IMG/VR virus record: IMGVR_UViG_3300042402_004628
Span: 6,831-70,830 of that record
Direction: 5' to 3' (one strand)
DNA: 64,000 nucleotides
Origin: a virus
The translations under genes were made by a program, and so were the position numbers. This document shows, piece after piece, positions 1 to 64,000 of the stretch (the first letter of the stretch is position 1; every line of letters starts with the position of its first letter). Under the pieces are notes generated by a model. It ran no database searches. It had not been told where the DNA came from and saw nothing but the letters and a program-made list of their open reading frames with translations.

Positions 1-378
1 GCTATTCCAGATAAAACCGTTTCATCGTAAAATTCGATTTCAACCAATCCGTTATTTTGAATGGCCTGTTTTATCACATCCTCATCACCATCTGCGATAT
101 AAGTGGAAAATAAGAATTTTCTAGCATCATCGAAATAACGATCCAAATGAATTCTTTGACCAGGTTTAATAACCAAGCCCCTGTTTGAGATGTAATTACC
201 GTTTAATTTTATTTTCGCTAAAACCGAAATTGTTTTCGGATTAAATACCTCGATCTCAAATTGATCTTGGTTGTCAAGATAAACAACACCATCGTGCTGT
301 TTGATTCTGTTTTTGCCTTTTGTGATGTAGGCTTCTGGGTTCGGGTTTAAACCGAACGAATAGTTTGTTGTGTACATT
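1..378 (-). CDS. hypothetical protein, 3' part (start codon at 376-378; the gene runs off the window start)
   Basis: Reverse translation from ATG at 378 (MYTTNYSFGLNPNPEAYITKGKNRIK...) stays open to position 1. Confidence 0.5.
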
Positions 379-508
379 TTTTTTCTCGTTTTATTTTTAT
401 TATACTAACCTTTTTGTCGCTCATCACGACTCAAGGGCAACAAGTACCCAAGGTTAATAGCCACACGAGGCTTTCATATAAATATATGAAGCTTTAAAAT
501 GTAATCAA

Positions 509-1111
509 TTAATATTCAAAAATAATTTTATTTGGTTGTAATCTACCGCTGATGGCTTGAGTATAAAAAGCATCGCCACTTTCATAAGTTCTATTAGATT
601 CAAATACAACCTCAGTATCCATTGATGGAATTTCAATATTTTTTCCACCCAAATCCATAGTCCCACTTAAAGTGTTTGTTTTTAAACCACTTCTATCGAA
701 CTCTAATTCAAAGTCTTTCTCAAAAGAATCATCATCACCAGTTAATTCCAATGAGCCATAAATCAAAACACTAATAGGTGATAAATAAACATCTTTAATA
801 CCATATGACCTGTATTCTATTTCAATTGAATAGTTGGCAACGGCCCCACGAAATGTTATATATGTGTCATACTCAACACCATCCACAATCACAGTTGCCC
901 CCCTTGTCCCTGGTTTTGCTATGTTTTTAAATAAAGCTTCCATATCGATATCTAGATCAATATCGGAACCACTTTTCAATTCGTTTCTAAAAACATTATT
1001 AGATGCGTCAGCCTCATTCATATTAGCTGATTCGTTAGATTGTTTGTCTTTTTGTTTTTTACTGAGTATGGCAGCAAATTGAGTTTCAGATATTCTATAT
1101 GTTTTTTTCAT
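509..1111 (-). CDS. hypothetical protein
   Basis: ORF track 200 aa; no recognisable motif. Confidence 0.5.
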   Translation of the reverse strand: MKKTYRISETQFAAILSKKQKDKQSNESANMNEADASNNVFRNELKSGSDIDLDIDMEALFKNIAKPGTRGATVIVDGVEYDTYITFRGAVANYSIEIEYRSYGIKDVYLSPISVLIYGSLELTGDDDSFEKDFELEFDRSGLKTNTLSGTMDLGGKNIEIPSMDTEVVFESNRTYESGDAFYTQAISGRLQPNKIIFEY

Positions 1112-1137
1112 ACTTTTTTACATATAAATATCAACAA

Positions 1138-1710
1138 CTACGATATAAGTTCAATAAAGTCACCCAAATTCGAAGATATTGGTGTTAATCTTTCAAACCC
1201 GTAAAAACCAGATTTACCCCTCGCTTTATAATAATCCGAAACCAATAAGTCAGATCTGGAATACATATCAATTATATTTGGTGTACCCACACCACATATA
1301 TAAAAATCGGTCTTACTTAACATACAGATAAAAATCGATTTCCGATATGTCTTTTTATAGACCATAGGGAATAATCCATAATTGAATGTGACAACATCTA
1401 TATTTTTTTTGGGTGCAGCTTGATTTAAAAACGAAATTCGATTATCATCAAAAATTTTGTCGTAATCAACTATATTGTATAAACCAAGATGTTGTTCTAA
1501 AACCAAATCACCTGCGGTTTGCATGTAAGTTTTACGATAAATCGTAATTTCTTGCTCAAATAATTTTCTACCTTTGGATTTTTCTCGCTCCTTTATGCGG
1601 TTTCCAATAACAGTCGCTAACTTTGTGCGTCTATCGGTATCAAGGGTCACCTTAGCAAACTTATTGACATAAGGTGTAAAATAATTATCGTATGTAAAAA
1701 TTGAACTCAT
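1138..1710 (-). CDS. hypothetical protein
   Basis: ORF track 190 aa; tightly spaced with the 509-1111 gene. Confidence 0.5.
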   Translation of the reverse strand: MSSIFTYDNYFTPYVNKFAKVTLDTDRRTKLATVIGNRIKEREKSKGRKLFEQEITIYRKTYMQTAGDLVLEQHLGLYNIVDYDKIFDDNRISFLNQAAPKKNIDVVTFNYGLFPMVYKKTYRKSIFICMLSKTDFYICGVGTPNIIDMYSRSDLLVSDYYKARGKSGFYGFERLTPISSNLGDFIELIS

Positions 1711-1780
1711 GGGACAAAATTAATAAAAGGTTTGGTAATAACCAAATTTTTTCATACCTTTGTAGAAAATTAGGTAGAAT

Positions 1781-3166
1781 ATGAGCAAATACACCGAGGA
1801 ACAACTTAAATTTATTAACTATAACGGGAACGATTCTGTTATATTGTCCGCAACCGCTGGTTCAGGTAAAACACACTCAACTGTTGGTAGGTTGAATAAA
1901 ATGATTGAAGATGGAGTCGATCCCAGTCGAATTATCTTCTTTAGTTTCACGAACGATGCTGTTAATGAGCTAAGATCGAGGATAAAACATGACGTTAAAA
2001 TAACCACAATTCATAGCTTCACAAGCTCAATTTTGGGTAAAATGGGGCTTTTTAAGCCAATTGTGACCTTTTATGAGTTTACTAACTGGTATAAGGACAA
2101 ATACAAACCACACCCAAAGGATCCGATGAAAATTAAAATGGATTACGCCAGAAATGTAGATAGATTCTACGAAGAGGGTGCTCAGATATCCGCTGGGTTT
2201 TCAGCTTATAAATTGCAAAATGCGGATAACATCAAAGTCATGAAACCTAGTTTTTATGATGAATATTCGGCTTTCATTAAAGAAACTAAGAGTCGAGATT
2301 TTTCTGATATGTTAATTGATACCGAGAAGTATTCAAGAAATGCTAAATATAAAGGATATTTTGAGAATTTGTATGATTATATTTTCGTTGACGAATACCA
2401 AGACACGTCAACACTTCAAATGAAGATACTATTGGCGATTAAAGCCAAGCAATATCATTTGATTGGTGATAAGAACCAATCAATATATGGGTTTTCTGGT
2501 GCGAATTGTGAAGAAATTGAGAATTTATTAATGAAAAACTCAACAGTAACTCAAATGACACTAACCAAGAATTTCAGGTCAACAAAAAAAATAGTTGAAA
2601 ACTCAAATCGATATAGTAGTCTAGTAGCGGTTCCACATCACGAAGAAGATGGCTACATACATGATAATCTAATCAACGATGTTATGATGTATAACATGAT
2701 GAATGACGGCAAACCTTTAACGGTATTGGCTAGAACAAACAATGTGATAAAAGAAATTGAAAAAGAATGCCTTAAGAAAAAAATTAAAATGCGTTATTTT
2801 AATTTTATATCACCTCAAGACATTGAAAAGATTAATGAGGGTAAAGTTAACCCATCATTAAAGAAAAAAATTGATTCGGTTTCGCCTTACTACGGAAACA
2901 CCTTTAATTTGATTAATTTTATTAAGGAAAATCAAGAATCAGATGTTTTTGTAACTAGTATTCACAAAAGTAAAGGTCGTGAATTCCCAAGATGTATTAT
3001 CATCAATTCAATCGACCCTGATATGTTGGCTGAAACGGACTATGATTTCGAAGAATATAGTTTTTTAACAAATAGTGGTGAGATTAATCAGGAAGCTAAA
3101 AATGTCCACTATGTGGCTGTTACCAGACCAAAAGAAGAATTATACTTCCTAGTGTACGAAAATTAA
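1781..3166 (+). CDS. UvrD/Rep/PcrA-family SF1 DNA helicase
   Basis: Walker A 'SATAGSGKTHS', motif II 'VDEYQDTS', C-terminal 'TSIHKSKGREFP' and 'VHYVAVTRPKEEL' typical of UvrD-like helicases; hairpin terminator follows. Confidence 0.8.
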   Translation: MSKYTEEQLKFINYNGNDSVILSATAGSGKTHSTVGRLNKMIEDGVDPSRIIFFSFTNDAVNELRSRIKHDVKITTIHSFTSSILGKMGLFKPIVTFYEFTNWYKDKYKPHPKDPMKIKMDYARNVDRFYEEGAQISAGFSAYKLQNADNIKVMKPSFYDEYSAFIKETKSRDFSDMLIDTEKYSRNAKYKGYFENLYDYIFVDEYQDTSTLQMKILLAIKAKQYHLIGDKNQSIYGFSGANCEEIENLLMKNSTVTQMTLTKNFRSTKKIVENSNRYSSLVAVPHHEEDGYIHDNLINDVMMYNMMNDGKPLTVLARTNNVIKEIEKECLKKKIKMRYFNFISPQDIEKINEGKVNPSLKKKIDSVSPYYGNTFNLINFIKENQESDVFVTSIHKSKGREFPRCIIINSIDPDMLAETDYDFEEYSFLTNSGEINQEAKNVHYVAVTRPKEELYFLVYEN

Positions 3167-3195
3167 AATGGGGGTTAAAAACCCCCATTTATTAT
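3165..3195 (+). terminator. hairpin terminator after the helicase gene
   Basis: AATGGGGG-TTAAAAA-CCCCCATT. Confidence 0.5.
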
Positions 3196-3349
3196 CTTCT
3201 TCCCTGTCCAGCGTACCTTTTTTTATAATTTTTTGACGCCTTATGTTTGCTTGCTTTTGTTTTTGAGTGAACGCCAGGTCTTTTTCTTTTTGGGTTAGAC
3301 CTAAAAAGTTTTGCGTTTGAAGTTGATCCCCCTTTTTTAGCTGCCATAA

Positions 3350-4525
3350 TTAAATGTAATTAATAATCTTTTTAAATCTATTAATCGCCTCGTTAAGTTT
3401 CTCATCTTCTTCGTAAACTTTACCTTCAGCACCAGCTCTCATTTTCATAAAAGAACCCTCTTCTTTAACTTCTTCCTGACCACCCTCTTCCATTGGCTTA
3501 TCTTCACCTTCAGCAAAAGTACCGTCTTCTCTTACAGCGCCCGATTCAATATCATCCATACTTGGTACAGCGTATTTGTTAGTCTCTTGTTCTTCGTAAT
3601 CTTTTATCATAGCTTCAATCTCATCAACACCATCTTGAGCGTTTTTGGTGAAACCTGTTAGTCTGCTATAAGCATTACTCAACCACTGTTTAACTTTTCC
3701 GAACATTTCTTCAACACCCTCAAAAACTTTCGAACCATCAATCTTTAATTGGCCTTTAACCTTTGAGGCTACTTTAGAGTTTTCTAAAATTTGTTCAAGA
3801 ACTTTTCTAGTGTTCTCGTTAACTTTTGTTAACGCAGTCTCAAACGCATCTTTATATGATGTTGTTAATTTTTCAGATTCCTGGATTATTTCAACCAACA
3901 TCTCATCTATTGAAATTTTTAGTTTTTCGGCACCTTGGGTCTGACCTTTAAATGCATCCATAACCTCTGGAACCAAAGCGCTTTTTTGTGTTTCCAAATC
4001 AGCTATTGATTCTTTATAAGTTTTTAACGCCTCATCTAATTGAGTTTGAATTGTTTTTAATTCAGCTATTTTTTGGTTAATTGTATTTTCCATATTTTCA
4101 TTTATATTTTTTTTATCGTCATTGGTTTTAACACCAATCTTGGTGGTTTTACCCCAAACTGATGTTCTTATTTTACCCTGTTTGTTTTTTAATGTCACCT
4201 CAACTTTTCCACTCGGCGTTTTAGCCCCACTTGAAACTGAAACTATTTCTTCACCACTGGTAATTATATCACCCTTTTTTAAGTATTGGGCTTCTTTTCG
4301 ATCAACACCTTCCTGTAAACTTTTTTCATCTTTATCAATACCCATGGCAACTCTAAAATCATTATAATCGTAAGCCAAGTCGGTTGCATATCTGTAAACG
4401 GCTATATCAATTTTACCGTCTGGGTATTTACCCCAGCAATACACCCATTTCTCACCACCCATTTCAAATGGCGTTTCATCTCTGTATGGTTTGTAATATT
4501 CAACAACATCCATAGTACTTCTCAT
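3350..4525 (-). CDS. coiled-coil protein (possible scaffold or structural role)
   Basis: 391 aa; long heptad-like K/E-rich central region; no enzymatic motif. Confidence 0.5.
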   Translation of the reverse strand: MRSTMDVVEYYKPYRDETPFEMGGEKWVYCWGKYPDGKIDIAVYRYATDLAYDYNDFRVAMGIDKDEKSLQEGVDRKEAQYLKKGDIITSGEEIVSVSSGAKTPSGKVEVTLKNKQGKIRTSVWGKTTKIGVKTNDDKKNINENMENTINQKIAELKTIQTQLDEALKTYKESIADLETQKSALVPEVMDAFKGQTQGAEKLKISIDEMLVEIIQESEKLTTSYKDAFETALTKVNENTRKVLEQILENSKVASKVKGQLKIDGSKVFEGVEEMFGKVKQWLSNAYSRLTGFTKNAQDGVDEIEAMIKDYEEQETNKYAVPSMDDIESGAVREDGTFAEGEDKPMEEGGQEEVKEEGSFMKMRAGAEGKVYEEDEKLNEAINRFKKIINYI

Positions 4526-5002
4526 AATGTGATATTTTAATGATAAATAGTTTGCTTTTAATTAAAGTTTCGTATATTTACATATAAATAAACCTTACCA
4601 CTATGACGTATTTTTTTTATTCAAAAAATGACAAAAAAAGAGAACCGATTAAAACTTTAAATAATATTGGTTCAAGGCTAGCTGCGGCAAAATATTTTTC
4701 AGAGTTAAAAAAATTATCTCTTAAAGAGTTTTTGAAAGTTTTTTCTATTTCCAGGTAAAATGGGTTTTAATAAAAGGCATATAGATTTTGAAAGGATAAA
4801 AAGTCATTACAAGCAAGATGGTATTGAATCTTTAAAACTTTTATTCTCTCCTAAAGTTGATGCTTATATTTTTTCGGATATGATTTCTCACAAAATTTAT
4901 GAAATGTTTGAGAATAAAGAATATAGAAAAATATCGTGCCTTATCAGAATTGATTAAAAATCTTTTACTAAACGGTGATATATTTATTCCAAAAATAAAT
5001 AA

Positions 5003-5239
5003 ATGCACGGAAAAACCATAAAACAACTTTTAGCATTAAAAGAAGAACTCAATTCAATTTTAGAAACTCGTAGTGAGAAATTATTAGAATCAACCAAATC
5101 ATCTTATCTTCAAGAAGAATTACAAAGAAACATTGTCGATTACATCTCAGAAACAATTGACCAGATCGATATGATTATGGACAACATCGAAGGTGGTGAA
5201 TATGATGAGAACGATAATGAAGAGTTAGATGATTATTAA
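5003..5239 (+). CDS. small acidic protein
   Basis: 78 aa, D/E-rich C-terminus; terminator hairpin at 5285-5314. Confidence 0.45.
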   Translation: MHGKTIKQLLALKEELNSILETRSEKLLESTKSSYLQEELQRNIVDYISETIDQIDMIMDNIEGGEYDENDNEELDDY

Positions 5240-5284
5240 GATATTCCACCTTAGAGTGGTATTTTAGGATCGTTCATGGTTATG

Positions 5285-5314
5285 GACAAACTAAGGTCGG
5301 AATTCGCTACTCCG
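5285..5314 (+). terminator. intrinsic terminator
   Basis: GGTCGGAATTCGCTACTCCGACC + T6. Confidence 0.6.
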
Positions 5315-5359
5315 ACCTTTTTTATTTGCGCTGGATATTTATCTAAGTAACACATTTCA

Positions 5360-5977
5360 ATGAATCATCATATCGAAGACGAATTAAAACAAAAGTACCC
5401 AGACATCAGGTTTGAGTTATACCCAAATGAAAAGCACAAAAGGATATATCTCACTGGATTTATGGTTCCACCTAACATGCGTGGAACTGGTATTGGTACT
5501 TCTTTTATGAACGATTTAACAAGTCTTGCTGATCAACACGGTTATAAATTAACATTAACACCATCAAGCAGTTATGGTGGAAATGTGAACAGATTGAAAG
5601 ATTTCTACCAGAGATTTGGTTTTGTTTTTAATAAAGGTGATAATCGTGATTTCACACACAAGGAAGATATGTACAGGGATCCTAAGATTAATGAAGAGGA
5701 TTCGTCAAGCACATCGAGCACATCAAGTGGTTCAAGTGGTGGGACATCAGCCTCAAATAGTCCAGTACCAGATAGAGTTAAAAAAGGAAAAGCAAATCCA
5801 ATATCAAATACTGGTAAATACGAATTTGGTACAACCAGAGGAAAAGCAAATCCAATATCAAATACTGGTGCTTATGACTTTGGAACAAATCGTGGCCCAG
5901 CAAACCCAATATCAGAAAATAAAAATAATCGCCTGGATGAGGCGATTATTAATATGAAAAAATTGATTAATTTTTAA
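5360..5977 (+). CDS. GNAT-like N-acetyltransferase domain protein with three C-terminal tandem peptide repeats
   Basis: GNAT motif A-like 'MRGTGIGTSFM'; three ~18-aa repeats 'KANPISNTG.Y.FGT.RG' encoded by a 54-nt period at 5786-5920. Confidence 0.5.
   Translation: MNHHIEDELKQKYPDIRFELYPNEKHKRIYLTGFMVPPNMRGTGIGTSFMNDLTSLADQHGYKLTLTPSSSYGGNVNRLKDFYQRFGFVFNKGDNRDFTHKEDMYRDPKINEEDSSSTSSTSSGSSGGTSASNSPVPDRVKKGKANPISNTGKYEFGTTRGKANPISNTGAYDFGTNRGPANPISENKNNRLDEAIINMKKLINF
5786..5920 (+). repeat. three tandem 54-nt coding repeats inside the GNAT-like gene
   Basis: GGAAAAGCAAATCCAATATCAAATACTGGT repeated at 5786 and 5840; diverged third copy at 5894. Confidence 0.8.
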
Positions 5978-5978
5978 T

Positions 5979-7073
5979 TTAAGACCATTTGTTTAACATT
6001 TGGTAATTGTGAACTTCGTTCCATTTATTTGCGTCATAATTACCCCCTTTCCAATATTGGAATGAACCTATTCTTATATCACCCCCAGCTGTTAAGCCCA
6101 ATCTGAAAATATTATCAAATATCAGTTCAGTTGTTCCAACTTGTTGTACATAATTTTCATTACTATCATCAGCAATAAATAGTTGACCAGCATCGTTTCT
6201 ACCAAAAATAAGGGTTATCCAAGTATTAACTTGTGCACTCATTGATACGGTATCAGCACCCATAGTAAATTGGTATACGTTTGTAGCAATATCATATCTA
6301 AGTCTCGTAATCCCCCCATCAGCATAAATTATTGCTGGTGAATTACTGGCCTGCGGTGTGAATCTGAGCCTCAACGCAAACATAAAAGACTCACCAGATG
6401 AAGTATTAAGGGGTGCTATATATGAAGCCGCATTGGATGAATCTAAATCTATGTATAAATTTGCCGCATTAAATCTTCTATTATAAGTTGAATTATCGCC
6501 CGCGGTTTGTATTGATGTGGAGATATTTCCAGCGACATTTTTTGTAAACCATCTTTCTATTACACCATCAGTTGCTTGAACCAAATCGTAACATTTTGTT
6601 AAATTAGTCTCAAGAATGTCGCAATTAAGATTACCGAAATCAATATTTAACATTAAATTAGGGGTGTCAGCGTATTTGTATTTTGATAAATCAGCCAAAA
6701 AATGATTTAAATTTTCATTTTCAATAACGTATCTTTTGGCAACATCCACGTCACTATAATACGTGCCATCAATTTTTATTGAATGCAAACTATTAATTAT
6801 GTGTACAATTTCCGCATTGGTTTTACCAGTGACGTGATATGTTGGAATCGTGGGCTCACCGCCAACACCTTCTACATTTCCTCTTGATACGATATAATAT
6901 TTTTCGCCACCAAAATTACCCGCAGGATAACCTGGTCTCCAAGTAAGACCCGTTGAATTTCCGTCTTGAAAATTAAACCCTTCATTAATGTGGCCATAGC
7001 AATATTTACCAATTCTATGATATTGATCAATCGTTGGTGCGGTACCGTATTGTATAGTTACTGGAACTGACAT
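5979..7073 (-). CDS. hypothetical protein (possible virion or fibre protein)
   Basis: 364 aa, G/N/T/S-rich beta-type composition; divergent from the 7137 gene. Confidence 0.45.
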   Translation of the reverse strand: MSVPVTIQYGTAPTIDQYHRIGKYCYGHINEGFNFQDGNSTGLTWRPGYPAGNFGGEKYYIVSRGNVEGVGGEPTIPTYHVTGKTNAEIVHIINSLHSIKIDGTYYSDVDVAKRYVIENENLNHFLADLSKYKYADTPNLMLNIDFGNLNCDILETNLTKCYDLVQATDGVIERWFTKNVAGNISTSIQTAGDNSTYNRRFNAANLYIDLDSSNAASYIAPLNTSSGESFMFALRLRFTPQASNSPAIIYADGGITRLRYDIATNVYQFTMGADTVSMSAQVNTWITLIFGRNDAGQLFIADDSNENYVQQVGTTELIFDNIFRLGLTAGGDIRIGSFQYWKGGNYDANKWNEVHNYQMLNKWS

Positions 7074-7136
7074 AATTTAATATTTTACAATAAATAGTAT
7101 TAAAGTTTAAAATAACTCGAGATATTTATATTATAT

Positions 7137-7850
7137 ATGAATTTAAACGAGCAGATATTAAGAATGAAAACCATGATCGGTTTATCCGAGGTTACCATTC
7201 CACAATCAATTAAAAAATCGGTTGGTGATGTTTTGTTTGGTTCAAATCCAATAATTGCAAAAATTCAAAACAAACCAATTGAAAAGAATACCCCATACGA
7301 GGATAACCTGGTTGACAAAATAAAGGATTGGACATTTCAATCAACAGAAAAATCCGAGATGGGCGTTGTATCAACAATATCCGATTTAATTAAACTAAAA
7401 AAATATTTTCCAGAGGTTCTCAACCCACCGTATGGTGAAAAAGTTTACAGAGGAACATCGGTTAAATTACCAGAGCTATCCAAATTCATAAAAGAAAACC
7501 CAGAACATGATGTTTTGGATAACGGTGCGGTTAAATTTAAAACACCCTACCAGTATACCCCAAAAAGAGAAGTTAGTAGTTGGAGTGCATCCTTGTTCTA
7601 CGCATCATCATTTCAGGGCAAATCATTCGAGAGTGCTGTGAATGTCCCAGTTATTTTTGAAACAACTGTCGATGACACATTCATTATGAATCCAAAAGTT
7701 ATGAACATCATATTTAAATCAACGGGCGGTGTTCACCAGGATTTTATAAGGGACGAGGACGAGATTATGAAGTACAACCCGAGTGGTACTTACCATCTAA
7801 TTTTGTCAGAAGACGAATACGAAATATTCGCACCAAATGCCGAGGTCTAA
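7137..7850 (+). CDS. hypothetical protein; member of the shared N-terminal leader family
   Basis: N-terminus 'MNLNEQILRMKTMIGLSE' matches leaders of the 9075-9692, 10065-11639 and 12454-13137 genes. Confidence 0.6.
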   Translation: MNLNEQILRMKTMIGLSEVTIPQSIKKSVGDVLFGSNPIIAKIQNKPIEKNTPYEDNLVDKIKDWTFQSTEKSEMGVVSTISDLIKLKKYFPEVLNPPYGEKVYRGTSVKLPELSKFIKENPEHDVLDNGAVKFKTPYQYTPKREVSSWSASLFYASSFQGKSFESAVNVPVIFETTVDDTFIMNPKVMNIIFKSTGGVHQDFIRDEDEIMKYNPSGTYHLILSEDEYEIFAPNAEV

Positions 7851-7937
7851 AACCGCCGAAGGCGGTTGCGAAAAAATTTTTCTTTTAAATGAATTTTTCT
7901 TATTTTTGTGATATATATGTAAAATAATCAGAATATA

Positions 7938-8120
7938 ATGTCGATGACCAACGAAGAAATAGCAGAAGAAATCTACCACCAAGCGTTTGATCTCGGATTT
8001 ATCGATTTACTTCGTGAAAAGGTTGGTTATATTTACAAAACAACGCATGTGAAAGATCACAGTGATGTTGTGCAAAAAGCATATAATTTATTGGTTACAG
8101 AAGGTTTGATACAACTATGA
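7938..8120 (+). CDS. small hypothetical protein
   Basis: 60 aa ORF followed by hairpin+T-run at 8167-8197. Confidence 0.45.
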   Translation: MSMTNEEIAEEIYHQAFDLGFIDLLREKVGYIYKTTHVKDHSDVVQKAYNLLVTEGLIQL

Positions 8121-8166
8121 GATTCAGAAGAAAATACAATAACAATAATAATAAAATAGTAATTGG

Positions 8167-8197
8167 AAATCCTGTCATTTGACAGGATTTTTTTTTG
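8167..8197 (+). terminator. intrinsic terminator
   Basis: AATCCTGTCATTTGACAGGATT + T9. Confidence 0.65.
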
Positions 8198-9040
8198 CGC
8201 CAAAAATTAAACAAAAAAAAACAAATGAAAAACACAGAAACTTACAATGAACTCGTGCAGAAGATGCGCAAATTCTTTCTTGAAAGAGGATTCAAGGAAG
8301 TGCCAACACAATCAAGATTATCAATTCTCGCGGCTTGTGAGAACCCACACTCGGTTAAAACGTTCGAGTATGGTGGTTTGATCTGGCCGTTGCCACAGAC
8401 TGGACAGATGTGGCTTGAGTATGAGTTGTTAAAGAATCCAGAATGGAATGGCGTATTTTGCGTATCAACATCGTACAGAGAAGAAAAGAACCCAATCCCA
8501 GGAAGGCATGAGCTTATCTTCCCAATGTTTGAGTTTGAGTCAAAGGGAACCATGGAGGATTTAATCAAAATGGAAGGCGACCTTTTGGCTTATCTTGGAT
8601 TTGGTGATGAGATGGTTCAAGTTAAATACGATGATGTGTGTGAGGAATACGGTGGGGTACCAATTCTTGAGGATGAGCATGAATCCAGAATGTGGAATGA
8701 AAAGGGTAATGTTGTTTCATTACAACACTTCCCAATCAGAACAAATCCATTCTGGAACATGAAACACAATAACGATGGGATTTTCAACAAGGTTGATGTG
8801 ATTCTTTACGGACAGGAAACAATTGGATCCGCCGAGAGAAGCTGCGATGTTGAGAAGATGAGAGAAATGTTTTATGCTATTGAGAACGGTGCGTATTGCG
8901 CCAAGTTGTTCGAGTTATTCGGAAAAGAAAGGGTTGAGGCTGAGCTTGAGGAATTCTTGAAGCACAATTTCTTCCCAAGATATGGTGGTGGAATCGGGAT
9001 GACCAGAATGGCCAGAGCGTATGAGTTATTAAAGAAATAA
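8195..9040 (+). CDS. class II aminoacyl-tRNA synthetase catalytic-core-like / asparagine synthetase A (AsnA)-like protein
   Basis: motif-2-like 'STSYREEKNPIPGRHELIFPMFEFES' and motif-3-like 'GGGIGMTRMARAYELL' (compare AsnA 'GGGIGQSRL'); 281 aa with no anticodon-binding domain. Confidence 0.55.
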   Translation: MRQKLNKKKQMKNTETYNELVQKMRKFFLERGFKEVPTQSRLSILAACENPHSVKTFEYGGLIWPLPQTGQMWLEYELLKNPEWNGVFCVSTSYREEKNPIPGRHELIFPMFEFESKGTMEDLIKMEGDLLAYLGFGDEMVQVKYDDVCEEYGGVPILEDEHESRMWNEKGNVVSLQHFPIRTNPFWNMKHNNDGIFNKVDVILYGQETIGSAERSCDVEKMREMFYAIENGAYCAKLFELFGKERVEAELEEFLKHNFFPRYGGGIGMTRMARAYELLKK

Positions 9041-9070
9041 AAAAAGGGGCGAAAGCCCCTTTTTCTTTTT
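9041..9070. terminator. bidirectional terminator between convergent genes
   Basis: A-run GGGGCGAAAGCCCC T-run. Confidence 0.65.
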
Positions 9071-9074
9071 ATCT

Positions 9075-9692
9075 TTAATCTTCTCCGCCCCAATCTTTAT
9101 AATCACCAAATCTTTCGTTGTCTTCATAACCAGCGTTGTACGCTTCGATTTCTTCTGGTGTTAAATCGGTGATTCTCTCACCTTTGTAAGTTCCTTCTGG
9201 ATACTTATGTGGGCTCTTGGGTCTTCTGTAATATGAATCGGCGTGACCGCGATCATATGGTGATCCGTGCGAATCATCGTATTTCTCACTTCTACCCTCC
9301 TGAAATATTTCAGTTCTTGGTTCATCGTAATGATCCAACTTACCTATTGGGTAACGTTCGCCCGTCTCAGCGTTGTATTTAATGATTATCTTACCATCAT
9401 CACTATCACCTATAAAATAATGTACATTATCATCAGCTAAACTATAATATAATGGTCTGTCATAATCATCAAACTCTCTTTGAACAACTTTTTCACCACT
9501 TGCGGATTCGATCGCGGCTTTTTCGAAATCGAAATCACTTTCCATTTCCTCGCCACCTCTTTCGGAATTATAGTTAAAAATATCATCGGTGTATGCATTT
9601 GGATTATCCACCTTTGATAGATCAATTTCTTCATTAAGACCCATTATTTTGCGGAGTCTCGCAATTTCTTCATTTAATGTATTCTTTTTCAT
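9075..9692 (-). CDS. acidic hypothetical protein; shared N-terminal leader family (start moved to second ATG)
   Basis: 'MKKNTLNEEIARLRKIMGLNEE' leader; D/E/Y-rich body; ORF track start 9749 is an upstream extension. Confidence 0.55.
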   Translation of the reverse strand: MKKNTLNEEIARLRKIMGLNEEIDLSKVDNPNAYTDDIFNYNSERGGEEMESDFDFEKAAIESASGEKVVQREFDDYDRPLYYSLADDNVHYFIGDSDDGKIIIKYNAETGERYPIGKLDHYDEPRTEIFQEGRSEKYDDSHGSPYDRGHADSYYRRPKSPHKYPEGTYKGERITDLTPEEIEAYNAGYEDNERFGDYKDWGGED

Positions 9693-9741
9693 AGAAAAAA
9701 ACAATTTATTGATAAATAGTTTGTCAAATCCAAAAATATTT

Positions 9742-10056
9742 ATGAACATGGTAAAACTTTTTGAGAGAATACATATCCCATTGTGGATCGCAAAGGATAT
9801 GTTCTGGATGTTGGGTCAGGGCGAACTCTCATTGGCTTTCGCGATACCAACCATAATATTATCAACAATACTCATAACAGTAAAACAGGGGTCGGAAAGG
9901 TGGCTCGAGATGATGATGGCCTTTTGGTTATCAGCCAATACCTTATGGATGTCCCACGAGCTTTTTCATACGGACACAAAAGAAATTGCATTAACCTGTT
10001 TTTTATTTGGCATTTTAACAATTCCAATCTATTTATTAAAGATAAAAGAAGAATAA
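9742..10056 (+). CDS. small multi-pass membrane protein
   Basis: In-frame ATG at 9742 inside track ORF 9589-10056; three hydrophobic segments. Confidence 0.45.
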   Translation: MNMVKLFERIHIPLWIAKDMFWMLGQGELSLAFAIPTIILSTILITVKQGSERWLEMMMAFWLSANTLWMSHELFHTDTKEIALTCFLFGILTIPIYLLKIKEE

Positions 10057-10064
10057 AACTAGTT

Positions 10065-11639
10065 ATGAAACTAACTGAGGAAATAAAGAAAATGCAATCC
10101 ATGATGGGCATTATGTCCGAGGATGTGAAAATATACGCAAACGGTGTTGGATCTGAGGTGTTTAATGATAACGAACATTACGGAAAGGTTGATGATATTA
10201 ATTTAAATGACACCATAGCAAATGAACCGTTTAAGGATATGGAATACATGGATAAAAGTTCCAATGTCGATGATATGGTTCAAGCCTTGAAATCTGGTGA
10301 AGAGCTGCCACCAATACTTGTTATTCAACACCCCTTCGACCAATCAAAATATTTGGTTGTCGATGGAAACCATAGAAGATACGCATATGACCGCGCAGGT
10401 GCTGATAAGATTCCAGCCGTTGTGATTAAACCAGAGGATGTTTTGTTAATGCAATCCGATTGGGGTGATCCAGAGGAAAAGGCGATCAGATTATCTGATG
10501 TTATATCCGATCCAGAGTTGTTTGCTCGAGAAAACACAAGAATGTTAATTGACAAGTATTTTGTTAAACCAGACGGATCACATGAGTTCGAATTGAATGA
10601 AAATTTATATGAGGAAAAGAAAAAAGCCGATCGTTGTTTAAGAATAGCGAGAAGAAAATACAGCAAACCATCAGCATATAGATCTGGTGCAATCGTTCAA
10701 TGCAGAAGAGGAAAGATATGGAGAGGTTTGAAGGAAGAGGAGATCCAAATGATTGACAACGCACCAGAGGAAATGCAAGGTTTGATCGCCAAGGCTCACG
10801 ATGCTTTGACGTGGAAGAGGGGTCGAAAAGAATATGCTCCAGATTTTAATGAACTTCAAACATGGGTGGATGCTTATTTGGAGACTGACGGTGGAATGCA
10901 TGAAGCGAAGAAAACCGATTTCTCAAAGGAGAAAAAGAGCGGACTTCACGGATGGTTTTCAAGAAGAGGTGGTGGCGGAAGCAAAGGATGGGTTGATTGC
11001 AACACATGCAGAAAAGTTGACGGAAAGAAAAAATGCAAGGCTTGTGGAAGACAAAAGGGTGAGGTGAGAGCCAAGTACCCATCATGCAGACCAACACCAG
11101 CATCATGCGGAACACCAGGAAAGGGAAAATCTTGGGGCAAGACAAAGGAAGAGGGTTACAGCTTGAATGAAGCCAAGGAGATGAAGAGAGTTGCTTTGCT
11201 TTTCATTGTGATTGACAACGAAGCGTTGTTGTTCAAGAGAAGCGAAGACGAAACAACAAATCCAGGAAAATACGGAATGCTTGGTGGTGGAATTGAAAAG
11301 AATGAAACGCCAGAGGAAGCAATCGTGAGAGAGATCAGAGAAGAAGCTGGTGTTGAGTTGAAATCATTCAAACCACTGAAGAAATATATTTACAACAACG
11401 AGTGTGAATTAAACGTATTCTACACAAACGAATTTCCAATTGATGATGTTGTGCTTGACAAGAACGAACACACATCGTACAAATATTTCACGATGGAACA
11501 ATTGATAGATATGGATCCAAAGGATATGATTGGTTCCAACAAAGAAATCGCGAAGGATTACAACGAGATCGCAAACAAGAAAAAGAAATTGGAAGAAGAG
11601 ATAGAGAGAATAAAAGCTACGATGAAGATTCTTATTTAA
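10065..11639 (+). CDS. ParB/Srx-like nuclease domain + Cys-rich linker + Nudix hydrolase fusion; shared N-terminal leader family
   Basis: 'LVVDGNHRRYA' ParB-type motif; Nudix box 'GGGIEKNETPEEAIVREIREEAGV'; Cys cluster CNTC..CKAC..C..C; N-terminus 'MKLTEEIKKMQSMMGIMSE'; the track ORF start 9783 overlaps the membrane gene. Confidence 0.7.
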   Translation: MKLTEEIKKMQSMMGIMSEDVKIYANGVGSEVFNDNEHYGKVDDINLNDTIANEPFKDMEYMDKSSNVDDMVQALKSGEELPPILVIQHPFDQSKYLVVDGNHRRYAYDRAGADKIPAVVIKPEDVLLMQSDWGDPEEKAIRLSDVISDPELFARENTRMLIDKYFVKPDGSHEFELNENLYEEKKKADRCLRIARRKYSKPSAYRSGAIVQCRRGKIWRGLKEEEIQMIDNAPEEMQGLIAKAHDALTWKRGRKEYAPDFNELQTWVDAYLETDGGMHEAKKTDFSKEKKSGLHGWFSRRGGGGSKGWVDCNTCRKVDGKKKCKACGRQKGEVRAKYPSCRPTPASCGTPGKGKSWGKTKEEGYSLNEAKEMKRVALLFIVIDNEALLFKRSEDETTNPGKYGMLGGGIEKNETPEEAIVREIREEAGVELKSFKPLKKYIYNNECELNVFYTNEFPIDDVVLDKNEHTSYKYFTMEQLIDMDPKDMIGSNKEIAKDYNEIANKKKKLEEEIERIKATMKILI

Positions 11640-11734
11640 CCTTCGCAAAGACAAACGCTACCTTCACATTCTGGGCAGCAAGTTCCTGGTTCAACCACGG
11701 GTAAAAACATTAAAGACAATTTTTATTATAGAAA

Positions 11735-11765
11735 AAAAAGGATCGATTAGTTCGATCCATTTTCA
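11735..11765. terminator. bidirectional terminator
   Basis: A8-GGATCGATTAGTTCGATCC-T4. Confidence 0.55.
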
Positions 11766-12298
11766 TTTATATTCTTTTCAACATTCTGTTTCATCCCGCG
11801 AACCATTTTAAGAAGACTGGAGTTATCGGTCTTAACGATGGTTGTCACCTGTGGTTCAGGTTCACGTGGCATTATCATGGCTGATACCTCACCGTCCCCA
11901 GAACCAGAACCGCCAGTTTCCATGCGAAGAGTTCTTTCGAAACGAACTGGTGAGCTGGTTGAGGTTGAAACAACTTTATTATGTGTCTTTTGAGCTTCAC
12001 TCTCCATATTGGTCAACATCTCAAGAATTTCCTTCTCACGAGATATGAATCTGTCCGTGCAAACGGTTTGATTGCTGATAACAATATCATTAAGTTCATT
12101 CACCCTGTCACTAAGGCTCTTTATCATAACCTTTTGGTTTTCCACCTTGTGTAATAATTCCTCATTATCTTGGGTAAGACCTTCGATAAGCTTAGGGCCA
12201 ATTGAGATAATCACAATGGACAAAAGAACAATCCCAAGAGCAGCAAGACGCTGTTTCATGGAGATCTTTGAGATGATTTCTGAAATATATTTAAACAT
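11747..12298 (-). CDS. membrane-anchored coiled-coil protein
   Basis: N-terminal TM 'LAALGIVLLSIVIISIG' then coiled coil; palindrome 32-56 nt upstream. Confidence 0.5.
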   Translation of the reverse strand: MFKYISEIISKISMKQRLAALGIVLLSIVIISIGPKLIEGLTQDNEELLHKVENQKVMIKSLSDRVNELNDIVISNQTVCTDRFISREKEILEMLTNMESEAQKTHNKVVSTSTSSPVRFERTLRMETGGSGSGDGEVSAMIMPREPEPQVTTIVKTDNSSLLKMVRGMKQNVEKNINENGSN

Positions 12299-12329
12299 GT
12301 CTCTATTTGTTTAAATATAAATATTCGTG

Positions 12330-12354
12330 TTTACAGTAAATTGTTTACTGTAAA
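12330..12354. promoter_or_regulatory. perfect 11-bp inverted repeat with a 3-bp spacer (operator-like palindrome)
   Basis: TTTACAGTAAA-TTG-TTTACTGTAAA, 32-56 nt upstream of the 12298 start codon. Confidence 0.45.
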
Positions 12355-12453
12355 CTAAATTAAAAGCAACGGGGGTAAAAATTACCATAATGTGTCACCA
12401 TCCCCAGGAGGGTGTTCGGAATAAAGGGTTTGTAAAAATTGTGGGGTTATGAA

Positions 12454-13137
12454 TTATATTCCAACGGTTGGTGAGTCCATGTTCTCACTTAAACCATAAT
12501 GTTTCTCAACCAAAGTTTCAAAGTAATTTAAAAGTCCTTCTTTACCAATACCACTTTCTTTGGCTTTCGCAATGAAGTCATCAGCACTAGCACCAATTCC
12601 ACCTTGAATCCAGTCCACATCAGCAGCTGTGATTATTTTTTCATTGATTGGTTCCTCACTCATTCTATTTAAAAAACTATTTAATTTTCCATTACTATAA
12701 GTTAAACCAAGTTCTTTGGTTAACTTTTCAAGTACTCTAACCACTTGAGTTTTATATGGGTCTGAATAAGCTCTAACAAAAGATCCAGAGCCACGATTAA
12801 ACATGAAACCGTATATTCTTTGATCTATTTGACTAATCACATATTTTTTCTTCTCTTCTGGTTCTGTTGGTATTGACCCAGTATATTTTTGGTCTGACTC
12901 AACAAAATCGGTTACCAGTTTATTAAAAGCTTCCACAAATTCTTTTGCTTTTGTTGGATTTTCTTGCCAAGAATCATTACGAGCACTATTATTAATTGAT
13001 AAACCTTTAATTATTGGTTCCATACGTCCAAAGCCATCATCAATTATTTTAACGGAATCAACGAACTCGTTTAGATTCTCATTAAGGCCCATCATCTGGC
13101 GTATTCTTAAAACTTCTTCATTTAAGGTATTATTCAT
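12454..13137 (-). CDS. hypothetical protein; shared N-terminal leader family
   Basis: 'MNNTLNEEVLRIRQMMGLNE' leader. Confidence 0.6.
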   Translation of the reverse strand: MNNTLNEEVLRIRQMMGLNENLNEFVDSVKIIDDGFGRMEPIIKGLSINNSARNDSWQENPTKAKEFVEAFNKLVTDFVESDQKYTGSIPTEPEEKKKYVISQIDQRIYGFMFNRGSGSFVRAYSDPYKTQVVRVLEKLTKELGLTYSNGKLNSFLNRMSEEPINEKIITAADVDWIQGGIGASADDFIAKAKESGIGKEGLLNYFETLVEKHYGLSENMDSPTVGI

Positions 13138-13190
13138 GGTAAAATCAATTAATTTACTATAAATATCTGAAAAATGGATAAAAAAAACAC

Positions 13191-13243
13191 CCCCAGAAAT
13201 TTTTTGAGAAAACGATTTGAAAATAAAACAAGGGTCACTTTTT
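13191..13243. repeat. left copy of a ~50-bp direct repeat flanking gene 13217-13840
   Basis: CCCCAGAAATTTTTTGA.AAAA.GATT...ACAAGGGTC..TTTT shared with 13853-13903. Confidence 0.7.
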
Positions 13244-13840
13244 AGTTTATGGTTTTTTTATTACTTTTGTTTTATGATATTACAGAACACAAATACCGAG
13301 GATAAACTTTCATATTGCAAGGAAGCATCGGATGTACAAGAACCAGCGTTTGTTGAGTTCATAAACGGGTTGAATGGATTGGTTACATTGAAGATTAATC
13401 CAGATAAGGAATTTGATCCATACACACACGATTTGGTTGTGAATGGAGCCCCAGGAGATCTTAAGACACAAGACACACCATTCTTTAAATCTGAGACGCT
13501 TTACGATATCGATCCTCAGTGGGCCATCACATATAACCATAAGGATTACCTGAGGTACAAGAAGAAGTACACAAGCGTTGGAAAGAACGTTGTATTGTTC
13601 TTTGACGTGACAAGAAAGGATGAGGTTAAATACGATGTGAAGACATTCCCCATGAGGGCCATCTTTTACACAAAGGCATCAGACATTGAAAAGATGATTG
13701 AGAACAAAGAGGTTCCCCTTCATGAGTACCTTAACAGAAAGAATGACGACCAGGGAAACGCAAAGAGCAGTTATGTGATCGATGTCAGACGCTTTAACAT
13801 GATATACTATTCAGGAAAAGGATTCAGGTTGAAAATCTGA
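13217..13840 (+). CDS. hypothetical protein flanked by ~50-bp direct repeats (alternative start 13274)
   Basis: ORF track 207 aa; the first ATG lies inside the upstream direct-repeat copy. Confidence 0.5.
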   Translation: MKIKQGSLFSLWFFYYFCFMILQNTNTEDKLSYCKEASDVQEPAFVEFINGLNGLVTLKINPDKEFDPYTHDLVVNGAPGDLKTQDTPFFKSETLYDIDPQWAITYNHKDYLRYKKKYTSVGKNVVLFFDVTRKDEVKYDVKTFPMRAIFYTKASDIEKMIENKEVPLHEYLNRKNDDQGNAKSSYVIDVRRFNMIYYSGKGFRLKI

Positions 13841-13852
13841 GAAAAAAAAATT

Positions 13853-13940
13853 CCCCAGAAATTTTTTGAAAAAATGATTCCCCACAGAACAAGGGTCGAT
13901 TTTCCAGAAAAAAGTACCCCCAGAAATTTTTTTCAGAAAT
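13853..13940. repeat. right copy of the direct repeat plus a partial third copy (13916-13940)
   Basis: See the left copy. Confidence 0.7.
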
Positions 13941-13957
13941 ACTTCATTTAGATATTT

Positions 13958-14030
13958 GAGCCCCCCTTTGCCCCCCATAAACGGGGGGTAGGGAGGGGGA
14001 TACGGGAGGGGGGAGGGTGTACCACCCCCT
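13958..14030. other. GC-rich structured element at the convergent A/B junction: C6/G6 hairpin followed by a G-tract run (G-quadruplex candidate)
   Basis: GAGCCCCCCTTTGCCCCCCATAAACGGGGGGTAGGGAGGGGGATACGGGAGGGGGGAGGGTGTACCACCCCC in an otherwise AT-rich window. Confidence 0.6.
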
Positions 14031-14124
14031 ATACTGCTATTTTCTTTTAATGTGCAAGTTTATATAAAACAAAGTTATCCACACTTGTGATGTGGATAAC
14101 ATTATTTGTTTATGTGGTTAAAGG

Positions 14125-14646
14125 TTATCCGAAGATAACCTTTTCCCCACACTTGATATTCTCAATACCCTCAACCTTGATAGTACGGATAACAATATCA
14201 TTATCCAAACCTTGATTGATTGCCTTGCTTGGCTTTTGTTTGAACTGCTTGATAACCTCAACTTGTTCAGCGTTTGCCTCAACCCCGTCAACGAAGTATT
14301 TAAGCGTTTTAGAAGTGTTACAAGCGAACTTTAAGTACTCACACGATAGGTCGCTTTTCTTTGCTACGATAGAGCCGTTAAAGCCGTCATTTACGGGCGT
14401 AAACCAATTTTCTTTGGCTACGAAGTCAGCCTCTTTACCCTCACGAATACGGGCGTTATTCACCATATTTTGATAGTTAGCGTTTAACAACATATTGTAG
14501 TCAACTAACTTGGTGATAACGGCACTACGCAAAGGGTTGCCCGTCTTTAACATTTTTTGTTCAACCACTGCTAATACTTGGGCGAACTTTGCACTGCCTC
14601 CGTCATTGATAAGGCTTGCGATTACTTGTGATTTTTTGTTTTGCAT
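14125..14646 (-). CDS. hypothetical protein, paralog A of a duplicated family
   Basis: ~50% identical over full length to the 24502-25017 protein (shared NDGGSA, KTGNPLR, REGKEADF, YFVDG.EA.AE.VE.IK.FK blocks). Confidence 0.65.
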   Translation of the reverse strand: MQNKKSQVIASLINDGGSAKFAQVLAVVEQKMLKTGNPLRSAVITKLVDYNMLLNANYQNMVNNARIREGKEADFVAKENWFTPVNDGFNGSIVAKKSDLSCEYLKFACNTSKTLKYFVDGVEANAEQVEVIKQFKQKPSKAINQGLDNDIVIRTIKVEGIENIKCGEKVIFG

Positions 14647-14670
14647 ATCTGTTTGTTTTGATTTGATGAT

Positions 14671-14702
14671 ACAAATGTAGGTGTAATTTTTTTAACCCGC
14701 AA
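14671..14702 (-). promoter_or_regulatory. cassette promoter (TTTG-N20-TAnnTTTG) for paralog A
   Basis: TTTGCGGGTTAAAAAAATTACACCTACATTTG. Confidence 0.6.
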
Positions 14703-14835
14703 ATTTTAACGCAAATTTTTTTATCTTTTTTTTTGTTTAACTTTTCGGGCAAAACATTAAACACAAAAAGTATCGTGTAGGTTGGAGTATACTCTCCCGA
14801 CTTGTTCAGCCCGCCCGTTGTCTTTAACAACAATA

Positions 14836-14867
14836 CAAAGGTAAATGAAATAAATTTAACTTGCAAA
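14836..14867 (-). promoter_or_regulatory. cassette promoter with no ORF downstream (candidate sRNA unit)
   Basis: Consensus copy; ~135 nt non-coding before promoter 14671-14702. Confidence 0.5.
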
Positions 14868-14981
14868 CTTTAACACAAATTTCTTTGTTTTTTTTTTGAC
14901 TCATTTTAAGCCGTTTTAAGACACTCTAACAACTAAACCATACGAACATATACCTTTGTTCCTTTCGTTTAATCTGAGCAT

Positions 14982-15006
14982 AAAAAAAGGGGCGATTTGC
15001 CCCTTT
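14982..15006 (-). terminator. cassette terminator (one of about 35 similar GGGGA..TCCCC hairpins with a T-run in module B)
   Basis: GGGGCGATTTGCCCC flanked by A7 on + (a T-run on the transcribed strand). Confidence 0.6.
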
Positions 15007-15024
15007 CTTTGTTTCTTGTTTACC

Positions 15025-15258
15025 TTACCAAACCAAAACCGCTGGGTCTTCCGTTTGGGCGATTTGTTCCGCCTTTGTTTTTAACTCGGTCATTTGAGCG
15101 ATTAAAACCTCATAGGTCGGTCTTTGATTTGTTTTGTAACCCAAAATTCGTTTGGCACAATCCCTCGCTGAAATTCGGCTCATTTTCATTCCTGTTTTTT
15201 TCTCGAACTCTAAGCCGCGAAGGCATACTACGATTTGAAAAAGTGATGTTGTTGTCAT
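15025..15258 (-). CDS. hypothetical small protein
   Basis: First ATG after the cassette promoter; the track's extra 'MNYQNKQT' is a promoter/leader read-through artefact; terminator downstream. Confidence 0.55.
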   Translation of the reverse strand: MTTTSLFQIVVCLRGLEFEKKTGMKMSRISARDCAKRILGYKTNQRPTYEVLIAQMTELKTKAEQIAQTEDPAVLVW

Positions 15259-15279
15259 TGTTTGTTTGTTTTGATAGTT

Positions 15280-15311
15280 CAAAGATAAACGAAATAAATT
15301 TAACTTGCAAA
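15280..15311 (-). promoter_or_regulatory. cassette promoter for CDS start 15258
   Basis: TTTGCAAGTTAAATTTATTTCGTTTATCTTTG. Confidence 0.65.
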
Positions 15312-15320
15312 TTTTAACAT

Positions 15321-15347
15321 AAAAAAAAGGGGAATTTCTTCCCCTTT
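15321..15347 (-). terminator. cassette terminator
   Basis: GGGGAATTTCTTCCCC + T8 on the minus strand. Confidence 0.65.
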
Positions 15348-15365
15348 CTTTGTTTCTTGTTTACC

Positions 15366-15506
15366 TTAAAAATTTCTTCCCGAAATTTTATATTTGTCTT
15401 CTTTTGGATTACCCCAAAACCAATTGTTAAGTTTACGAACTATAACTATTGATAGCCAAATGGTAAGAAAAAATATGGGCAATCCGATAATAAAGAAATC
15501 TTTCAT
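15366..15506 (-). CDS. small membrane protein (46 aa)
   Basis: MKDFFIIGLPIFFLTIWLSIVIV... after an inverted-core cassette promoter. Confidence 0.45.
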   Translation of the reverse strand: MKDFFIIGLPIFFLTIWLSIVIVRKLNNWFWGNPKEDKYKISGRNF

Positions 15507-15528
15507 AGGTTTGTTTGTTTTGTTGATA

Positions 15529-15560
15529 TAAAGATAAGTTAAATTTATTTCATTTGCAAG
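15529..15560 (-). promoter_or_regulatory. cassette promoter, inverted-core variant, for CDS start 15506
   Basis: Flanks conserved; central 17-mer present as its reverse complement. Confidence 0.5.
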
Positions 15561-15615
15561 TTTTAACATAAAAAAAGGGGAATTTCTTCCCCTTTGTTTG
15601 CATTAGCACTTTTGT

Positions 15616-15681
15616 TTACATTAGCACAGCCATGATTAACAAAGCACCGCAAAAAAGCGTTAAGACGAATAGAATACTCAT
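15616..15681 (-). CDS. candidate 21-aa hydrophobic micro-peptide MSILFVLTLFCGALLIMAVLM
   Basis: Only ORF between cassette promoter 15704-15735 and the next terminator. Confidence 0.25.
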   Translation of the reverse strand: MSILFVLTLFCGALLIMAVLM

Positions 15682-15703
15682 TGTTTATTTTGATTTGTTG
15701 ATA

Positions 15704-15735
15704 CAAAGATAAGTTAAATTTATTTCATTTGCAAG
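15704..15735 (-). promoter_or_regulatory. cassette promoter, inverted-core variant (micro-ORF or sRNA unit)
   Basis: As above. Confidence 0.5.
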
Positions 15736-15798
15736 TTTTAACATAAAAAAAAGGGAACTTTTTTTGTTCCCTCTCTTTTGATCCACAACCCTATTCTT

Positions 15799-16350
15799 TT
15801 AATATGAACAACCTTTTGATTTAACAAAGGGAATAAAAACCCCGAAGTTTGCACTAACTTGTTTTTGTGTGTTTATATCAACCCTAACCCAACCAACATA
15901 ATAGTTAAGATACAAACCCCCAACCAAAGTGTTTATGTTTTTGCGACAACTTAAAACGCTGAACTCCCCGACACTTGTTTTTGTGTAGTTTGTGTATGTT
16001 TCTCTTTGATTAAAGTTTAACCCTGCGTGAACCCCAACCCGAACTGCGTTATCATTGTTCAACACTTTACCAACCAACAACTTTGTGTTTGTTTCTTTTG
16101 TTGATATGTTTCTAACCTCGTAATTGTTGTATTGTGGGTGTTGTTCGGGTGCAACATAATCATATTGAAACAAAGGTGCTTGTTCCCCTTGTTTAATACA
16201 ACCATAAGAAACTGAACCATAGTAACCCCAATTGTTTGCGTCAACCCCCAGGGTTATATCGTTTAACTTTGTGTTTGTTCCTACCAACATTTGTCCGTTT
16301 GCAACCATTGAAGAAACTCCGAGTGCGATTGAGAAAATTAACTTTTTCAT
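15799..16350 (-). CDS. secreted beta-rich protein (signal peptide; outer-membrane-like)
   Basis: MKKLIFSIALGVSSMVANGQ signal; alternating aromatic/polar pattern. Confidence 0.55.
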   Translation of the reverse strand: MKKLIFSIALGVSSMVANGQMLVGTNTKLNDITLGVDANNWGYYGSVSYGCIKQGEQAPLFQYDYVAPEQHPQYNNYEVRNISTKETNTKLLVGKVLNNDNAVRVGVHAGLNFNQRETYTNYTKTSVGEFSVLSCRKNINTLVGGLYLNYYVGWVRVDINTQKQVSANFGVFIPFVKSKGCSY

Positions 16351-16374
16351 TTGTTTTGTTTGATTTGATAACAC

Positions 16375-16405
16375 AAAGATATGTTAAATTTATTTCATTT
16401 GCAAA
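16375..16405 (-). promoter_or_regulatory. cassette promoter, inverted-core variant, for CDS start 16350
   Basis: As above. Confidence 0.5.
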
Positions 16406-16524
16406 TTTTAACATAAAAAAAGGGGACTTTTTTGTCCCCCTTTTTTGTTCGGTTAATCTAACTTGTTGCTGACAAACGAACCGATAGCAACAAGAATTAA
16501 AGCTATTAATAGTCCCATAGTTTT

Positions 16525-16737
16525 TTATATGTTATTTGTTTGACAAAACCTATCAAAATAGGCTTCTTCTTGGGCTTGAACATAACGAGATTCATCCGTT
16601 ATTGTTTCACTTGGGGAATAACTTGGGTGGTACGCTAATTTACGATTTACATCATAAACAATTGTGTCCCCCTTTTGTAGTCTTTTACCACTTGCGGCAC
16701 ATTTGCTACTGAATTTGGCTACGATTATTTTTAACAT
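16525..16737 (-). CDS. hypothetical small protein
   Basis: Cassette promoter + first ATG (MLKIIVAKF...). Confidence 0.5.
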   Translation of the reverse strand: MLKIIVAKFSSKCAASGKRLQKGDTIVYDVNRKLAYHPSYSPSETITDESRYVQAQEEAYFDRFCQTNNI

Positions 16738-16758
16738 TGTTTGTTTGTTTTGATAGTT

Positions 16759-16790
16759 CAAAGATAAACGAAATAAATTTAACTTGCAAA
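16759..16790 (-). promoter_or_regulatory. cassette promoter for start 16737
   Basis: Consensus copy. Confidence 0.65.
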
Positions 16791-16851
16791 TTTTAACATA
16801 AAAAAAGGGTAAATTTCTTTACCCCCTTTTCAAACATTATGAACAACAAAT

Positions 16852-17079
16852 TTATTTTATCTTTTCCGCGAAATAGTTTACAACATCGGGAATGTGTTTT
16901 TTGTAGTACGGCTGATTTTCCATGCACCACTTTTTAACCTCTTCTTTTGTTGTGAAACCTTTGTTACCCCAACTTGAAGCGTTTGATTGAATTTGATTGA
17001 ATGTTGGCTCCAAGTCGTTGATGAAGTCGCGAACTGTCCAACCCTCCCAAATGTGTTTGTCTAAATTTACTTTTGCCAT
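16852..17079 (-). CDS. hypothetical small protein
   Basis: Cassette promoter + first ATG (MAKVNLDKHIWEGW...). Confidence 0.5.
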   Translation of the reverse strand: MAKVNLDKHIWEGWTVRDFINDLEPTFNQIQSNASSWGNKGFTTKEEVKKWCMENQPYYKKHIPDVVNYFAEKIK

Positions 17080-17100
17080 TGTTTGTTTGATTTGTTGATG

Positions 17101-17132
17101 CAAAGATAAATGAAATAAATTTAACTTGCAAA
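17101..17132 (-). promoter_or_regulatory. cassette promoter for start 17079
   Basis: Consensus copy; abuts a terminator. Confidence 0.65.
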
Positions 17133-17133
17133 T

Positions 17134-17157
17134 AAAAAGGGGAATTTCTTCCCCTTT
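17134..17157 (-). terminator. cassette terminator
   Basis: GGGGAATTTCTTCCCC. Confidence 0.6.
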
Positions 17158-17163
17158 CTTTTT

Positions 17164-17352
17164 TTAGTTATAAGCATCGCAAGTGTGGTGCTTGTGTCTT
17201 TCAGGTTTAATCGGTGCATAGTGTGTTTTGTACGCATCGCACTGAACATACTTTGTGCGTTTTTTATGTTTCTTTAACTTGATACCATCGTTTGCAAAAC
17301 TTGTTCCCGTTGCCATAACTGAAACCAACAATAAAATAAATAACTTTTTCAT
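17164..17352 (-). CDS. small secreted His/Lys-rich protein
   Basis: Signal peptide MKKLFILLLVSVMATGTSFA; 62 aa. Confidence 0.5.
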   Translation of the reverse strand: MKKLFILLLVSVMATGTSFANDGIKLKKHKKRTKYVQCDAYKTHYAPIKPERHKHHTCDAYN

Positions 17353-17465
17353 AGGGTTTGTTTTTGATTATGATGTAAAAGTATATAGATTAAATTTAAT
17401 GTGCAAATTTTTTGCAAAAAAAAAGGAAGAAATTTCTTTCTTCCAATTTTCGTATCAAATCAAAC

Positions 17466-17843
17466 TTAATCTTTCGTTACTTGCATTGTCTTTTCAAGCA
17501 ACAATATTCGTGGTACAATGTACTCAACATATTCGGGTGTAAGTTGTTTGTTGTATATCTCCATAACAAAATCAACCGAAGGTGTTGCACCATAGAATGT
17601 TCCCAGCAAAACATTTGTTTCTTTGTGTCTTATCTCGGTGTAACTTTCCTTTGTGGTTTTCGCCACTTTAATATCAAAGACACAACAAAATTCGGGGTCG
17701 GACTGCAAAGCGTTTAGTTTGGCTATATCCGTTTCGTTTGTGTAGTGAACCTCCAAAACAAGTTTGGGCTCTTTCGGGTTTGTACTCGCTTTAACTCCAA
17801 CAAAGGTAGTTAAGCAAATGAGTGTTAAAAGTATTTGTTTCAT
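17466..17843 (-). CDS. secreted hypothetical protein
   Basis: Signal peptide MKQILLTLICLTTFVGVKAS; leaderless start 4 nt after the -7 element. Confidence 0.55.
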   Translation of the reverse strand: MKQILLTLICLTTFVGVKASTNPKEPKLVLEVHYTNETDIAKLNALQSDPEFCCVFDIKVAKTTKESYTEIRHKETNVLLGTFYGATPSVDFVMEIYNKQLTPEYVEYIVPRILLLEKTMQVTKD

Positions 17844-17847
17844 ACTA

Positions 17848-17879
17848 CAAATATAAACATTTTATTTTTAATATGCAAA
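17848..17879 (-). promoter_or_regulatory. cassette promoter (leaderless) for start 17843
   Basis: TTTGCATATTAAAAATAAAATGTTTATATTTG. Confidence 0.6.
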
Positions 17880-18056
17880 TTAAACTCTCCCCTCAATGAT
17901 TGCCGCGAACCAAAGTGATGCGTAAAGAAACGCAGACATAAAAATCATAAAGGCGACTGAACCATAAAACTCTTTCGGATCTTCCTTGCGAAAATCATTC
18001 AGCGTGATGAACATTTCTTTAATATCTTTCATTGTTTGTTTGTTTTTGTTGATACA

Positions 18057-18088
18057 AAGATAAGTGAAATAAATTTAACTTGCAAATT
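18057..18088 (-). promoter_or_regulatory. cassette promoter for the frameshifted small ORF 17880-18033
   Basis: Consensus copy. Confidence 0.6.
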
Positions 18089-18259
18089 TTAATTCAAAAA
18101 AAGGGGAAATTTCTTTCCCCAATTAAATGCATTTTGCCTTTTTCTGTTTATTGACGGATTACAAAAGACAAACGTCATCCGTTCTCACCCACCTTATAAA
18201 TCCTTCCCGTGCACGAAACAAGAAACTGGGGCGGGATTGTTTCTACTTGTTATTTAATA

Positions 18260-18291
18260 CAAAGATAAACGAAATAAATTTAATGTGCAAA
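18260..18291 (-). promoter_or_regulatory. cassette promoter with no ORF downstream (candidate sRNA unit 18115-18255)
   Basis: Consensus copy; terminator 18100-18122. Confidence 0.5.
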
Positions 18292-18295
18292 TTTT

Positions 18296-18493
18296 TTACC
18301 AAGTGAAATCATTTTTATTCGCATTCAAAGAAAGGAATAAAATGAATAGAAACAATAAACCTGTTCCGAAGAAGAATGCAAACTCTTCGTTCTTGATGTA
18401 ACCCTTTGATTGCAGGGCAAGTCCAACGCTTACTCCAATGGTTATCAAACCAAGGATTGAAAGCACGAATGGGATAACTTTAACTTTTTTCAT
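18296..18493 (-). CDS. two-TM membrane mini-protein
   Basis: MKKVKVIPFVLSILGLITIGVSVGLAL...; track 'MQVKFISFIF' prefix removed. Confidence 0.5.
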   Translation of the reverse strand: MKKVKVIPFVLSILGLITIGVSVGLALQSKGYIKNEEFAFFFGTGLLFLFILFLSLNANKNDFTW

Positions 18494-18513
18494 ATTTTTT
18501 TGTTTTGATAGTT

Positions 18514-18545
18514 CAAAGATAAACGAAATAAATTTAACTTGCAAA
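18514..18545 (-). promoter_or_regulatory. cassette promoter for start 18493
   Basis: Consensus copy. Confidence 0.65.
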
Positions 18546-18677
18546 CTTTTGTTTAAGTTTTTTTCGGTTATATGTTTTACCCGAAGGTTTGCTCCTTGTT
18601 ATCATATTCCTACGAATGATTTGAGCAATGTGTCTTTCTGACAAACCTTGTTTCCAATCTTGTGTTTCGTTTTTCAT
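18534..18677 (-). CDS. candidate small basic protein (47 aa)
   Basis: ATG right after promoter 18682-18713; its stop lies inside the next promoter (QKFAS*). Confidence 0.3.
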   Translation of the reverse strand: MKNETQDWKQGLSERHIAQIIRRNMITRSKPSGKTYNRKKLKQKFAS

Positions 18678-18681
18678 AACA

Positions 18682-18713
18682 CAAAGATAAATGAAATAAA
18701 TTTAATGTGCAAA
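18682..18713 (-). promoter_or_regulatory. cassette promoter for start 18677
   Basis: Consensus copy. Confidence 0.6.
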
Positions 18714-18715
18714 TT

Positions 18716-19057
18716 TTATTCTGCAAAATTATCTTTACCACATTCAGGACAAACTTTTTCCTCATACAAAGTATGGTCTTGTGGATTATGTTCGTTGTCA
18801 ACCATTACCGATTTCAACTCATCCTTACCACCAATCCAACCACAATTTTCGCAATAAAGGTCGTATTCAATTTCAATAACCTCATCAAAAATTTCCTTGT
18901 ATTCAGTAACCAATTCTTTATCGGTGAAATTCGCATACCCTTTCATCCCGTATTCAAATATACTGGCAACATAACTATTGTCACCTCGTTCGTGTTCCGA
19001 TATGATTGTGTTGATGTCGTTATCTACCAACTTGTCTATGATTTCCTGTCTTTTCAT
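18716..19057 (-). CDS. Zn-ribbon protein
   Basis: C-terminal CENCGW...CPECGK pair of CxxC. Confidence 0.55.
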   Translation of the reverse strand: MKRQEIIDKLVDNDINTIISEHERGDNSYVASIFEYGMKGYANFTDKELVTEYKEIFDEVIEIEYDLYCENCGWIGGKDELKSVMVDNEHNPQDHTLYEEKVCPECGKDNFAE

Positions 19058-19139
19058 AACTTAAAAGTTTTTCTTATATTGTACTCATCGCCAACCTTGT
19101 TTAACTATTACGTTCTTTCTACCTTGCTTTCGCCATATT

Positions 19140-19250
19140 TTAGTTATATCGTTGTTTACAAATCACCCAAATGCTATAAAGAATAAGTGGTGAAAAAAGA
19201 ATTAATTGCCCCAAACAAACCATTCTTTGTCTTGCTGTTAATCTTTTCAT
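19140..19250 (-). CDS. candidate small membrane protein (36 aa)
   Basis: Leaderless ATG abutting promoter 19254-19286; hydrophobic core. Confidence 0.3.
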   Translation of the reverse strand: MKRLTARQRMVCLGQLILFSPLILYSIWVICKQRYN

Positions 19251-19253
19251 AGT

Positions 19254-19286
19254 TTAAAGATAAGTTAAATAAATTTAACTTGCAAA
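19254..19286 (-). promoter_or_regulatory. cassette promoter for start 19250 and the Zn-ribbon gene
   Basis: Consensus copy. Confidence 0.6.
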
Positions 19287-19429
19287 CTTTGTTTCAATTT
19301 TTTTATCCCCAACAAAGTTATACCCAGAGTTAAACCACCATAGGGCCAAACGGATTGACCAGTAAATGCTTCGTTTTTGTTTCCTTCCATTCAGATAGCA
19401 TTCCCACGCTTTCCGAATTCTAAACTTGT

Positions 19430-19648
19430 TTATTCGCATAATTCAACCTCAATGATTTCACAATAGTTTTCCAACTCGTCTAACGGAATTCTACCATAGT
19501 TCGTTGATGAATAGTAACCTTGAAACTCGTAACGCTTCTTCCATTCAGTTAAGGCGTTCTTTGCTTCCTCAACACTATTGTAAGTGTCGCTGAAATGAAT
19601 GCTAAACCCATCGGGACTTAACACATCGTATTGCTTGTTTGATTTCAT
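19430..19648 (-). CDS. hypothetical small protein
   Basis: Cassette promoter 19654-19684 upstream. Confidence 0.5.
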   Translation of the reverse strand: MKSNKQYDVLSPDGFSIHFSDTYNSVEEAKNALTEWKKRYEFQGYYSSTNYGRIPLDELENYCEIIEVELCE

Positions 19649-19653
19649 AGTTC

Positions 19654-19684
19654 AAAGATAAGTGAAATAAATTTAACTTGCAAA
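19654..19684 (-). promoter_or_regulatory. cassette promoter for start 19648
   Basis: Consensus copy. Confidence 0.65.
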
Positions 19685-19693
19685 TTTTAATAC

Positions 19694-19722
19694 AAAAAAA
19701 AGGGGCAGATTTCTCCGCCCAC
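19694..19722 (-). terminator. cassette terminator
   Basis: GGGGCAGATTTCTCCGCCC. Confidence 0.6.
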
Positions 19723-19751
19723 CTTTTTCAAATATGAAAACAAATCAAGTT

Positions 19752-20126
19752 CTATGAAAAGTAAGGTTGTATAACCTCTTTGTCGCTCAAATTAGCTCTC
19801 ATCTTTGCATACGCTTCCGCTTCTTTATCATCTTTGTTATAGATGAAATCAACATTGCTTGAAGCGATTGCAAATTGTCCGTTCGCAATACCCCAAAAGT
19901 AATAACGAACATTGTCATTCACATCAACTGCATTCAATGCCCTCTCGCAAACCTCGTTCAGTTCGGGGAATAACTTAACGCTTCCCGTGATACTTGAAAC
20001 GATTGCAAGTTTCATACTGCCGTTGGCGAATTCATCAGCTACCTTGTTCTCACCAATGTTTCTTAAACCCTCAATAAGGATTTGTTTGTAGCTACCCGAA
20101 GGTGCTTTTGGAAATGGATTGTTCAT
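19752..20126 (-). CDS. hypothetical protein
   Basis: Cassette promoter upstream, terminator 19694-19722 downstream. Confidence 0.55.
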   Translation of the reverse strand: MNNPFPKAPSGSYKQILIEGLRNIGENKVADEFANGSMKLAIVSSITGSVKLFPELNEVCERALNAVDVNDNVRYYFWGIANGQFAIASSNVDFIYNKDDKEAEAYAKMRANLSDKEVIQPYFS

Positions 20127-20148
20127 ATCGTTTTGTTTTTTGATACAG

Positions 20149-20180
20149 CAAAGATAAGTGTAATAAATTTAACTCGCAAG
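20149..20180 (-). promoter_or_regulatory. cassette promoter for start 20126
   Basis: Consensus copy. Confidence 0.65.
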
Positions 20181-20339
20181 TATTTTTTTAATTTCTTTTA
20201 ATCGATCCAAAACTTTATCCATTTCTTTTGAAATCTTTGTGTGGGTTCTATGTTTGCTATTAGGTTCCCACAACTCGGACAAAGTTTTATATCGTTCTTT
20301 GAGCCGTATCTCCTCAACAATCAATACCGAATGTTCCAT
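20169..20339 (-). CDS. hypothetical small protein (start corrected to MEHSV)
   Basis: Starts 2 nt after the stop of the 20342-20545 gene; bicistronic cassette. Confidence 0.45.
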   Translation of the reverse strand: MEHSVLIVEEIRLKERYKTLSELWEPNSKHRTHTKISKEMDKVLDRLKEIKKILAS

Positions 20340-20341
20340 TG

Positions 20342-20545
20342 TTAATTCAGTATTGATTGGTAAGGGATTGGAAATTCCAAGAAAGGTGCGGACAACCATT
20401 TGTCAATTTTGATTGTCTTGTCGGTAATCTTTTCCTTTCGGTAAACCTTTACGCAAGTTTCCAAGTTTTCATCAGCGAATATGGTTTCGGTGCTTTCATC
20501 ATCATTTGTGCGAAATACCTCGTACCAAGTTTTTGTGTTTTCCAT
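20342..20545 (-). CDS. hypothetical small protein
   Basis: Cassette promoter 20573-20604. Confidence 0.5.
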   Translation of the reverse strand: MENTKTWYEVFRTNDDESTETIFADENLETCVKVYRKEKITDKTIKIDKWLSAPFLEFPIPYQSILN

Positions 20546-20572
20546 TTTTTCTTTTTCCTAATTTTGTGAGTG

Positions 20573-20604
20573 CAAAGGTATATATAATAAATTTAACTCA
20601 CAAG
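20573..20604 (-). promoter_or_regulatory. cassette promoter for start 20545
   Basis: -7 TACCTTTG. Confidence 0.55.
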
Positions 20605-20618
20605 TTTTCAACACATTT

Positions 20619-20939
20619 TTACCAAGTTTTTGGATATTTGTCCAATGTTTCTTGCGGATATAAAACTTCGTTTCCGTTGTTCAAAACATCTTCCCACCAA
20701 CGAATACCAATCTGCAATCGTGGTACTGCGAACTTCATAACATCTTCATCGTGGACACGAAAGAACAAATCGTTTCTTCCACCTGTTCCCTCTTCGCCAG
20801 GTGTTGGCAAAGTTAAAACTTCTTCGCAATAAACTCCGCGAACATTAAACTCTTCTTTGAGCCAATTTTCAAAATCTTTGGCACAACTCTTTCCAACAAT
20901 TGTTCCGTGCCAAACACATACTTGATTAAAATTTTCCAT
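20619..20939 (-). CDS. hypothetical protein
   Basis: First ATG after promoter 20960-20991 (MENFNQVCVWHG...). Confidence 0.55.
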   Translation of the reverse strand: MENFNQVCVWHGTIVGKSCAKDFENWLKEEFNVRGVYCEEVLTLPTPGEEGTGGRNDLFFRVHDEDVMKFAVPRLQIGIRWWEDVLNNGNEVLYPQETLDKYPKTW

Positions 20940-20959
20940 TTGTTTTGTTTTTGATATAA

Positions 20960-20991
20960 CAAAAATAAATGAAATAAATTTAATGTGCAAA
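20960..20991 (-). promoter_or_regulatory. cassette promoter for start 20939
   Basis: TTTGCACATTAAATTTATTTCATTTATTTTTG. Confidence 0.65.
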
Positions 20992-21027
20992 TAAAAAGGG
21001 GAATTTCTTCCCCTTTCTTATCCACAA

Positions 21028-21432
21028 TTAGCGGTCAAAATATGTTTCTTTGATACCTTGTTTCTTTTCCATTGACTGCGACATAAGGTACATTGTTTCC
21101 CCCATTGGTTTATCGTGGTGAGAAATAACAACTTCAATGATACCCTTGTTGTCGGTCGGGTGAAACAACATTGTAAACTCCCCAGTGTTCGGTGCAAGTT
21201 TACGGATTAAAGTTTCTGCACTATCCGTTTCAAATTCGGTGTACCCTGCAACATTTCTCCAAGTCAAAGAAAGTCCGTAACAAAAGAATTTCTTTGTACG
21301 CATTTTCTTCATCATTGTTTTTACTTCGTACACAAAATCTTCCCAATAGATTTGTGCTTCCATTTCATCTTCAACTTCGGGCATATCCCAACCCGCTAAA
21401 ATTCTTTTTGTTTCTTTGATTAAAGTTTCCAT
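21028..21432 (-). CDS. hypothetical protein
   Basis: First ATG after promoter (METLIKETKRILAGWDMPE...). Confidence 0.55.
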   Translation of the reverse strand: METLIKETKRILAGWDMPEVEDEMEAQIYWEDFVYEVKTMMKKMRTKKFFCYGLSLTWRNVAGYTEFETDSAETLIRKLAPNTGEFTMLFHPTDNKGIIEVVISHHDKPMGETMYLMSQSMEKKQGIKETYFDR

Positions 21433-21445
21433 TTGCTTGTTTGTT

Positions 21446-21477
21446 TTTGTTGATACAAATATAAATGAAATAAATTT
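21446..21477 (-). promoter_or_regulatory. cassette promoter for start 21432
   Basis: Consensus copy. Confidence 0.65.
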
Positions 21478-21543
21478 AACTTGCAAATTTTAACACAAAA
21501 AAAAAGGGCGGATTTCTCCACCCCTTTTTTCAATCGGAAAGAA

Positions 21544-21900
21544 TTAAAGTTTATAGAATGTTATGACACACTTATTTTTTTTGTTGTCAATATCGGGTGC
21601 TGAACTATTATATTTACTACCCTTTGGTTGCCACCTTTCATAATAATAGTTTATGTAGTTTTTAACCAACTCAATATCACTTTCTGCCAAATGCTTTGTG
21701 AATGTAGCAACTAATGTTCCGTTACTTGCGTTCCTTGAAATTGTCATTTCTTCGGAAATGTTTGTTGGCAAAGTAAGTTTGTTTTGTGCTAACTTTGAGC
21801 AAGTTTCAAGGGTGTCAACAACATCAACCTTGTTGGTTGTTTGTGCTTTTGCGGTTGTTACTCCGAACAACACAACTGCGATAAAGAATACTTTTTTCAT
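21544..21900 (-). CDS. secreted hypothetical protein
   Basis: Signal peptide MKKVFFIAVVLFGVTTAKAQ. Confidence 0.55.
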   Translation of the reverse strand: MKKVFFIAVVLFGVTTAKAQTTNKVDVVDTLETCSKLAQNKLTLPTNISEEMTISRNASNGTLVATFTKHLAESDIELVKNYINYYYERWQPKGSKYNSSAPDIDNKKNKCVITFYKL

Positions 21901-21923
21901 CTTGTTTATTTTTGATTATGATA

Positions 21924-21955
21924 CAAAGATAAATGAAATAAATTTAACTTGCAAA
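21924..21955 (-). promoter_or_regulatory. cassette promoter for start 21900
   Basis: Consensus copy. Confidence 0.65.
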
Positions 21956-21962
21956 TTTTACC

Positions 21963-22238
21963 TCAAAAATCTTCGGTTGAAAAATCAATGTTAAGTTCGC
22001 TAACCATTTGTATTGTTTCAAACTCCGTTTTAAGTTCATTAACTTCTTCGTTGATAAGACACATCTCAAAGTCCAGTGCGTGTACTTTCATAAGACAAAG
22101 AATAGGGTGTATGTGCCCGTTCTCCAACTTAAACATCAATGTTGTTTTCTCACCCAAAATTTCTGTTGCTCGGTCATTAAACTTAACCAACTTACTCTTT
22201 AGCTCCATTAAACGAATGTCCGTTTGCTTGATTGCCAT
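21963..22238 (-). CDS. hypothetical small protein
   Basis: MAIKQTDIRL... after a cassette promoter. Confidence 0.5.
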   Translation of the reverse strand: MAIKQTDIRLMELKSKLVKFNDRATEILGEKTTLMFKLENGHIHPILCLMKVHALDFEMCLINEEVNELKTEFETIQMVSELNIDFSTEDF

Positions 22239-22258
22239 TTTGTTTGTTTTTGTTGATA

Positions 22259-22290
22259 CAAAGATAAATGAAATAAATTTAACTTGCAAA
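22259..22290 (-). promoter_or_regulatory. cassette promoter for start 22238
   Basis: Consensus copy. Confidence 0.65.
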
Positions 22291-22325
22291 TTTCAGGGAT
22301 CTAAGTTATCCACATTGTTATAAAC

Positions 22326-22353
22326 AAAAAAGGGTGGGGATTTCCCCCACCCA
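22326..22353 (-). terminator. cassette terminator
   Basis: GGGTGGGGATTTCCCCCACCC. Confidence 0.65.
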
Positions 22354-22378
22354 ATCATCAAATAAACAAACAAGCAAT

Positions 22379-22618
22379 TTAACAAATCAATGATACTTCC
22401 ATACTTTGAAGTTTTTTGATAAACTTCTCTTCATCGGTATCAACCATAAGTTTAATTGTTGGATTGATACTTTGGGCATAACCCCATTTTTGTTTTACCG
22501 CCTCAAAGTAATTTCTTGCGGTTTTCAGTTGCAAAAAGTTGTTACAACTGCTCAACACTTTGAATGCCCTTTCTCGGTCATCGTGGTAATCTTTTGCGAA
22601 GTCGGTTACTTTTAACAT
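22379..22618 (-). CDS. hypothetical small protein
   Basis: MLKVTDFAKDYHD... after a cassette promoter. Confidence 0.5.
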   Translation of the reverse strand: MLKVTDFAKDYHDDRERAFKVLSSCNNFLQLKTARNYFEAVKQKWGYAQSINPTIKLMVDTDEEKFIKKLQSMEVSLIC

Positions 22619-22639
22619 ATTTGTTTGTTTTTGTTGATA

Positions 22640-22671
22640 CAAAGATATGTGTAATAAATTTAACTCGCAAG
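22640..22671 (-). promoter_or_regulatory. cassette promoter for start 22618
   Basis: Consensus copy. Confidence 0.65.
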
Positions 22672-22675
22672 TTTT

Positions 22676-23026
22676 TTAGTTAAATTGTGCAGCCCATCGG
22701 TCGCAAGTGGCTTTGTCCACCCAAATAACCATTGCTTCCAATTCTTCTTTTGTTGTGATTGGCTCGGTGCTTTCGCCATCATCATCAGTACCTTGTAAGA
22801 TAGCGTTTCCTACAATAGGGTATTGCCAGTCCGCCATCATAAACCCACCATCAAACGGATGATACAACCCCTCATCATCGGTGTAGATTGTGTCGTTGTT
22901 CTCGAATGTTACAGGACAAGCGAAGGTTTCGCAACCATTACCAATAGCAGGTGCAATGTCTTTCCAATCGTTGATTTCAATTTCTTCGATTTTGCGGTCA
23001 GCGGTGTTAATCTTAAATGCTTTCAT
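22676..23026 (-). CDS. hypothetical protein
   Basis: Cassette promoter 23047-23078. Confidence 0.5.
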   Translation of the reverse strand: MKAFKINTADRKIEEIEINDWKDIAPAIGNGCETFACPVTFENNDTIYTDDEGLYHPFDGGFMMADWQYPIVGNAILQGTDDDGESTEPITTKEELEAMVIWVDKATCDRWAAQFN

Positions 23027-23046
23027 ATCGTTTCGTTTTGTTGATA

Positions 23047-23078
23047 CAAAGATAAATGTAATTTATTTAACCTGCAAA
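23047..23078 (-). promoter_or_regulatory. cassette promoter for start 23026
   Basis: Consensus copy. Confidence 0.6.
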
Positions 23079-23293
23079 TTTTCATTCAATTTATTTGCAA
23101 AGTTTTCAGCACTTTGTTTATCGTGAAACCAATAGTTAGCCAAGTCCTTACCTCTATAAGGTTTTAAGGTTTTGTGGCTTACCACTTGCCCTCGTTCGTT
23201 GGTAACATAATAGTATGTCGCACACATAGGCATACCACTCGGTGTGCTTTTACCCTTACGGGGTATGTATTGATTTGATTGTACTTGAAACAT
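23063..23293 (-). CDS. hypothetical small basic protein
   Basis: Leaderless: the ATG abuts the -7 element. Confidence 0.5.
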   Translation of the reverse strand: MFQVQSNQYIPRKGKSTPSGMPMCATYYYVTNERGQVVSHKTLKPYRGKDLANYWFHDKQSAENFANKLNENLQVK

Positions 23294-23298
23294 AATGC

Positions 23299-23329
23299 AA
23301 ATATAAGTATAATAAATTTAACTCGCAAA
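23299..23329 (-). promoter_or_regulatory. cassette promoter (leaderless) for start 23293
   Basis: Consensus copy. Confidence 0.6.
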
Positions 23330-23533
23330 TGGTTTCCAACTTAATGGTTCATCGGTTGAAAGGTCGCAAGCAATTTCAATGTTGTTTAAGTGTGTCCAAC
23401 ACTCGTCAGCCATTCCCGTTGGTTGCTCAAATTGTTTTGCCAACCCGTTCTCATAGATAAACTTTCGGATAACATCCAAGTCATCTTTAACCATTGCAAG
23501 GCGGTGCTTTAATTGATCGATTTCGTTTTCCAT
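23318..23533 (-). CDS. hypothetical small protein
   Basis: Leaderless cassette. Confidence 0.5.
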   Translation of the reverse strand: MENEIDQLKHRLAMVKDDLDVIRKFIYENGLAKQFEQPTGMADECWTHLNNIEIACDLSTDEPLSWKPFAS

Positions 23534-23537
23534 ATCA

Positions 23538-23569
23538 CAAAGATAAACGAAATAAATTTAATGTGCAAA
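23538..23569 (-). promoter_or_regulatory. cassette promoter (leaderless) for start 23533
   Basis: Consensus copy. Confidence 0.6.
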
Positions 23570-23869
23570 TTAATCAACAACTCCGTTCCCGTAGTAAAGG
23601 TCAAACGATTTCTTTTTATAGTCATCGGACTTTAACCACGCTTGGTACTTTTGTTCCCACTCGTTGTCTTGAAACTTGTAATAACTCCCGTTGCAATATC
23701 TTAAACGATTATTCAGTTTATAGAATTGTTCAAACAAACCTATCTCGGTTATGTCCGCAATTTCCTTTGTACTGGTGATAACCGATGTCTTATCAAGGTA
23801 ACAAAAACCCGTTTCGGTTACAACCGTTTCGTTTCTTGGGTTCCAATAGTTCAATGTCGCTTTGTGCAT
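23570..23869 (-). CDS. hypothetical protein
   Basis: Cassette promoter 23889-23920. Confidence 0.5.
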   Translation of the reverse strand: MHKATLNYWNPRNETVVTETGFCYLDKTSVITSTKEIADITEIGLFEQFYKLNNRLRYCNGSYYKFQDNEWEQKYQAWLKSDDYKKKSFDLYYGNGVVD

Positions 23870-23888
23870 ATCGTTTGATTTCTTGATA

Positions 23889-23920
23889 CAAAGATAAGTG
23901 TAGTTTTTTTAACTTGCAAA
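23889..23920 (-). promoter_or_regulatory. cassette promoter for start 23869
   Basis: Consensus copy. Confidence 0.6.
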
Positions 23921-23922
23921 TT

Positions 23923-24240
23923 TTATTTCAAAATAATACCATCAACAATCAACACTCGGTCATACTTTAAAATCTTAATATCAGCCAATAGTTTAGTTGT
24001 TTTACGAAGATACTCCGCTTCAGTCATATTAGAATACTCCAATTCATTTTCAATCTTACTTAACTTATTTTGACTTCTTTCGGCTTTTTTAACCATTTCG
24101 TGGTAAAGTTCGGAAAGGGTTTCCTTTGTGTCGCTTGGACTACCTGCGATAATATCTGTTTGTTGGTGGCGAACGCTTGAATAGTCGGTGTCATAAACTC
24201 CAACGCAGGTGTAGTCTGTTTTTAATCCGATTAATAACAT
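23923..24240 (-). CDS. hypothetical protein
   Basis: MLLIGLKTDYT... first ATG after a cassette promoter. Confidence 0.5.
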   Translation of the reverse strand: MLLIGLKTDYTCVGVYDTDYSSVRHQQTDIIAGSPSDTKETLSELYHEMVKKAERSQNKLSKIENELEYSNMTEAEYLRKTTKLLADIKILKYDRVLIVDGIILK

Positions 24241-24263
24241 ATTGTTTGTTTGTTTTGTTGATA

Positions 24264-24295
24264 CAAAGATAAACAAAATAAATTTAACTTGCAAA
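24264..24295 (-). promoter_or_regulatory. cassette promoter for start 24240
   Basis: Consensus copy. Confidence 0.65.
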
Positions 24296-24335
24296 CTTTA
24301 TCACAAAAAAAAGATAAAAAAAACTTACATTAAAG

Positions 24336-24367
24336 TTTGCACATTAAAAAAAATACATTTACCTTTG
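24336..24367 (+). promoter_or_regulatory. plus-strand cassette promoter inside the minus arm; drives an ORF-less structured transcript (24368-24465)
   Basis: TTTGCACATTAAAAAAAATACATTTACCTTTG on the + strand; hairpin+T-run at 24466-24490. Confidence 0.5.
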
Positions 24368-24501
24368 TATTGTCCAATTAAGGAAGGGCGGGCACTCAAA
24401 AGGTGGCTGGGGTGTTCTAAGGGAACCTGCCCTTTACTCTCGTATTATGTTAAATAAAAAAAAAGGGGATTGCTCCCCTTTTCTTGTTTCGGCTTTCTCG
24501 C

Positions 24502-25017
24502 TTACTTGAAAGCGATTACATTCTTGTTGGCTCTCACTTCCTTAATGCCCTCAATCTTGATTGTGCGGAAGATTACTTCATCTGCAACACCTTGATTTGC
24601 GGCACTTGAAACTCGCTTAAAGTTCTTGATGATTTCCACTTCTTCTGCGGTGGCTTCTTTGCCATCAACAAAGTATTGCAACACTTCTGCACTTTCAACA
24701 ATGCCCGACAAATACATTTTGTCTTGTGCTTTCTTGCTTCTTACGATTGCACCATTCTTGCTATCGTAAACTTTCTCGTGCCAATTACTTTTGGCTTGAA
24801 AATCGGCTTCTTTGCCCTCACGAACACGCTGATTGTTTACTGCATTTTGGTACACAGCATTAAGCAAAAACTTGTAGTTTACAAGTTTGGTAACATTCGC
24901 CTTACGCAAAGGATTACCTGTTTTTACCATGTCTTGTTCAACATTGGCAATGATTGTTGCGAAGGTGGCACTTCCGCCATCGTTAATCGCATTGAAGATG
25001 ATTTGTTCTTTGTTCAT
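24502..25017 (-). CDS. hypothetical protein, paralog B (matches the 14125-14646 gene)
   Basis: Full-length similarity to paralog A; own promoter 25040-25071 and a bidirectional hairpin at 24466-24490. Confidence 0.65.
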   Translation of the reverse strand: MNKEQIIFNAINDGGSATFATIIANVEQDMVKTGNPLRKANVTKLVNYKFLLNAVYQNAVNNQRVREGKEADFQAKSNWHEKVYDSKNGAIVRSKKAQDKMYLSGIVESAEVLQYFVDGKEATAEEVEIIKNFKRVSSAANQGVADEVIFRTIKIEGIKEVRANKNVIAFK

Positions 25018-25039
25018 ATTGTATCGTTTTTTGATGATG

Positions 25040-25071
25040 CAAATATAAGTGCAATAAATTTAACTTGCAAA
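25040..25071 (-). promoter_or_regulatory. cassette promoter for paralog B
   Basis: Consensus copy. Confidence 0.65.
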
Positions 25072-25093
25072 TTTTACTGCAAAAAAATTAAAA

Positions 25094-25411
25094 TTATTCT
25101 TCAAGCAATTCCGTAACCTCAAATTCCTTTTCCTCAATCATCTTCAACAAACAAATAAGTTGGTCGGTTGAAAGGTCTTGCAAAGAAATGGTGTCCATAT
25201 CGTGTCCACTATCAATAAACACTCGTTCATCAAGTGTAACCCCACCAATAACCTCGTTCATTTGGTCATCAATGTAGTTAAAGATAATACCACCATGCAG
25301 GTTTATCTCTTGTGCGTTGTTGCATATCATTTCGGTCTTAATATCCTCAATGATTTCCTTTCGTTGCAATTCAATGCGAAGATTGTGTCGGTATGATTTA
25401 TCTTTGTTCAT
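25094..25411 (-). CDS. hypothetical acidic protein
   Basis: Cassette promoter 25431-25462. Confidence 0.5.
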   Translation of the reverse strand: MNKDKSYRHNLRIELQRKEIIEDIKTEMICNNAQEINLHGGIIFNYIDDQMNEVIGGVTLDERVFIDSGHDMDTISLQDLSTDQLICLLKMIEEKEFEVTELLEE

Positions 25412-25430
25412 AGGTTTGTTTTTGATGATG

Positions 25431-25462
25431 CAAATATAAGTGCAATAAATTTAACTCGCAAG
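25431..25462 (-). promoter_or_regulatory. cassette promoter for start 25411
   Basis: Consensus copy. Confidence 0.6.
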
Positions 25463-25702
25463 TTAAACTTCGATTTCACCACTTTTTATTTTCTCGTCAA
25501 TCAGTTGTTCATACTCGGTTTGTATTTCCTTTGAACACTGGCTAACTTGGATCGCGACAAACTCACCATGAGGTAAACCCTCAAGTGCGTCATCAACGCT
25601 TCCCGCAAAAAACAATTTGTTATCGGACTTCCAACGCAAGGGTTGGTCTGTTCCTCTTTCAAACACCAAATAGGTGTTTTCCTTTTTGTATATGTTGTTC
25701 AT
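25463..25702 (-). CDS. hypothetical small protein
   Basis: ORF track; overlaps the upstream gene by 44 nt. Confidence 0.4.
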   Translation of the reverse strand: MNNIYKKENTYLVFERGTDQPLRWKSDNKLFFAGSVDDALEGLPHGEFVAIQVSQCSKEIQTEYEQLIDEKIKSGEIEV

Positions 25703-25880
25703 ACGCTTGGCGTTCTTCTTTGATTTTTATGAGAGTATTCAACTTGTTCTTTGCACATTCAATCGCTTCTTTCTTCGCACCCTTGTATTCAATAACCCAC
25801 ATTAAGTTTGCTTCTTCTTGGTGAAAGTTATTTGAACTCAAATTTCGCAACCAATAGTCATAGTTTGAATACATACTCAT
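25659..25880 (-). CDS. hypothetical small protein
   Basis: ORF track 73 aa. Confidence 0.45.
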   Translation of the reverse strand: MSMYSNYDYWLRNLSSNNFHQEEANLMWVIEYKGAKKEAIECAKNKLNTLIKIKEERQAYEQHIQKGKHLFGV

Positions 25881-25884
25881 AGCG

Positions 25885-26001
25885 TTATAGTTTAGTTAAT
25901 ATACGAAAGATAAGGGCAATAAAATGTAGTGTTATTACCAACACTCCAAATATCACAACAAAGTAATAAAAGTAATCGTGTGCTGTCCTTTTCAATTTCA
26001 T
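25885..26001 (-). CDS. candidate 38-aa membrane mini-protein
   Basis: First ATG after promoter 25996-26027; hydrophobic FYYFVVIFGVLVITL. Confidence 0.3.
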   Translation of the reverse strand: MKLKRTAHDYFYYFVVIFGVLVITLHFIALIFRILTKL

Positions 26002-26027
26002 AATACAAAGATAAGTGAATTAAATTT
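25996..26027 (-). promoter_or_regulatory. cassette promoter for starts 26001 and 25880
   Basis: Consensus copy. Confidence 0.6.
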
Positions 26028-26038
26028 AATGTGCAAAT

Positions 26039-26287
26039 TTACAAGTGAGTAACATGCCCACAATTTAAGCATTCAATATAAGGTTTTCCACCTTGTGCAA
26101 CAATAACACTTTCTTTGGGAAACAACCACCATTCATTCTCGCCACATTGTTCACATTCTGCATTCTCACTCCCCATTCTCTCGGTCATTGTCATTTGTCC
26201 CTTTCCTTTCAAATGTGGGTACACCAGGTCAAGTACATTTCCATTCACTTCTTGAAGGACTGCTTGATAAAATTTCGGTTTGCTCAT
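26039..26287 (-). CDS. Zn-ribbon protein
   Basis: CEQCGE ... CLNCGH. Confidence 0.55.
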   Translation of the reverse strand: MSKPKFYQAVLQEVNGNVLDLVYPHLKGKGQMTMTERMGSENAECEQCGENEWWLFPKESVIVAQGGKPYIECLNCGHVTHL

Positions 26288-26309
26288 ACTCGTTTTGTTT
26301 TTGATAGTT

Positions 26310-26341
26310 CAAAGATAAGTGAATTAAATTTAATATGCAAA
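26310..26341 (-). promoter_or_regulatory. cassette promoter for start 26287
   Basis: Consensus copy. Confidence 0.65.
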
Positions 26342-26342
26342 T

Positions 26343-26366
26343 AAAAAGGGGACTTTCGCCCCCTTT
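26343..26366 (-). terminator. cassette terminator
   Basis: GGGGACTTTCGCCCCC. Confidence 0.6.
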
Positions 26367-26387
26367 TTTTACCCACAGTTTTATGGT

Positions 26388-27044
26388 TTAATCATCACTA
26401 TCACTATACTCGTAAACCTCACAATCAACATACAACTTCACATACAACTTGCCCTCTTGTTCAACAACCTCTAAACCATTCTCGCCCTCATCTTCTGCCG
26501 TATTGTAGTTTACGCTATCATCAGTAATTTCGCCCTTGTGTTCGGGTGTCCAATCGTTTGCACAATCTTGGAAACTTTCGTGCAACTGCTCAATCATTTG
26601 TTCGTTTTCTTCGGTAAGAATGAAATCCTTTTTGTAGTCAGTATTCTTTCCGTTCCAATTAGTGTGCGACATACCACCAATGTATTCAGTTAGAAAGTCG
26701 GCTTGTTCCTTTGTAACCTCACAAAGTACATTACCACTATACCTTTCGCACCACTCCGATTGAGCCGATTTTGAGTAAGTGAAATCATCTTCTTCATCAC
26801 TCAATTCAATACGGACAATACCACTTTCGCCCATATAGTGTCCGTCAGACGCTTCATAAAACTGAACTTGGTTGTAAACCTCATTGTCAAAGTAGTCAGT
26901 TAAACCACTTTCATCATTCACAATCTCGCCCTTTTTATCGTGGAACAAAAGGTTTGTGTCATTCATACTATCGCCACCACAACTGAAATGAAATTCAGCG
27001 AAAGCGATTTTTTGGGCTTTCCATTTTTCAATAATTTCTTGCAT
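26388..27044 (-). CDS. acidic hypothetical protein
   Basis: MQEIIEKWKAQKIAFAEFHFSCGGDS...; D/E-rich C-terminus. Confidence 0.55.
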   Translation of the reverse strand: MQEIIEKWKAQKIAFAEFHFSCGGDSMNDTNLLFHDKKGEIVNDESGLTDYFDNEVYNQVQFYEASDGHYMGESGIVRIELSDEEDDFTYSKSAQSEWCERYSGNVLCEVTKEQADFLTEYIGGMSHTNWNGKNTDYKKDFILTEENEQMIEQLHESFQDCANDWTPEHKGEITDDSVNYNTAEDEGENGLEVVEQEGKLYVKLYVDCEVYEYSDSDD

Positions 27045-27067
27045 ATCGTTTTTGTTTTTGATTGGTA

Positions 27068-27099
27068 CAAAGATAAATGAAATAAATTTAACTTGCAAG
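27068..27099 (-). promoter_or_regulatory. cassette promoter for start 27044
   Basis: Consensus copy. Confidence 0.65.
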
Positions 27100-27504
27100 T
27101 TCTTCGTTCTCTTTTCTTAATTTATCCAAGAAAACATTTGCAGTTTCAATACTTTCGGGGTTGTCCACCAACTTAACCCCATTGTGTATCCAATCGGGCA
27201 AATCAAAGTGTTTAAGATAGTCCTGTGCAGTCGGCACAAACTTCATACGGAAATCTTCCAAGATATGCAACATAGCAATATCAATCGTGTCTACACTTCT
27301 ACCACTTGAATTGGTTATATTGTAACCAAACACCTTTGGAATGATTGTGTAAGCAAACCAAGTATTGTGTGTTAATACCCTTGCTGAATTGTTGTTCATA
27401 GTCGCTTTCGGACTATCAATAAGTTCGTGGATAGCCAAGTAATCTTCCACTTTACCACCCCAACGCTTAACGCTGGACTTTGAATGAATTAACGGATTAG
27501 CCAT
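27088..27504 (-). CDS. hypothetical protein
   Basis: Cassette promoter 27527-27558; its stop overlaps the next promoter. Confidence 0.5.
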   Translation of the reverse strand: MANPLIHSKSSVKRWGGKVEDYLAIHELIDSPKATMNNNSARVLTHNTWFAYTIIPKVFGYNITNSSGRSVDTIDIAMLHILEDFRMKFVPTAQDYLKHFDLPDWIHNGVKLVDNPESIETANVFLDKLRKENEELAS

Positions 27505-27526
27505 ATTGTTTTGTTTTTTGATATTG

Positions 27527-27558
27527 CAAATGTAAGTGTAATAAATTTAACTCGCAAA
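27527..27558 (-). promoter_or_regulatory. cassette promoter for start 27504
   Basis: -7 TACATTTG. Confidence 0.6.
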
Positions 27559-27627
27559 TTTTAACACAAAAAAAGGGGGAAATTTCTTTCCACCCTCTTT
27601 TCTTTATCAAATAAACAAACAAAATCC

Positions 27628-27897
27628 TCAATCCCAAATTCGTGTAACTTGTTGGCTGAATGGGTTGTACTCAACTTGTTTACCCATTTTCCAATCCCCT
27701 TTGTCCACTAACAAGGTTTTGTGTTCGTTACTCCACGCACCATTCGGTTTTTCGTGTTTCAGTTCACTATCCTCTTTGACAAGGACTTCGGGGAAATCGG
27801 TTTTCTCTTGCAAGTCCATAGCGAAATTGCCATAGAGTGTGTGTTGGTTTGTTCCCTCGCCCACCAACAAAGTGTGCTTTGTTAAACTCTTTTTCAT
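27628..27897 (-). CDS. hypothetical small protein
   Basis: MKKSLTKHTLLVGEG... Confidence 0.5.
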   Translation of the reverse strand: MKKSLTKHTLLVGEGTNQHTLYGNFAMDLQEKTDFPEVLVKEDSELKHEKPNGAWSNEHKTLLVDKGDWKMGKQVEYNPFSQQVTRIWD

Positions 27898-27921
27898 ATC
27901 ATTTATGTTTTTGATTGGTAC

Positions 27922-27952
27922 AAAGATAAGTATAATTTTTTTAATGTGCAAG
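27922..27952 (-). promoter_or_regulatory. cassette promoter for start 27897
   Basis: Consensus copy. Confidence 0.6.
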
Positions 27953-27959
27953 TATTTTT

Positions 27960-28637
27960 TTAACTTTCTGCAACAAGTAATGTTTTGTACTCTTTCTCGG
28001 TCAAGTGTCTTGCACTACCCAAAGATTGGTATTTACCCTTTGGTTTAATCATAATACAATCCCCTTGTCGGATAATCTTCTCAATCTTACCCATTGGAAT
28101 ATCGGTTTGGATAGTCCACGCAATACATTGTATAGCGTTTACTTTCTTTTTGTCAAACTTCCACATATCCCCCAAATCGTTTGTGCGATATACGGACTGC
28201 AAATCAACCCAAATAAGATATTCTCTATCGGTGCTTGTATCTTTGCAACGGACATAATGACAACTTTCCATACCCCTACCATTCAACCCCTCGTTAAAAT
28301 AACTACCCTCAACCTCGTACAATTCATAAGTATCGTTAAACTTGTGTTCAACCAATTTACCATTGGTATCAACCCAAGTGGTTGATTTTTTGAGTGTTTT
28401 TTTGGATAACAATTTTGGGTTTACATCAGCGACAATTTTGTCCAAACCCAAATGTAAAACACCAATTCGCCTTTGTTCAAGGTTGTTTAATCGTGCAATC
28501 TCATTGAAAGACAAGGGAACAATATCGTTCCAAAAATCTTCAAGTTGTTCCATTGGACAATCCTCTTTGTGTTTCAGTTTTAGAACACGACACCCCAAGT
28601 CAAAGGGGAACTCTACATTGTTGATTACTAATTTCAT
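27960..28637 (-). CDS. hypothetical protein (225 aa)
   Basis: MKLVINNVEF... after promoter 28659-28690. Confidence 0.55.
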   Translation of the reverse strand: MKLVINNVEFPFDLGCRVLKLKHKEDCPMEQLEDFWNDIVPLSFNEIARLNNLEQRRIGVLHLGLDKIVADVNPKLLSKKTLKKSTTWVDTNGKLVEHKFNDTYELYEVEGSYFNEGLNGRGMESCHYVRCKDTSTDREYLIWVDLQSVYRTNDLGDMWKFDKKKVNAIQCIAWTIQTDIPMGKIEKIIRQGDCIMIKPKGKYQSLGSARHLTEKEYKTLLVAES

Positions 28638-28658
28638 ATTGTTTCGTTTTTGATAGTG

Positions 28659-28690
28659 CAAATGTAAGTGTAATAAATTTAACTTGCAAG
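28659..28690 (-). promoter_or_regulatory. cassette promoter for start 28637
   Basis: Consensus copy. Confidence 0.6.
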
Positions 28691-28785
28691 TATTCACAAA
28701 AAATAATTTGAAATACTTTTCTTTTCTCTGGCAATCAAGTTAAAAAGAAAAAGGGGACTTTCGCCCCCTTATCTTGTTCATACTT

Positions 28786-29613
28786 TTAGTTATTCCAACA
28801 AGCGTTGAAAAATTCAAGGTAATCTTCTTTGCGACCATAGGTTTTTCCGTTAAAGTCGCGTTTCTTCATACCCCTTTTAATACATTCAATAAACTTGTTT
28901 TGGCTCTTGTAGTATTTCTCAACTCCCAAGTTACCCATAAAGTTAATCAACCCCGTTGTCGCATATTGACTGCGAACAAACCCCGTTGCATTGTAGAAGA
29001 AATCAATCGCATTGATACGCTTAATTGCTTCTTGCATATCAACAACTTTGAAACTCCCGTTTATGATTTGCTTCTTTGCCAAAGCGGTGGTTGAATTTGT
29101 GAGCAAAGCGGCAATCGTTGTGTGGGTGAGAGAGAAATCCTCCGTTAATTGACTAATAACTTTTACATCTTTGTTGAAATCCGACCAACCACAAATAAAG
29201 TCGGATATACCCCAATTACGAGAACTGCTATTTAATTTCGTTACAACAATCAACGCTTCCTTTTCGTCTTTCACCTCAATAAGTTTGCAACGAATAGGTA
29301 ATTCAACACCCTTTAAGGCGGTGGTTAAATGTTGTCCATCAGCCACATTGTAAGACATACCGATTTTAACAACAACCACATCACGAAGAACTGCACCTAA
29401 TTGTGTAACGCTTGAAGCCATTTTTTGGACATGAGAAGGTGATACTTTTCGGTTAAACTTTAATAGTTTTAACAACTCATAATTAGTTGTTTCAACAATC
29501 GCAGGGTAACAAATTACATTACCATTCACATCATACTCAATCGTTTCTTTGAGTAAGGTTTTGAACGCAAAATTCCTTGAATTTTTACGCCCGATTTTCT
29601 CTGTTTTTTTCAT
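28786..29613 (-). CDS. DUF262 / ParB-like nuclease-domain protein
   Basis: 'VADGQHLTTAL' resembles the DUF262 DGQQR-T signature of GmrSD/ParB-like N-terminal domains. Confidence 0.5.
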   Translation of the reverse strand: MKKTEKIGRKNSRNFAFKTLLKETIEYDVNGNVICYPAIVETTNYELLKLLKFNRKVSPSHVQKMASSVTQLGAVLRDVVVVKIGMSYNVADGQHLTTALKGVELPIRCKLIEVKDEKEALIVVTKLNSSSRNWGISDFICGWSDFNKDVKVISQLTEDFSLTHTTIAALLTNSTTALAKKQIINGSFKVVDMQEAIKRINAIDFFYNATGFVRSQYATTGLINFMGNLGVEKYYKSQNKFIECIKRGMKKRDFNGKTYGRKEDYLEFFNACWNN

Positions 29614-29642
29614 AAAGAATTATTTTTTGTTTTTGATTGGTG

Positions 29643-29674
29643 CAAATATGAGTGTAATTTTTTTAACTCGCAAA
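29643..29674 (-). promoter_or_regulatory. cassette promoter for start 29613
   Basis: -7 CATATTTG variant. Confidence 0.55.
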
Positions 29675-29785
29675 TTTTATCACAAAAAAATTTAAAAAAC
29701 TTTTCAAACCTGGTGGATCCATAAAAAGAAAGGGGCAATGTTTCCACCGCCCCCTATTGTTGTAATCAAAAAACGCAACAATATA

Positions 29786-30391
29786 TTATTCTGTAAGGTC
29801 AAAAATGAACTCTGTATATCCTTTCGGTATTCTATTTCCAACCGAAATTGAATGACGAGCCCAAACTCCAACCTGCCCTCTTTCATCCCCTCTAAAATCT
29901 CCACCGCCTCGCCCGTTGCCCTCGCAAGTTAGCAAAGGTAAAGGGTGAATTGTGAACGGCCACTTTTTCCCGTTCTTATCTTCCCAATAATCGCTAACGG
30001 GTACTTTTGTTTTATCAACATACTGCTTTTTGGTATGGTTGATAATGTACTGATACCTTGAACGATTAACACGGGTAGGTGCGAGCTCGTTATCATCATC
30101 GCAAAGGTCGTAAAGATTAACCTCTCTAACTTTCCCCTCTTCGTCTTGGTGAGTTAAACCTTTTTCCCCGTCTGCATAATCACCAGCCCAAACTACACGG
30201 GCTTTGTTAAACTTTCCTCTCGGTGATAACAACTTTTCAAAAGTGTTCACAAAATCGTTACGCATCCACGAGTGCTCCATAAGTTTGAGCCCGTTGTTGT
30301 ACTTGTGTGAATACATCCACCCTAAGACCGTTTCTTTTTCATCATCGCCCGTCTTTTCAGCGAGAATACAAGGTTTGTAATACTGTCCCAT
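29786..30391 (-). CDS. hypothetical protein (201 aa)
   Basis: Promoter 30412-30443; terminator 29735-29760. Confidence 0.55.
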   Translation of the reverse strand: MGQYYKPCILAEKTGDDEKETVLGWMYSHKYNNGLKLMEHSWMRNDFVNTFEKLLSPRGKFNKARVVWAGDYADGEKGLTHQDEEGKVREVNLYDLCDDDNELAPTRVNRSRYQYIINHTKKQYVDKTKVPVSDYWEDKNGKKWPFTIHPLPLLTCEGNGRGGGDFRGDERGQVGVWARHSISVGNRIPKGYTEFIFDLTE

Positions 30392-30411
30392 ATCTGTTTT
30401 GATTTATGAAT

Positions 30412-30443
30412 ACAAAGGTAAGTGTAATTTTTTTAATGTGCAA
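30412..30443 (-). promoter_or_regulatory. cassette promoter for start 30391
   Basis: -7 TACCTTTG. Confidence 0.6.
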
Positions 30444-30447
30444 ATTT

Positions 30448-30609
30448 TAATTCAATAATTTTATCCAACCTTGTGAGTGTGCTTCATTTATAAGATACTC
30501 ATCACTAACACTATTATAGTTCTCATCACCTTGGGAACGCAAAAACTCTACCATTGCTTCATCACCTTTATAGGTAATCCCTGTGTTATTGTCTATCCAA
30601 ATGTTCATC
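30448..30609 (-). CDS. candidate 53-aa protein
   Basis: ATG immediately after the stop of the 30608-30841 gene. Confidence 0.3.
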
Positions 30610-30841
30610 ATTGCCACCCTTGTTTTATTATTACATTTTTTTTACCCTGTTTAATCCAGTGTTCAAACCATTCGCCCCATTCACCTCTCCTGTGTCGGTA
30701 AACGCAAATGTATTCATCAAAACTATCGTTCATAAATGCATTCATACGCTTCTTAACTTCTGCGTATGTATTCACCCTCAAAGAAACATCTTTTCCTTGT
30801 TGGTTTCTATAACTCACCGAAGGTTTAAATGCTTTTGCCAT
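30608..30841 (-). CDS. hypothetical small basic protein
   Basis: ORF track. Confidence 0.45.
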   Translation of the reverse strand: MAKAFKPSVSYRNQQGKDVSLRVNTYAEVKKRMNAFMNDSFDEYICVYRHRRGEWGEWFEHWIKQGKKNVIIKQGWQ

Positions 30842-30842
30842 A

Positions 30843-31193
30843 TTACTTCCACAAATTTTCGTAAGACATCAATGAAGCGGTAATCCTTTCAATAAACAAA
30901 TCACCCCACTCAACATCACTCATCGTTCCGATACCCTTTTGGTTTTTGTAATCTTTCAAATCATTGTTCATTTCAAACAAAATAGTTTTACAAGCAATTA
31001 ACCTTTCGGGTATTTCAAAATCGGTGCTTTCGTTACTCTCTCTGCGATAATACTCCGCAATGTTGATAACCTCATCAACCAATTGTTCATCGGACATCTT
31101 CGCATACTTAACCATATCTTGCGGTGTTTCGATTTCATCCCCCGCCATATCCACAATGGCGTCTATTAGTTTTTCTCTCATTGTTTGTTTCAT
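30843..31193 (-). CDS. hypothetical acidic protein
   Basis: Leaderless after promoter 31198-31229. Confidence 0.5.
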   Translation of the reverse strand: MKQTMREKLIDAIVDMAGDEIETPQDMVKYAKMSDEQLVDEVINIAEYYRRESNESTDFEIPERLIACKTILFEMNNDLKDYKNQKGIGTMSDVEWGDLFIERITASLMSYENLWK

Positions 31194-31197
31194 AGTA

Positions 31198-31229
31198 CAA
31201 AGATAAGTGTAATAAATTTAATGTGCAAA
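31198..31229 (-). promoter_or_regulatory. cassette promoter (leaderless) for start 31193
   Basis: Consensus copy. Confidence 0.6.
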
Positions 31230-31286
31230 TTTTTTTACAAAAAAAAGGGATAATTTCTTATCCCCTTTGTATTCAATCGTTACGGA

Positions 31287-31802
31287 TTAATAAGCGTATT
31301 CAACTTCCCAACCCGCATTTGTTTTCTTCTTCTGCAAGAAAGGTTTAAGGTCTTTAATGAACTTCTTTTCCGCCTCGCTATCAAAGAATGAACCCAAAGC
31401 ACTCTTAACCACTTCAAGTATCGGTGTGTTGGTTGTTGTATCAGCGAATGTGCAATACAAATCAGCACTCCAATCTTTTGGTATTGAGCCGTGTTCTTGG
31501 TGTGATACCTTTGCTTTCTTCAAACCTCTCTCAATACGAACAATCGGTGTTTCGTAAATGTCGGTCATATCATCGTACCAATCAATTTCGCTGAATGATA
31601 CTGACATTGACAACAACTTTTTGGTCTTGATTGACTTCCAAAAGTTTTCAACTTCCTCAGCAATTCGTTTCTCGTTCACATACAACTGCGACTTGCGTGA
31701 TGAACCCGAATAGTCCGAACTGATACATAAACGGATTTTGTTTTCATTCAATCGGTTCACGCTAACCGAAAGCGACTCCTTGGTGAAAAGATTTTTTATC
31801 AT
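31287..31802 (-). CDS. hypothetical protein
   Basis: MIKNLFTKESLSVSVNRL... Confidence 0.55.
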   Translation of the reverse strand: MIKNLFTKESLSVSVNRLNENKIRLCISSDYSGSSRKSQLYVNEKRIAEEVENFWKSIKTKKLLSMSVSFSEIDWYDDMTDIYETPIVRIERGLKKAKVSHQEHGSIPKDWSADLYCTFADTTTNTPILEVVKSALGSFFDSEAEKKFIKDLKPFLQKKKTNAGWEVEYAY

Positions 31803-31825
31803 ATCTTGTTTTGTTTTTGTTGATG

Positions 31826-31857
31826 CAAAGATAAGTACAATAAATTTAATGTGCAAA
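31826..31857 (-). promoter_or_regulatory. cassette promoter for start 31802
   Basis: Consensus copy. Confidence 0.65.
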
Positions 31858-31866
31858 TTTTAAGAT

Positions 31867-31893
31867 AAAAAAAAGGGGAATTTCTTCCCCTTT
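31867..31893 (-). terminator. cassette terminator
   Basis: GGGGAATTTCTTCCCC. Confidence 0.65.
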
Positions 31894-31908
31894 CTTTTCA
31901 ATGTTTTA

Positions 31909-32241
31909 TTACTCAACCACTTCTTCTTCTTTTGTTTCAATGTTGCTGAACAACTCTCCGATGTCGTGTGTGATTGCATTCACATAATGTGATGCATCAA
32001 AATCGGCATCATCAATCTCAATCTCGTTTCCGTTGGTAATTCGGAATGTAGTGCGGTATCCACTGATTTCAATATCACTTGGATCCGCTTCCTCAACGAT
32101 CGCGATAACTCTTTCGCGTAACTCGTTAAGGTCTACCGAACTTTCACCCTCAACCTTGTTAATAAGATTGATGACATCTTCCTTTGTGAACAATGAACCT
32201 GCGGACTCGTTCACTAACTTAATAACTTCATTTTTTTTCAT
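31909..32241 (-). CDS. hypothetical acidic protein
   Basis: MKKNEVIKLVNESAG... Confidence 0.5.
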   Translation of the reverse strand: MKKNEVIKLVNESAGSLFTKEDVINLINKVEGESSVDLNELRERVIAIVEEADPSDIEISGYRTTFRITNGNEIEIDDADFDASHYVNAITHDIGELFSNIETKEEEVVE

Positions 32242-32267
32242 AGGTATTATATGTTTTTGATTATGAT

Positions 32268-32300
32268 ACAAATATAAGTGCAATAAATTTAATGTGCAAA
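32268..32300 (-). promoter_or_regulatory. cassette promoter for start 32241
   Basis: Consensus copy. Confidence 0.65.
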
Positions 32301-32302
32301 TT

Positions 32303-32773
32303 TTAACCCAAAAACTTTGGGTTTAATTTGAACTCCAATTTGTATGTAGGGTTATAGCGACCACCCGAACAAAAACCGCAAGAAGATGTATTGCGTGTTG
32401 CTCTATGTTTCTTATGAGTATGACCACAACCCGAACAAACTGCAATATAGCGTGATTCGGGCGTTGTAACACTCTTACCACTATAACATCTATCGCCTGA
32501 GCAACCAATTTCTTGTGCTTTGGCTTTCCATACTCTATCGTGGTGATGACCTGGTGTGAGGGCGTGTGCAATCTCGTGTAGGATTGTATTTCTAACTTCT
32601 TTTTCATCGTTCAAATGTGTTAAATACTTTGATAATGTAATTACCTTTGCTCGGTACTTGCAACAACCAAATCTGCGTCTTGCGTTGTCAAAGGTGAAAC
32701 GCCAACCTTGTTGTTTGATACCATGCTTTTGCATGAGTTCGTTTGCGAGTGTTTGTGCTTTGTATAAGTCCAT
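32303..32773 (-). CDS. SprT-like zinc metallopeptidase-domain protein with C-terminal Cys-rich Zn-binding region
   Basis: 'RRRFGCCKY...ILHEIAHAL...GHHHDRVWK' (HExxH plus downstream His) characteristic of SprT-like domains; CSGCGH..CGFC cluster. Confidence 0.7.
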   Translation of the reverse strand: MDLYKAQTLANELMQKHGIKQQGWRFTFDNARRRFGCCKYRAKVITLSKYLTHLNDEKEVRNTILHEIAHALTPGHHHDRVWKAKAQEIGCSGDRCYSGKSVTTPESRYIAVCSGCGHTHKKHRATRNTSSCGFCSGGRYNPTYKLEFKLNPKFLG

Positions 32774-32794
32774 TGCTTTGTTTTTTGATGATGC

Positions 32795-32825
32795 AAATAT
32801 AAGTGTGATAAATTTAACTTGCAAA
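32795..32825 (-). promoter_or_regulatory. cassette promoter for the SprT-like gene (last of the minus arm)
   Basis: Consensus copy; about 35 bp from the first plus-arm promoter. Confidence 0.65.
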
Positions 32826-32849
32826 TTTTACTGTAAAAAAAATTTTTTT

Positions 32850-32888
32850 GTAAAAAAGTTTGCGGGTTAAAAATATTGTATGTACATT
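32850..32888 (+). repeat. 39-bp exact direct repeat, copy 1 (promoter region of the first plus-arm gene)
   Basis: GTAAAAAAGTTTGCGGGTTAAAAATATTGTATGTACATT; second copy at 33080-33118. Confidence 0.8.
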
Positions 32889-32890
32889 TG
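32859..32890 (+). promoter_or_regulatory. first plus-arm cassette promoter
   Basis: TTTGCGGGTTAAAAATATTGTATGTACATTTG. Confidence 0.6.
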
Positions 32891-32908
32891 TATTACAAAA
32901 CAATTAAA

Positions 32909-33100
32909 ATGGATTTAAATCAAAAATCATCAGCAGACCACATTATCGAACATCTATTAGCTATTGATGTGGATGGGGAAACAATGGAATATATCATCAA
33001 TGGGGTTTGTATGGATGAACAGGTATTCAGACAATTATTTCTTAAAGCATCGCTCTCGCAAATTAATCAGTTGATGGATGTAAAAAAGTTTGCGGGTTAA
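32909..33100 (+). CDS. hypothetical small protein (first gene of the plus arm)
   Basis: ATG after promoter 32859-32890. Confidence 0.45.
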   Translation: MDLNQKSSADHIIEHLLAIDVDGETMEYIINGVCMDEQVFRQLFLKASLSQINQLMDVKKFAG

Positions 33101-33118
33101 AAATATTGTATGTACATT
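33080..33118 (+). repeat. 39-bp exact direct repeat, copy 2
   Basis: Identical to 32850-32888. Confidence 0.8.
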
Positions 33119-33120
33119 CG
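33089..33120 (+). promoter_or_regulatory. duplicated copy of the first plus-arm promoter (degenerate -7 TACATTCG)
   Basis: 39-bp exact repeat of 32850-32888. Confidence 0.5.
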
Positions 33121-33124
33121 CAAC

Positions 33125-33424
33125 ATGAAAACAAAAGACATAAACACGAGTATCGGTCTGTCAATCTATAAAGGTGATTGGGACGGGGCTGAATGGACGA
33201 TAACGGGCTTTCCCAAAGCCGAGGTCATCGGACATAAATATGAAAGTGCATACGATTTCGAAGAAGCCGTTAAACGCAATGTGAATTGTAGCGGTATTAA
33301 GTTTGATAGTGAGATGTGCCAGTTCTTTGCATACGCCAAAACCAAAGCAAGGTTGGTTAGTTTCGCGAAGCAAATTGAGAAGCACTACGCTAAAGCGAAT
33401 GAGTTGAAAGAAAAAATGTTTTAA
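33125..33424 (+). CDS. hypothetical protein
   Basis: After the duplicated promoter copy 33089-33120. Confidence 0.5.
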   Translation: MKTKDINTSIGLSIYKGDWDGAEWTITGFPKAEVIGHKYESAYDFEEAVKRNVNCSGIKFDSEMCQFFAYAKTKARLVSFAKQIEKHYAKANELKEKMF

Positions 33425-33426
33425 TA

Positions 33427-33458
33427 CTTGCACATTAAATTTATTTCATTTACATTTG
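33427..33458 (+). promoter_or_regulatory. cassette promoter for start 33478
   Basis: CTTGCACATTAAATTTATTTCATTTACATTTG. Confidence 0.65.
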
Positions 33459-33477
33459 CCTCCAAATCAAAAACGCA

Positions 33478-33693
33478 ATGGAAGATATTATTAAAATCAA
33501 CAAGTTGGAACTCGCAAGTGAGTTAGCCAACGAAGCCACAAAGGATGAGATGTTCTCAAAGGGTCTTATCGTGGATGAGGATGAAATGTATCGTGAGGAC
33601 AATGGTTGCTCAATCTATACAGAGGAAGCACAAGACATCTTCAACGATTACTACGATTATTTCTTAACCAAGATTGAGGAGGTTGCGATATGA
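33478..33693 (+). CDS. small acidic protein
   Basis: Cassette promoter 33427-33458. Confidence 0.5.
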   Translation: MEDIIKINKLELASELANEATKDEMFSKGLIVDEDEMYREDNGCSIYTEEAQDIFNDYYDYFLTKIEEVAI

Positions 33694-33884
33694 GTAAGGT
33701 AGCAAAACTGGTTACAATATCCCTGATGACAAGAGTCATCGTGGATGAGAATGCAAGTGAGGAAGAGATTTTGAATTCTGCCAGACCTAAATTCATTCAG
33801 AAGGTTCAGGAAGAACTGAATGAAAACATCGAGGAAATTTGGTACGACAATGAATGTCCCTACGACCCTGAATTCGACAATTAA
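33690..33884 (+). CDS. small acidic protein
   Basis: ATGA overlap with the preceding gene. Confidence 0.5.
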   Translation: MSKVAKLVTISLMTRVIVDENASEEEILNSARPKFIQKVQEELNENIEEIWYDNECPYDPEFDN

Positions 33885-33902
33885 AATCTTTTTGTATTCA
33901 AA

Positions 33903-33934
33903 TTTGCACATTAAAAAAATTATACTTATCTTTG
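33903..33934 (+). promoter_or_regulatory. cassette promoter (leaderless) for start 33939
   Basis: Consensus. Confidence 0.6.
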
Positions 33935-33938
33935 CTGT

Positions 33939-34259
33939 ATGGAAAAATCAATGAGAACAGCGGCTGTATGTTCAAACTACGCCCTGAAAATAAAAGAAGC
34001 CCTTGTTCAAATGGCTGTTGAGGATAAACTCCCAATGGATATGACCACTTTGAATACGGATGAATTCGAAAACATTCTCGAACCGCTTGTTCGCAAGGTT
34101 GTCCGTGACGAGGACGAGAATGCAATCCCTGAGAGCATTCAGGTTGGTGTTTACTACTATGAGGATGATGAAACAGGGAAGCCTGTGTTTGATACTGATA
34201 GTATGATGGATGAATTCGAAAATGAGTTGAAAAAACTTGAAGACAAGTTTGCGAGTTAA
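33939..34259 (+). CDS. small acidic protein
   Basis: Leaderless after promoter 33903-33934. Confidence 0.5.
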   Translation: MEKSMRTAAVCSNYALKIKEALVQMAVEDKLPMDMTTLNTDEFENILEPLVRKVVRDEDENAIPESIQVGVYYYEDDETGKPVFDTDSMMDEFENELKKLEDKFAS

Positions 34260-34279
34260 ATTAAATTCACTTATATTTG
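34248..34279 (+). promoter_or_regulatory. cassette promoter for start 34289
   Basis: Consensus. Confidence 0.6.
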
Positions 34280-34288
34280 CATAACACA

Positions 34289-34591
34289 ATGACAAACTAT
34301 ACTGATTTCAATGAAGAGGTTGGCAAGATTCGGGTGAGGCTAGCCCAACAAACCGAAGCTTTACTTAAGCCCGCGATTCCGCCAGCCATTTACAACTGCA
34401 AGAACGAAGGCATTGCCATATCGACAGCAGAAGGTACGATGAAAGTTGAAACCATTGGTTACGACAACGGCGGAGTATTCGTTAAAACCGAAACAGGTGA
34501 GGTATGGGATTACATGGATTTGGACACTGATGATATGGTCGCGATTTACGAGCATGTTTGGTACCAAATTAATTCCGCACCTATGAGGTGA
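34289..34591 (+). CDS. hypothetical small protein
   Basis: Second ATG; the first lies inside the -7 element. Confidence 0.5.
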   Translation: MTNYTDFNEEVGKIRVRLAQQTEALLKPAIPPAIYNCKNEGIAISTAEGTMKVETIGYDNGGVFVKTETGEVWDYMDLDTDDMVAIYEHVWYQINSAPMR

Positions 34592-34688
34592 GTCTTTGTG
34601 TGATGTTTTGTTTTGATGATGAAGAGGAGACCTAGTGTCTCCTTTTCTGATTATACCAGGATCAACAGCAAAAAAAGTTGATTTCAGA

Positions 34689-34720
34689 TTTGCACATTAA
34701 ATTTAATTCATTTATATTTG
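34689..34720 (+). promoter_or_regulatory. cassette promoter for start 34739
   Basis: Consensus. Confidence 0.65.
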
Positions 34721-34738
34721 CATTCAAAACAAAACGAA

Positions 34739-34954
34739 ATGGCTAAACCAAAATTTTACGAGTGTGTGATTTCATTTACATACGAAGCGGAGAACCCAAC
34801 AGACGCCGCGAGGCAGTTTATCGCAAACATTCAGAACAATCCAAACTGGAATGTACTGGTGAAAGATTGTGAGAACTTTGAGAACACCTTTAATGTTGAT
34901 ACGGAAACAGGTGAGTGTGAAACCAATTCAATCGAGGATTATGACGACCTGTAA
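34739..34954 (+). CDS. hypothetical small acidic protein
   Basis: MAKPKFYECVISF... Confidence 0.5.
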   Translation: MAKPKFYECVISFTYEAENPTDAARQFIANIQNNPNWNVLVKDCENFENTFNVDTETGECETNSIEDYDDL

Positions 34955-35153
34955 AGCCCTGACAGCACATATTGTTGAAGAAGGAAACCTGATCGACAGG
35001 TGGCCCTGTGATGTTAACGAAGAGAATGAGATGCAATCAAACGGGTCTCAGGAATTTCTTTATGAATATAACGGGAACAAGTACTGTGTCTGGATGGACT
35101 GGAACGACAATCCAATCCTACCTGGTGAAATTTTATCACCAATTCCTGAATAA
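34941..35153 (+). CDS. hypothetical small protein
   Basis: MTTCKAL...; overlaps the upstream stop. Confidence 0.4.
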   Translation: MTTCKALTAHIVEEGNLIDRWPCDVNEENEMQSNGSQEFLYEYNGNKYCVWMDWNDNPILPGEILSPIPE

Positions 35154-35155
35154 AA

Positions 35156-35187
35156 TTTGCAGGTTAAAAAAATTATACTTATATTTG
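35156..35187 (+). promoter_or_regulatory. cassette promoter for start 35209
   Basis: Consensus. Confidence 0.6.
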
Positions 35188-35208
35188 CATCATTAAATCA
35201 AAACAAAT

Positions 35209-35493
35209 ATGTCAAAGCCCACAGCAAAAGAAACGGTAGAAACCGTAACCAATTACCTGAACAGTTTCTCGAGCAAAGAGAAGGAATTCATTGAGGAAAT
35301 GAACAGGGAACATCGCACACTTCAACAGTCATTCACAAAACTATGTCTGGCATGGCTTGAGAACTGCGCCAATGAAGAATATCGTTTTGATGGAAGGAAT
35401 GAAGCGAGTCACACTGTATCGAAGGAACTCGTTGAGAACTTCAAGTGGAACAAGGATGGTTTCAAACCATCTGAATTCTTACCCTGTATATAA
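35209..35493 (+). CDS. hypothetical small protein
   Basis: Promoter 35156-35187; bidirectional hairpin 35492-35530. Confidence 0.5.
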   Translation: MSKPTAKETVETVTNYLNSFSSKEKEFIEEMNREHRTLQQSFTKLCLAWLENCANEEYRFDGRNEASHTVSKELVENFKWNKDGFKPSEFLPCI

Positions 35494-35530
35494 AAAAAAG
35501 AGGGGACTTTTACATCCCCTCATTTTTTAT
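35492..35530. terminator. bidirectional terminator between the + gene and the antisense lipoprotein gene
   Basis: A8-GAGGGGACTTTTACATCCCCTC-T6. Confidence 0.6.
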
Positions 35531-35697
35531 TGTACCGAGTCTGTGGTTGTGGAAACATTCGTAGTGTCTACGCTTGTGGTATCGGTAACAACAGCGGTTG
35601 AGTCCGTAGCTGTTGTTGACTCGGTGGATTCCGATCCGCAAGATACAACTGTCAACATTGAAGCGACAATTGCAAGTGTCATGAGAATTCTTTTCAT
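35527..35697 (-). CDS. Ser/Thr-rich mini-lipoprotein (opposite strand inside the plus arm)
   Basis: MKRILMTLAIVASMLTVVSCGSES... lipobox VVSC then T/S-rich tail. Confidence 0.45.
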   Translation of the reverse strand: MKRILMTLAIVASMLTVVSCGSESTESTTATDSTAVVTDTTSVDTTNVSTTTDSVQ

Positions 35698-35753
35698 GTC
35701 CACAATATTAAACAAAAAATAGATAAATGTCAAGCAAATTAGACAAAAAAAAA

Positions 35754-35785
35754 TTTGCAGGTTAAAAAAATTACATTTACATTTG
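35754..35785 (+). promoter_or_regulatory. cassette promoter for start 35804
   Basis: Consensus. Confidence 0.6.
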
Positions 35786-35803
35786 TATTCAAAATCAAAA
35801 GCA

Positions 35804-36148
35804 ATGAAATATAAACAGCAAGCTCCAATTGATGATTGGTCAGACATCGACAAGTGCATCAAGAATTCTGAAATCAACCTGAAACATTTACAGGACATTG
35901 ACAAAGCTCAGGAAGCCAAAGGTGAACCCTTACTTTACCGTTACTTTTACAGGCCTGTCGCTGACGGTCGAGCTTGGTATCAGGTGACGAAGGTTACATC
36001 TAGAACAGCTACCGTCACATGGTGCGCAGGGATTTGTCTTGACGACTATGTTGATATGATGTTGGGTGAGGAAGCTACGATATCTCGCGGCATGATTGAG
36101 AACATGGTGAATGGAAGAATTGCACTTGAAAAATTATTTGCACATTAA
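35804..36148 (+). CDS. hypothetical protein
   Basis: MKYKQQAPIDDWSDIDK... Confidence 0.5.
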   Translation: MKYKQQAPIDDWSDIDKCIKNSEINLKHLQDIDKAQEAKGEPLLYRYFYRPVADGRAWYQVTKVTSRTATVTWCAGICLDDYVDMMLGEEATISRGMIENMVNGRIALEKLFAH

Positions 36149-36168
36149 ATTTTTTCCATTTATATTTG
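36137..36168 (+). promoter_or_regulatory. cassette promoter for start 36194
   Basis: Consensus. Confidence 0.65.
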
Positions 36169-36193
36169 TATTCATAAATCAAAAACAAAATAT

Positions 36194-36817
36194 ATGCACA
36201 AAGGAGTAATCTTATTAGTAAAAGCGGATGACCGCGATGACGCCATTGGCCAAGCCAACGAGTTTCTTGACCACTATGGGGATGGCGATGTATGGGATTG
36301 GTTCGTAATCGGTGGCCGTTGGAGCGGTAACCTGAACACCCTATCGAAAACTTTCTACGAGAAAGCAAAGGTTCTTTTCGAACAAGCATATCCAAATGAG
36401 GATAGCCCATTCTTGTCAACCAAAATGGTTGAGGAGCAAGCACAGGGTTTGCAAGAGATTTGGGAAAGCATTGGCGGGAAAGGTCAGAACCCATATTCTC
36501 GCAGCAGTTATATCAGTGACGGATTTGAGGATGATTGTCTCCCGTTGACTGATTGCATTCCCGTCATTCAGGATTGGAAGAAAGATATGGTGGCGGAGGC
36601 TGAAACCATTTGGAATAAAATGATTGAGGCCAAGAAAGATAGTGCGGACAAGTACGATATGTCAGGGTACTACGCAGGTATCTATCGTGACTTAAAGTAT
36701 GATAATTTCTCTTTCGAGAGTAATGTCTACGATGTCGTCAATCACACGAACGACCCCTCGCAGGCTTTGGAGAACCCCGAGCAGTGGTGGGCGGTTCAAA
36801 TTGATATGCACAATTAA
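36194..36817 (+). CDS. hypothetical protein (207 aa)
   Basis: Promoter 36137-36168; terminator 36840-36873. Confidence 0.55.
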   Translation: MHKGVILLVKADDRDDAIGQANEFLDHYGDGDVWDWFVIGGRWSGNLNTLSKTFYEKAKVLFEQAYPNEDSPFLSTKMVEEQAQGLQEIWESIGGKGQNPYSRSSYISDGFEDDCLPLTDCIPVIQDWKKDMVAEAETIWNKMIEAKKDSADKYDMSGYYAGIYRDLKYDNFSFESNVYDVVNHTNDPSQALENPEQWWAVQIDMHN

Positions 36818-36839
36818 TATTCCTCTTATCATTCCACAA

Positions 36840-36873
36840 AGGGGAGGTTTTTAAAATCTCCCTTTTTTTTTAT
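36840..36873 (+). terminator. intrinsic terminator
   Basis: GGGGAGGTTTTTAAAATCTCCC + T10. Confidence 0.65.
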
Positions 36874-36905
36874 CACATTTGTAAAATCAATTAATAACAG
36901 AGCAT

Positions 36906-37013
36906 ATGTCTAAGTCAGTAAAAGTAAAAATCACGAAGAGTACATTCAAGTATGTAAGCAAACCAACAACTAAACAGGGCCGTGTGCCAAAACCCTCATC
37001 CAAAAAAAGATAG
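36906..37013 (+). CDS. candidate 35-aa lysine-rich peptide
   Basis: MSKSVKVKITKSTFKYVSKPTTKQGRVPKPSSKKR between a terminator and the next promoter. Confidence 0.25.
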   Translation: MSKSVKVKITKSTFKYVSKPTTKQGRVPKPSSKKR

Positions 37014-37020
37014 ATTCACA

Positions 37021-37052
37021 TTTGCAAGTTAAAAAAATTATACTTATCTTTG
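37021..37052 (+). promoter_or_regulatory. cassette promoter for start 37074
   Basis: Consensus. Confidence 0.65.
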
Positions 37053-37073
37053 TCCCAATCAAAACAAAATAAT

Positions 37074-37328
37074 ATGGAACTTTTAGTTGGAACCAACCTT
37101 GAGGTTATGAGTAGGACAATTTACATCGCCGTTGATGTACAATTTGACAAGAACGGTGAAACCTACGAGGCTAATCTCACCTGTTGTTTATCGGAAGATA
37201 TAAACATTGGATTTGATTCCTGGGATATCACAATTGCAAACGAGGAAGAACTTCCTGAGTTAACGGCGGAAGAAACTGAGCAACTTAAAGAATTTGCAAA
37301 AAAATATGCCCAAGTACTTGCAAATTAA
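37074..37328 (+). CDS. hypothetical small acidic protein
   Basis: MELLVGTNLEV... Confidence 0.5.
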   Translation: MELLVGTNLEVMSRTIYIAVDVQFDKNGETYEANLTCCLSEDINIGFDSWDITIANEEELPELTAEETEQLKEFAKKYAQVLAN

Positions 37329-37348
37329 ATTTATTACACTTATATTTG
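37317..37348 (+). promoter_or_regulatory. cassette promoter for start 37368
   Basis: Consensus. Confidence 0.6.
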
Positions 37349-37367
37349 TAACCTAAATCAAAACAAT

Positions 37368-37982
37368 ATGTCAAAAGTATTCAAAGTAACTTCAGGTACA
37401 ATGGTGTGTTCCGACCCTTGTTACGAAATCCCGACTTGGTGTCAGGGTATCGTGAGTAATGTGAAAAACGGAAATTGGGAAGCGGGTATTGAAACTTCCG
37501 ATGAAGGCTCTTGGGGTGAGCGTATCGCTCGTCTTTGGGTTTACAACTTGGAAGCGGCTATCAAAGACCCAAGTATAGTTAAAGCCATTGAGAATGGTGG
37601 TGGACACGAAATGCCTTTCAGTGCGGGTGTTGATAGTGGTCAGTTCGGTTTCTTCGACCACGCCAACTATCGCAAAGATGATAGTGCGAAAGATTTACCA
37701 CAATACGACTTCGGTGGTGACTTTGGAATGGGTACTAACGAGGGTGATGCTTGGTATGGTGCTTGTTGTCATTTAACACTTGGTGAAGAAAATTGGGGTG
37801 TCCTACCAAATGGTGTTGTTTCTTCTTCAGGATATGGTGATGGCTCTTATGCAGTCACAGGTATCAAGAACGATGAGGGTGAGTATGTTGCGTTCTGCAT
37901 TGTCTTTATCGGTAACGATGATGAGGAGGATAACGATGATTTGGATTGGGGTGATTGGAACGAAACTACCGATGAGGATTAA
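37368..37982 (+). CDS. hypothetical protein with poly-acidic C-terminus
   Basis: 204 aa; ends NDDEEDNDDLDWGDWNETTDED. Confidence 0.55.
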   Translation: MSKVFKVTSGTMVCSDPCYEIPTWCQGIVSNVKNGNWEAGIETSDEGSWGERIARLWVYNLEAAIKDPSIVKAIENGGGHEMPFSAGVDSGQFGFFDHANYRKDDSAKDLPQYDFGGDFGMGTNEGDAWYGACCHLTLGEENWGVLPNGVVSSSGYGDGSYAVTGIKNDEGEYVAFCIVFIGNDDEEDNDDLDWGDWNETTDED

Positions 37983-38042
37983 ATTGGGTTTTTAGGTTGG
38001 AGCCTCCTGATCAATTCAGGGGGCTTTTTTTTTCTTAAAAAA

Positions 38043-38074
38043 TTTGCATATTAAATTTATTTCATTTATCTTTG
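38043..38074 (+). promoter_or_regulatory. cassette promoter for start 38097
   Basis: TTTGCATATTAAATTTATTTCATTTATCTTTG. Confidence 0.65.
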
Positions 38075-38096
38075 CATTCATAAAATCAAAAACAAA

Positions 38097-38675
38097 ATGA
38101 ATATTTTACCAAAATCAATTACTGACCGAGTGTCAATCAAGAATGTGAAAGAAAACTTCGGACACGACTTGGGTGGTTTCTTCTGCGACATCTACTTCGA
38201 CAACAAGAAAGTAGGTTACCTGAACAATGATGGTTGGGGTGGTTGCCCTGACATTCGTACCTATGGTTTCGATGCAAAGCACAAAGCGATGATGAAATCA
38301 TTTGAGGACTTCCTGACCGAGCAGAACTTCGCCCAGTTTGTTGCTGATGATTACAACAAACCGCACCCGCAAATGCCCAATGGTAAGAATGATTGGGTTG
38401 CTGATGATTTCAGGTTTGACAGCCAAGTTGAATTCCTTTGTGAACGCCTGAACTTTATGAAAAGTATTGAACGCCAAACAAAGAAAGCAATCCTTTATGG
38501 TAACCCTCGTTCAACCAATTACAAGATAGTATCTTGGAAAGGTGCAAAGACACTTGAAGATGTTGTGAAGAGTATCGGTAATGCTCGTTTCAAGGTTGTT
38601 GTTGATGGTATCAAAGCCAAACTTGTTGAGGGGGAAATGATTTACAACACAAACCTCGAAAAGTTTTTGCAATAA
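38097..38675 (+). CDS. hypothetical protein
   Basis: Cassette promoter 38043-38074. Confidence 0.55.
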   Translation: MNILPKSITDRVSIKNVKENFGHDLGGFFCDIYFDNKKVGYLNNDGWGGCPDIRTYGFDAKHKAMMKSFEDFLTEQNFAQFVADDYNKPHPQMPNGKNDWVADDFRFDSQVEFLCERLNFMKSIERQTKKAILYGNPRSTNYKIVSWKGAKTLEDVVKSIGNARFKVVVDGIKAKLVEGEMIYNTNLEKFLQ

Positions 38676-38677
38676 AA

Positions 38678-38709
38678 TTTGCACATTAAATTTATTTCAC
38701 TTATCTTTG
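38678..38709 (+). promoter_or_regulatory. cassette promoter for start 38732
   Basis: Consensus. Confidence 0.65.
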
Positions 38710-38731
38710 TACCAACAAAATCAAAAAACAT

Positions 38732-39349
38732 ATGGGATATTCAACCGATTTCTTTGGCTCATTGTCTTTGAGCCGACCAGCGACCATCGTAGAGAAGAAC
38801 TACTTGGATAAACTCGCTGACACTCGCAGAATGAAACGCGATGTTAACAAACTCATGGAACTCTACAAAGGGGAACATGGCAATCCATTTGCTAAAGACA
38901 AGAACAACCCTGACGATATCTATGGTTTCAAAGGGGAATACTTTGTTGGGGCAGATGGTTTCAAGGGTCAGAATGGCGATGATAGTGTTATCGACCACAA
39001 CAGCGCCAGTGGCGAGATTGGATGGGGAGAATACAAAGGCGATTGGGTTTTGCGTGATAAATTACAAACCGAACTCAACGCTGATAAAATCAAACAGCCA
39101 GGTCTTTGGTTGCAATGGGTGCTTAACGAGGATGGTACTGAACTATCATGGGATGGTAACGAAAAGTTTTACCACTACACCGAATGGTTGCAGTATCTTA
39201 TCGCCCATTTCTTTGAGCCATGGGGTATCAAACTCAATGGCGAGATTGAATGGGTTGGCGAGGACAGCAATGACCGAGGAAAGATTGTTGTGTCCGACAA
39301 CCATGTTGAAATTCTTGACGCTGTTATAGGATATCAGAAGAGGGGTTAA
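38732..39349 (+). CDS. hypothetical protein
   Basis: Cassette promoter 38678-38709; terminator 39340-39362. Confidence 0.55.
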   Translation: MGYSTDFFGSLSLSRPATIVEKNYLDKLADTRRMKRDVNKLMELYKGEHGNPFAKDKNNPDDIYGFKGEYFVGADGFKGQNGDDSVIDHNSASGEIGWGEYKGDWVLRDKLQTELNADKIKQPGLWLQWVLNEDGTELSWDGNEKFYHYTEWLQYLIAHFFEPWGIKLNGEIEWVGEDSNDRGKIVVSDNHVEILDAVIGYQKRG

Positions 39350-39399
39350 TCCCCTCTTTTCCTGAATTCTGGATCGGATCAAAAAAAAATGTAAAAAAG

Positions 39400-39431
39400 T
39401 TTGCGTATTAAATTTATTCCACTTATCTTTG
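39400..39431 (+). promoter_or_regulatory. cassette promoter for start 39457
   Basis: Consensus. Confidence 0.65.
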
Positions 39432-39456
39432 TATCATAATTAAAAACCAAAATAAA

Positions 39457-40269
39457 ATGTACGAACTCGAAAAAATCAAAGAACTTGCACCTGCGGCTTT
39501 CCGTATGCCTGAAGACGGTGCTCAGGACGGTGTGTCAAAGCACTACCAATTCATGACCACCGCTGAAATCATTGACGGTCTTGGTGGAATGGGTTGGGAT
39601 GTTCACTCGGCTATGCAACAAAAGTCGAAGAAGAACCCTGAAACCACAAAGCACATGTTGCGCTTCCGTAATGACAACTACGGTTCACTGGGTGTTAAGG
39701 GGAATGTTCCTGAAATCCTGTTAGTGAATTCTCACGACCGCACAACCTCATTGAACTTTCATGTGGGTATCTTCCGCATCATCTGTTCGAACGGCTTGGT
39801 GGTTGCTGATGAAACATTCAACAAGTTCCGTATTCGTCACATGGGTACAACATTCGATGAGGTTAAGGGATTAATCAACAACATCACTGAGAACCTACCA
39901 ACTGTGTTCAATACAATCAACCGCTTCGAGGGTGTGATTATGAGTGAGGAGGCACAAACCGAGTTCGCTATGCGAGCATTCGCTATCCGCTTCCCTGAGT
40001 ACATCAACCCAAAGACAAACGCTTTGGACACCAAGAAAGTAATGAAGAATGTATCAGTTGATGAAATCCTGAAAGCAGTTCGTCCTGAGGACAATGGCCC
40101 TGACTTGTGGAGAGTTTACAACCGAGTTCAGGAGAAACTCATCAAGGGTGGCTTCCAACATCAAGGCGAGGGGCAGAAGCCTCGTGCTTCACGCCCTATC
40201 AGCAACATTCGTATGAATGTCCTGATTAACAAAGGCCTGTGGAACTTGGCGGAGGAGTTCGCTAACTAA
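39457..40269 (+). CDS. DUF932-like (phage/plasmid-associated) protein
   Basis: 'ILLVNSHDRTTSLNFHVG' resembles the conserved NSHDGS block of the DUF932/TIGR03299 family. Confidence 0.4.
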   Translation: MYELEKIKELAPAAFRMPEDGAQDGVSKHYQFMTTAEIIDGLGGMGWDVHSAMQQKSKKNPETTKHMLRFRNDNYGSLGVKGNVPEILLVNSHDRTTSLNFHVGIFRIICSNGLVVADETFNKFRIRHMGTTFDEVKGLINNITENLPTVFNTINRFEGVIMSEEAQTEFAMRAFAIRFPEYINPKTNALDTKKVMKNVSVDEILKAVRPEDNGPDLWRVYNRVQEKLIKGGFQHQGEGQKPRASRPISNIRMNVLINKGLWNLAEEFAN

Positions 40270-40289
40270 CTCACAATACACTTGAAAGA

Positions 40290-40318
40290 AAGGGGGAAGA
40301 AATTCCCTCTTTTTTTTT
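40290..40318 (+). terminator. intrinsic terminator
   Basis: GGGGGAAGAAATTCCCTC + T9. Confidence 0.6.
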
Positions 40319-40347
40319 GCACATTAAATTTAATTTACTTATCTTTG
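40316..40347 (+). promoter_or_regulatory. cassette promoter for start 40371
   Basis: Consensus. Confidence 0.65.
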
Positions 40348-40370
40348 TTATCGAAATCAAAAACAATAAT

Positions 40371-40940
40371 ATGAAGTTACTTAATTTTGTGATGGTCGCC
40401 AAACACCTGACAGGTGACAGCGAAGTTTATTTCTTTCCTACAAAGGAGGAAGCAAGAACATTCTACAACAACAGAGTTAAACCGCTGTTGGATATTTGTA
40501 TGAAGAACGAATTGGAGGAAGATGAGGCGTACTCATTCGGACAAACCAAAGATTGTGTTCGTTTCGATTGTGGTTACGATGAGGAACTTGATGCGATGCT
40601 TAACGAGTGTAATCATTACTATCGTGTGGACAGCGTTGAAGTTCCTGAAAATGTTACACACTATGTGGCTGACTTTTCCGAGTGGGTTGATGAGAGTGTT
40701 ATCGAGTTCCACACCGAACAACAGGCAAAGGAAGTTTGGAACGATAAGATTGATGAGGAAATCAGGTTGGCTTCCGAGTATCATGGGATTGAGATTAGCA
40801 GACATCACCAAGAAACTTGGGAAGATAAATCAGGTATGACCTTGTTTCAGGAAACACATTACAGCGATATGTATTCCGATGCTTACTTTGGTCATTCAAT
40901 GGATATGACTTGGACATTCAGGATTGGACAAATAAATTAA
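40371..40940 (+). CDS. hypothetical acidic protein
   Basis: MKLLNFVMVAKHL...; track 'MHIKFNLLIF' prefix is a promoter artefact. Confidence 0.55.
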   Translation: MKLLNFVMVAKHLTGDSEVYFFPTKEEARTFYNNRVKPLLDICMKNELEEDEAYSFGQTKDCVRFDCGYDEELDAMLNECNHYYRVDSVEVPENVTHYVADFSEWVDESVIEFHTEQQAKEVWNDKIDEEIRLASEYHGIEISRHHQETWEDKSGMTLFQETHYSDMYSDAYFGHSMDMTWTFRIGQIN

Positions 40941-40944
40941 TCTT

Positions 40945-41172
40945 ATGGCGATAAAAATCATTTACTACTCGGAGGTTATAGATAACTGGGGTAGAACAGA
41001 AAGTTCAATGAAAGGTGATATCATCTTCGCGGCCCTGAACAATGTTGAGGACTGGACTGACGATATGATGTTCGAGGGTGATGACGGTCGCAAGTATTCA
41101 ATAGATGAGCTTGCAGGTAAAGAAGTTTGTGTACCAGACATCGGGATATTCACCGTACCAGAAGAAGAATAA
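40945..41172 (+). CDS. hypothetical small protein
   Basis: ORF track; terminator 41175-41205. Confidence 0.45.
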   Translation: MAIKIIYYSEVIDNWGRTESSMKGDIIFAALNNVEDWTDDMMFEGDDGRKYSIDELAGKEVCVPDIGIFTVPEEE

Positions 41173-41229
41173 TTAACGGGGCTTAAAAGCCCCTTTATTT
41201 TTTTATCTGGGACGTTATATTTATCATGG

Positions 41230-41712
41230 ATGGTGAAGTCCCAGATTTTAAATGAGAGATCTTTTGATATAACAGACGGTGAACGATATTTAATTGTCGT
41301 GATCACCCCAGATAGATCGTACTCAGTTTTCACCAGAAAGTACCAGAGCAAACCAGTTGTCTCTGTGGAATTCAAAGAAGCAAAACTTTATAAGGAGCTG
41401 AAGACAGCTCAGAATGTTGTGAAGGAAATCTTCCAGAACAATGAACACTACCAGGAATCTGTAATAAAGATATTCCAGGTGAAGGATCTATTCGAACCCA
41501 GATATTTTGTACAGTATATTAAAAAAGCTTACATGAATTCTCCTGAGCTTAAGTGTTACATCGACTGGTACGTGATCGGCGAGAACCAGGTTGATACTTA
41601 TCTGGATTACAGCGAAGCTCAAAAACATCTGGACAAATACAAACGCGATCTACTTGAATTCTATTACAGCCAGATCATGAACATCAGGAGCTTCGACTTA
41701 AAAAAAATATAA
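41230..41712 (+). CDS. hypothetical protein (in a compositionally distinct block)
   Basis: No cassette promoter; higher GC and different codon usage. Confidence 0.45.
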   Translation: MVKSQILNERSFDITDGERYLIVVITPDRSYSVFTRKYQSKPVVSVEFKEAKLYKELKTAQNVVKEIFQNNEHYQESVIKIFQVKDLFEPRYFVQYIKKAYMNSPELKCYIDWYVIGENQVDTYLDYSEAQKHLDKYKRDLLEFYYSQIMNIRSFDLKKI

Positions 41713-41768
41713 AAAAAAACGGCTCCATTTCTGGAACCGTCTCTTCACCACTAAATCAAAAACAAAAA

Positions 41769-42035
41769 TCAATACTGGTAGTATGTGTATTCAATTGTGT
41801 CCCCCACCCTGTAACGGGCATGTTGAGGATCAACTGTAACTGGAGCTGTGCTGTCCCAGAATTCATATCGGTAGCGCTTCTTGTAATTCAGTGTTGTTGG
41901 ATCGTACTGTTCGATCGTGTCAACTTTCTTAATCACATGTGGCACCACATGAATTGACTTCGGTGGTCTCTGGACACACCCTGTCACCAGGACAGTGAAT
42001 ACAAATATTAGTTTACGCACCTTTGGTAAATACAT
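41769..42035 (-). CDS. lipoprotein
   Basis: MYLPKVRKLIFVFTVLVTGC lipobox. Confidence 0.45.
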   Translation of the reverse strand: MYLPKVRKLIFVFTVLVTGCVQRPPKSIHVVPHVIKKVDTIEQYDPTTLNYKKRYRYEFWDSTAPVTVDPQHARYRVGDTIEYTYYQY

Positions 42036-42246
42036 CTGGGTTTTCAAAATCAGTTTCAGTATCCAGAAACATGAATGAATCCTCCAACTCCTCATCGGTG
42101 AGTTTAACATCTTCCGACAAAGAATTCAGAAAGTCCATTGCTTCCCGTTTGCTGTTGAAATACTTGTAGTCTGTGTTGTCCTCATTCATAAGGTACTCCA
42201 AACCATTTAACGATATGCCCTCAATGGGTCTTCCAATTATTATCAT
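42013..42246 (-). CDS. hypothetical small acidic protein
   Basis: Promoter 42249-42280 (minus). Confidence 0.45.
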   Translation of the reverse strand: MIIIGRPIEGISLNGLEYLMNEDNTDYKYFNSKREAMDFLNSLSEDVKLTDEELEDSFMFLDTETDFENPDVFTKGA

Positions 42247-42248
42247 AT

Positions 42249-42280
42249 GACAAAGGTAATTTAAATTTATTTAATATGCA
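42249..42280 (-). promoter_or_regulatory. minus-strand cassette promoter for start 42246
   Basis: -7 TACCTTTG. Confidence 0.5.
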
Positions 42281-42324
42281 AGAAACTGGGGAAGTTTTTT
42301 TCTCCCCCAGTTAATTTTATTACA

Positions 42325-43170
42325 TTATTCCCAAGGTGTATCAAAGTTATCGAATGGGTTTTCTGGGAAGCAAGAGTTCTCATCATTCCATTCTTCTTCC
42401 GAAATTACATTTCCGTCCTCACCAACATAAACTCTTTGTTCAACATTGTAGTTATATACAACGCCATCCAAAACATATTCTGGTTCACCCTCCGCTAACA
42501 TAAGTTCACCATCCTCGCTGTAAGCACAACCCGCGAACCAGTTTCCAGTTTCCATAAACACCAGTTTGAAGTTCAAGTTCGGAAACATTTTGATAACTTT
42601 TCCCAACCAGTTGATTGGTGGCGACCAGGCGGAGTTGAAGTTAATTGTAATATAGTTTTCGTTATCTGTATCGAAACCCATTTCCTCTGACGAGCAATCC
42701 CACTTTGTTCCCCAGTTCATAACATTCCAGTCGTACCAGTTGTCAGTCCCATACTCTTCAATAAGAGCCTCTCGCTTCTCTTCTGTACCATTGGCACATT
42801 CAATTAGTTCTGGAATTTCAATTGGTATCTTTGCTTCATTCAATTGGTTGTTGATGAAGTCCCTGTCGGTTTTGTCTGTGGTCTCCAGAAGTTTTTTCTC
42901 CAGATCAGCGATCAACTCTTGTTGTTTCTCGATACGATTTTTTGCGTGGTTCACATCCCACTCGTTCACCCATTCACAATCACGAGGTGGTGATATGGTT
43001 CTGGAAAGTGGTTCTGGTGTCGGTAAGTAGTTCGACATTCTCCAGACAAGTTCTGTTTCACCTGTTTTGCTGTAACGCACAGGTTCTTCGGTAATTCCCA
43101 TTGCAAGGAATTGTTTGAATTCTTTGGTATCACCCGATACCTCTAAACGATTTTCGCACCAGTTTGGCAT
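42325..43170 (-). CDS. hypothetical protein starting MPNWCENRL (possibly DUF1281-like)
   Basis: Start moved to the first ATG after promoter 43196-43227; N-terminal MPNWC motif recalled from DUF1281-type proteins (low certainty). Confidence 0.45.
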   Translation of the reverse strand: MPNWCENRLEVSGDTKEFKQFLAMGITEEPVRYSKTGETELVWRMSNYLPTPEPLSRTISPPRDCEWVNEWDVNHAKNRIEKQQELIADLEKKLLETTDKTDRDFINNQLNEAKIPIEIPELIECANGTEEKREALIEEYGTDNWYDWNVMNWGTKWDCSSEEMGFDTDNENYITINFNSAWSPPINWLGKVIKMFPNLNFKLVFMETGNWFAGCAYSEDGELMLAEGEPEYVLDGVVYNYNVEQRVYVGEDGNVISEEEWNDENSCFPENPFDNFDTPWE

Positions 43171-43195
43171 AGTATATTGTTTTTGATTTCGAGAG

Positions 43196-43227
43196 CAAAT
43201 ATACACCATATATTTTTAACTCGCAAA
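43196..43227 (-). promoter_or_regulatory. minus-strand cassette promoter for start 43170
   Basis: TTTGCGAGTTAAAAATATATGGTGTATATTTG. Confidence 0.55.
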
Positions 43228-43257
43228 CTTTATCACAAAAAACTTTTTTCATTTTTA

Positions 43258-43289
43258 TTTGCACATTAAATTTATTGCACTTATCTTTG
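43258..43289 (+). promoter_or_regulatory. cassette promoter for start 43313
   Basis: Consensus. Confidence 0.65.
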
Positions 43290-43312
43290 TGTCGAAATCA
43301 AAAATAAAAATC

Positions 43313-44056
43313 ATGTTTAATCTAGGGTACACGTACAAGAAGCCTACCACACTGTTTGGTACGCAGAATGCAAAGACAAAGAAAGGTGAAAAACTGGGGT
43401 ATACAACCTATATCCTGTATATGTCACCAGAAAAACAAAACACGCTTGGCAAGAACATTTGCCCGAAAGCCACAGCAGGCTGTTCGAAGTCATGTCTCTT
43501 CACAGCGGGTCGTGGCAAGTTTAGCAATGTCATGAAAGGTCGTCTGAATAAGACTGAATACTTTCTTCGTGACAAGGTGAACTTCATGGACGATGTTGTT
43601 AAGGAAATTAAAAAGGGTATTAAAAAACATGGTGCGGGTGCAATGTGCGTTCGTCTCAATGGTACCTCTGATATTCCTTACGAGAACATTCCAGTGGGTG
43701 GTTTTAAAAATGTCATGGAAATGTTTCCTGATGTGCAATTTTACGATTACACAAAGATCTATTCAAGGTTGACAAAGCAATTGCCTGCGAACTATCACCT
43801 TACCTTTTCCAGGGCGGAGACAGAGGACAACCAACGCGAAGCGGACAAAGCACTCGCACTTGGTTTCAATGTCGCTGTTGTTTTCGCTGTTAAGGACGAG
43901 ACAGAACTTCCCGCTGAATACAACAATGCAAAGGTTATCAATGGTGACGAGCACGATCTTACTTTCTTACATGGCAATGGTGTTGTCGTGGGGTTGAAAG
44001 CAAAGGGTGAAGCAAAGAAAGATGATACAGGTTTCGTAGTAAGGGGTTGTAACTAA
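43313..44056 (+). CDS. hypothetical protein (248 aa)
   Basis: MFNLGYTYKKPTT...; promoter 43258-43289; terminator 44041-44072. Confidence 0.55.
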   Translation: MFNLGYTYKKPTTLFGTQNAKTKKGEKLGYTTYILYMSPEKQNTLGKNICPKATAGCSKSCLFTAGRGKFSNVMKGRLNKTEYFLRDKVNFMDDVVKEIKKGIKKHGAGAMCVRLNGTSDIPYENIPVGGFKNVMEMFPDVQFYDYTKIYSRLTKQLPANYHLTFSRAETEDNQREADKALALGFNVAVVFAVKDETELPAEYNNAKVINGDEHDLTFLHGNGVVVGLKAKGEAKKDDTGFVVRGCN

Positions 44057-44072
44057 CCCCTTATTTTTTTTT
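44041..44072 (+). terminator. intrinsic terminator
   Basis: AAGGGGTTGTAACTAACCCCTT + T9. Confidence 0.65.
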
Positions 44073-44081
44073 GCATTCAGA

Positions 44082-44113
44082 CTTGCAAGTTAAATTAAAT
44101 TCATATACCTTTG
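44082..44113 (+). promoter_or_regulatory. cassette promoter for start 44118
   Basis: CTTGCAAGTTAAATTAAATTCATATACCTTTG. Confidence 0.55.
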
Positions 44114-44117
44114 TCAT

Positions 44118-44435
44118 ATGAAAGCAAAACAAAACAATTATCCAAAGTTTATCATCCGTTGGAACGGTCGATTCCATAAGGGTCTGATAACCGAAGACTT
44201 CGTCTTCTACTGTAACTACCAGGAAGGAGATGATAACGGCAATGTTGAGATGTATCGCAGGGTTGAATCTAACCCGCATGACAGGGACAACAGCGGGCTA
44301 GAATTGGTATCGAACAATTACTTTGCTAGCGTTGGTCTCTTCGAAGCGCTCGAGGCGGGCGTCTGGGAATACATCTCACCAACCATGAAACTGAATTATA
44401 AACTAGCAAAAGAAGCGGGACAATTCGATGAGTAA
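44118..44435 (+). CDS. hypothetical protein
   Basis: Promoter 44082-44113. Confidence 0.5.
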   Translation: MKAKQNNYPKFIIRWNGRFHKGLITEDFVFYCNYQEGDDNGNVEMYRRVESNPHDRDNSGLELVSNNYFASVGLFEALEAGVWEYISPTMKLNYKLAKEAGQFDE

Positions 44436-44739
44436 GAAAGAAAGAAAAATATACGAGACCTCTGTAATATACAGAGGGTACCAGACATTTAAACTGTGCT
44501 GGGCCACCTCATATGCTGAAGCTGCCAGGATCTTGGATGTGGCCCCTAGTTACCTTAAGAATTACGGCCTGTCTTATAAACGCGATCGGGATTTTGACTT
44601 CGAGGGTTGTTATGGGTATATCGATTCAGGTGAGATCATCTTTGGTGAACCAGGACGACCTGATCTGATGAGAAAACTTATGCCATGGGCGGAGTTGACG
44701 GAGATCGTTGATACTTATATTAAAGAGAAATACGAATGA
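44428..44739 (+). CDS. hypothetical protein
   Basis: Overlapping start/stop chain; elevated GC. Confidence 0.45.
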   Translation: MSKKERKIYETSVIYRGYQTFKLCWATSYAEAARILDVAPSYLKNYGLSYKRDRDFDFEGCYGYIDSGEIIFGEPGRPDLMRKLMPWAELTEIVDTYIKEKYE

Positions 44740-45101
44740 GACCAGAATTCAAGATATACAGGAATCTACACAGAGACTGTTTCAGTGTGATGAGATGGAA
44801 CCAGGAGAAGAGAGGGTACCGTCTGTATCAGCATGTCAAGGATCTAGAAGCTTACGGCGTAACGTTCAGGGTATCTCAGGCTGGACGGGCCAGGGTTCTG
44901 GAGACGAAGCAAAAGAATGTACATGCATTCGTATGCTGCCAAGAATTCAAGCTTGCTTCTGGGGCCGCGAACCTGGGTGAGGAGATCTACTACAATCCAT
45001 ACAAGATGGAAACGTTCAGGATCAAGAGCTCGGACGAATCGATTCTGAATGCAGATTCGGTTATCATGACGAATAATAAATGTTATTTAAATGTGATCTG
45101 A
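44736..45101 (+). CDS. hypothetical protein
   Basis: ATGA overlap. Confidence 0.45.
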   Translation: MRPEFKIYRNLHRDCFSVMRWNQEKRGYRLYQHVKDLEAYGVTFRVSQAGRARVLETKQKNVHAFVCCQEFKLASGAANLGEEIYYNPYKMETFRIKSSDESILNADSVIMTNNKCYLNVI

Positions 45102-45105
45102 ATTC

Positions 45106-45657
45106 ATGGGCGGAGATGAGAGAAGCGCGATAGAAGTGATCGCTGAATTCACGTCACCATTTGAGGATTCACTTAACGTGTTAATCCTAGGTGATCATAT
45201 AGATGATCTTGAGGCTGCTGAAGTAAAGGCGGCGTTCGATCGAACCAGGAATGAATTCCTGAGTCTGCCATCGGTGGACGAGGAGAAGATGGCCCCGATC
45301 AAATATATTAAAATTAATACATCCGAATTTTTCAGGGGGAAGATCAGTAATAAAATTAAGAAGGAACCCTGTGTTGTATATCTGGATCACGAGCTCAGCA
45401 AAAATGCTTTGAACATCCTCACCAATAATAACAGTGAGGTGGATGATCTGGAGGAAATGCTTCTGGAGAAATATCTTTTCGGGATCAACCAGGAAAAATT
45501 TATTCTGGATCTCACCAGCTGTCTGGATGAAAGGATCGAACTTCTCATGAGTGCCATGGACGCCAGAGCTGGGGAATTCAATTATGTTCTGGTGGAAAAG
45601 TATCTGGCGATCTGGATATATGCGCTTGACGAATTCGCCCCATTTCAGTTCGATTAA
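45106..45657 (+). CDS. hypothetical acidic protein
   Basis: 183 aa. Confidence 0.45.
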   Translation: MGGDERSAIEVIAEFTSPFEDSLNVLILGDHIDDLEAAEVKAAFDRTRNEFLSLPSVDEEKMAPIKYIKINTSEFFRGKISNKIKKEPCVVYLDHELSKNALNILTNNNSEVDDLEEMLLEKYLFGINQEKFILDLTSCLDERIELLMSAMDARAGEFNYVLVEKYLAIWIYALDEFAPFQFD

Positions 45658-45684
45658 AAAAAAGATAAAAAAAGTTTCAAAAAA

Positions 45685-45716
45685 ACTTGCATAATAAAAA
45701 AAGTTGTATTACATTT
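45685..45716 (+). promoter_or_regulatory. cassette promoter with no ORF downstream; leads into an inverted repeat and the GAATTCA repeat array
   Basis: CTTGCATAATAAAAAAAGTTGTATTACATTTG. Confidence 0.5.
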
Positions 45717-45735
45717 GTAGTCCTTAAGAGTTCAG

Positions 45736-45794
45736 GCCTGGGAGGCAACCCTTTCTCTCTGTTTTGTTTTTGATTTCAAAAAGTCCTCCCAGGT
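45736..45794 (+). other. long-range inverted repeat (CCTGGGAGG ... CCTCCCAGG) downstream of the ORF-less promoter
   Basis: 9-bp arms about 40 nt apart. Confidence 0.5.
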
Positions 45795-45803
45795 TCTGTT
45801 CTC

Positions 45804-45942
45804 GAATTCAAGTTTAAGTTTCTACTAGAATTCAACCCCGTATAATTTTTAGAATTCATATTGCTGGATCTTCCAGAATTCATATCCGTAACTTTTTTAG
45901 AATTCATATATAAATAAAAAAGGTGAACCCTTTTAGAATTCA
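45804..45942. repeat. array of six (T)AGAATTCA repeats (iteron-like), the first three on a 24-bp register
   Basis: GAATTCA at about 45804, 45828, 45852, 45886, 45900, 45936. Confidence 0.65.
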
Positions 45943-45957
45943 CCTTTCAGTTTTTTT
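45920..45957 (+). terminator. hairpin + T-run closing the ORF-less transcript from promoter 45685
   Basis: GGTGAACCCTTTTAGAATTCACC ... T7. Confidence 0.5.
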
Positions 45958-45967
45958 ATGTATTCAC

Positions 45968-46225
45968 TTATTCGTCATCCGCTTCTTTCTTGCGTCTGGT
46001 CTTTCTGGTTGGTAAACCTCTTTTCTCACGTATCCTGTCCCTGAGTTCCATCACCTTCAGGATGGCTGTGATCACCGCGATGAAAAGACCGAGGATCACA
46101 CCGATCAATTGTAGGAGATCTGTTGCACTCATGGTGATTGATAACATTGATGATAATATTCCGTATTCAGGTTTTTTAGTTAGTGTATCCGTTAATTGGG
46201 TGATGAGTGTGTCCTTCATTTTCAA
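45968..46225 (-). CDS. holin-like small membrane protein (one TM plus a highly charged C-terminus)
   Basis: 'LLQLIGVILGLFIAVITAILKV' then RDRIREKRGLPTRKTRRKKEADDE. Confidence 0.4.
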   Translation of the reverse strand: MKMKDTLITQLTDTLTKKPEYGILSSMLSITMSATDLLQLIGVILGLFIAVITAILKVMELRDRIREKRGLPTRKTRRKKEADDE

Positions 46226-46321
46226 TACTGTTTTTGTTTATTTTTTTGTATACAAATAAATAGTATGAATGAATAGAAAACGCCCGTTGTTAACTCGAAT
46301 ACATTATTTTTTTTTAAAAAA

Positions 46322-46353
46322 ATTTGCACATTAAATTTTAATGTGTTATCTTT
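46322..46353 (+). promoter_or_regulatory. cassette promoter for start 46371
   Basis: Consensus. Confidence 0.6.
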
Positions 46354-46370
46354 GATTAAATTAAAATAAT

Positions 46371-46664
46371 ATGAATGCAATAAATACAGCCTATACATTG
46401 GGTTTGGTCGCCATGTATTTTATCATGGGCGGAGAATTCACATTCTGGGTGTTCATGACCTCGGTCTTGATCGCACTGATTCCACTGACAACTTCGAACC
46501 TGTTATTCGCGACCCCGATCGTGGTTCTGATCTGGTGTTTCTTTTTCACCAGCAGTACAGTTTACGATTCCGACTTCGCGTGGTTATGCATCCTGTATGC
46601 ACCCTTCCATTACACCTCATTCATATCCCATGTCATAGACGCCATCGAGGGCATTTTCGATTAA
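46371..46664 (+). CDS. multi-pass membrane protein
   Basis: Three hydrophobic helices; promoter 46322-46353. Confidence 0.5.
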   Translation: MNAINTAYTLGLVAMYFIMGGEFTFWVFMTSVLIALIPLTTSNLLFATPIVVLIWCFFFTSSTVYDSDFAWLCILYAPFHYTSFISHVIDAIEGIFD

Positions 46665-46742
46665 ATTTACGCCGTTTTTTTAATAATTTAAAAAAAATAT
46701 ATCGAAAACTGTCGAGGGGCTCAAATTTTTTTCACTTGTTCC

Positions 46743-46792
46743 TGGGTGGGAAATGGGATTTTGTGGGGGTAAGTGGGGGATTGTGGGAAATA
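46743..46792. repeat. G-run repeats (GTGGGAAAT / GTGGGGG) in the 280-bp non-coding spacer at the convergent C/D junction
   Basis: GGGTGGGAAATGGGATTTTGTGGGGGTAAGTGGGGGATTGTGGGAAAT. Confidence 0.6.
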
Positions 46793-46941
46793 GTGTAAGT
46801 AACTGATTATCAGGTAATTCAGTGACTGTCAGTGAGTTATCTGAATGCACTCATTTTCAGTCAGTTGCGGGTATGTGTGTTTCTCGGCAGAATTCACATG
46901 GGATCCTGGGCAATATAATGTAAAATGAATGCATTTTAAGG

Positions 46942-47238
46942 CTATTTAAGCGCACTTCGTGCTGCTGTGGTAGCCTCTATCATTTTATTGTATTCAATCC
47001 ACTGAAGGTATGTTTTCTCCTCGAATACTCTGGTGTATTTATTACAGTTTTTCACTCCGTACTTCCATACAACCTTCATGATATTTTCATCCTCAGCCAG
47101 AGAGCTGTACCATGTGAGTATTCTTTTTTTACCCTTCATGTATACAAACTCATCTCCTTCTTTCAGACTGTGAATTCCATTCTCAAGCTCCTGAAGAATG
47201 AATACACCTTTCATATGATTCACTCTTATTGTATTCAC
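46942..47238 (-). CDS. hypothetical protein
   Basis: ORF track 98 aa. Confidence 0.45.
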   Translation of the reverse strand: MNTIRVNHMKGVFILQELENGIHSLKEGDEFVYMKGKKRILTWYSSLAEDENIMKVVWKYGVKNCNKYTRVFEEKTYLQWIEYNKMIEATTAARSALK

Positions 47239-47465
47239 TTCTTCTGTACGATATCAATATATTCTTTTAATCTATTCGCAGCCCTCTGACTCGGTTTTCC
47301 ATTCTCAACCGTGAACAAATACTTCTCAAAGAAATACCTCAGCGCTTCCACGTCCGATAGTTTTGCATCTGGCAATGTTTCCTTGTTCGATTCCTTACAT
47401 TCTCCTGTGCAAGATTCCCCACAACTGTAAAGACATCCTTGCGTTCCTGAATAACCTATACCCAT
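47235..47465 (-). CDS. small Cys-rich protein
   Basis: GTQGCLYSCGESCTGEC. Confidence 0.45.
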   Translation of the reverse strand: MGIGYSGTQGCLYSCGESCTGECKESNKETLPDAKLSDVEALRYFFEKYLFTVENGKPSQRAANRLKEYIDIVQKK

Positions 47466-47605
47466 ATCTTATTATTTTACATTGGATGTATTTCATTTAT
47501 TATAGCTTTAACAAGTAATCCATAAGTTATAATTAATGATATAACTATAATTATCTCAAATAGATTTTGCCACTTTTTTGGTGTTTTTCTTACCCACATA
47601 ATTTT

Positions 47606-47884
47606 TTAATATTCGGTTATTGTATAATTGTTGCAGACGATGCGTTTAATTCCAAATCCATCCTTAAAGGTAATGCACCCGCTCTTTTCATCCCTGGTAT
47701 ATTCTCTGGTGAAATATGTCTCCATGGTTTGAAAATTGTTCACGCTTACCTGATACAAGGTTTCGTTTGACTTGACCCCCTTGTAAATAAAATATGCTCT
47801 GGAGCCCACCAAAGCAATCACGGCGATGATCGTGAATACCATAATCATCTTAATCAACGAATGTGTTCTGTCGTATGTTCTCAT
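47606..47884 (-). CDS. membrane-anchored small protein
   Basis: N-terminal TM. Confidence 0.45.
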   Translation of the reverse strand: MRTYDRTHSLIKMIMVFTIIAVIALVGSRAYFIYKGVKSNETLYQVSVNNFQTMETYFTREYTRDEKSGCITFKDGFGIKRIVCNNYTITEY

Positions 47885-47901
47885 TGTTTTTATTTATTTT
47901 T

Positions 47902-48198
47902 TTAATCCATTGGAATCTCAAGAACTCTCCCCCCAGAAATATCAACCCAGGTTTTGCATACAATCAGATCCAATCCAATCATATAACCCCTGACATGATT
48001 ATCTTTGCTGAACACCTTCTTCGCCACCCATGGGCCAGTTGGTTTTCCAACCGCAAGATATGGTTTTACCCAGATACCCAGTTCATATTCCTTTCTGAGT
48101 TTCCATACGGTGTAATTATCCATACCCTTGTTCTTCTCCCACCTGTGTCTCAACACAAAGGTCATTCTAAACCACTTTGTTCTTATTCTTCCAATCAT
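47902..48198 (-). CDS. hypothetical protein
   Basis: ORF track. Confidence 0.4.
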   Translation of the reverse strand: MIGRIRTKWFRMTFVLRHRWEKNKGMDNYTVWKLRKEYELGIWVKPYLAVGKPTGPWVAKKVFSKDNHVRGYMIGLDLIVCKTWVDISGGRVLEIPMD

Positions 48199-48201
48199 CC
48201 T

Positions 48202-48450
48202 TTATTGTTTCATTCCATACACACCCATCACCAACAACATCAAGATCAACCCAGCCGTCACCAACATTGATAATACGGATATCTTCTCGCTATCCTCAAC
48301 TTGTTGTGGTGTTCTTCCTTGGTACTCCACGGTGTTATCCTTTGGTTTATTATTGTCAACCAGACTGCGAACCTTTTCACCCAATTCGGAATCATTTGGT
48401 GTCTCCCACACCATCTCCGTTAATTTCTTCATTAATTCTTGATTATCCAT
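48202..48450 (-). CDS. small protein with C-terminal TM
   Basis: ...LSMLVTAGLILMLLVMGVYG. Confidence 0.45.
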   Translation of the reverse strand: MDNQELMKKLTEMVWETPNDSELGEKVRSLVDNNKPKDNTVEYQGRTPQQVEDSEKISVLSMLVTAGLILMLLVMGVYGMKQ

Positions 48451-48456
48451 GTGTTT

Positions 48457-48687
48457 TTATTTTTTATCTATTTTAATATTTTGACTGAAATAATATTTTC
48501 CGCAAGTATCAATAAACTCATCTCTGTATGGCAAACCAACCTTAACCCATTGAACCACCATGTATTCGCATTGGTTGTCACCAATATCTTTGATTCCAAC
48601 AACCTCCCACGGTTTATTCGGGTCTGGTTGCGAACAGGAAACCAAGAACAAAATTAATAACGATGCAAATTTTTTTGTCATAACCAA
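48457..48687 (-). CDS. lipoprotein
   Basis: MVMTKKFASLLILFLVSCSQPD. Confidence 0.5.
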   Translation of the reverse strand: MVMTKKFASLLILFLVSCSQPDPNKPWEVVGIKDIGDNQCEYMVVQWVKVGLPYRDEFIDTCGKYYFSQNIKIDKK

Positions 48688-48691
48688 ATTT

Positions 48692-48961
48692 TTATTGTTT
48701 TACTTTTACCATATGATCGTTGAAACTATCCACATCCACAAACTCCCGCTCAAGATATTCAATCACCTCACGCATTGCCTTGGCATCATTGTCAGAACTC
48801 TTTATTGTCAGAGCGACTGCACCAGCCAGAATCATTCTTATCTCATGAAGAGTTAATTCATCCTGTTCTTTGGGTTGTACAATATTAAAATAAGACATCC
48901 CATCCCTTCGTGTCATCTGAACAACAACCGTCCGTGTCGTTTCATCGAATTTACTGTCCAT
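48692..48961 (-). CDS. hypothetical protein
   Basis: ORF track. Confidence 0.45.
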   Translation of the reverse strand: MDSKFDETTRTVVVQMTRRDGMSYFNIVQPKEQDELTLHEIRMILAGAVALTIKSSDNDAKAMREVIEYLEREFVDVDSFNDHMVKVKQ

Positions 48962-48964
48962 GTT

Positions 48965-49135
48965 TTATTTATTGTTCAAACGTTTTTGCTTCTCGTAATA
49001 AATCGAATCGTGCTTTCCTTTCCAAGCCACCCATTGCACATCACCCCTCTTTATATCCCTGTGCGTTTTCCTCGCACCAAGATAACTCAACCCCACGATG
49101 AAACCAATTCCAATTTTAAACCATAGCGCTGCCAT
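48965..49135 (-). CDS. small membrane protein
   Basis: MAALWFKIGIGFIVGLSYLG...; start corrected to avoid the upstream lipoprotein gene. Confidence 0.4.
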   Translation of the reverse strand: MAALWFKIGIGFIVGLSYLGARKTHRDIKRGDVQWVAWKGKHDSIYYEKQKRLNNK

Positions 49136-49137
49136 AA

Positions 49138-49365
49138 TTATTTCCTTAAATGTTCTGGGTGAATGGGATTCTTGCAATTACCCTTATGTTCAAAGATCGC
49201 CCCCCTATCATAATCAGCAAAGAAATATTCACAACCCTCAATCTCAACAATGTTTAATTTGGAATGTCCGTTGTTGATCACAATGTTTGTTTGTCTCTTC
49301 TCAACCGTTGATTGTGTGCAAGAAACCAATCCGATTAAAATCACCGCAATTAATATCTTTCTCAT
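49138..49365 (-). CDS. lipoprotein
   Basis: MRKILIAVILIGLVSCTQS. Confidence 0.5.
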   Translation of the reverse strand: MRKILIAVILIGLVSCTQSTVEKRQTNIVINNGHSKLNIVEIEGCEYFFADYDRGAIFEHKGNCKNPIHPEHLRK

Positions 49366-50222
49366 GCTGTTTCCCTTTCCGCATTAAGAGACTTCAATTT
49401 CAATCCTGGTGTGGACAACCATTTGATGATTTCCTCAGCGGTGTACCAACCAAAGTTATCATCATCGTCAGAGTAGTTCACCCAAAACATAATATCATAC
49501 TCCGTGTTCGCTTTTCTCTTCTTCTCTTCCCTCGCAACAGCATCCTTATAATCAATCCACCTCGGTGAACAAGCCATAAAATACTTATTACCTTTGTAAC
49601 CACTGTTACGTCTTGTCTCCTCCTTCAACTTGGTGACGCCAATCTCTTTCTCATACTCAATGAGATCATATGCTTCCTTATCCACGTTGTACATCTCATC
49701 CAATACGTCTTGTGGCAACTTATCCAGAATGAGAACGGACAATGATGAATTTGAGAACGCTGGCACCTCAGACTTTAGAAATGTGATGGCGATGTTCTTA
49801 TTCTTGAACGCCTCATACAACTCCCTCATCTTAGGGAAATCTTCCTTGTTCTTGCTAGCGATACAAAAGTCACCCTCGTCCCAAGCGCACTCAAGGTCGT
49901 TGTAAACATTCTTAATGTCATAGCCCAAAAGATCCTTGGCCTTATACTTCTCCTTCAACCCATATGGTCTTTCAGATGTCAACACACAAAGGTCTTTATC
50001 TTCTTTGAACAGAACCTCACCGATTGTCATTCTTCGGTTATCAATCCCAAGCAATGGTTTCTTAATCCCCAAGATGTTTGTCTTGTCGGACTTCAATCCA
50101 AACTTGTTTTTGATTCCCCTGATTCCCCATTCGTGTTCCGATGTGAAATCCCAACCGAGTGATACCCCATAAAAGTTATCACCCTCAACGATGAACGATA
50201 CGTTTTGATATGCTCTTCTCAT
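49362..50222 (-). CDS. hypothetical protein (286 aa)
   Basis: ORF track; first large gene of module D behind promoter 50407-50438. Confidence 0.55.
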   Translation of the reverse strand: MRRAYQNVSFIVEGDNFYGVSLGWDFTSEHEWGIRGIKNKFGLKSDKTNILGIKKPLLGIDNRRMTIGEVLFKEDKDLCVLTSERPYGLKEKYKAKDLLGYDIKNVYNDLECAWDEGDFCIASKNKEDFPKMRELYEAFKNKNIAITFLKSEVPAFSNSSLSVLILDKLPQDVLDEMYNVDKEAYDLIEYEKEIGVTKLKEETRRNSGYKGNKYFMACSPRWIDYKDAVAREEKKRKANTEYDIMFWVNYSDDDDNFGWYTAEEIIKWLSTPGLKLKSLNAERETA

Positions 50223-50228
50223 GATATA

Positions 50229-50402
50229 TTATTTTTTTGTGTATTTTTTTAAATCCTTTGCTGAAATATTCAACTCACAATTTCCGTGTGCTTTCAATGA
50301 AACGAAAATTTCGCCACGCTCGGTTATCCAGACATTGGTTGCCTTGGTTTTCACACCATCGATGTAAAAATCCTTATCCTTTATGTTTGTTGCGTCTCGC
50401 AT
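50229..50402 (-). CDS. candidate 57-aa protein
   Basis: ATG right after cassette-type promoter 50407-50438; MRDATNIKDKDFYIDGVK... Confidence 0.35.
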   Translation of the reverse strand: MRDATNIKDKDFYIDGVKTKATNVWITERGEIFVSLKAHGNCELNISAKDLKKYTKK

Positions 50403-50406
50403 GTCG

Positions 50407-50438
50407 CAAATATATAACAGGAATTTTTAATACGCAAA
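50407..50438 (-). promoter_or_regulatory. cassette-type promoter heading the 46.9-50.4 kb part of module D
   Basis: TTTGCGTATTAAAAATTCCTGTTATATATTTG. Confidence 0.5.
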
Positions 50439-50439
50439 T

Positions 50440-50676
50440 TTATTTCGTTAATTTTATAAAGATTCCAGCTGGCCCATGTGATACATGATAACCACAACAT
50501 CTATTGTCCAAAGTCATACCATACGATTTAAGACGAAATATTATCGCGGACTCAGCCTCACCATAAAAAATAGCGTGAACCGTGCTATCAGCGTAATCAA
50601 TTGAAACGCCAATTATTTTATTTATTGCCCAAGATGGGTTTATGTCCAACTCTTCAACTGGTATGTGTACTAACAT
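50440..50676 (-). CDS. hypothetical small protein
   Basis: ORF track. Confidence 0.4.
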   Translation of the reverse strand: MLVHIPVEELDINPSWAINKIIGVSIDYADSTVHAIFYGEAESAIIFRLKSYGMTLDNRCCGYHVSHGPAGIFIKLTK

Positions 50677-51500
50677 TGTATTCTTTTTAATACGTCTAAT
50701 ATTCTTGAGTATGCTTCAACACCAACTGGTATCGACATTAATGAGACCAAAAAGTTACTGATGTATGAGTACATTGCGATGATATCCCCTTGAGATAACT
50801 TGTCAGATGTCTTGATGAAGACAATCAAAGCTGTCACAAGAAATGTATATTTAACCGCATTCACCCAGAACCAATTCTTTCCTTGTAATGTTGAACCGTA
50901 TATCCATAACTTTCTTCTTCTGTTAAAGAAACTTGTTATCTCATCCTTATTGGAACGATTGATAACATCAACTTTTTTCTCATATTGATTGTTCCCAACA
51001 ACAGTTGCTTGTTTTATCTTCTTGTAAAACTTAAACACAATAAACATAATTGGGAACACACAACCCAACACAATGAAACCTGTTATCAAACTTCCCCTCA
51101 TCACAAAAACCAAACTACCCAGAACCGTGACAATAACGGAAATGTAATAATGAACGTAACTCTCGAGAACATCCACAATCTGGTGAGCCATATCTGTCCT
51201 GGCTACCTTAGATGAGTTATCAACATCGGTCTTATGTATAAACTCCATCACGATGTTGTTATATATCTTTGTGTATACCTTTGTGTCATAAACCATTCTC
51301 TTGTATATGAACATGGTTGATCCAGCGTAAACCAGAACCAAACCAATCAACCAATTCCAGTTACCAACCAACAAACCATCAATCGTCTTTCCAAGAAAAT
51401 AGGGTTGCAATAAAAGCAAACCCTCGGCAATTAACATGTAAGTGTATATTAATAATAACTCATACTTATATTGCTTAAATATATTAATCAGATGTTTCAT
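50670..51500 (-). CDS. ABC-exporter-type transmembrane domain protein with no ATPase domain
   Basis: Six-helix layout with 'LLLLQPYFLGKTIDGLL' resembling the ABC_membrane N-terminal helix; no Walker motifs. Confidence 0.45.
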   Translation of the reverse strand: MKHLINIFKQYKYELLLIYTYMLIAEGLLLLQPYFLGKTIDGLLVGNWNWLIGLVLVYAGSTMFIYKRMVYDTKVYTKIYNNIVMEFIHKTDVDNSSKVARTDMAHQIVDVLESYVHYYISVIVTVLGSLVFVMRGSLITGFIVLGCVFPIMFIVFKFYKKIKQATVVGNNQYEKKVDVINRSNKDEITSFFNRRRKLWIYGSTLQGKNWFWVNAVKYTFLVTALIVFIKTSDKLSQGDIIAMYSYISNFLVSLMSIPVGVEAYSRILDVLKRIQC

Positions 51501-52050
51501 CGTTTTCAGTTTCCCCTTTCAGTTTTTCATAATAATCTTTTAGTTCACATAAGCTATACCAGTCCTTATCGAATGTCGGTTCCATTTCCTTTATGTTCTC
51601 AACCAGCTCGGCTTTGTAGCCTCTGTGATATACATAATGTTCTATCGCATCAGCCAAATCCTGAAGATGCTTCGGTGCCCCTATGCTTATTCTCAAATCG
51701 TAATCAGACCATTTAGTTTTATAATCCCACATTCGAATCCCCTTGGTTATTTTTCTCTCAATATTATGTAAGAACCTGTTCCTTACTCTAACGATTGAGT
51801 TATCCGATCCAAATAAATGCAAGAACCTTAGGAACCACCTTGGGCACCACCAGGGTTTGGCTTCAGCATCCATTGCCATTACCAATGCGTGAATCATTCC
51901 ACGCTTCTCGTAAGCATCCTCGAAAGGAACATAGCCTAGGTAGCCATACTTTTCATGGAAATTCTTTGGAAAGAAAACCGCTCGCAGGTCATCCAACCTT
52001 ATATCCATTGTGTGGATCATCCCTTTATTTTTACCCTTGAATATTTTCAT
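51484..52050 (-). CDS. hypothetical protein
   Basis: ORF track 188 aa. Confidence 0.5.
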   Translation of the reverse strand: MKIFKGKNKGMIHTMDIRLDDLRAVFFPKNFHEKYGYLGYVPFEDAYEKRGMIHALVMAMDAEAKPWWCPRWFLRFLHLFGSDNSIVRVRNRFLHNIERKITKGIRMWDYKTKWSDYDLRISIGAPKHLQDLADAIEHYVYHRGYKAELVENIKEMEPTFDKDWYSLCELKDYYEKLKGETENDETSD

Positions 52051-52387
52051 TTCGAATGTTGTTAAATTCTTCTCTTATTCTTCTGATTATTTCAGCATCG
52101 ATATTTCTCATTAGTTCTTCTGTCAATGCTCTGGTCAATTCTTTCTCAACATCTTCATCACATCTAACACGAGTTATTAATTTATCTTTCTCATAAAACC
52201 AAATAACCTTGAATCTTTCATATGAAAAGTTCGATTTGATTTTTGGATATCTAAACTCTTCGGTTTTGGGAAATGGTTCTTCAAGTTCATTGTTGAATAA
52301 AATAACATAATGGTCACCAACATCAATGATATCATCACACAATAGGTAGGTTCCATACTCATCATTTAATAACCATTCTTTAGACAT
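52031..52387 (-). CDS. hypothetical protein
   Basis: ORF track. Confidence 0.45.
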   Translation of the reverse strand: MSKEWLLNDEYGTYLLCDDIIDVGDHYVILFNNELEEPFPKTEEFRYPKIKSNFSYERFKVIWFYEKDKLITRVRCDEDVEKELTRALTEELMRNIDAEIIRRIREEFNNIRNENIQG

Positions 52388-52390
52388 AAA

Positions 52391-52756
52391 TTACTTCTTA
52401 GTGTCATCCTTTATGACAATACTGTAATCCAATTTATTTAGTTCATCAGATAATCTTTTCAAGAAAGTTTCTTCACCATCATCACCAGACAATAACCAAT
52501 CAACACGCTGTGCGTATATCTCAGCAATTCTCAAAATCTTTACAGCATCCCTGAATTTTTTGATGACCTCATCGGGATATTTGTGGTGGGTTCTCTCATC
52601 TGGGTATCTTTCAAAATACTCAACGCCATACCATCTAACCTTTTCTCTGAACTCCTCATCGGTTAAAGGTCTGCCACTTCGTTCTATTTCACTTTCAATG
52701 CTATCAGCAATGTTGCGAATCTTATATTGGTCGTAATCAAATGCTCCTCCACTCAT
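52391..52756 (-). CDS. hypothetical protein
   Basis: ORF track. Confidence 0.45.
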   Translation of the reverse strand: MSGGAFDYDQYKIRNIADSIESEIERSGRPLTDEEFREKVRWYGVEYFERYPDERTHHKYPDEVIKKFRDAVKILRIAEIYAQRVDWLLSGDDGEETFLKRLSDELNKLDYSIVIKDDTKK

Positions 52757-53307
52757 ATTTTATTTGTATAAATTTCTTTTATTGTACCATCTTTATAAAA
52801 AATTCTGCAATCAGGTTTTGTCCACCCATAGAGGTTAGCCATAACTTGCGCATACTGCTCAATGCTATCCAATTTAAGTCTACCAACAACTCTTGTTGAA
52901 CTATATTTATTTTCAACAATTGGTTCAACCAACCAAGTGGCGCCAGGATATTGGCTCTTCAAGTTTTTAATAGCGACATCTTTCTGAATGGTTCCTTTTT
53001 TACCATCGGTCAGCCATTGAGAAACCTCGTAACCATTCCATTTTGTGTTCATCTCCTCGATGTTGGTGGCATAAGATGCTGGGTACCAACGATCGCCACA
53101 GCAAGGGCAATCCATACCCTCATCACAACCATTCCAATAACAACCCAAGTCCTCGGCAATTCTTAGAGCCTCATCCTCCGAAACGGCCTCAATGTACAAT
53201 CTGTGGCATAGTTTATCATCGGTGATGAATGAACCACCACTGTTGTTCTGTGTAATTTCGTAAAATTCGGTTGATTTTGCCTTAATCGCTGATTTTTCGC
53301 TGACCAT
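52753..53307 (-). CDS. hypothetical Cys-cluster protein
   Basis: CYWNGCDEGMDCPCCGD. Confidence 0.45.
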   Translation of the reverse strand: MVSEKSAIKAKSTEFYEITQNNSGGSFITDDKLCHRLYIEAVSEDEALRIAEDLGCYWNGCDEGMDCPCCGDRWYPASYATNIEEMNTKWNGYEVSQWLTDGKKGTIQKDVAIKNLKSQYPGATWLVEPIVENKYSSTRVVGRLKLDSIEQYAQVMANLYGWTKPDCRIFYKDGTIKEIYTNKI

Positions 53308-53372
53308 AATTTTTATTTTAGGTCACAAATATAAAGAAATATTTTTAAATATCCAAATCTTATTGAAACATT

Positions 53373-53633
53373 TTAATCAAAATTATATTTGACTGTAACC
53401 AGATAATTTTTTTTGATATCTTCTGGTATAAAACACCAGACAATATTAATCATCTTGTGGCGCGAAAAAAATGTTGATGGTTTCTCATCTATTTGTTTCA
53501 ACGCATCGGAATTTTCTATAATATGTTTCTCATCGTTTGATATCCAAACGTATTGATCACCGATTCTATTTGGTTTTTTATCATCAACCAAAAGAACCAT
53601 CTTGTCAAGCATTATAAATCTCTCATTCAGCAT
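53373..53633 (-). CDS. hypothetical protein
   Basis: ORF track. Confidence 0.4.
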   Translation of the reverse strand: MLNERFIMLDKMVLLVDDKKPNRIGDQYVWISNDEKHIIENSDALKQIDEKPSTFFSRHKMINIVWCFIPEDIKKNYLVTVKYNFD

Positions 53634-53662
53634 AATCGTATTGAAAATCTAAGTAAAACAAT

Positions 53663-53911
53663 TCACCCCCTTGGGCTGTCCATTGGTTGGACAGCCACTA
53701 AATCTTGTGAAATAAATGTATGCGTAACACCAGTCGCATAAGGCATAAAGATCATGTCATAGTAAACGGAAACGTGTGTACCGAATGTTTCGTAATACCA
53801 AACTACTTTGTGGTTTACACCATCGATTGTGATGTACTCATCACCATCTTTTAATTGATCATCCGTAACAATATAATGATTGCCCTGGTACTTTATGAAC
53901 TCACCAATCAT
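53663..53911 (-). CDS. hypothetical protein
   Basis: ORF track. Confidence 0.4.
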   Translation of the reverse strand: MIGEFIKYQGNHYIVTDDQLKDGDEYITIDGVNHKVVWYYETFGTHVSVYYDMIFMPYATGVTHTFISQDLVAVQPMDSPRG

Positions 53912-54162
53912 ATTGAAATGTCATCATTCTTTGGGGATGCGAAAGTATAATTAGCTGCCATAGCAACTTCAAACTTAGTTAAAAGTTCTTTTATATCAGT
54001 CGCACCCCAACCCGTACCAACCGTTCTGTTTTTTGCGGTGTGTTCGATTGTGTATCGCACAACTCTATCGTGTGTTACACTAACGGACACTCGGAAGTCA
54101 GACCTATCAGTGTATTTCCTTTCAATCTCAGCAACTTTATCCGCTAGTTCAAGTAATGTCAT
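53908..54162 (-). CDS. hypothetical protein
   Basis: ATGA overlap chain. Confidence 0.4.
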   Translation of the reverse strand: MTLLELADKVAEIERKYTDRSDFRVSVSVTHDRVVRYTIEHTAKNRTVGTGWGATDIKELLTKFEVAMAANYTFASPKNDDISI

Positions 54163-54163
54163 A

Positions 54164-54427
54164 TCAGTCCCACTCTGTTATGTCCATATCTCTGTCGTTG
54201 ATCACACAATCTAATGCTCTTTCAATGTCCCAAAAATATGTAACGAAATTACCATCAATCATTGTAATTGTGTTCACACCAAGTGCAGTGTAAAACTTGT
54301 CTGGGTCAATATCGTTATCGACTAACATTGTGACGATCTCATCACTAGTGAAACCGACCTCATATTTTCTTTTGCTATTTTTAATTATTTCTTCTGCCGT
54401 CATATTATTTCTTATTTTTACGAGCAT
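54164..54427 (-). CDS. hypothetical protein
   Basis: ORF track. Confidence 0.4.
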   Translation of the reverse strand: MLVKIRNNMTAEEIIKNSKRKYEVGFTSDEIVTMLVDNDIDPDKFYTALGVNTITMIDGNFVTYFWDIERALDCVINDRDMDITEWD

Positions 54428-54481
54428 TCGGTAGCACCAGGAAAAAATACCATAGTATTACCAGTATCGTTAATGTATGCA

Positions 54482-55087
54482 TTAATTAATTTTTTCTATG
54501 TAACTTAAAACCTCTTCTTTAGTATTAACCCAATCCAATAGTTCGTAGTGTTCGCCTTTGGCGTTTATAAACTCGGCGTTGATTATTTGCAAACTATCTT
54601 CAACATTGTGAATGTTTCCGATGTATCGCTCACGTGCTTCATCGTCATATTCAAAAAGACAACCATCGGAATCTTCCTCAACTCTGATCGTGCTTCCCCA
54701 TTTAACAATGTTCCAGAAAGCGCCACCCTCGGATATTGATGTTGCAAAATCATCCACATCGAATGATTCAGCATCTTCTTTGATTGGCATGTCCCAAGTT
54801 TCTTTCAACATTGGTAGCAACTCGTTCCACCATTTAACATCACCATCAAAATTATCCTCAACGGTAACAACAACCTCGGCAATACCATGCTCTTCTTCAT
54901 CATCCCAGTATAATTCATCACCCTCGGTGGATATCCATTTCTTGGTGAAATCCTCTGAGAATCTGATTGAATCGAGTAGTTCTGTTAAAAATCTAACCCA
55001 CGCTGACTCATCCGATTCTAACTCCTCAAACAAATCGTAATCAGTAATTTTGTAAGTTAATGTGTAGGATACTTTAAACTTTTTCAT
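54482..55087 (-). CDS. acidic hypothetical protein
   Basis: 201 aa, D/E/W-rich. Confidence 0.5.
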   Translation of the reverse strand: MKKFKVSYTLTYKITDYDLFEELESDESAWVRFLTELLDSIRFSEDFTKKWISTEGDELYWDDEEEHGIAEVVVTVEDNFDGDVKWWNELLPMLKETWDMPIKEDAESFDVDDFATSISEGGAFWNIVKWGSTIRVEEDSDGCLFEYDDEARERYIGNIHNVEDSLQIINAEFINAKGEHYELLDWVNTKEEVLSYIEKIN

Positions 55088-55091
55088 TGTA

Positions 55092-56543
55092 TTAAATTTT
55101 AATCTTTATGTTTTCGATAATTAAATCACCAGTGTGAATACCGTTATGTTTATAAATTTCAACATGGTATCTGTTAGATGAGTTGACCTCAAATTCAAAT
55201 TGCATTGTTGGTCTACCGTCAGCGTTGAGTGTTCTACAACAACCCTTTTCACAAGACTCACCAGGCATTTTATGATCGGCTCCGAAGAAAGACATATAAC
55301 CCGCGAAGCTCTCAACCATATTCGGGTGTGCTGTTGTTAATTTATTTCGATTAACGTAAACCTCATAGACACCTTTAGGTATCTTCGTGAATGAAACGGT
55401 TAATACTAATTTAACTCTATTTGGCGCACCTAGCTGGCCACTTGTTGGCGTAACCTGTGTGACAGCATCTGTGATTTGACCATTAATTGGTATGCTGAAA
55501 TTATTGCTATGTAAAACATTGTTGTATGCTCTAGCCATCATCGGTTGATCAGCTTTTTCATATACCTCAACATCATCATAATCATAATCAAGTTTGTATA
55601 TTATCTTTATCACATCTTCCATTGTATAGGTAACTTTCTTACCATTCTCATCGAAGAAAACATAAGACCAGTCAGCTGATTTTAACATCTCCAATGTAAC
55701 TTTCTCCCCATTCGGAGAATTAGTCCATTGCTGCCATAGTCTATCAATGTTTGAGTGATGTGTCCAGAAAACTGGATCAAACCCAGCTGTCGGAACCCAA
55801 CCCATCAACCCTGTCTCACTAATTTTACCAGTGATTGGGTTGTTGAACAACTTACCAGTTTGTACATTACCAGCGCCGATGTAATCGTGCATCGCACCAT
55901 GTGGGGCATTGTTAATCTGCGAGTTAAACATTTCGTATGAGGTGTAACTCATTAATTTATCTGTCTCCAAAGCTCTTTGGATTTCACCTGCAATAGGATA
56001 ACCATAGTTCAAGCTATCAAATCTACAACGTTCATATAGGGATGATTTCGGATCTCTGAATTTTTCTTGTAAAAATTTGTCGTAGTCAAAATTATTTGTG
56101 TAGCCCCAATAAGGTAATGCGAAATCTTTATATCCAGACAATTTTCTAACTATCTTTTCTAAATGGTGAATGTATAATCTATGCCAAACCAAGAAATGAA
56201 TTTTTTCTTTACCACTTGGTGTATGTGTACAATTATCCCAAGCTTCTTTTAAATCGGCTGGGGTCTTATAGCTTGGGCACAGTGGGTTATATAAGATTGT
56301 GTCGGGAACCCAATGAATTGCACCTTGATAATACCAACTCAATGGGTTATCACAAGGCATATTACGCATAATTTTAAAGGCTTTGTCCATGGCTTCAACG
56401 TCCATTTGTGCCTCTGGTGTGTGAATTTCTTTTCGGAGATATCGTTTTCCAACAACATCTCCAACGCTTTCGGTTCTGTCTTTACATGATATTAGCCATA
56501 ATAGGCCAAACATCAAAATGAATAGTATTAATATTTTTTTCAT
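55092..56543 (-). CDS. tyrosinase / polyphenol oxidase (type-3 copper), predicted lipoprotein
   Basis: CuA 'HFLVWHRLYIHHLE', CuB 'HGAMHDYIG...DPVFWTHHSNIDRLWQQW'; N-terminal MKKILILFILMFGLLWLISC lipobox. Confidence 0.8.
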   Translation of the reverse strand: MKKILILFILMFGLLWLISCKDRTESVGDVVGKRYLRKEIHTPEAQMDVEAMDKAFKIMRNMPCDNPLSWYYQGAIHWVPDTILYNPLCPSYKTPADLKEAWDNCTHTPSGKEKIHFLVWHRLYIHHLEKIVRKLSGYKDFALPYWGYTNNFDYDKFLQEKFRDPKSSLYERCRFDSLNYGYPIAGEIQRALETDKLMSYTSYEMFNSQINNAPHGAMHDYIGAGNVQTGKLFNNPITGKISETGLMGWVPTAGFDPVFWTHHSNIDRLWQQWTNSPNGEKVTLEMLKSADWSYVFFDENGKKVTYTMEDVIKIIYKLDYDYDDVEVYEKADQPMMARAYNNVLHSNNFSIPINGQITDAVTQVTPTSGQLGAPNRVKLVLTVSFTKIPKGVYEVYVNRNKLTTAHPNMVESFAGYMSFFGADHKMPGESCEKGCCRTLNADGRPTMQFEFEVNSSNRYHVEIYKHNGIHTGDLIIENIKIKI

Positions 56544-56553
56544 AATTTTTAAT

Positions 56554-56754
56554 TTATTTTACAACATTAAGTAAAAAAAGTGTGATGTAAACCATAGATA
56601 CAACTGTCATAAATTTAATTGTCATGGCGATGATGGGTTTAGTACCGTTAACTTTAGCAACAAGCATGAAGGATCCTGTTGCATAGAACCAAATGATGGT
56701 TATGATCTTAGCAATGTCTAATATGTTCATAGTTTTAATTTTTAAATAAATCAC
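56554..56754 (-). CDS. small two-TM membrane protein
   Basis: ORF track 66 aa, hydrophobic. Confidence 0.4.
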   Translation of the reverse strand: MIYLKIKTMNILDIAKIITIIWFYATGSFMLVAKVNGTKPIIAMTIKFMTVVSMVYITLFLLNVVK

Positions 56755-57298
56755 TCAGGTATTGAAACATTTCAAAGTAAGGTTCGGTGGCATACCAAGT
56801 AAACCCCAACTTAGTCATGAATTCCTCATTTTCTTTTTTATACATCTCAAACATACGACTACCAGTCATCTTAGAGTATTGTACATTAGCGATACGATCA
56901 CATAATTTAACAAATACAGCGCCTTTGGTATTACGAATACCCTCATAGTATTTGTCATTGGCACGTTCCTTACGGTTCTTACCCTTTTCATTGGTTACAG
57001 CATAAATAATCTCAGCCGCTTCCTGACCCAAAATATCTTTAACATCGTTATATGACACACGACAATCTTCGATCAAATCGTGGCCCCAACAAGCAAGCAT
57101 ACATGCGTGTTTAGTCGAAACCTGTGTGGTTGGATTAACAACCACATCACCAGTAAAGTATTCTTTATCGTCTAAAAGATGGTTGTACTTCTCACCGACA
57201 TGGGCCACCATTCTCAAGTGGAACTCATACGGTAAGTATGTGTCGTACATGTGGTTTGTTTCATTGTGCTTCTCAATGCACCATTTTTTCTTATCCAT
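56735..57298 (-). CDS. HD-domain hydrolase, RelA/SpoT-type small alarmone hydrolase (SAH/Mesh1)-like
   Basis: 'AHVGEKYNH ... WGHDLIEDC' (H..H..HD-x-x-ED signature); ~187 aa; own promoter 57316-57347. Confidence 0.6.
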   Translation of the reverse strand: MDKKKWCIEKHNETNHMYDTYLPYEFHLRMVAHVGEKYNHLLDDKEYFTGDVVVNPTTQVSTKHACMLACWGHDLIEDCRVSYNDVKDILGQEAAEIIYAVTNEKGKNRKERANDKYYEGIRNTKGAVFVKLCDRIANVQYSKMTGSRMFEMYKKENEEFMTKLGFTWYATEPYFEMFQYLSDLFKN

Positions 57299-57315
57299 AA
57301 TTTCTCTTGTTGTTA

Positions 57316-57347
57316 CAAAGGTAAGAAAGAAAAATTTAATAACCAAA
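57316..57347 (-). promoter_or_regulatory. cassette-type promoter for the SAH-like gene
   Basis: TTTGGTTATTAAATTTTTCTTTCTTACCTTTG. Confidence 0.5.
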
Positions 57348-57397
57348 AAAAGGGGATAATTATTTCTAATTACCCCCCAGCACTTGACATGGCATGC

Positions 57398-57754
57398 TTA
57401 AGATTTTTTGTAATAGATCGTATCAGGTAAAGACCCAAACACGAACTTGGTTACGTCACATAACCACATTTTAATATCAAATGGTATACCCATGTAAGAC
57501 TCAACCTTATATGTGGCACCAGAACCATTCCCCTCATCATACAACCAACCATCCGAAATTTTTTTGAGCTCCTCAGCACCCTCAAATGGTTTATCGGACA
57601 ATGCTATCCAAATATACCACTCACCTTCACATAGCAAATCAAGCCAGGTGTCAGCACCAAGAACCATTTGTAGATCGGCTTTAGATCCTTCCCATTCTGG
57701 AAGATCAACAAACCAACCATTAAATTCTTTATCAAATCTTAATCTTTGTTTCAT
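57398..57754 (-). CDS. hypothetical protein
   Basis: ORF track. Confidence 0.45.
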   Translation of the reverse strand: MKQRLRFDKEFNGWFVDLPEWEGSKADLQMVLGADTWLDLLCEGEWYIWIALSDKPFEGAEELKKISDGWLYDEGNGSGATYKVESYMGIPFDIKMWLCDVTKFVFGSLPDTIYYKKS

Positions 57755-58137
57755 AAACTACATTTAAACATATAGTTAAATATCTCACAATTTGAATTTA
57801 GTTTAGATAAATCTGGAAAGGTCACATCACCTATATAGTTATTATCTATATGTGATATGTGTAACTCGGTGAACATGTGTGCATATTTTTCATATGTTTT
57901 TTTGCCACCAATGCACCAATCAATAACTTCGATATCTGGATTCCAAAGTCCCCTGGTATCGATTACAACTTCACGACCCTTCAATGGTGGTAACTCTAGT
58001 GATGTGTTGTAGCCAACGAGTAATCTACCACCCATGGTTTTTTCTTTGAAATGTTTGAAATCTTCGGAACTACGCCATAGCATTTTATTACCGATTCCTA
58101 TGAACCCGAGATTATTTACAGCAATTATAGCTTTCAT
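57751..58137 (-). CDS. folA: dihydrofolate reductase
   Basis: 'IIAVNNLGFIGIGNKMLW...DFKHFKEKTMGGRLLVGYNTSLELPPLKGREVVI...IGGKKTYE' matches the DHFR fold motifs. Confidence 0.8.
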   Translation of the reverse strand: MKAIIAVNNLGFIGIGNKMLWRSSEDFKHFKEKTMGGRLLVGYNTSLELPPLKGREVVIDTRGLWNPDIEVIDWCIGGKKTYEKYAHMFTELHISHIDNNYIGDVTFPDLSKLNSNCEIFNYMFKCSL

Positions 58138-58448
58138 TTTGATAATAAATCAATTAGTATGTAAGACAATTTATAACCAGCGAATGCACCTAAAGCTGAT
58201 GGTATTGGAAACACAATTAACTTACCAAGTGATGTAACATACTTCGGTCGGTTAACAATTCTACCCATATAAAAGTAGTAGGTTATATAACCAAGAAGAA
58301 CCGCTAGATCTGTTTTGGTTGCGATAAACACAACCAACATAGCACCGATAAAACCAAACGTAAAATTGTCTCTGGACTCGGTAAAAACCTCACCAGGAGT
58401 TGCATCTTTATATTCTTTAACTATTTGTTTTATCGTTGTCTTGCCCAT
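58134..58448 (-). CDS. membrane protein
   Basis: Three hydrophobic segments. Confidence 0.45.
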   Translation of the reverse strand: MGKTTIKQIVKEYKDATPGEVFTESRDNFTFGFIGAMLVVFIATKTDLAVLLGYITYYFYMGRIVNRPKYVTSLGKLIVFPIPSALGAFAGYKLSYILIDLLSK

Positions 58449-58704
58449 TTTGTTTTATTTTCTCAAGATATTCAATCATAGTTTCGGCGTCTTTTGGGTT
58501 AATGATTATTTCATCAAATGCGCCGTAATTTGACTGTCTACCGAATATATAATCAATAGCATATAAAATCCTATCACGCAATGATTTACGTTTCAAGTGT
58601 GGCTCGATGTATAGCGTATTATCTTCATCATCATACCAAATGGCAAATTGATGTTCGAGCGATTCACATTCACACACCAAGATTTCTCTATTAATCTTTT
58701 CCAT
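58417..58704 (-). CDS. hypothetical protein
   Basis: ORF track. Confidence 0.4.
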   Translation of the reverse strand: MEKINREILVCECESLEHQFAIWYDDEDNTLYIEPHLKRKSLRDRILYAIDYIFGRQSNYGAFDEIIINPKDAETMIEYLEKIKQNGQDNDKTNS

Positions 58705-58921
58705 CTTCTTTTTTAATATCCTCTCGAGTTAATTCTTTTTCAGCTTGGTGCATGAAGATAATCTCTTTTGTTTGTTCATCAACTGTGCAAGCGGCAATTG
58801 GTTTATCAACTCGGTAATGATATTCTTCTCCTAGCATACCAACTTCTCCGTTGACAACTTCAAAGGCATCAAACTCCTCTGGTAGGGTGTTGAGCCACGT
58901 TTTTAATTCTCCTAAATTCAT
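58691..58921 (-). CDS. hypothetical protein
   Basis: ORF track. Confidence 0.4.
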   Translation of the reverse strand: MNLGELKTWLNTLPEEFDAFEVVNGEVGMLGEEYHYRVDKPIAACTVDEQTKEIIFMHQAEKELTREDIKKEDGKD

Positions 58922-59943
58922 ATATCGTAAGGTGTTGTACTGAATGTTATCTTCTCGATACTCAAACAGTTTGTGTTTATTATTTTTTCGATAAACATAA
59001 TAAAATCAGAAACAATATCAAATGATTTTATTTGTTTGTTCAGGTATAGGTTGTAAACCCCAATTTCTTGAAGAACATCTGATTTATTGATTATTAAATC
59101 AGTCACACCGTTGATGTTAATTGCTTTGATCATATCGTCCAAGTCCAACCAATCAACTTGCCTCGGTCTACCAGTTGTTGCACCAAACTCATTACCAACT
59201 TCTCTTATCTTCACAAACAATGGGTCTGCACCTTCAAAGTTTTTGGCACCAACATATGTGCGATAAGCTTTTGCAACGCCGTACACTCTGTCAATTTTTT
59301 GTGCTGGTATTCCATTAAGGATGGCCCCACCAATTGTGCAATGTGATGATGTAACATATGGGTAATCACCCCAATCAATATCCAACTCAAAACCCTGAGC
59401 CCCTTCGCAAAGTATACTACAACCGTCTTGCCCATTAAATAATCCGTATGTATCAACAACCATGTCGGCTAACATAGGAACATCAACAGCTCTAAGACCT
59501 TTTCGATAATACTTATCTCGGTAAGCTGGGCCATTCCCAGTTTTAGTCGTACCGATTTTACTATCCAAACTATCTTCGTGTAGATGTTGCTCGGTGATGA
59601 TGTGAACACGTTTATCAATCAATAAGTTCTCACGAACTTTAAATCCAGCTAATTCGAGTTCATCAATTTCTTGAATAAGTTTGTCTGGGTTGACCACACA
59701 ACCAAGTCCAATAATTGATTTGATTCCATACAATACACCAACTGGTATGAAATGTGTTACATATTTTTCACCATTGTGATATATCGTGTGACCAGCATTA
59801 CCACCACCATTGTAGCGCATAACATAATCATACTCATCTGGCTTCTTAGCCAGAGCGTGGGCAACCTTGCCCTTTCCAGTGTCACCCGCTTGCAGGTCAA
59901 CAATTACATCAGCTTTGCGTATCATAGTGCGTGGTTTTCCCAA
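58918..59943 (-). CDS. purA: adenylosuccinate synthetase (short form)
   Basis: 'GDTGKGK', 'RYNGGGNAGHT', 'GTTKTGNGPAYRDK', 'EGAQGFELDIDWGDYPYVTSS', 'GNEFGATTGRPRQVDWLD' align to PurA motifs; the real start may be the internal MIRKADV. Confidence 0.85.
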   Translation of the reverse strand: MGKPRTMIRKADVIVDLQAGDTGKGKVAHALAKKPDEYDYVMRYNGGGNAGHTIYHNGEKYVTHFIPVGVLYGIKSIIGLGCVVNPDKLIQEIDELELAGFKVRENLLIDKRVHIITEQHLHEDSLDSKIGTTKTGNGPAYRDKYYRKGLRAVDVPMLADMVVDTYGLFNGQDGCSILCEGAQGFELDIDWGDYPYVTSSHCTIGGAILNGIPAQKIDRVYGVAKAYRTYVGAKNFEGADPLFVKIREVGNEFGATTGRPRQVDWLDLDDMIKAININGVTDLIINKSDVLQEIGVYNLYLNKQIKSFDIVSDFIMFIEKIINTNCLSIEKITFSTTPYDI

Positions 59944-60380
59944 TAACCGTTAGGGTAATCAATATTAACATAAAGCATATAAGTTGTGTAACCTTTGCGC
60001 TCATCTTTTTTATAGTGATTCCAGGTAGCATCTTCATCCATAAATGGTCGCAAACCAATAGCTTTGAATTTCTCAACAAACCACTTACAAAGTTCATGGT
60101 GAATGACCATATCTTTTGTCTCGAGTTCAAAACGAACACAAACCCATGGTGTTGTCATATAACCATCGGATCCCCCACCATAACTCAAAAGTTCTGGATA
60201 TAAAACGATACCGATTTTTGGTTTCCATTCGTCATTTTTAGAGTCTGGGTTAATCAAAAAAGGTGTTTTAACTTCCAAGTAATGTTCATCAACCTGTTTA
60301 AAATTTGGGTCGTGTAATTGTAATCGATCAATAATTTGGTCGATTTCTTTGTCGATTTGTTCTCTTATATTTACTAACAT
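59922..60380 (-). CDS. hypothetical protein
   Basis: Start placed at MLVNIREQ, after the flotillin-gene terminator hairpin. Confidence 0.4.
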   Translation of the reverse strand: MLVNIREQIDKEIDQIIDRLQLHDPNFKQVDEHYLEVKTPFLINPDSKNDEWKPKIGIVLYPELLSYGGGSDGYMTTPWVCVRFELETKDMVIHHELCKWFVEKFKAIGLRPFMDEDATWNHYKKDERKGYTTYMLYVNIDYPNGYWENHAL

Positions 60381-60432
60381 AATTTTATTTAAAATAGGAT
60401 TGGGTTGTTTCCAACCCAATCCATTGTTTTAA

Positions 60433-62295
60433 TTATTTTACCTCGGTTACAGTACCCTGTTCAGATTCTTTTTTCTCTTGGATTTGCTTTAACAATTCCA
60501 TTCCAAGTAAGCCATTGATTGGGCTACTATCACCACTACCTGTGATAAGAATCTCAGGGATGATTTTGATACCATTTGTACCAATCATTTCGGTAACTTT
60601 AAGTTTACCAAAGTTTTCAACACCCATAGCTTTAACTTGCTTTTCGTAAGCCTCAGCAGTTGATTTACCAATCGCGGAAATCTTAGATGCTTCAGCATCA
60701 CCAGTCAATTTAATCTGCGTAGCATCAGCTTCAGCGTTCAATTTCTTAGCTTCAGCTTGAGCGGCAGCTTTTAATTTCAAGGCTTGTGCTTCACCCTCAG
60801 ATTTCTTAACAGCGGCCTCAGCTTCACGTTGAGAAATCTCAACCGATTGTTGTGCTGACACCATTTGTCCTTGCATATCGGCAAGTGCTTTAGCCGATTC
60901 AAGCGTCTTACGTTTATCTTGAGCTTTGCGTTGAGTGTCAAATGTTACCTCTTCTTCTTGTGCAATCTTACGGTCAGTAAGAGTTTTCATCAGAGAGTCT
61001 GGTGGTGTGATGTCACCAATAAGCGTATCAACCGCATGCACGTTGTATTCTTCAAGAACCGTGCTGATCTTATCTTTAGCAGCATTCTGTCTTTGTTGAC
61101 GAGTTGATAAGAACGCAATCACATCAGAATCTTGTGCCGAGTTACGGAAATAGTTACCGATGGTTGGTTCAAGAACTTGTGACACAAGGTTCTGCATTGA
61201 GCCGAAACGAGCAATTACTTTAGGCGCTTCGGTTGATGGGATGTGGATAATCTGTGAAACATCCAAATTGAATGGGAAACCGTCTTGTGAACGTACTGTG
61301 ATGGTACTCAAGTTCTTATCAAGATTGTGTGATTCATTACGAGCATTTGCCCAGTTAAGAACCAAGTTTGTTGTTGGTACTATCTCAATCTTCTGTGTAT
61401 AAGGATTGATTGCGTATTTACCTGGATCCAATGGGGTTGCCCACACACCTTTCTGACCTTTTTTAACGATGTTACCGTGTTTAAAATCACTTCCAGTGGT
61501 GTCTTCACCATCTTCACCAACATAAGAGATAACAACACCAACATGACCGATAGGAATGGATGTCATTTCTTTCTTCTCAACTTCGATTGCCCATGGGTTC
61601 AATGAATAAGAACCAGCTTGAATAACTTGGATTTGTAAACCCCTTTGTCCACCATTAGCCAAAAACTTATCAAAGTCTTGGAAATTATTGTGACCGCTAA
61701 CCACAGAACCAGCGATTGAACCAATCTCAAGTGGTGTACCATCAAGTGCTGTAACAACGCCAACCATACCATCTTCAATGTATGTGATGTCAGCGAGGAA
61801 TATCTCGAATAAATGGGTATTAACACGATACACACCGTTGTTTAAATAACCAACTTGTTTACCACGTTGTCCACCTGTTGATAAAAACGCTCTAGCATCT
61901 TGGTAATCATCACAATCAACGTGTCGAGCCAAGATAGCACCCTTTGGTAACTGTGCGCCATCTTTAGCTGATAACAAGCCGATCTTACCTTTAGGTATTG
62001 TTGTTAAAGGGGCTTGTTCGATTTCGAATTGCCATATCCAGTAAGCCCAATATAAACCTGGGGCTAATGTGTCGGCCTGAAAGCCTGGTTCATTGTTTAA
62101 GGCGATAATCTTACCATCGGGTAATTGTTTATTGGGGCCAAAAAGTACAAATTTTTTGGTCACCAAACCAATTTTGTCTTCAGGTATGATAACCATACCA
62201 AAGAACACTCGTAGTACGAACTTGTAGAATACTACCATGAGGATCGGGATTAAAACCCATGCGTAACCCAATACGCTAGTTAATTGTTCTGTCAT
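60433..62295 (-). CDS. flotillin-like SPFH/band-7 protein (YqiK-type) with EA-rich C-terminal coiled coil
   Basis: N-terminal TM, SPFH-like core, 'AEAAVKKSEGEAQALKLKAAAQAEAKKLNAEADA' flotillin-type repeats. Confidence 0.7.
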   Translation of the reverse strand: MTEQLTSVLGYAWVLIPILMVVFYKFVLRVFFGMVIIPEDKIGLVTKKFVLFGPNKQLPDGKIIALNNEPGFQADTLAPGLYWAYWIWQFEIEQAPLTTIPKGKIGLLSAKDGAQLPKGAILARHVDCDDYQDARAFLSTGGQRGKQVGYLNNGVYRVNTHLFEIFLADITYIEDGMVGVVTALDGTPLEIGSIAGSVVSGHNNFQDFDKFLANGGQRGLQIQVIQAGSYSLNPWAIEVEKKEMTSIPIGHVGVVISYVGEDGEDTTGSDFKHGNIVKKGQKGVWATPLDPGKYAINPYTQKIEIVPTTNLVLNWANARNESHNLDKNLSTITVRSQDGFPFNLDVSQIIHIPSTEAPKVIARFGSMQNLVSQVLEPTIGNYFRNSAQDSDVIAFLSTRQQRQNAAKDKISTVLEEYNVHAVDTLIGDITPPDSLMKTLTDRKIAQEEEVTFDTQRKAQDKRKTLESAKALADMQGQMVSAQQSVEISQREAEAAVKKSEGEAQALKLKAAAQAEAKKLNAEADATQIKLTGDAEASKISAIGKSTAEAYEKQVKAMGVENFGKLKVTEMIGTNGIKIIPEILITGSGDSSPINGLLGMELLKQIQEKKESEQGTVTEVK

Positions 62296-62364
62296 TTTTT
62301 TATTTTTTTAAATGTTGTACAAAGGTAAGTTAAAATTTTTAAATCACCAAATTTTTTTATAAAA

Positions 62365-62619
62365 TTATTTAATGGTTTTGTTGAGTGAATCAATCATATG
62401 CATCGCATCATTCCAAGTAACTTCTTTTGAAAGCTGGATTGTGTAATCAGCGGCATTTTCAACATTTACGTTGATGGCTGGTACTCCGTGTGAGTACCTA
62501 CCATCAAGTTCGTATGCTACAACTTTTTTTGGTGATAGAATAAAATAAATCCCAACCGATAGGACTGATGCTACAACTAGCATCAAAAAGTATAACCAAG
62601 ATTTTTCCATTGTGCTCAT
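62365..62619 (-). CDS. small single-TM protein (possible NfeD/YqiJ-like flotillin partner)
   Basis: N-terminal TM; immediately upstream of the flotillin gene. Confidence 0.4.
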   Translation of the reverse strand: MSTMEKSWLYFLMLVVASVLSVGIYFILSPKKVVAYELDGRYSHGVPAINVNVENAADYTIQLSKEVTWNDAMHMIDSLNKTIK

Positions 62620-62620
62620 C

Positions 62621-64000
62621 TTATAATTTATTTAAACGTTCACGAATTTCAGTTAATGTTGTTTGGTTGTGGAACTTACCATCTTCATAAATGGTTTGTA
62701 AGATTCCAGTTCCCTCTTGCTCCCAAGTACATTGAGTTAATACCTCATGGTCTTCAGTTACACAGATCAAACCTTTCAAAGATTTCTTGGTACCATCATC
62801 AGTTACTGGATCTTTGTAGATGTTGTAACCAACCTTTCCTTTTGGAATTAAAGCACTTCCCAAAAGTCCATCGGCTGAAGGTATAGTATCAAACTCCTCA
62901 ACTTCAAACCAAGCACCTTTGGCTGCGAAACCTAAAGTGTCACGGGTATTCATTTGGTAAGTAAATGAACCAACACCCAATACAATGTTTGTTGCCGCAA
63001 ATCCTTTTGCTTCCAATCTCTTGTAGATTTCAATTTGACGGTCTAATGTGATTGAATCTCCGTAGATTGCTCCGATGTGTGGGTCAAGAACCTTGTAACC
63101 TTGTTCATTGATTGTTCCACCAAAGATGTCCCAAAGTAATTCTATTACCCCGACTTCAGCAGGTGTTTTATACTCACCAGGCGCATCGGATAATTGTTCT
63201 TCTCTACCACAAATAATATCAACTGGATCACCAGAGTCAGGACGAATTACTAACTTACCGTCACGAGCCATGATAGCTTCTTTGTTTGCTGGTAAGTATT
63301 CAGTAATCAACTTCCACAAATCAAATGTGTCAGATACAATTGATAGGATTCCATTCGGAAAATCTACCAACCAATCGGCAATCATTTGTTGTTCACCAAC
63401 AGTAAAGATTTTTGTTGTTGATACAGAGTGTTCAGATGCGTTAACCGAGTTAATGCACACTTCGTCTTTTGGTTCATTATAGAAATAACGAGCCCCTGGA
63501 ATACAGATGATTGTATCTGAACCACGGAACGATGTTGCATGTCCCATTCCACTAGTCAACATATCCCATGGTGATAAACCACGTGCTGAAAAGTCATGAC
63601 ACATAAAAGGAATTAACCAAGCTGTTGATGGGTCGGTTTTCATAACCCACTCAACAACATTACGTTTGTATTGCAATGCTATTGTTGCTGATGTGGATGG
63701 TTTCCAAGCCAACGAACTGATAATTGTTTCCAAATACAATGTCAACCACGCAAACCCATCGACAGTATTGATGAAAGTCATGTGTGGAACATTTGGGTTT
63801 GTTTCAATACCTTCAGGTAGTGCTTTAACACGAATAGGTAAGTAACCTAATCTGTGTAGTGCAACGAAGTGTGATGCATCGTAATCCATTCCAAGATACA
63901 ATGACATATCTTTTCCAAAGTTAACCGCAACTTCCTCGGGTAAACTGAAAAAGTTCTCTTGAAATTCATCATGTAACCATTTAACAACCAATTGTTGTCC
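62621..64000 (-). CDS. nadV: nicotinamide phosphoribosyltransferase (NAMPT/NadV), 5' end beyond the window
   Basis: 'IRPDSGDPVD', 'GSDTI', C-terminal 'IYKDPVTDDGTKKSLKGLICV' match NAMPT; the frame stays open to position 64000 (the track start 63991 is a TTG artefact). Confidence 0.8.
   Translation of the reverse strand, partial: GQQLVVKWLHDEFQENFFSLPEEVAVNFGKDMSLYLGMDYDASHFVALHRLGYLPIRVKALPEGIETNPNVPHMTFINTVDGFAWLTLYLETIISSLAWKPSTSATIALQYKRNVVEWVMKTDPSTAWLIPFMCHDFSARGLSPWDMLTSGMGHATSFRGSDTIICIPGARYFYNEPKDEVCINSVNASEHSVSTTKIFTVGEQQMIADWLVDFPNGILSIVSDTFDLWKLITEYLPANKEAIMARDGKLVIRPDSGDPVDIICGREEQLSDAPGEYKTPAEVGVIELLWDIFGGTINEQGYKVLDPHIGAIYGDSITLDRQIEIYKRLEAKGFAATNIVLGVGSFTYQMNTRDTLGFAAKGAWFEVEEFDTIPSADGLLGSALIPKGKVGYNIYKDPVTDDGTKKSLKGLICVTEDHEVLTQCTWEQEGTGILQTIYEDGKFHNQTTLTEIRERLNKL

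Follow-up and report, generated by a model that had tools for sequence, protein, structure and literature searches.

A gene cut off by the edge of an uncultured phage sequence probably belongs to a two-gene NARP1 operon

A gene of the NAMPT superfamily runs off the end of the phage DNA studied here (the window, a stretch of 64,000 nucleotides), which raises the question of which enzyme it encodes, what partner lies beyond the edge and by which route the two would rebuild NAD+. An earlier note, made from the letters of the window, had read the gene as phage NadV in an NAD-salvage module and suggested that its partner, an NMNAT or NMNAT-Nudix enzyme, may be found just upstream, beyond base 64000. 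That is the arrangement of NARP2, as in Vibrio phage KVP40 (NadV Nampt plus NatV NMNAT-Nudix). In NARP1, Adps pyrophosphorylates ADP-ribose (ADPR) and Namat, also of the NAMPT superfamily, joins the resulting ADPR-PP to nicotinamide, giving NAD+ (Osterman et al.).

The open reading frame lies on the minus strand, with a TAA stop and 459 uninterrupted codons inside the window; its N-terminus is lost at the edge, base 64000 (Table 1). Homology of this fragment to the NAMPT superfamily is far above chance (NCBIfam NF006629, 391 bits, E 6e-117; PDB 9W5X, E 4e-103; Pfam NAPRTase, E 2e-29), which bears out the superfamily assignment in the earlier note, and both peptides quoted there, IRPDSGDPVD and IYKDPVTDDGTKKSLKG, were located in the translation. 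The second of these forms a conserved block that follows a 19-residue insertion relative to the Namat of SPbetaL1, located in the loop behind the clamp helix described below. His241, whose column was invariant across an 11-sequence alignment, falls in the conserved A-x-E-H-S segment, where the Nampt core has its catalytic histidine. The strand was not given in the note, and its wording “upstream, beyond 64000” fits a gene on the minus strand.

To cross the edge, the 84-aa protein encoded next to the gene was searched for exact matches, and these led to several metagenome contigs. Among them is L002, a 298,717-bp JGI contig that matches window positions 52365–64000 at 100% over 11,636 bp. It is available as JGI 3300042475 Ga0453895_0000002 or NCBI JBFDGW010002670.1. 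The complete ORF on L002 encodes 509 aa and starts at window-equivalent position 64150, and the part of the gene inside the window is 100% identical to L002 positions 8620–9999. The first 50 codons, which encode Asp11, Tyr13 and also the beta1-beta2 loop containing Lys38-Tyr39, were read from L002. The same 509-aa protein is in the database as P0121 and occurs on 12 contigs, the longest of 298,837 bp, and thousands of database relatives exist, the closest 120 of which are 75–100% identical, many of them sitting on contigs of 100–400 kb. The DNA comes from an uncultured phage whose genome is about 299 kb long. The window is AT-rich (G+C 33–40%), and its only nucleotide matches to cultured phages were to the Tenacibaculum jumbo phages PTm1 and PTm5 (75% over 340 bp).

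Table 1. Positions of the features discussed, in window coordinates unless marked as L002.
Feature	Position	Strand	Basis or remark
Putative Namat-type (NAMPT-superfamily) gene, residues 51–509 and TAA stop (62621–62623)	62621..64000	-	Homology, identity to L002
Segment IRPDSGDPVD with Arg303 and Asp305	63218..63247	-	Counterparts of SPbetaL1 Arg306 and Asp308
IYKDPVTDDGTKKSLKG, conserved family block near C-terminus	62771..62821	-	Alignment
His241 codon	63428..63430	-	Aligned with His245 of SPbetaL1 Namat in A-x-E-H-S segment
Clamp helix (SCH) GSFTYQMNTRD, residues 394–404	62939..62971	-	Alignment and motif of PMC12774641
Predicted membrane-anchored protein, 84 aa	62365..62619	-	ATG 1 nt past the Namat stop
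ParB_N-Nudix fusion	9783–11639	Opposite to Namat-type gene	About 51 kb away; generic MutT/NudI-like Nudix box
First 50 codons of putative Namat-type gene	Window-equivalent 64001–64150 = L002 8470–8619	-	Outside window, extrapolated
Putative Adps-type Prs homologue, 323 aa	Window-equivalent 64170–65141 = L002 7479–8450	-	Outside window, extrapolated

Family membership leaves the subtype to be settled by finer features. The NF006629 model was rejected as a discriminator (window protein 421 bits, SPbetaL1 Namat 594, KVP40 NadV 508); Namat and NadV score alike, hence the family name is uninformative on subtype. With Namat and Nampt structures within about 1 Å of each other on superposition, fold searching would likewise fail to tell them apart. 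The best solved structures for the full 509-aa protein were 9W5X/9W5W (382 bits, E 4e-113), which are SPbetaL1 Namat (PMC12774641), with lower scores for Xanthomonas Nampt (153 bits) and human NAMPT (122 bits; fragment search). The third-best structural match was PDB 9KE8/9KEO, for which a literature search gave nothing relevant.

A “selectivity clamp” helix specific to Namat and absent from Nampt has the consensus GS-X-Phi-X-Phi-X-Phi-TRD (PMC12774641). The segment GSFTYQMNTRD conforms to it, with Phi1 = T, Phi2 = Q and Phi3 = N, and is identical to the SPbetaL1 clamp at 10 of 11 residues. At the same site in the same alignment, the NARP2 Nampts compared (KVP40, QD01, Aeromonas phage 25, CcrBL10 and Serratia phage BF) carry GGGLLQQLDRD, GGGLLQMVNRD or similar. 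Furthermore, every residue of SPbetaL1 Namat that contacts nicotinamide or the ribose-phosphate of NMN has an identical counterpart in the alignment (SPbetaL1/here: D13/D11, Y15/Y13, F189/F187, S190/S188, R192/R190, D215/D212, A242/A238, catalytic His/H241, R306/R303, D308/D305, G360/G364, D361/D365, G390/G394, S391/S395, R399/R403). Arg306 and Asp308 of SPbetaL1 bind ribose, and the R306A and R306G mutations kill activity (PMC12774641; Osterman preprint).

An extra segment past RPDSGDP is present here and in all NARP1-linked sequences and is missing from NARP2 Nampts. The 509-aa protein is 45–46% identical to the Namats of SPbetaL1, FADO and ICP1, against 28–30% for NARP2 Nampts. In a neighbour-joining (NJ) tree of 18 sequences, the NARP2 Nampts split from the Namats plus the window protein in 200/200 bootstraps; the window protein grouped with Lbo-JY46, PTm1 and metagenome relatives, again in 200/200, inside the Adps-associated Namats. 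By clamp signature and clade, the window gene classes as Namat-type and not as a KVP40-type NadV.

On L002, the Namat-type gene is directly preceded on the same strand by another gene, with a gap of 19 bp between the two. In Pfam, the 323-aa product of this upstream gene weakly matches two families, Pribosyltran and the ribose-phosphate pyrophosphokinase N-terminal domain; its top solved structures are Prs enzymes (at 45 bits), and a PHROG hit of 203 bits is to family 619, “ribose-phosphate pyrophosphokinase”. The Prs model TIGR01251 scores the protein at 91.5 bits, under the cutoff of 113, where E. coli Prs scores 423, SPbetaL1 Adps 106, FADO Adps 96.5 and known or NARP1-linked Adps proteins 96–131. 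On a phage Adps HMM, made from eight NARP1-operon proteins (SPbetaL1, FADO, phiSUSP1, ICP1, Bas61, VCM, Quinn and Jobypre), the protein reaches 187 bits, compared with 117 for E. coli Prs and 123–262 for the references in leave-one-out runs. An NJ tree split Prs from Adps plus the 323-aa protein in 300/300 bootstraps, with a Prs outgroup of three sequences, two of them partial.

Adps-type motifs are also present in this protein, namely DDICDGGRTF (identical in phiSUSP1, Bas61 and VCM), DPHSDV and K-x-R-N-x-x-T-G-x-I. In the last of these, Lys203 aligns with K162 of SPbetaL1 Adps (S-K-H-R-N-I-E-T-G-K-I here, H-K-Q-R-N-F-H-T-G-E-I there), the mutation of which stops NAD+ production (Osterman et al.). 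The order Adps then Namat is as in SPbetaL1, FADO, ICP1, Bas61, Quinn, VCM and Jobypre, and 97% of the Adps clade have a Namat homologue within ten genes (Osterman et al.). The upstream protein is thus classed, on its scores, motifs and tree position, as a divergent Prs homologue grouping with Adps (ADP-ribose pyrophosphokinase), not as an NMNAT.

A divergent Prs homologue directly ahead of a NAMPT homologue is the published NARP1 architecture, which argues for NARP1 and not NARP2. We therefore think it probable that this uncultured phage carries a two-gene NARP1 operon and that the gene truncated at the window edge is its second member, a reading supported by gene order, homology, conservation of catalytic residues, the Namat clamp motif and the clade placement of both proteins. 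From the characterised homologues of SPbetaL1, Bas63 and FADO we infer both enzyme activities, a preference for ADPR-PP over PRPP and a role in counter-defence. The Adps-type enzyme would convert ADPR and ATP to ADPR-PP and AMP, and the Namat-type enzyme would then combine ADPR-PP with nicotinamide, releasing PPi and forming NAD+ directly. NAD+ would in this way be rebuilt from both products of host NADase effectors, allowing infection to proceed in the face of Thoeris, DSR1/2, SIR2-HerA, SEFIR and similar systems. The NAD-rebuilding module of the earlier note thus stands, with Namat in place of NadV as the subtype indicated by signature and clade. The position foreseen for the partner was also right, and its predicted identity as NMNAT or NMNAT-Nudix gives way to an Adps-type Prs homologue. 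The note had in addition listed Namat/Adps-type genes among the targets of a search past base 64000, and genes of both types are present.

Of the genome of about 299 kb, searches for companion genes covered 72.6 kb, made up of the window and a further 8.6 kb. With NadM-Nudix, NadD and NadR as NMNAT queries, phmmer against all ORFs of at least 40 aa in the 72.6 kb gave a best E-value of 0.085, and none of the called genes carried an NMNAT label in the precomputed Pfam annotation, in agreement with the earlier note, which had seen no NMNAT motif in the window. The extension past the edge that it proposed produced an Adps-type gene and, over 72.6 kb, no NMNAT. Within the NARP2 Nampt clade, 94% have an NMNAT in the same genome (Osterman et al.). 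A search for a Macro-domain phosphatase (Adpp), with the Quinn Macro protein as query, gave a best E-value of 0.35 over the 72.6 kb and nothing between or near the gene pair. The small ORFs neighbouring the pair had no Pfam or PHROG match, and RyR domains were covered by Pfam scans of the immediate neighbours together with the precomputed Pfam labels of called genes.

The ParB_N-Nudix fusion, which had been put forward as a possible functional companion, showed no link to the pair: its Nudix box is generic, it lies far off on the opposite strand, and a companion role is unsupported. NARP1 works without any Nudix enzyme. A PfkB kinase 5 kb upstream was considered as a ribokinase feeding Prs and rejected, its nearest relative being heptose-7-phosphate kinase.

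Our reconstruction is largely in agreement with the NARP1 of SPbetaL1 (Osterman et al. 2024), a two-gene, same-strand system with Adps followed by Namat. The Namat-type proteins are 45% identical and share every NAD+-contacting core residue and the GS-F-T-Y-Q-x-N-T-R-D clamp helix, and the Adps-type protein keeps the catalytic lysine equivalent to K162 as well as the clade motifs. Differences are the Met in place of Tyr396 (clamp position 7), Lys38-Tyr39 in place of Arg40 (clamp loop), the 19-residue insertion past the clamp helix, a longer segment past RPDSGDP, and an Adps-type protein of 323 aa against 272 aa, the two being about 30% identical. The nearest cultured relatives of the window phage infect Tenacibaculum and Leptolyngbya. 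Leptolyngbya phage Lbo-JY46 is the closest sequenced phage, and its NARP1 (annotated PncB and PrsA) shows 70–78% identity for the Namat-type and 43–49% for the Adps-type protein; its gene order differs however (Namat, two unknown genes, Adps), and its clamp position 7 is Tyr.

With the NARP2 of KVP40 the window gene shares the superfamily fold, nicotinamide and phosphoribosyl chemistry, and the restoration of NAD+ from nicotinamide as the end result. It differs in identity (29%), in the clamp region (GGGLLQQLDRD in KVP40), in the segment past RPDSGDP that KVP40 lacks, in clade (200/200), and in its partner, a Prs homologue where KVP40 has an NMNAT. NARP1-AP of the Vibrio phages Gary and Quinn (Adps, Macro-domain phosphatase Adpp and Namat) has the same Adps and Namat core, but here no Macro-domain gene was found between or near the two genes or within the 72.6 kb, and, following the published NARP1-AP logic, ADPR-1''-phosphate produced by aRES systems would be beyond the reach of this module. 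Tenacibaculum phage PTm1 encodes a nicotinamide phosphoribosyl transferase (ORF-130) that is 62–66% identical and in the same subclade (200/200); it carries a degenerate clamp motif, GSFTLGYQTRD, in a genome without detectable Adps or NMNAT.

PTm1 is one of two relatives that keep a Namat-like gene without a nearby Adps. Neither Adps nor NMNAT was found in its complete genome, and on the other, a 400-kb contig, there was no Adps within 6 kb of the Namat-like gene. Gene arrangement in the subclade is variable, with one relative showing the order Adps, 152-aa gene, Namat. A Namat-like enzyme of this clade can evidently persist alone, presumably using host PRPP, and for this reason a Nampt-like mode survives as a minority reading. 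Under it, the upstream gene would encode a genuine PRPP synthetase, and the window gene would encode a NadV-type Nampt making NMN, which an NMNAT elsewhere in the phage genome, or host NadD/NadR, would convert to NAD+ by a logic like that of NARP2. Several points are compatible with such salvage: NF006629 fails to split Namat from NadV, Namat enzymes also accept PRPP and retain PRPP-dependent NMN synthesis in vitro (PMC12774641; Osterman preprint), Met at clamp position 7 means that one adenine-stacking aromatic is lost, PTm1 has a related enzyme without Adps, and about 226 kb of the genome lie outside the 72.6 kb searched for NMNAT. We nevertheless regard it as unlikely. The protein falls in the Namat clade and not that of KVP40 (200/200; 45% against 29% identity) and possesses the Namat clamp motif, its partner scores as Adps and unlike Prs, and the NMNAT search of the 72.6 kb found none. 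No phage has been seen with NARP1 and NARP2 together, and 97% of Adps-clade genes are near a Namat (Osterman et al.). The nearby PfkB kinase, closest to heptose-7-phosphate kinase, also supplies no step from ribose to R5P.

Two further explanations were considered. The pair could carry out the Adps and Namat reactions mainly to maintain the NAD+ pool through the long infection of a giant phage, for example serving NAD-consuming phage enzymes, and not be aimed at NADase defences. The neighbourhood is rich in auxiliary metabolism genes, the literature on freshwater jumbo phages classes NAD modules as auxiliary metabolic genes (PMC13573597), and NARP2 genes raise NAD+ in the absence of any defence system (Osterman et al.). 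We consider this very unlikely as the main role, given that ADPR-PP of NARP1 was seen only where a NADase defence supplied ADPR (Osterman et al.) and that NADase effectors release exactly the compounds on which the pathway draws. Sequence data do not separate counter-defence from upkeep. That the window gene is a non-functional remnant has hardly any probability at all: nothing specific suggests it beyond the truncated ORF in the window, and this truncation is an effect of the window edge, the 509-aa ORF being intact on L002 with every catalytic residue conserved, the identical protein occurring on 12 contigs and close relatives numbering in the thousands.

Returning to the two-gene NARP1 reading, the clamp itself shows a variant. 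Clamp positions 3 and 7 are “most often” aromatic, stacking on the adenine ring (PMC12774641); here position 3 is Phe396, an aromatic residue, and position 7 is Met400, where Tyr or Phe is usual and where SPbetaL1 has Tyr396, which stacks on adenine. The motif GS[FY]TYQMNTRD was found in 120/120 of the closest database relatives, and this presence of Met at position 7 in all 120 indicates a subfamily trait and not damage. The substitution could make the preference for ADPR-PP weaker or different. Single clamp mutants of SPbetaL1 Namat, Y396 included, lose just 1.3–1.7-fold in activity (PMC12774641).

The clamp loop (beta1-beta2) has Arg, Lys or Tyr as its third residue plus a stacking residue (PMC12774641). 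Lys38-Tyr39, aligned with Arg40 of SPbetaL1, is of the Lys-plus-next-residue type described for Bas63, and KVP40 NadV has Lys-Phe at the same column, hence this feature is non-discriminating in sequence. The stretch that follows the clamp helix differs in length between close relatives, from 12 to 36 residues. A speculative extension, to which we give a low probability, is that the Met-for-Tyr variant marks a large environmental subfamily whose donor specificity may have shifted, for example to genuine acceptance of both PRPP and ADPR-PP or to a different ADPR derivative. If true, it would also account for PTm1-like relatives without Adps or NMNAT. The conserved Met at position 7 could serve for testing the published selectivity-clamp model.

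The NARP1 pathway was known before and is common among phages (4.3% of sequenced phages; Osterman et al.), and the window pair adds one more member. The novelty is modest and consists of NARP1 in an abundant clade of uncultured jumbo phages with a conserved Met clamp variant, which extends the system to phages of about 300 kb related to those of Tenacibaculum and Leptolyngbya. JGI/NCBI-type labels for the pair are “nicotinamide phosphoribosyltransferase” and “ribose-phosphate pyrophosphokinase”; these are misleading, and the NARP1 reading would correct the annotation of both genes. A NARP1 counter-defence module would also imply a host lineage with NAD-depleting immunity.

Scans for sigma-70 promoters and terminators around the operon gave counts equal to shuffle expectation and were uninformative. 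The 84-aa protein encoded next to the Namat-type gene, with no match in Pfam or PHROG, is possibly co-translated with it. Adjacency of Namat and SPFH genes was seen among close relatives only, and a synteny of the two shared with PTm1 was rejected because ORF-132 of PTm1 lacks homology with the SPFH protein. Auxiliary metabolism genes are abundant nearby, including those for PurA-like, DHFR, methylglyoxal synthase and ferritin-like proteins.

The Adps-like protein, a Prs homologue encoded upstream of the Namat gene, and the Namat-like protein both match one PHROG, phrog_12872, a single profile of 547 positions. The former matched at 70 bits over profile positions 11–276 and the latter at 190 bits, with its best stretch at positions 375–456, which suggests that Adps-Namat fusion proteins may occur in some phages. 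A Namat-clade protein 62–66% identical to that of the window is also encoded by the Tenacibaculum jumbo phage PTm1 (AP019524.1), where the gene is "solo", as no Adps or NMNAT was detectable in the whole 224.7-kb genome. The signature of the selectivity-clamp helix, GSFTYQMNTRD in the window protein, is degenerate in PTm1 (GSFTLGYQTRD).

Downstream, the Namat gene is followed by an SPFH/Band-7 gene, and the small ORF lying between them has its ATG 1 nt past the Namat stop. Namat-SPFH adjacency was also observed on a 400-kb contig carrying another Namat-like gene, with an SPFH protein 79% identical to that of the window; the PTm1 protein at the equivalent position showed no homology to the SPFH protein.

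Features of the window and of L002, the metagenome contig extending past the window edge
Feature	Location	Strand	Length (aa)
Class II aminoacyl-tRNA-synthetase-like core (PF00152)	window 8195-9040	+	271-281
Fused ParB_N domain, Cys-rich segment and MutT/NudI-like Nudix domain	window 9783-11639	+	524 or 618
Tyrosinase (PF00264) domain protein	window 55092-56543	-	483
DHFR	window 57751-58137
Adenylosuccinate-synthetase-like, short	window 58918-59943	-	335-341
SPFH/Band-7 protein	window 60433-62295	-	620
Predicted membrane-anchored ORF	window 62365-62619	-	84
Two HAD_SAK_2 phosphatase-like genes in tandem, and PfkB kinase	L002 285-1467 and 2684-3451 (outside window)
SmpB and methylglyoxal synthase, phage-encoded	L002 4219-4653 and 5174-5608 (outside window; about 67.0-68.4 kb in window-equivalent coordinates)

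The adenylosuccinate-synthetase-like gene adjoins the DHFR gene, and its product scored under every cutoff of the PurA models (273 bits vs 402) as well as that of the PurZ model (123 vs 300). These scores mark it as a divergent phage PurA-like enzyme rather than, by the NCBIfam models, a PurZ. On the 400-kb contig, a distant homologue (24% identity, tblastn) was found upstream of the Namat-like gene, adjoined by a NADAR-domain gene.

Elsewhere in the window, the start of the ParB_N-Nudix fusion differs between gene callers, hence the two lengths; its Cys-rich segment includes CNTCRKVDGKKKCKACGRQKG..., and no specific substrate signature was recognised in the fusion. The aminoacyl-tRNA-synthetase-like protein bears a weak resemblance to EpmA/PoxA, the ligase that attaches lysine to EF-P, and the tyrosinase domain is unusual in phage. 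No tRNA or tmRNA genes were found within the 64-kb window. Beyond its edge, the SmpB (166 bits) and methylglyoxal synthase (157 bits) products on L002 exceed the TIGR00086 and NF003559 cutoffs, respectively, and the PfkB kinase is nearest to heptose-7-phosphate kinase (RfaE domain I).
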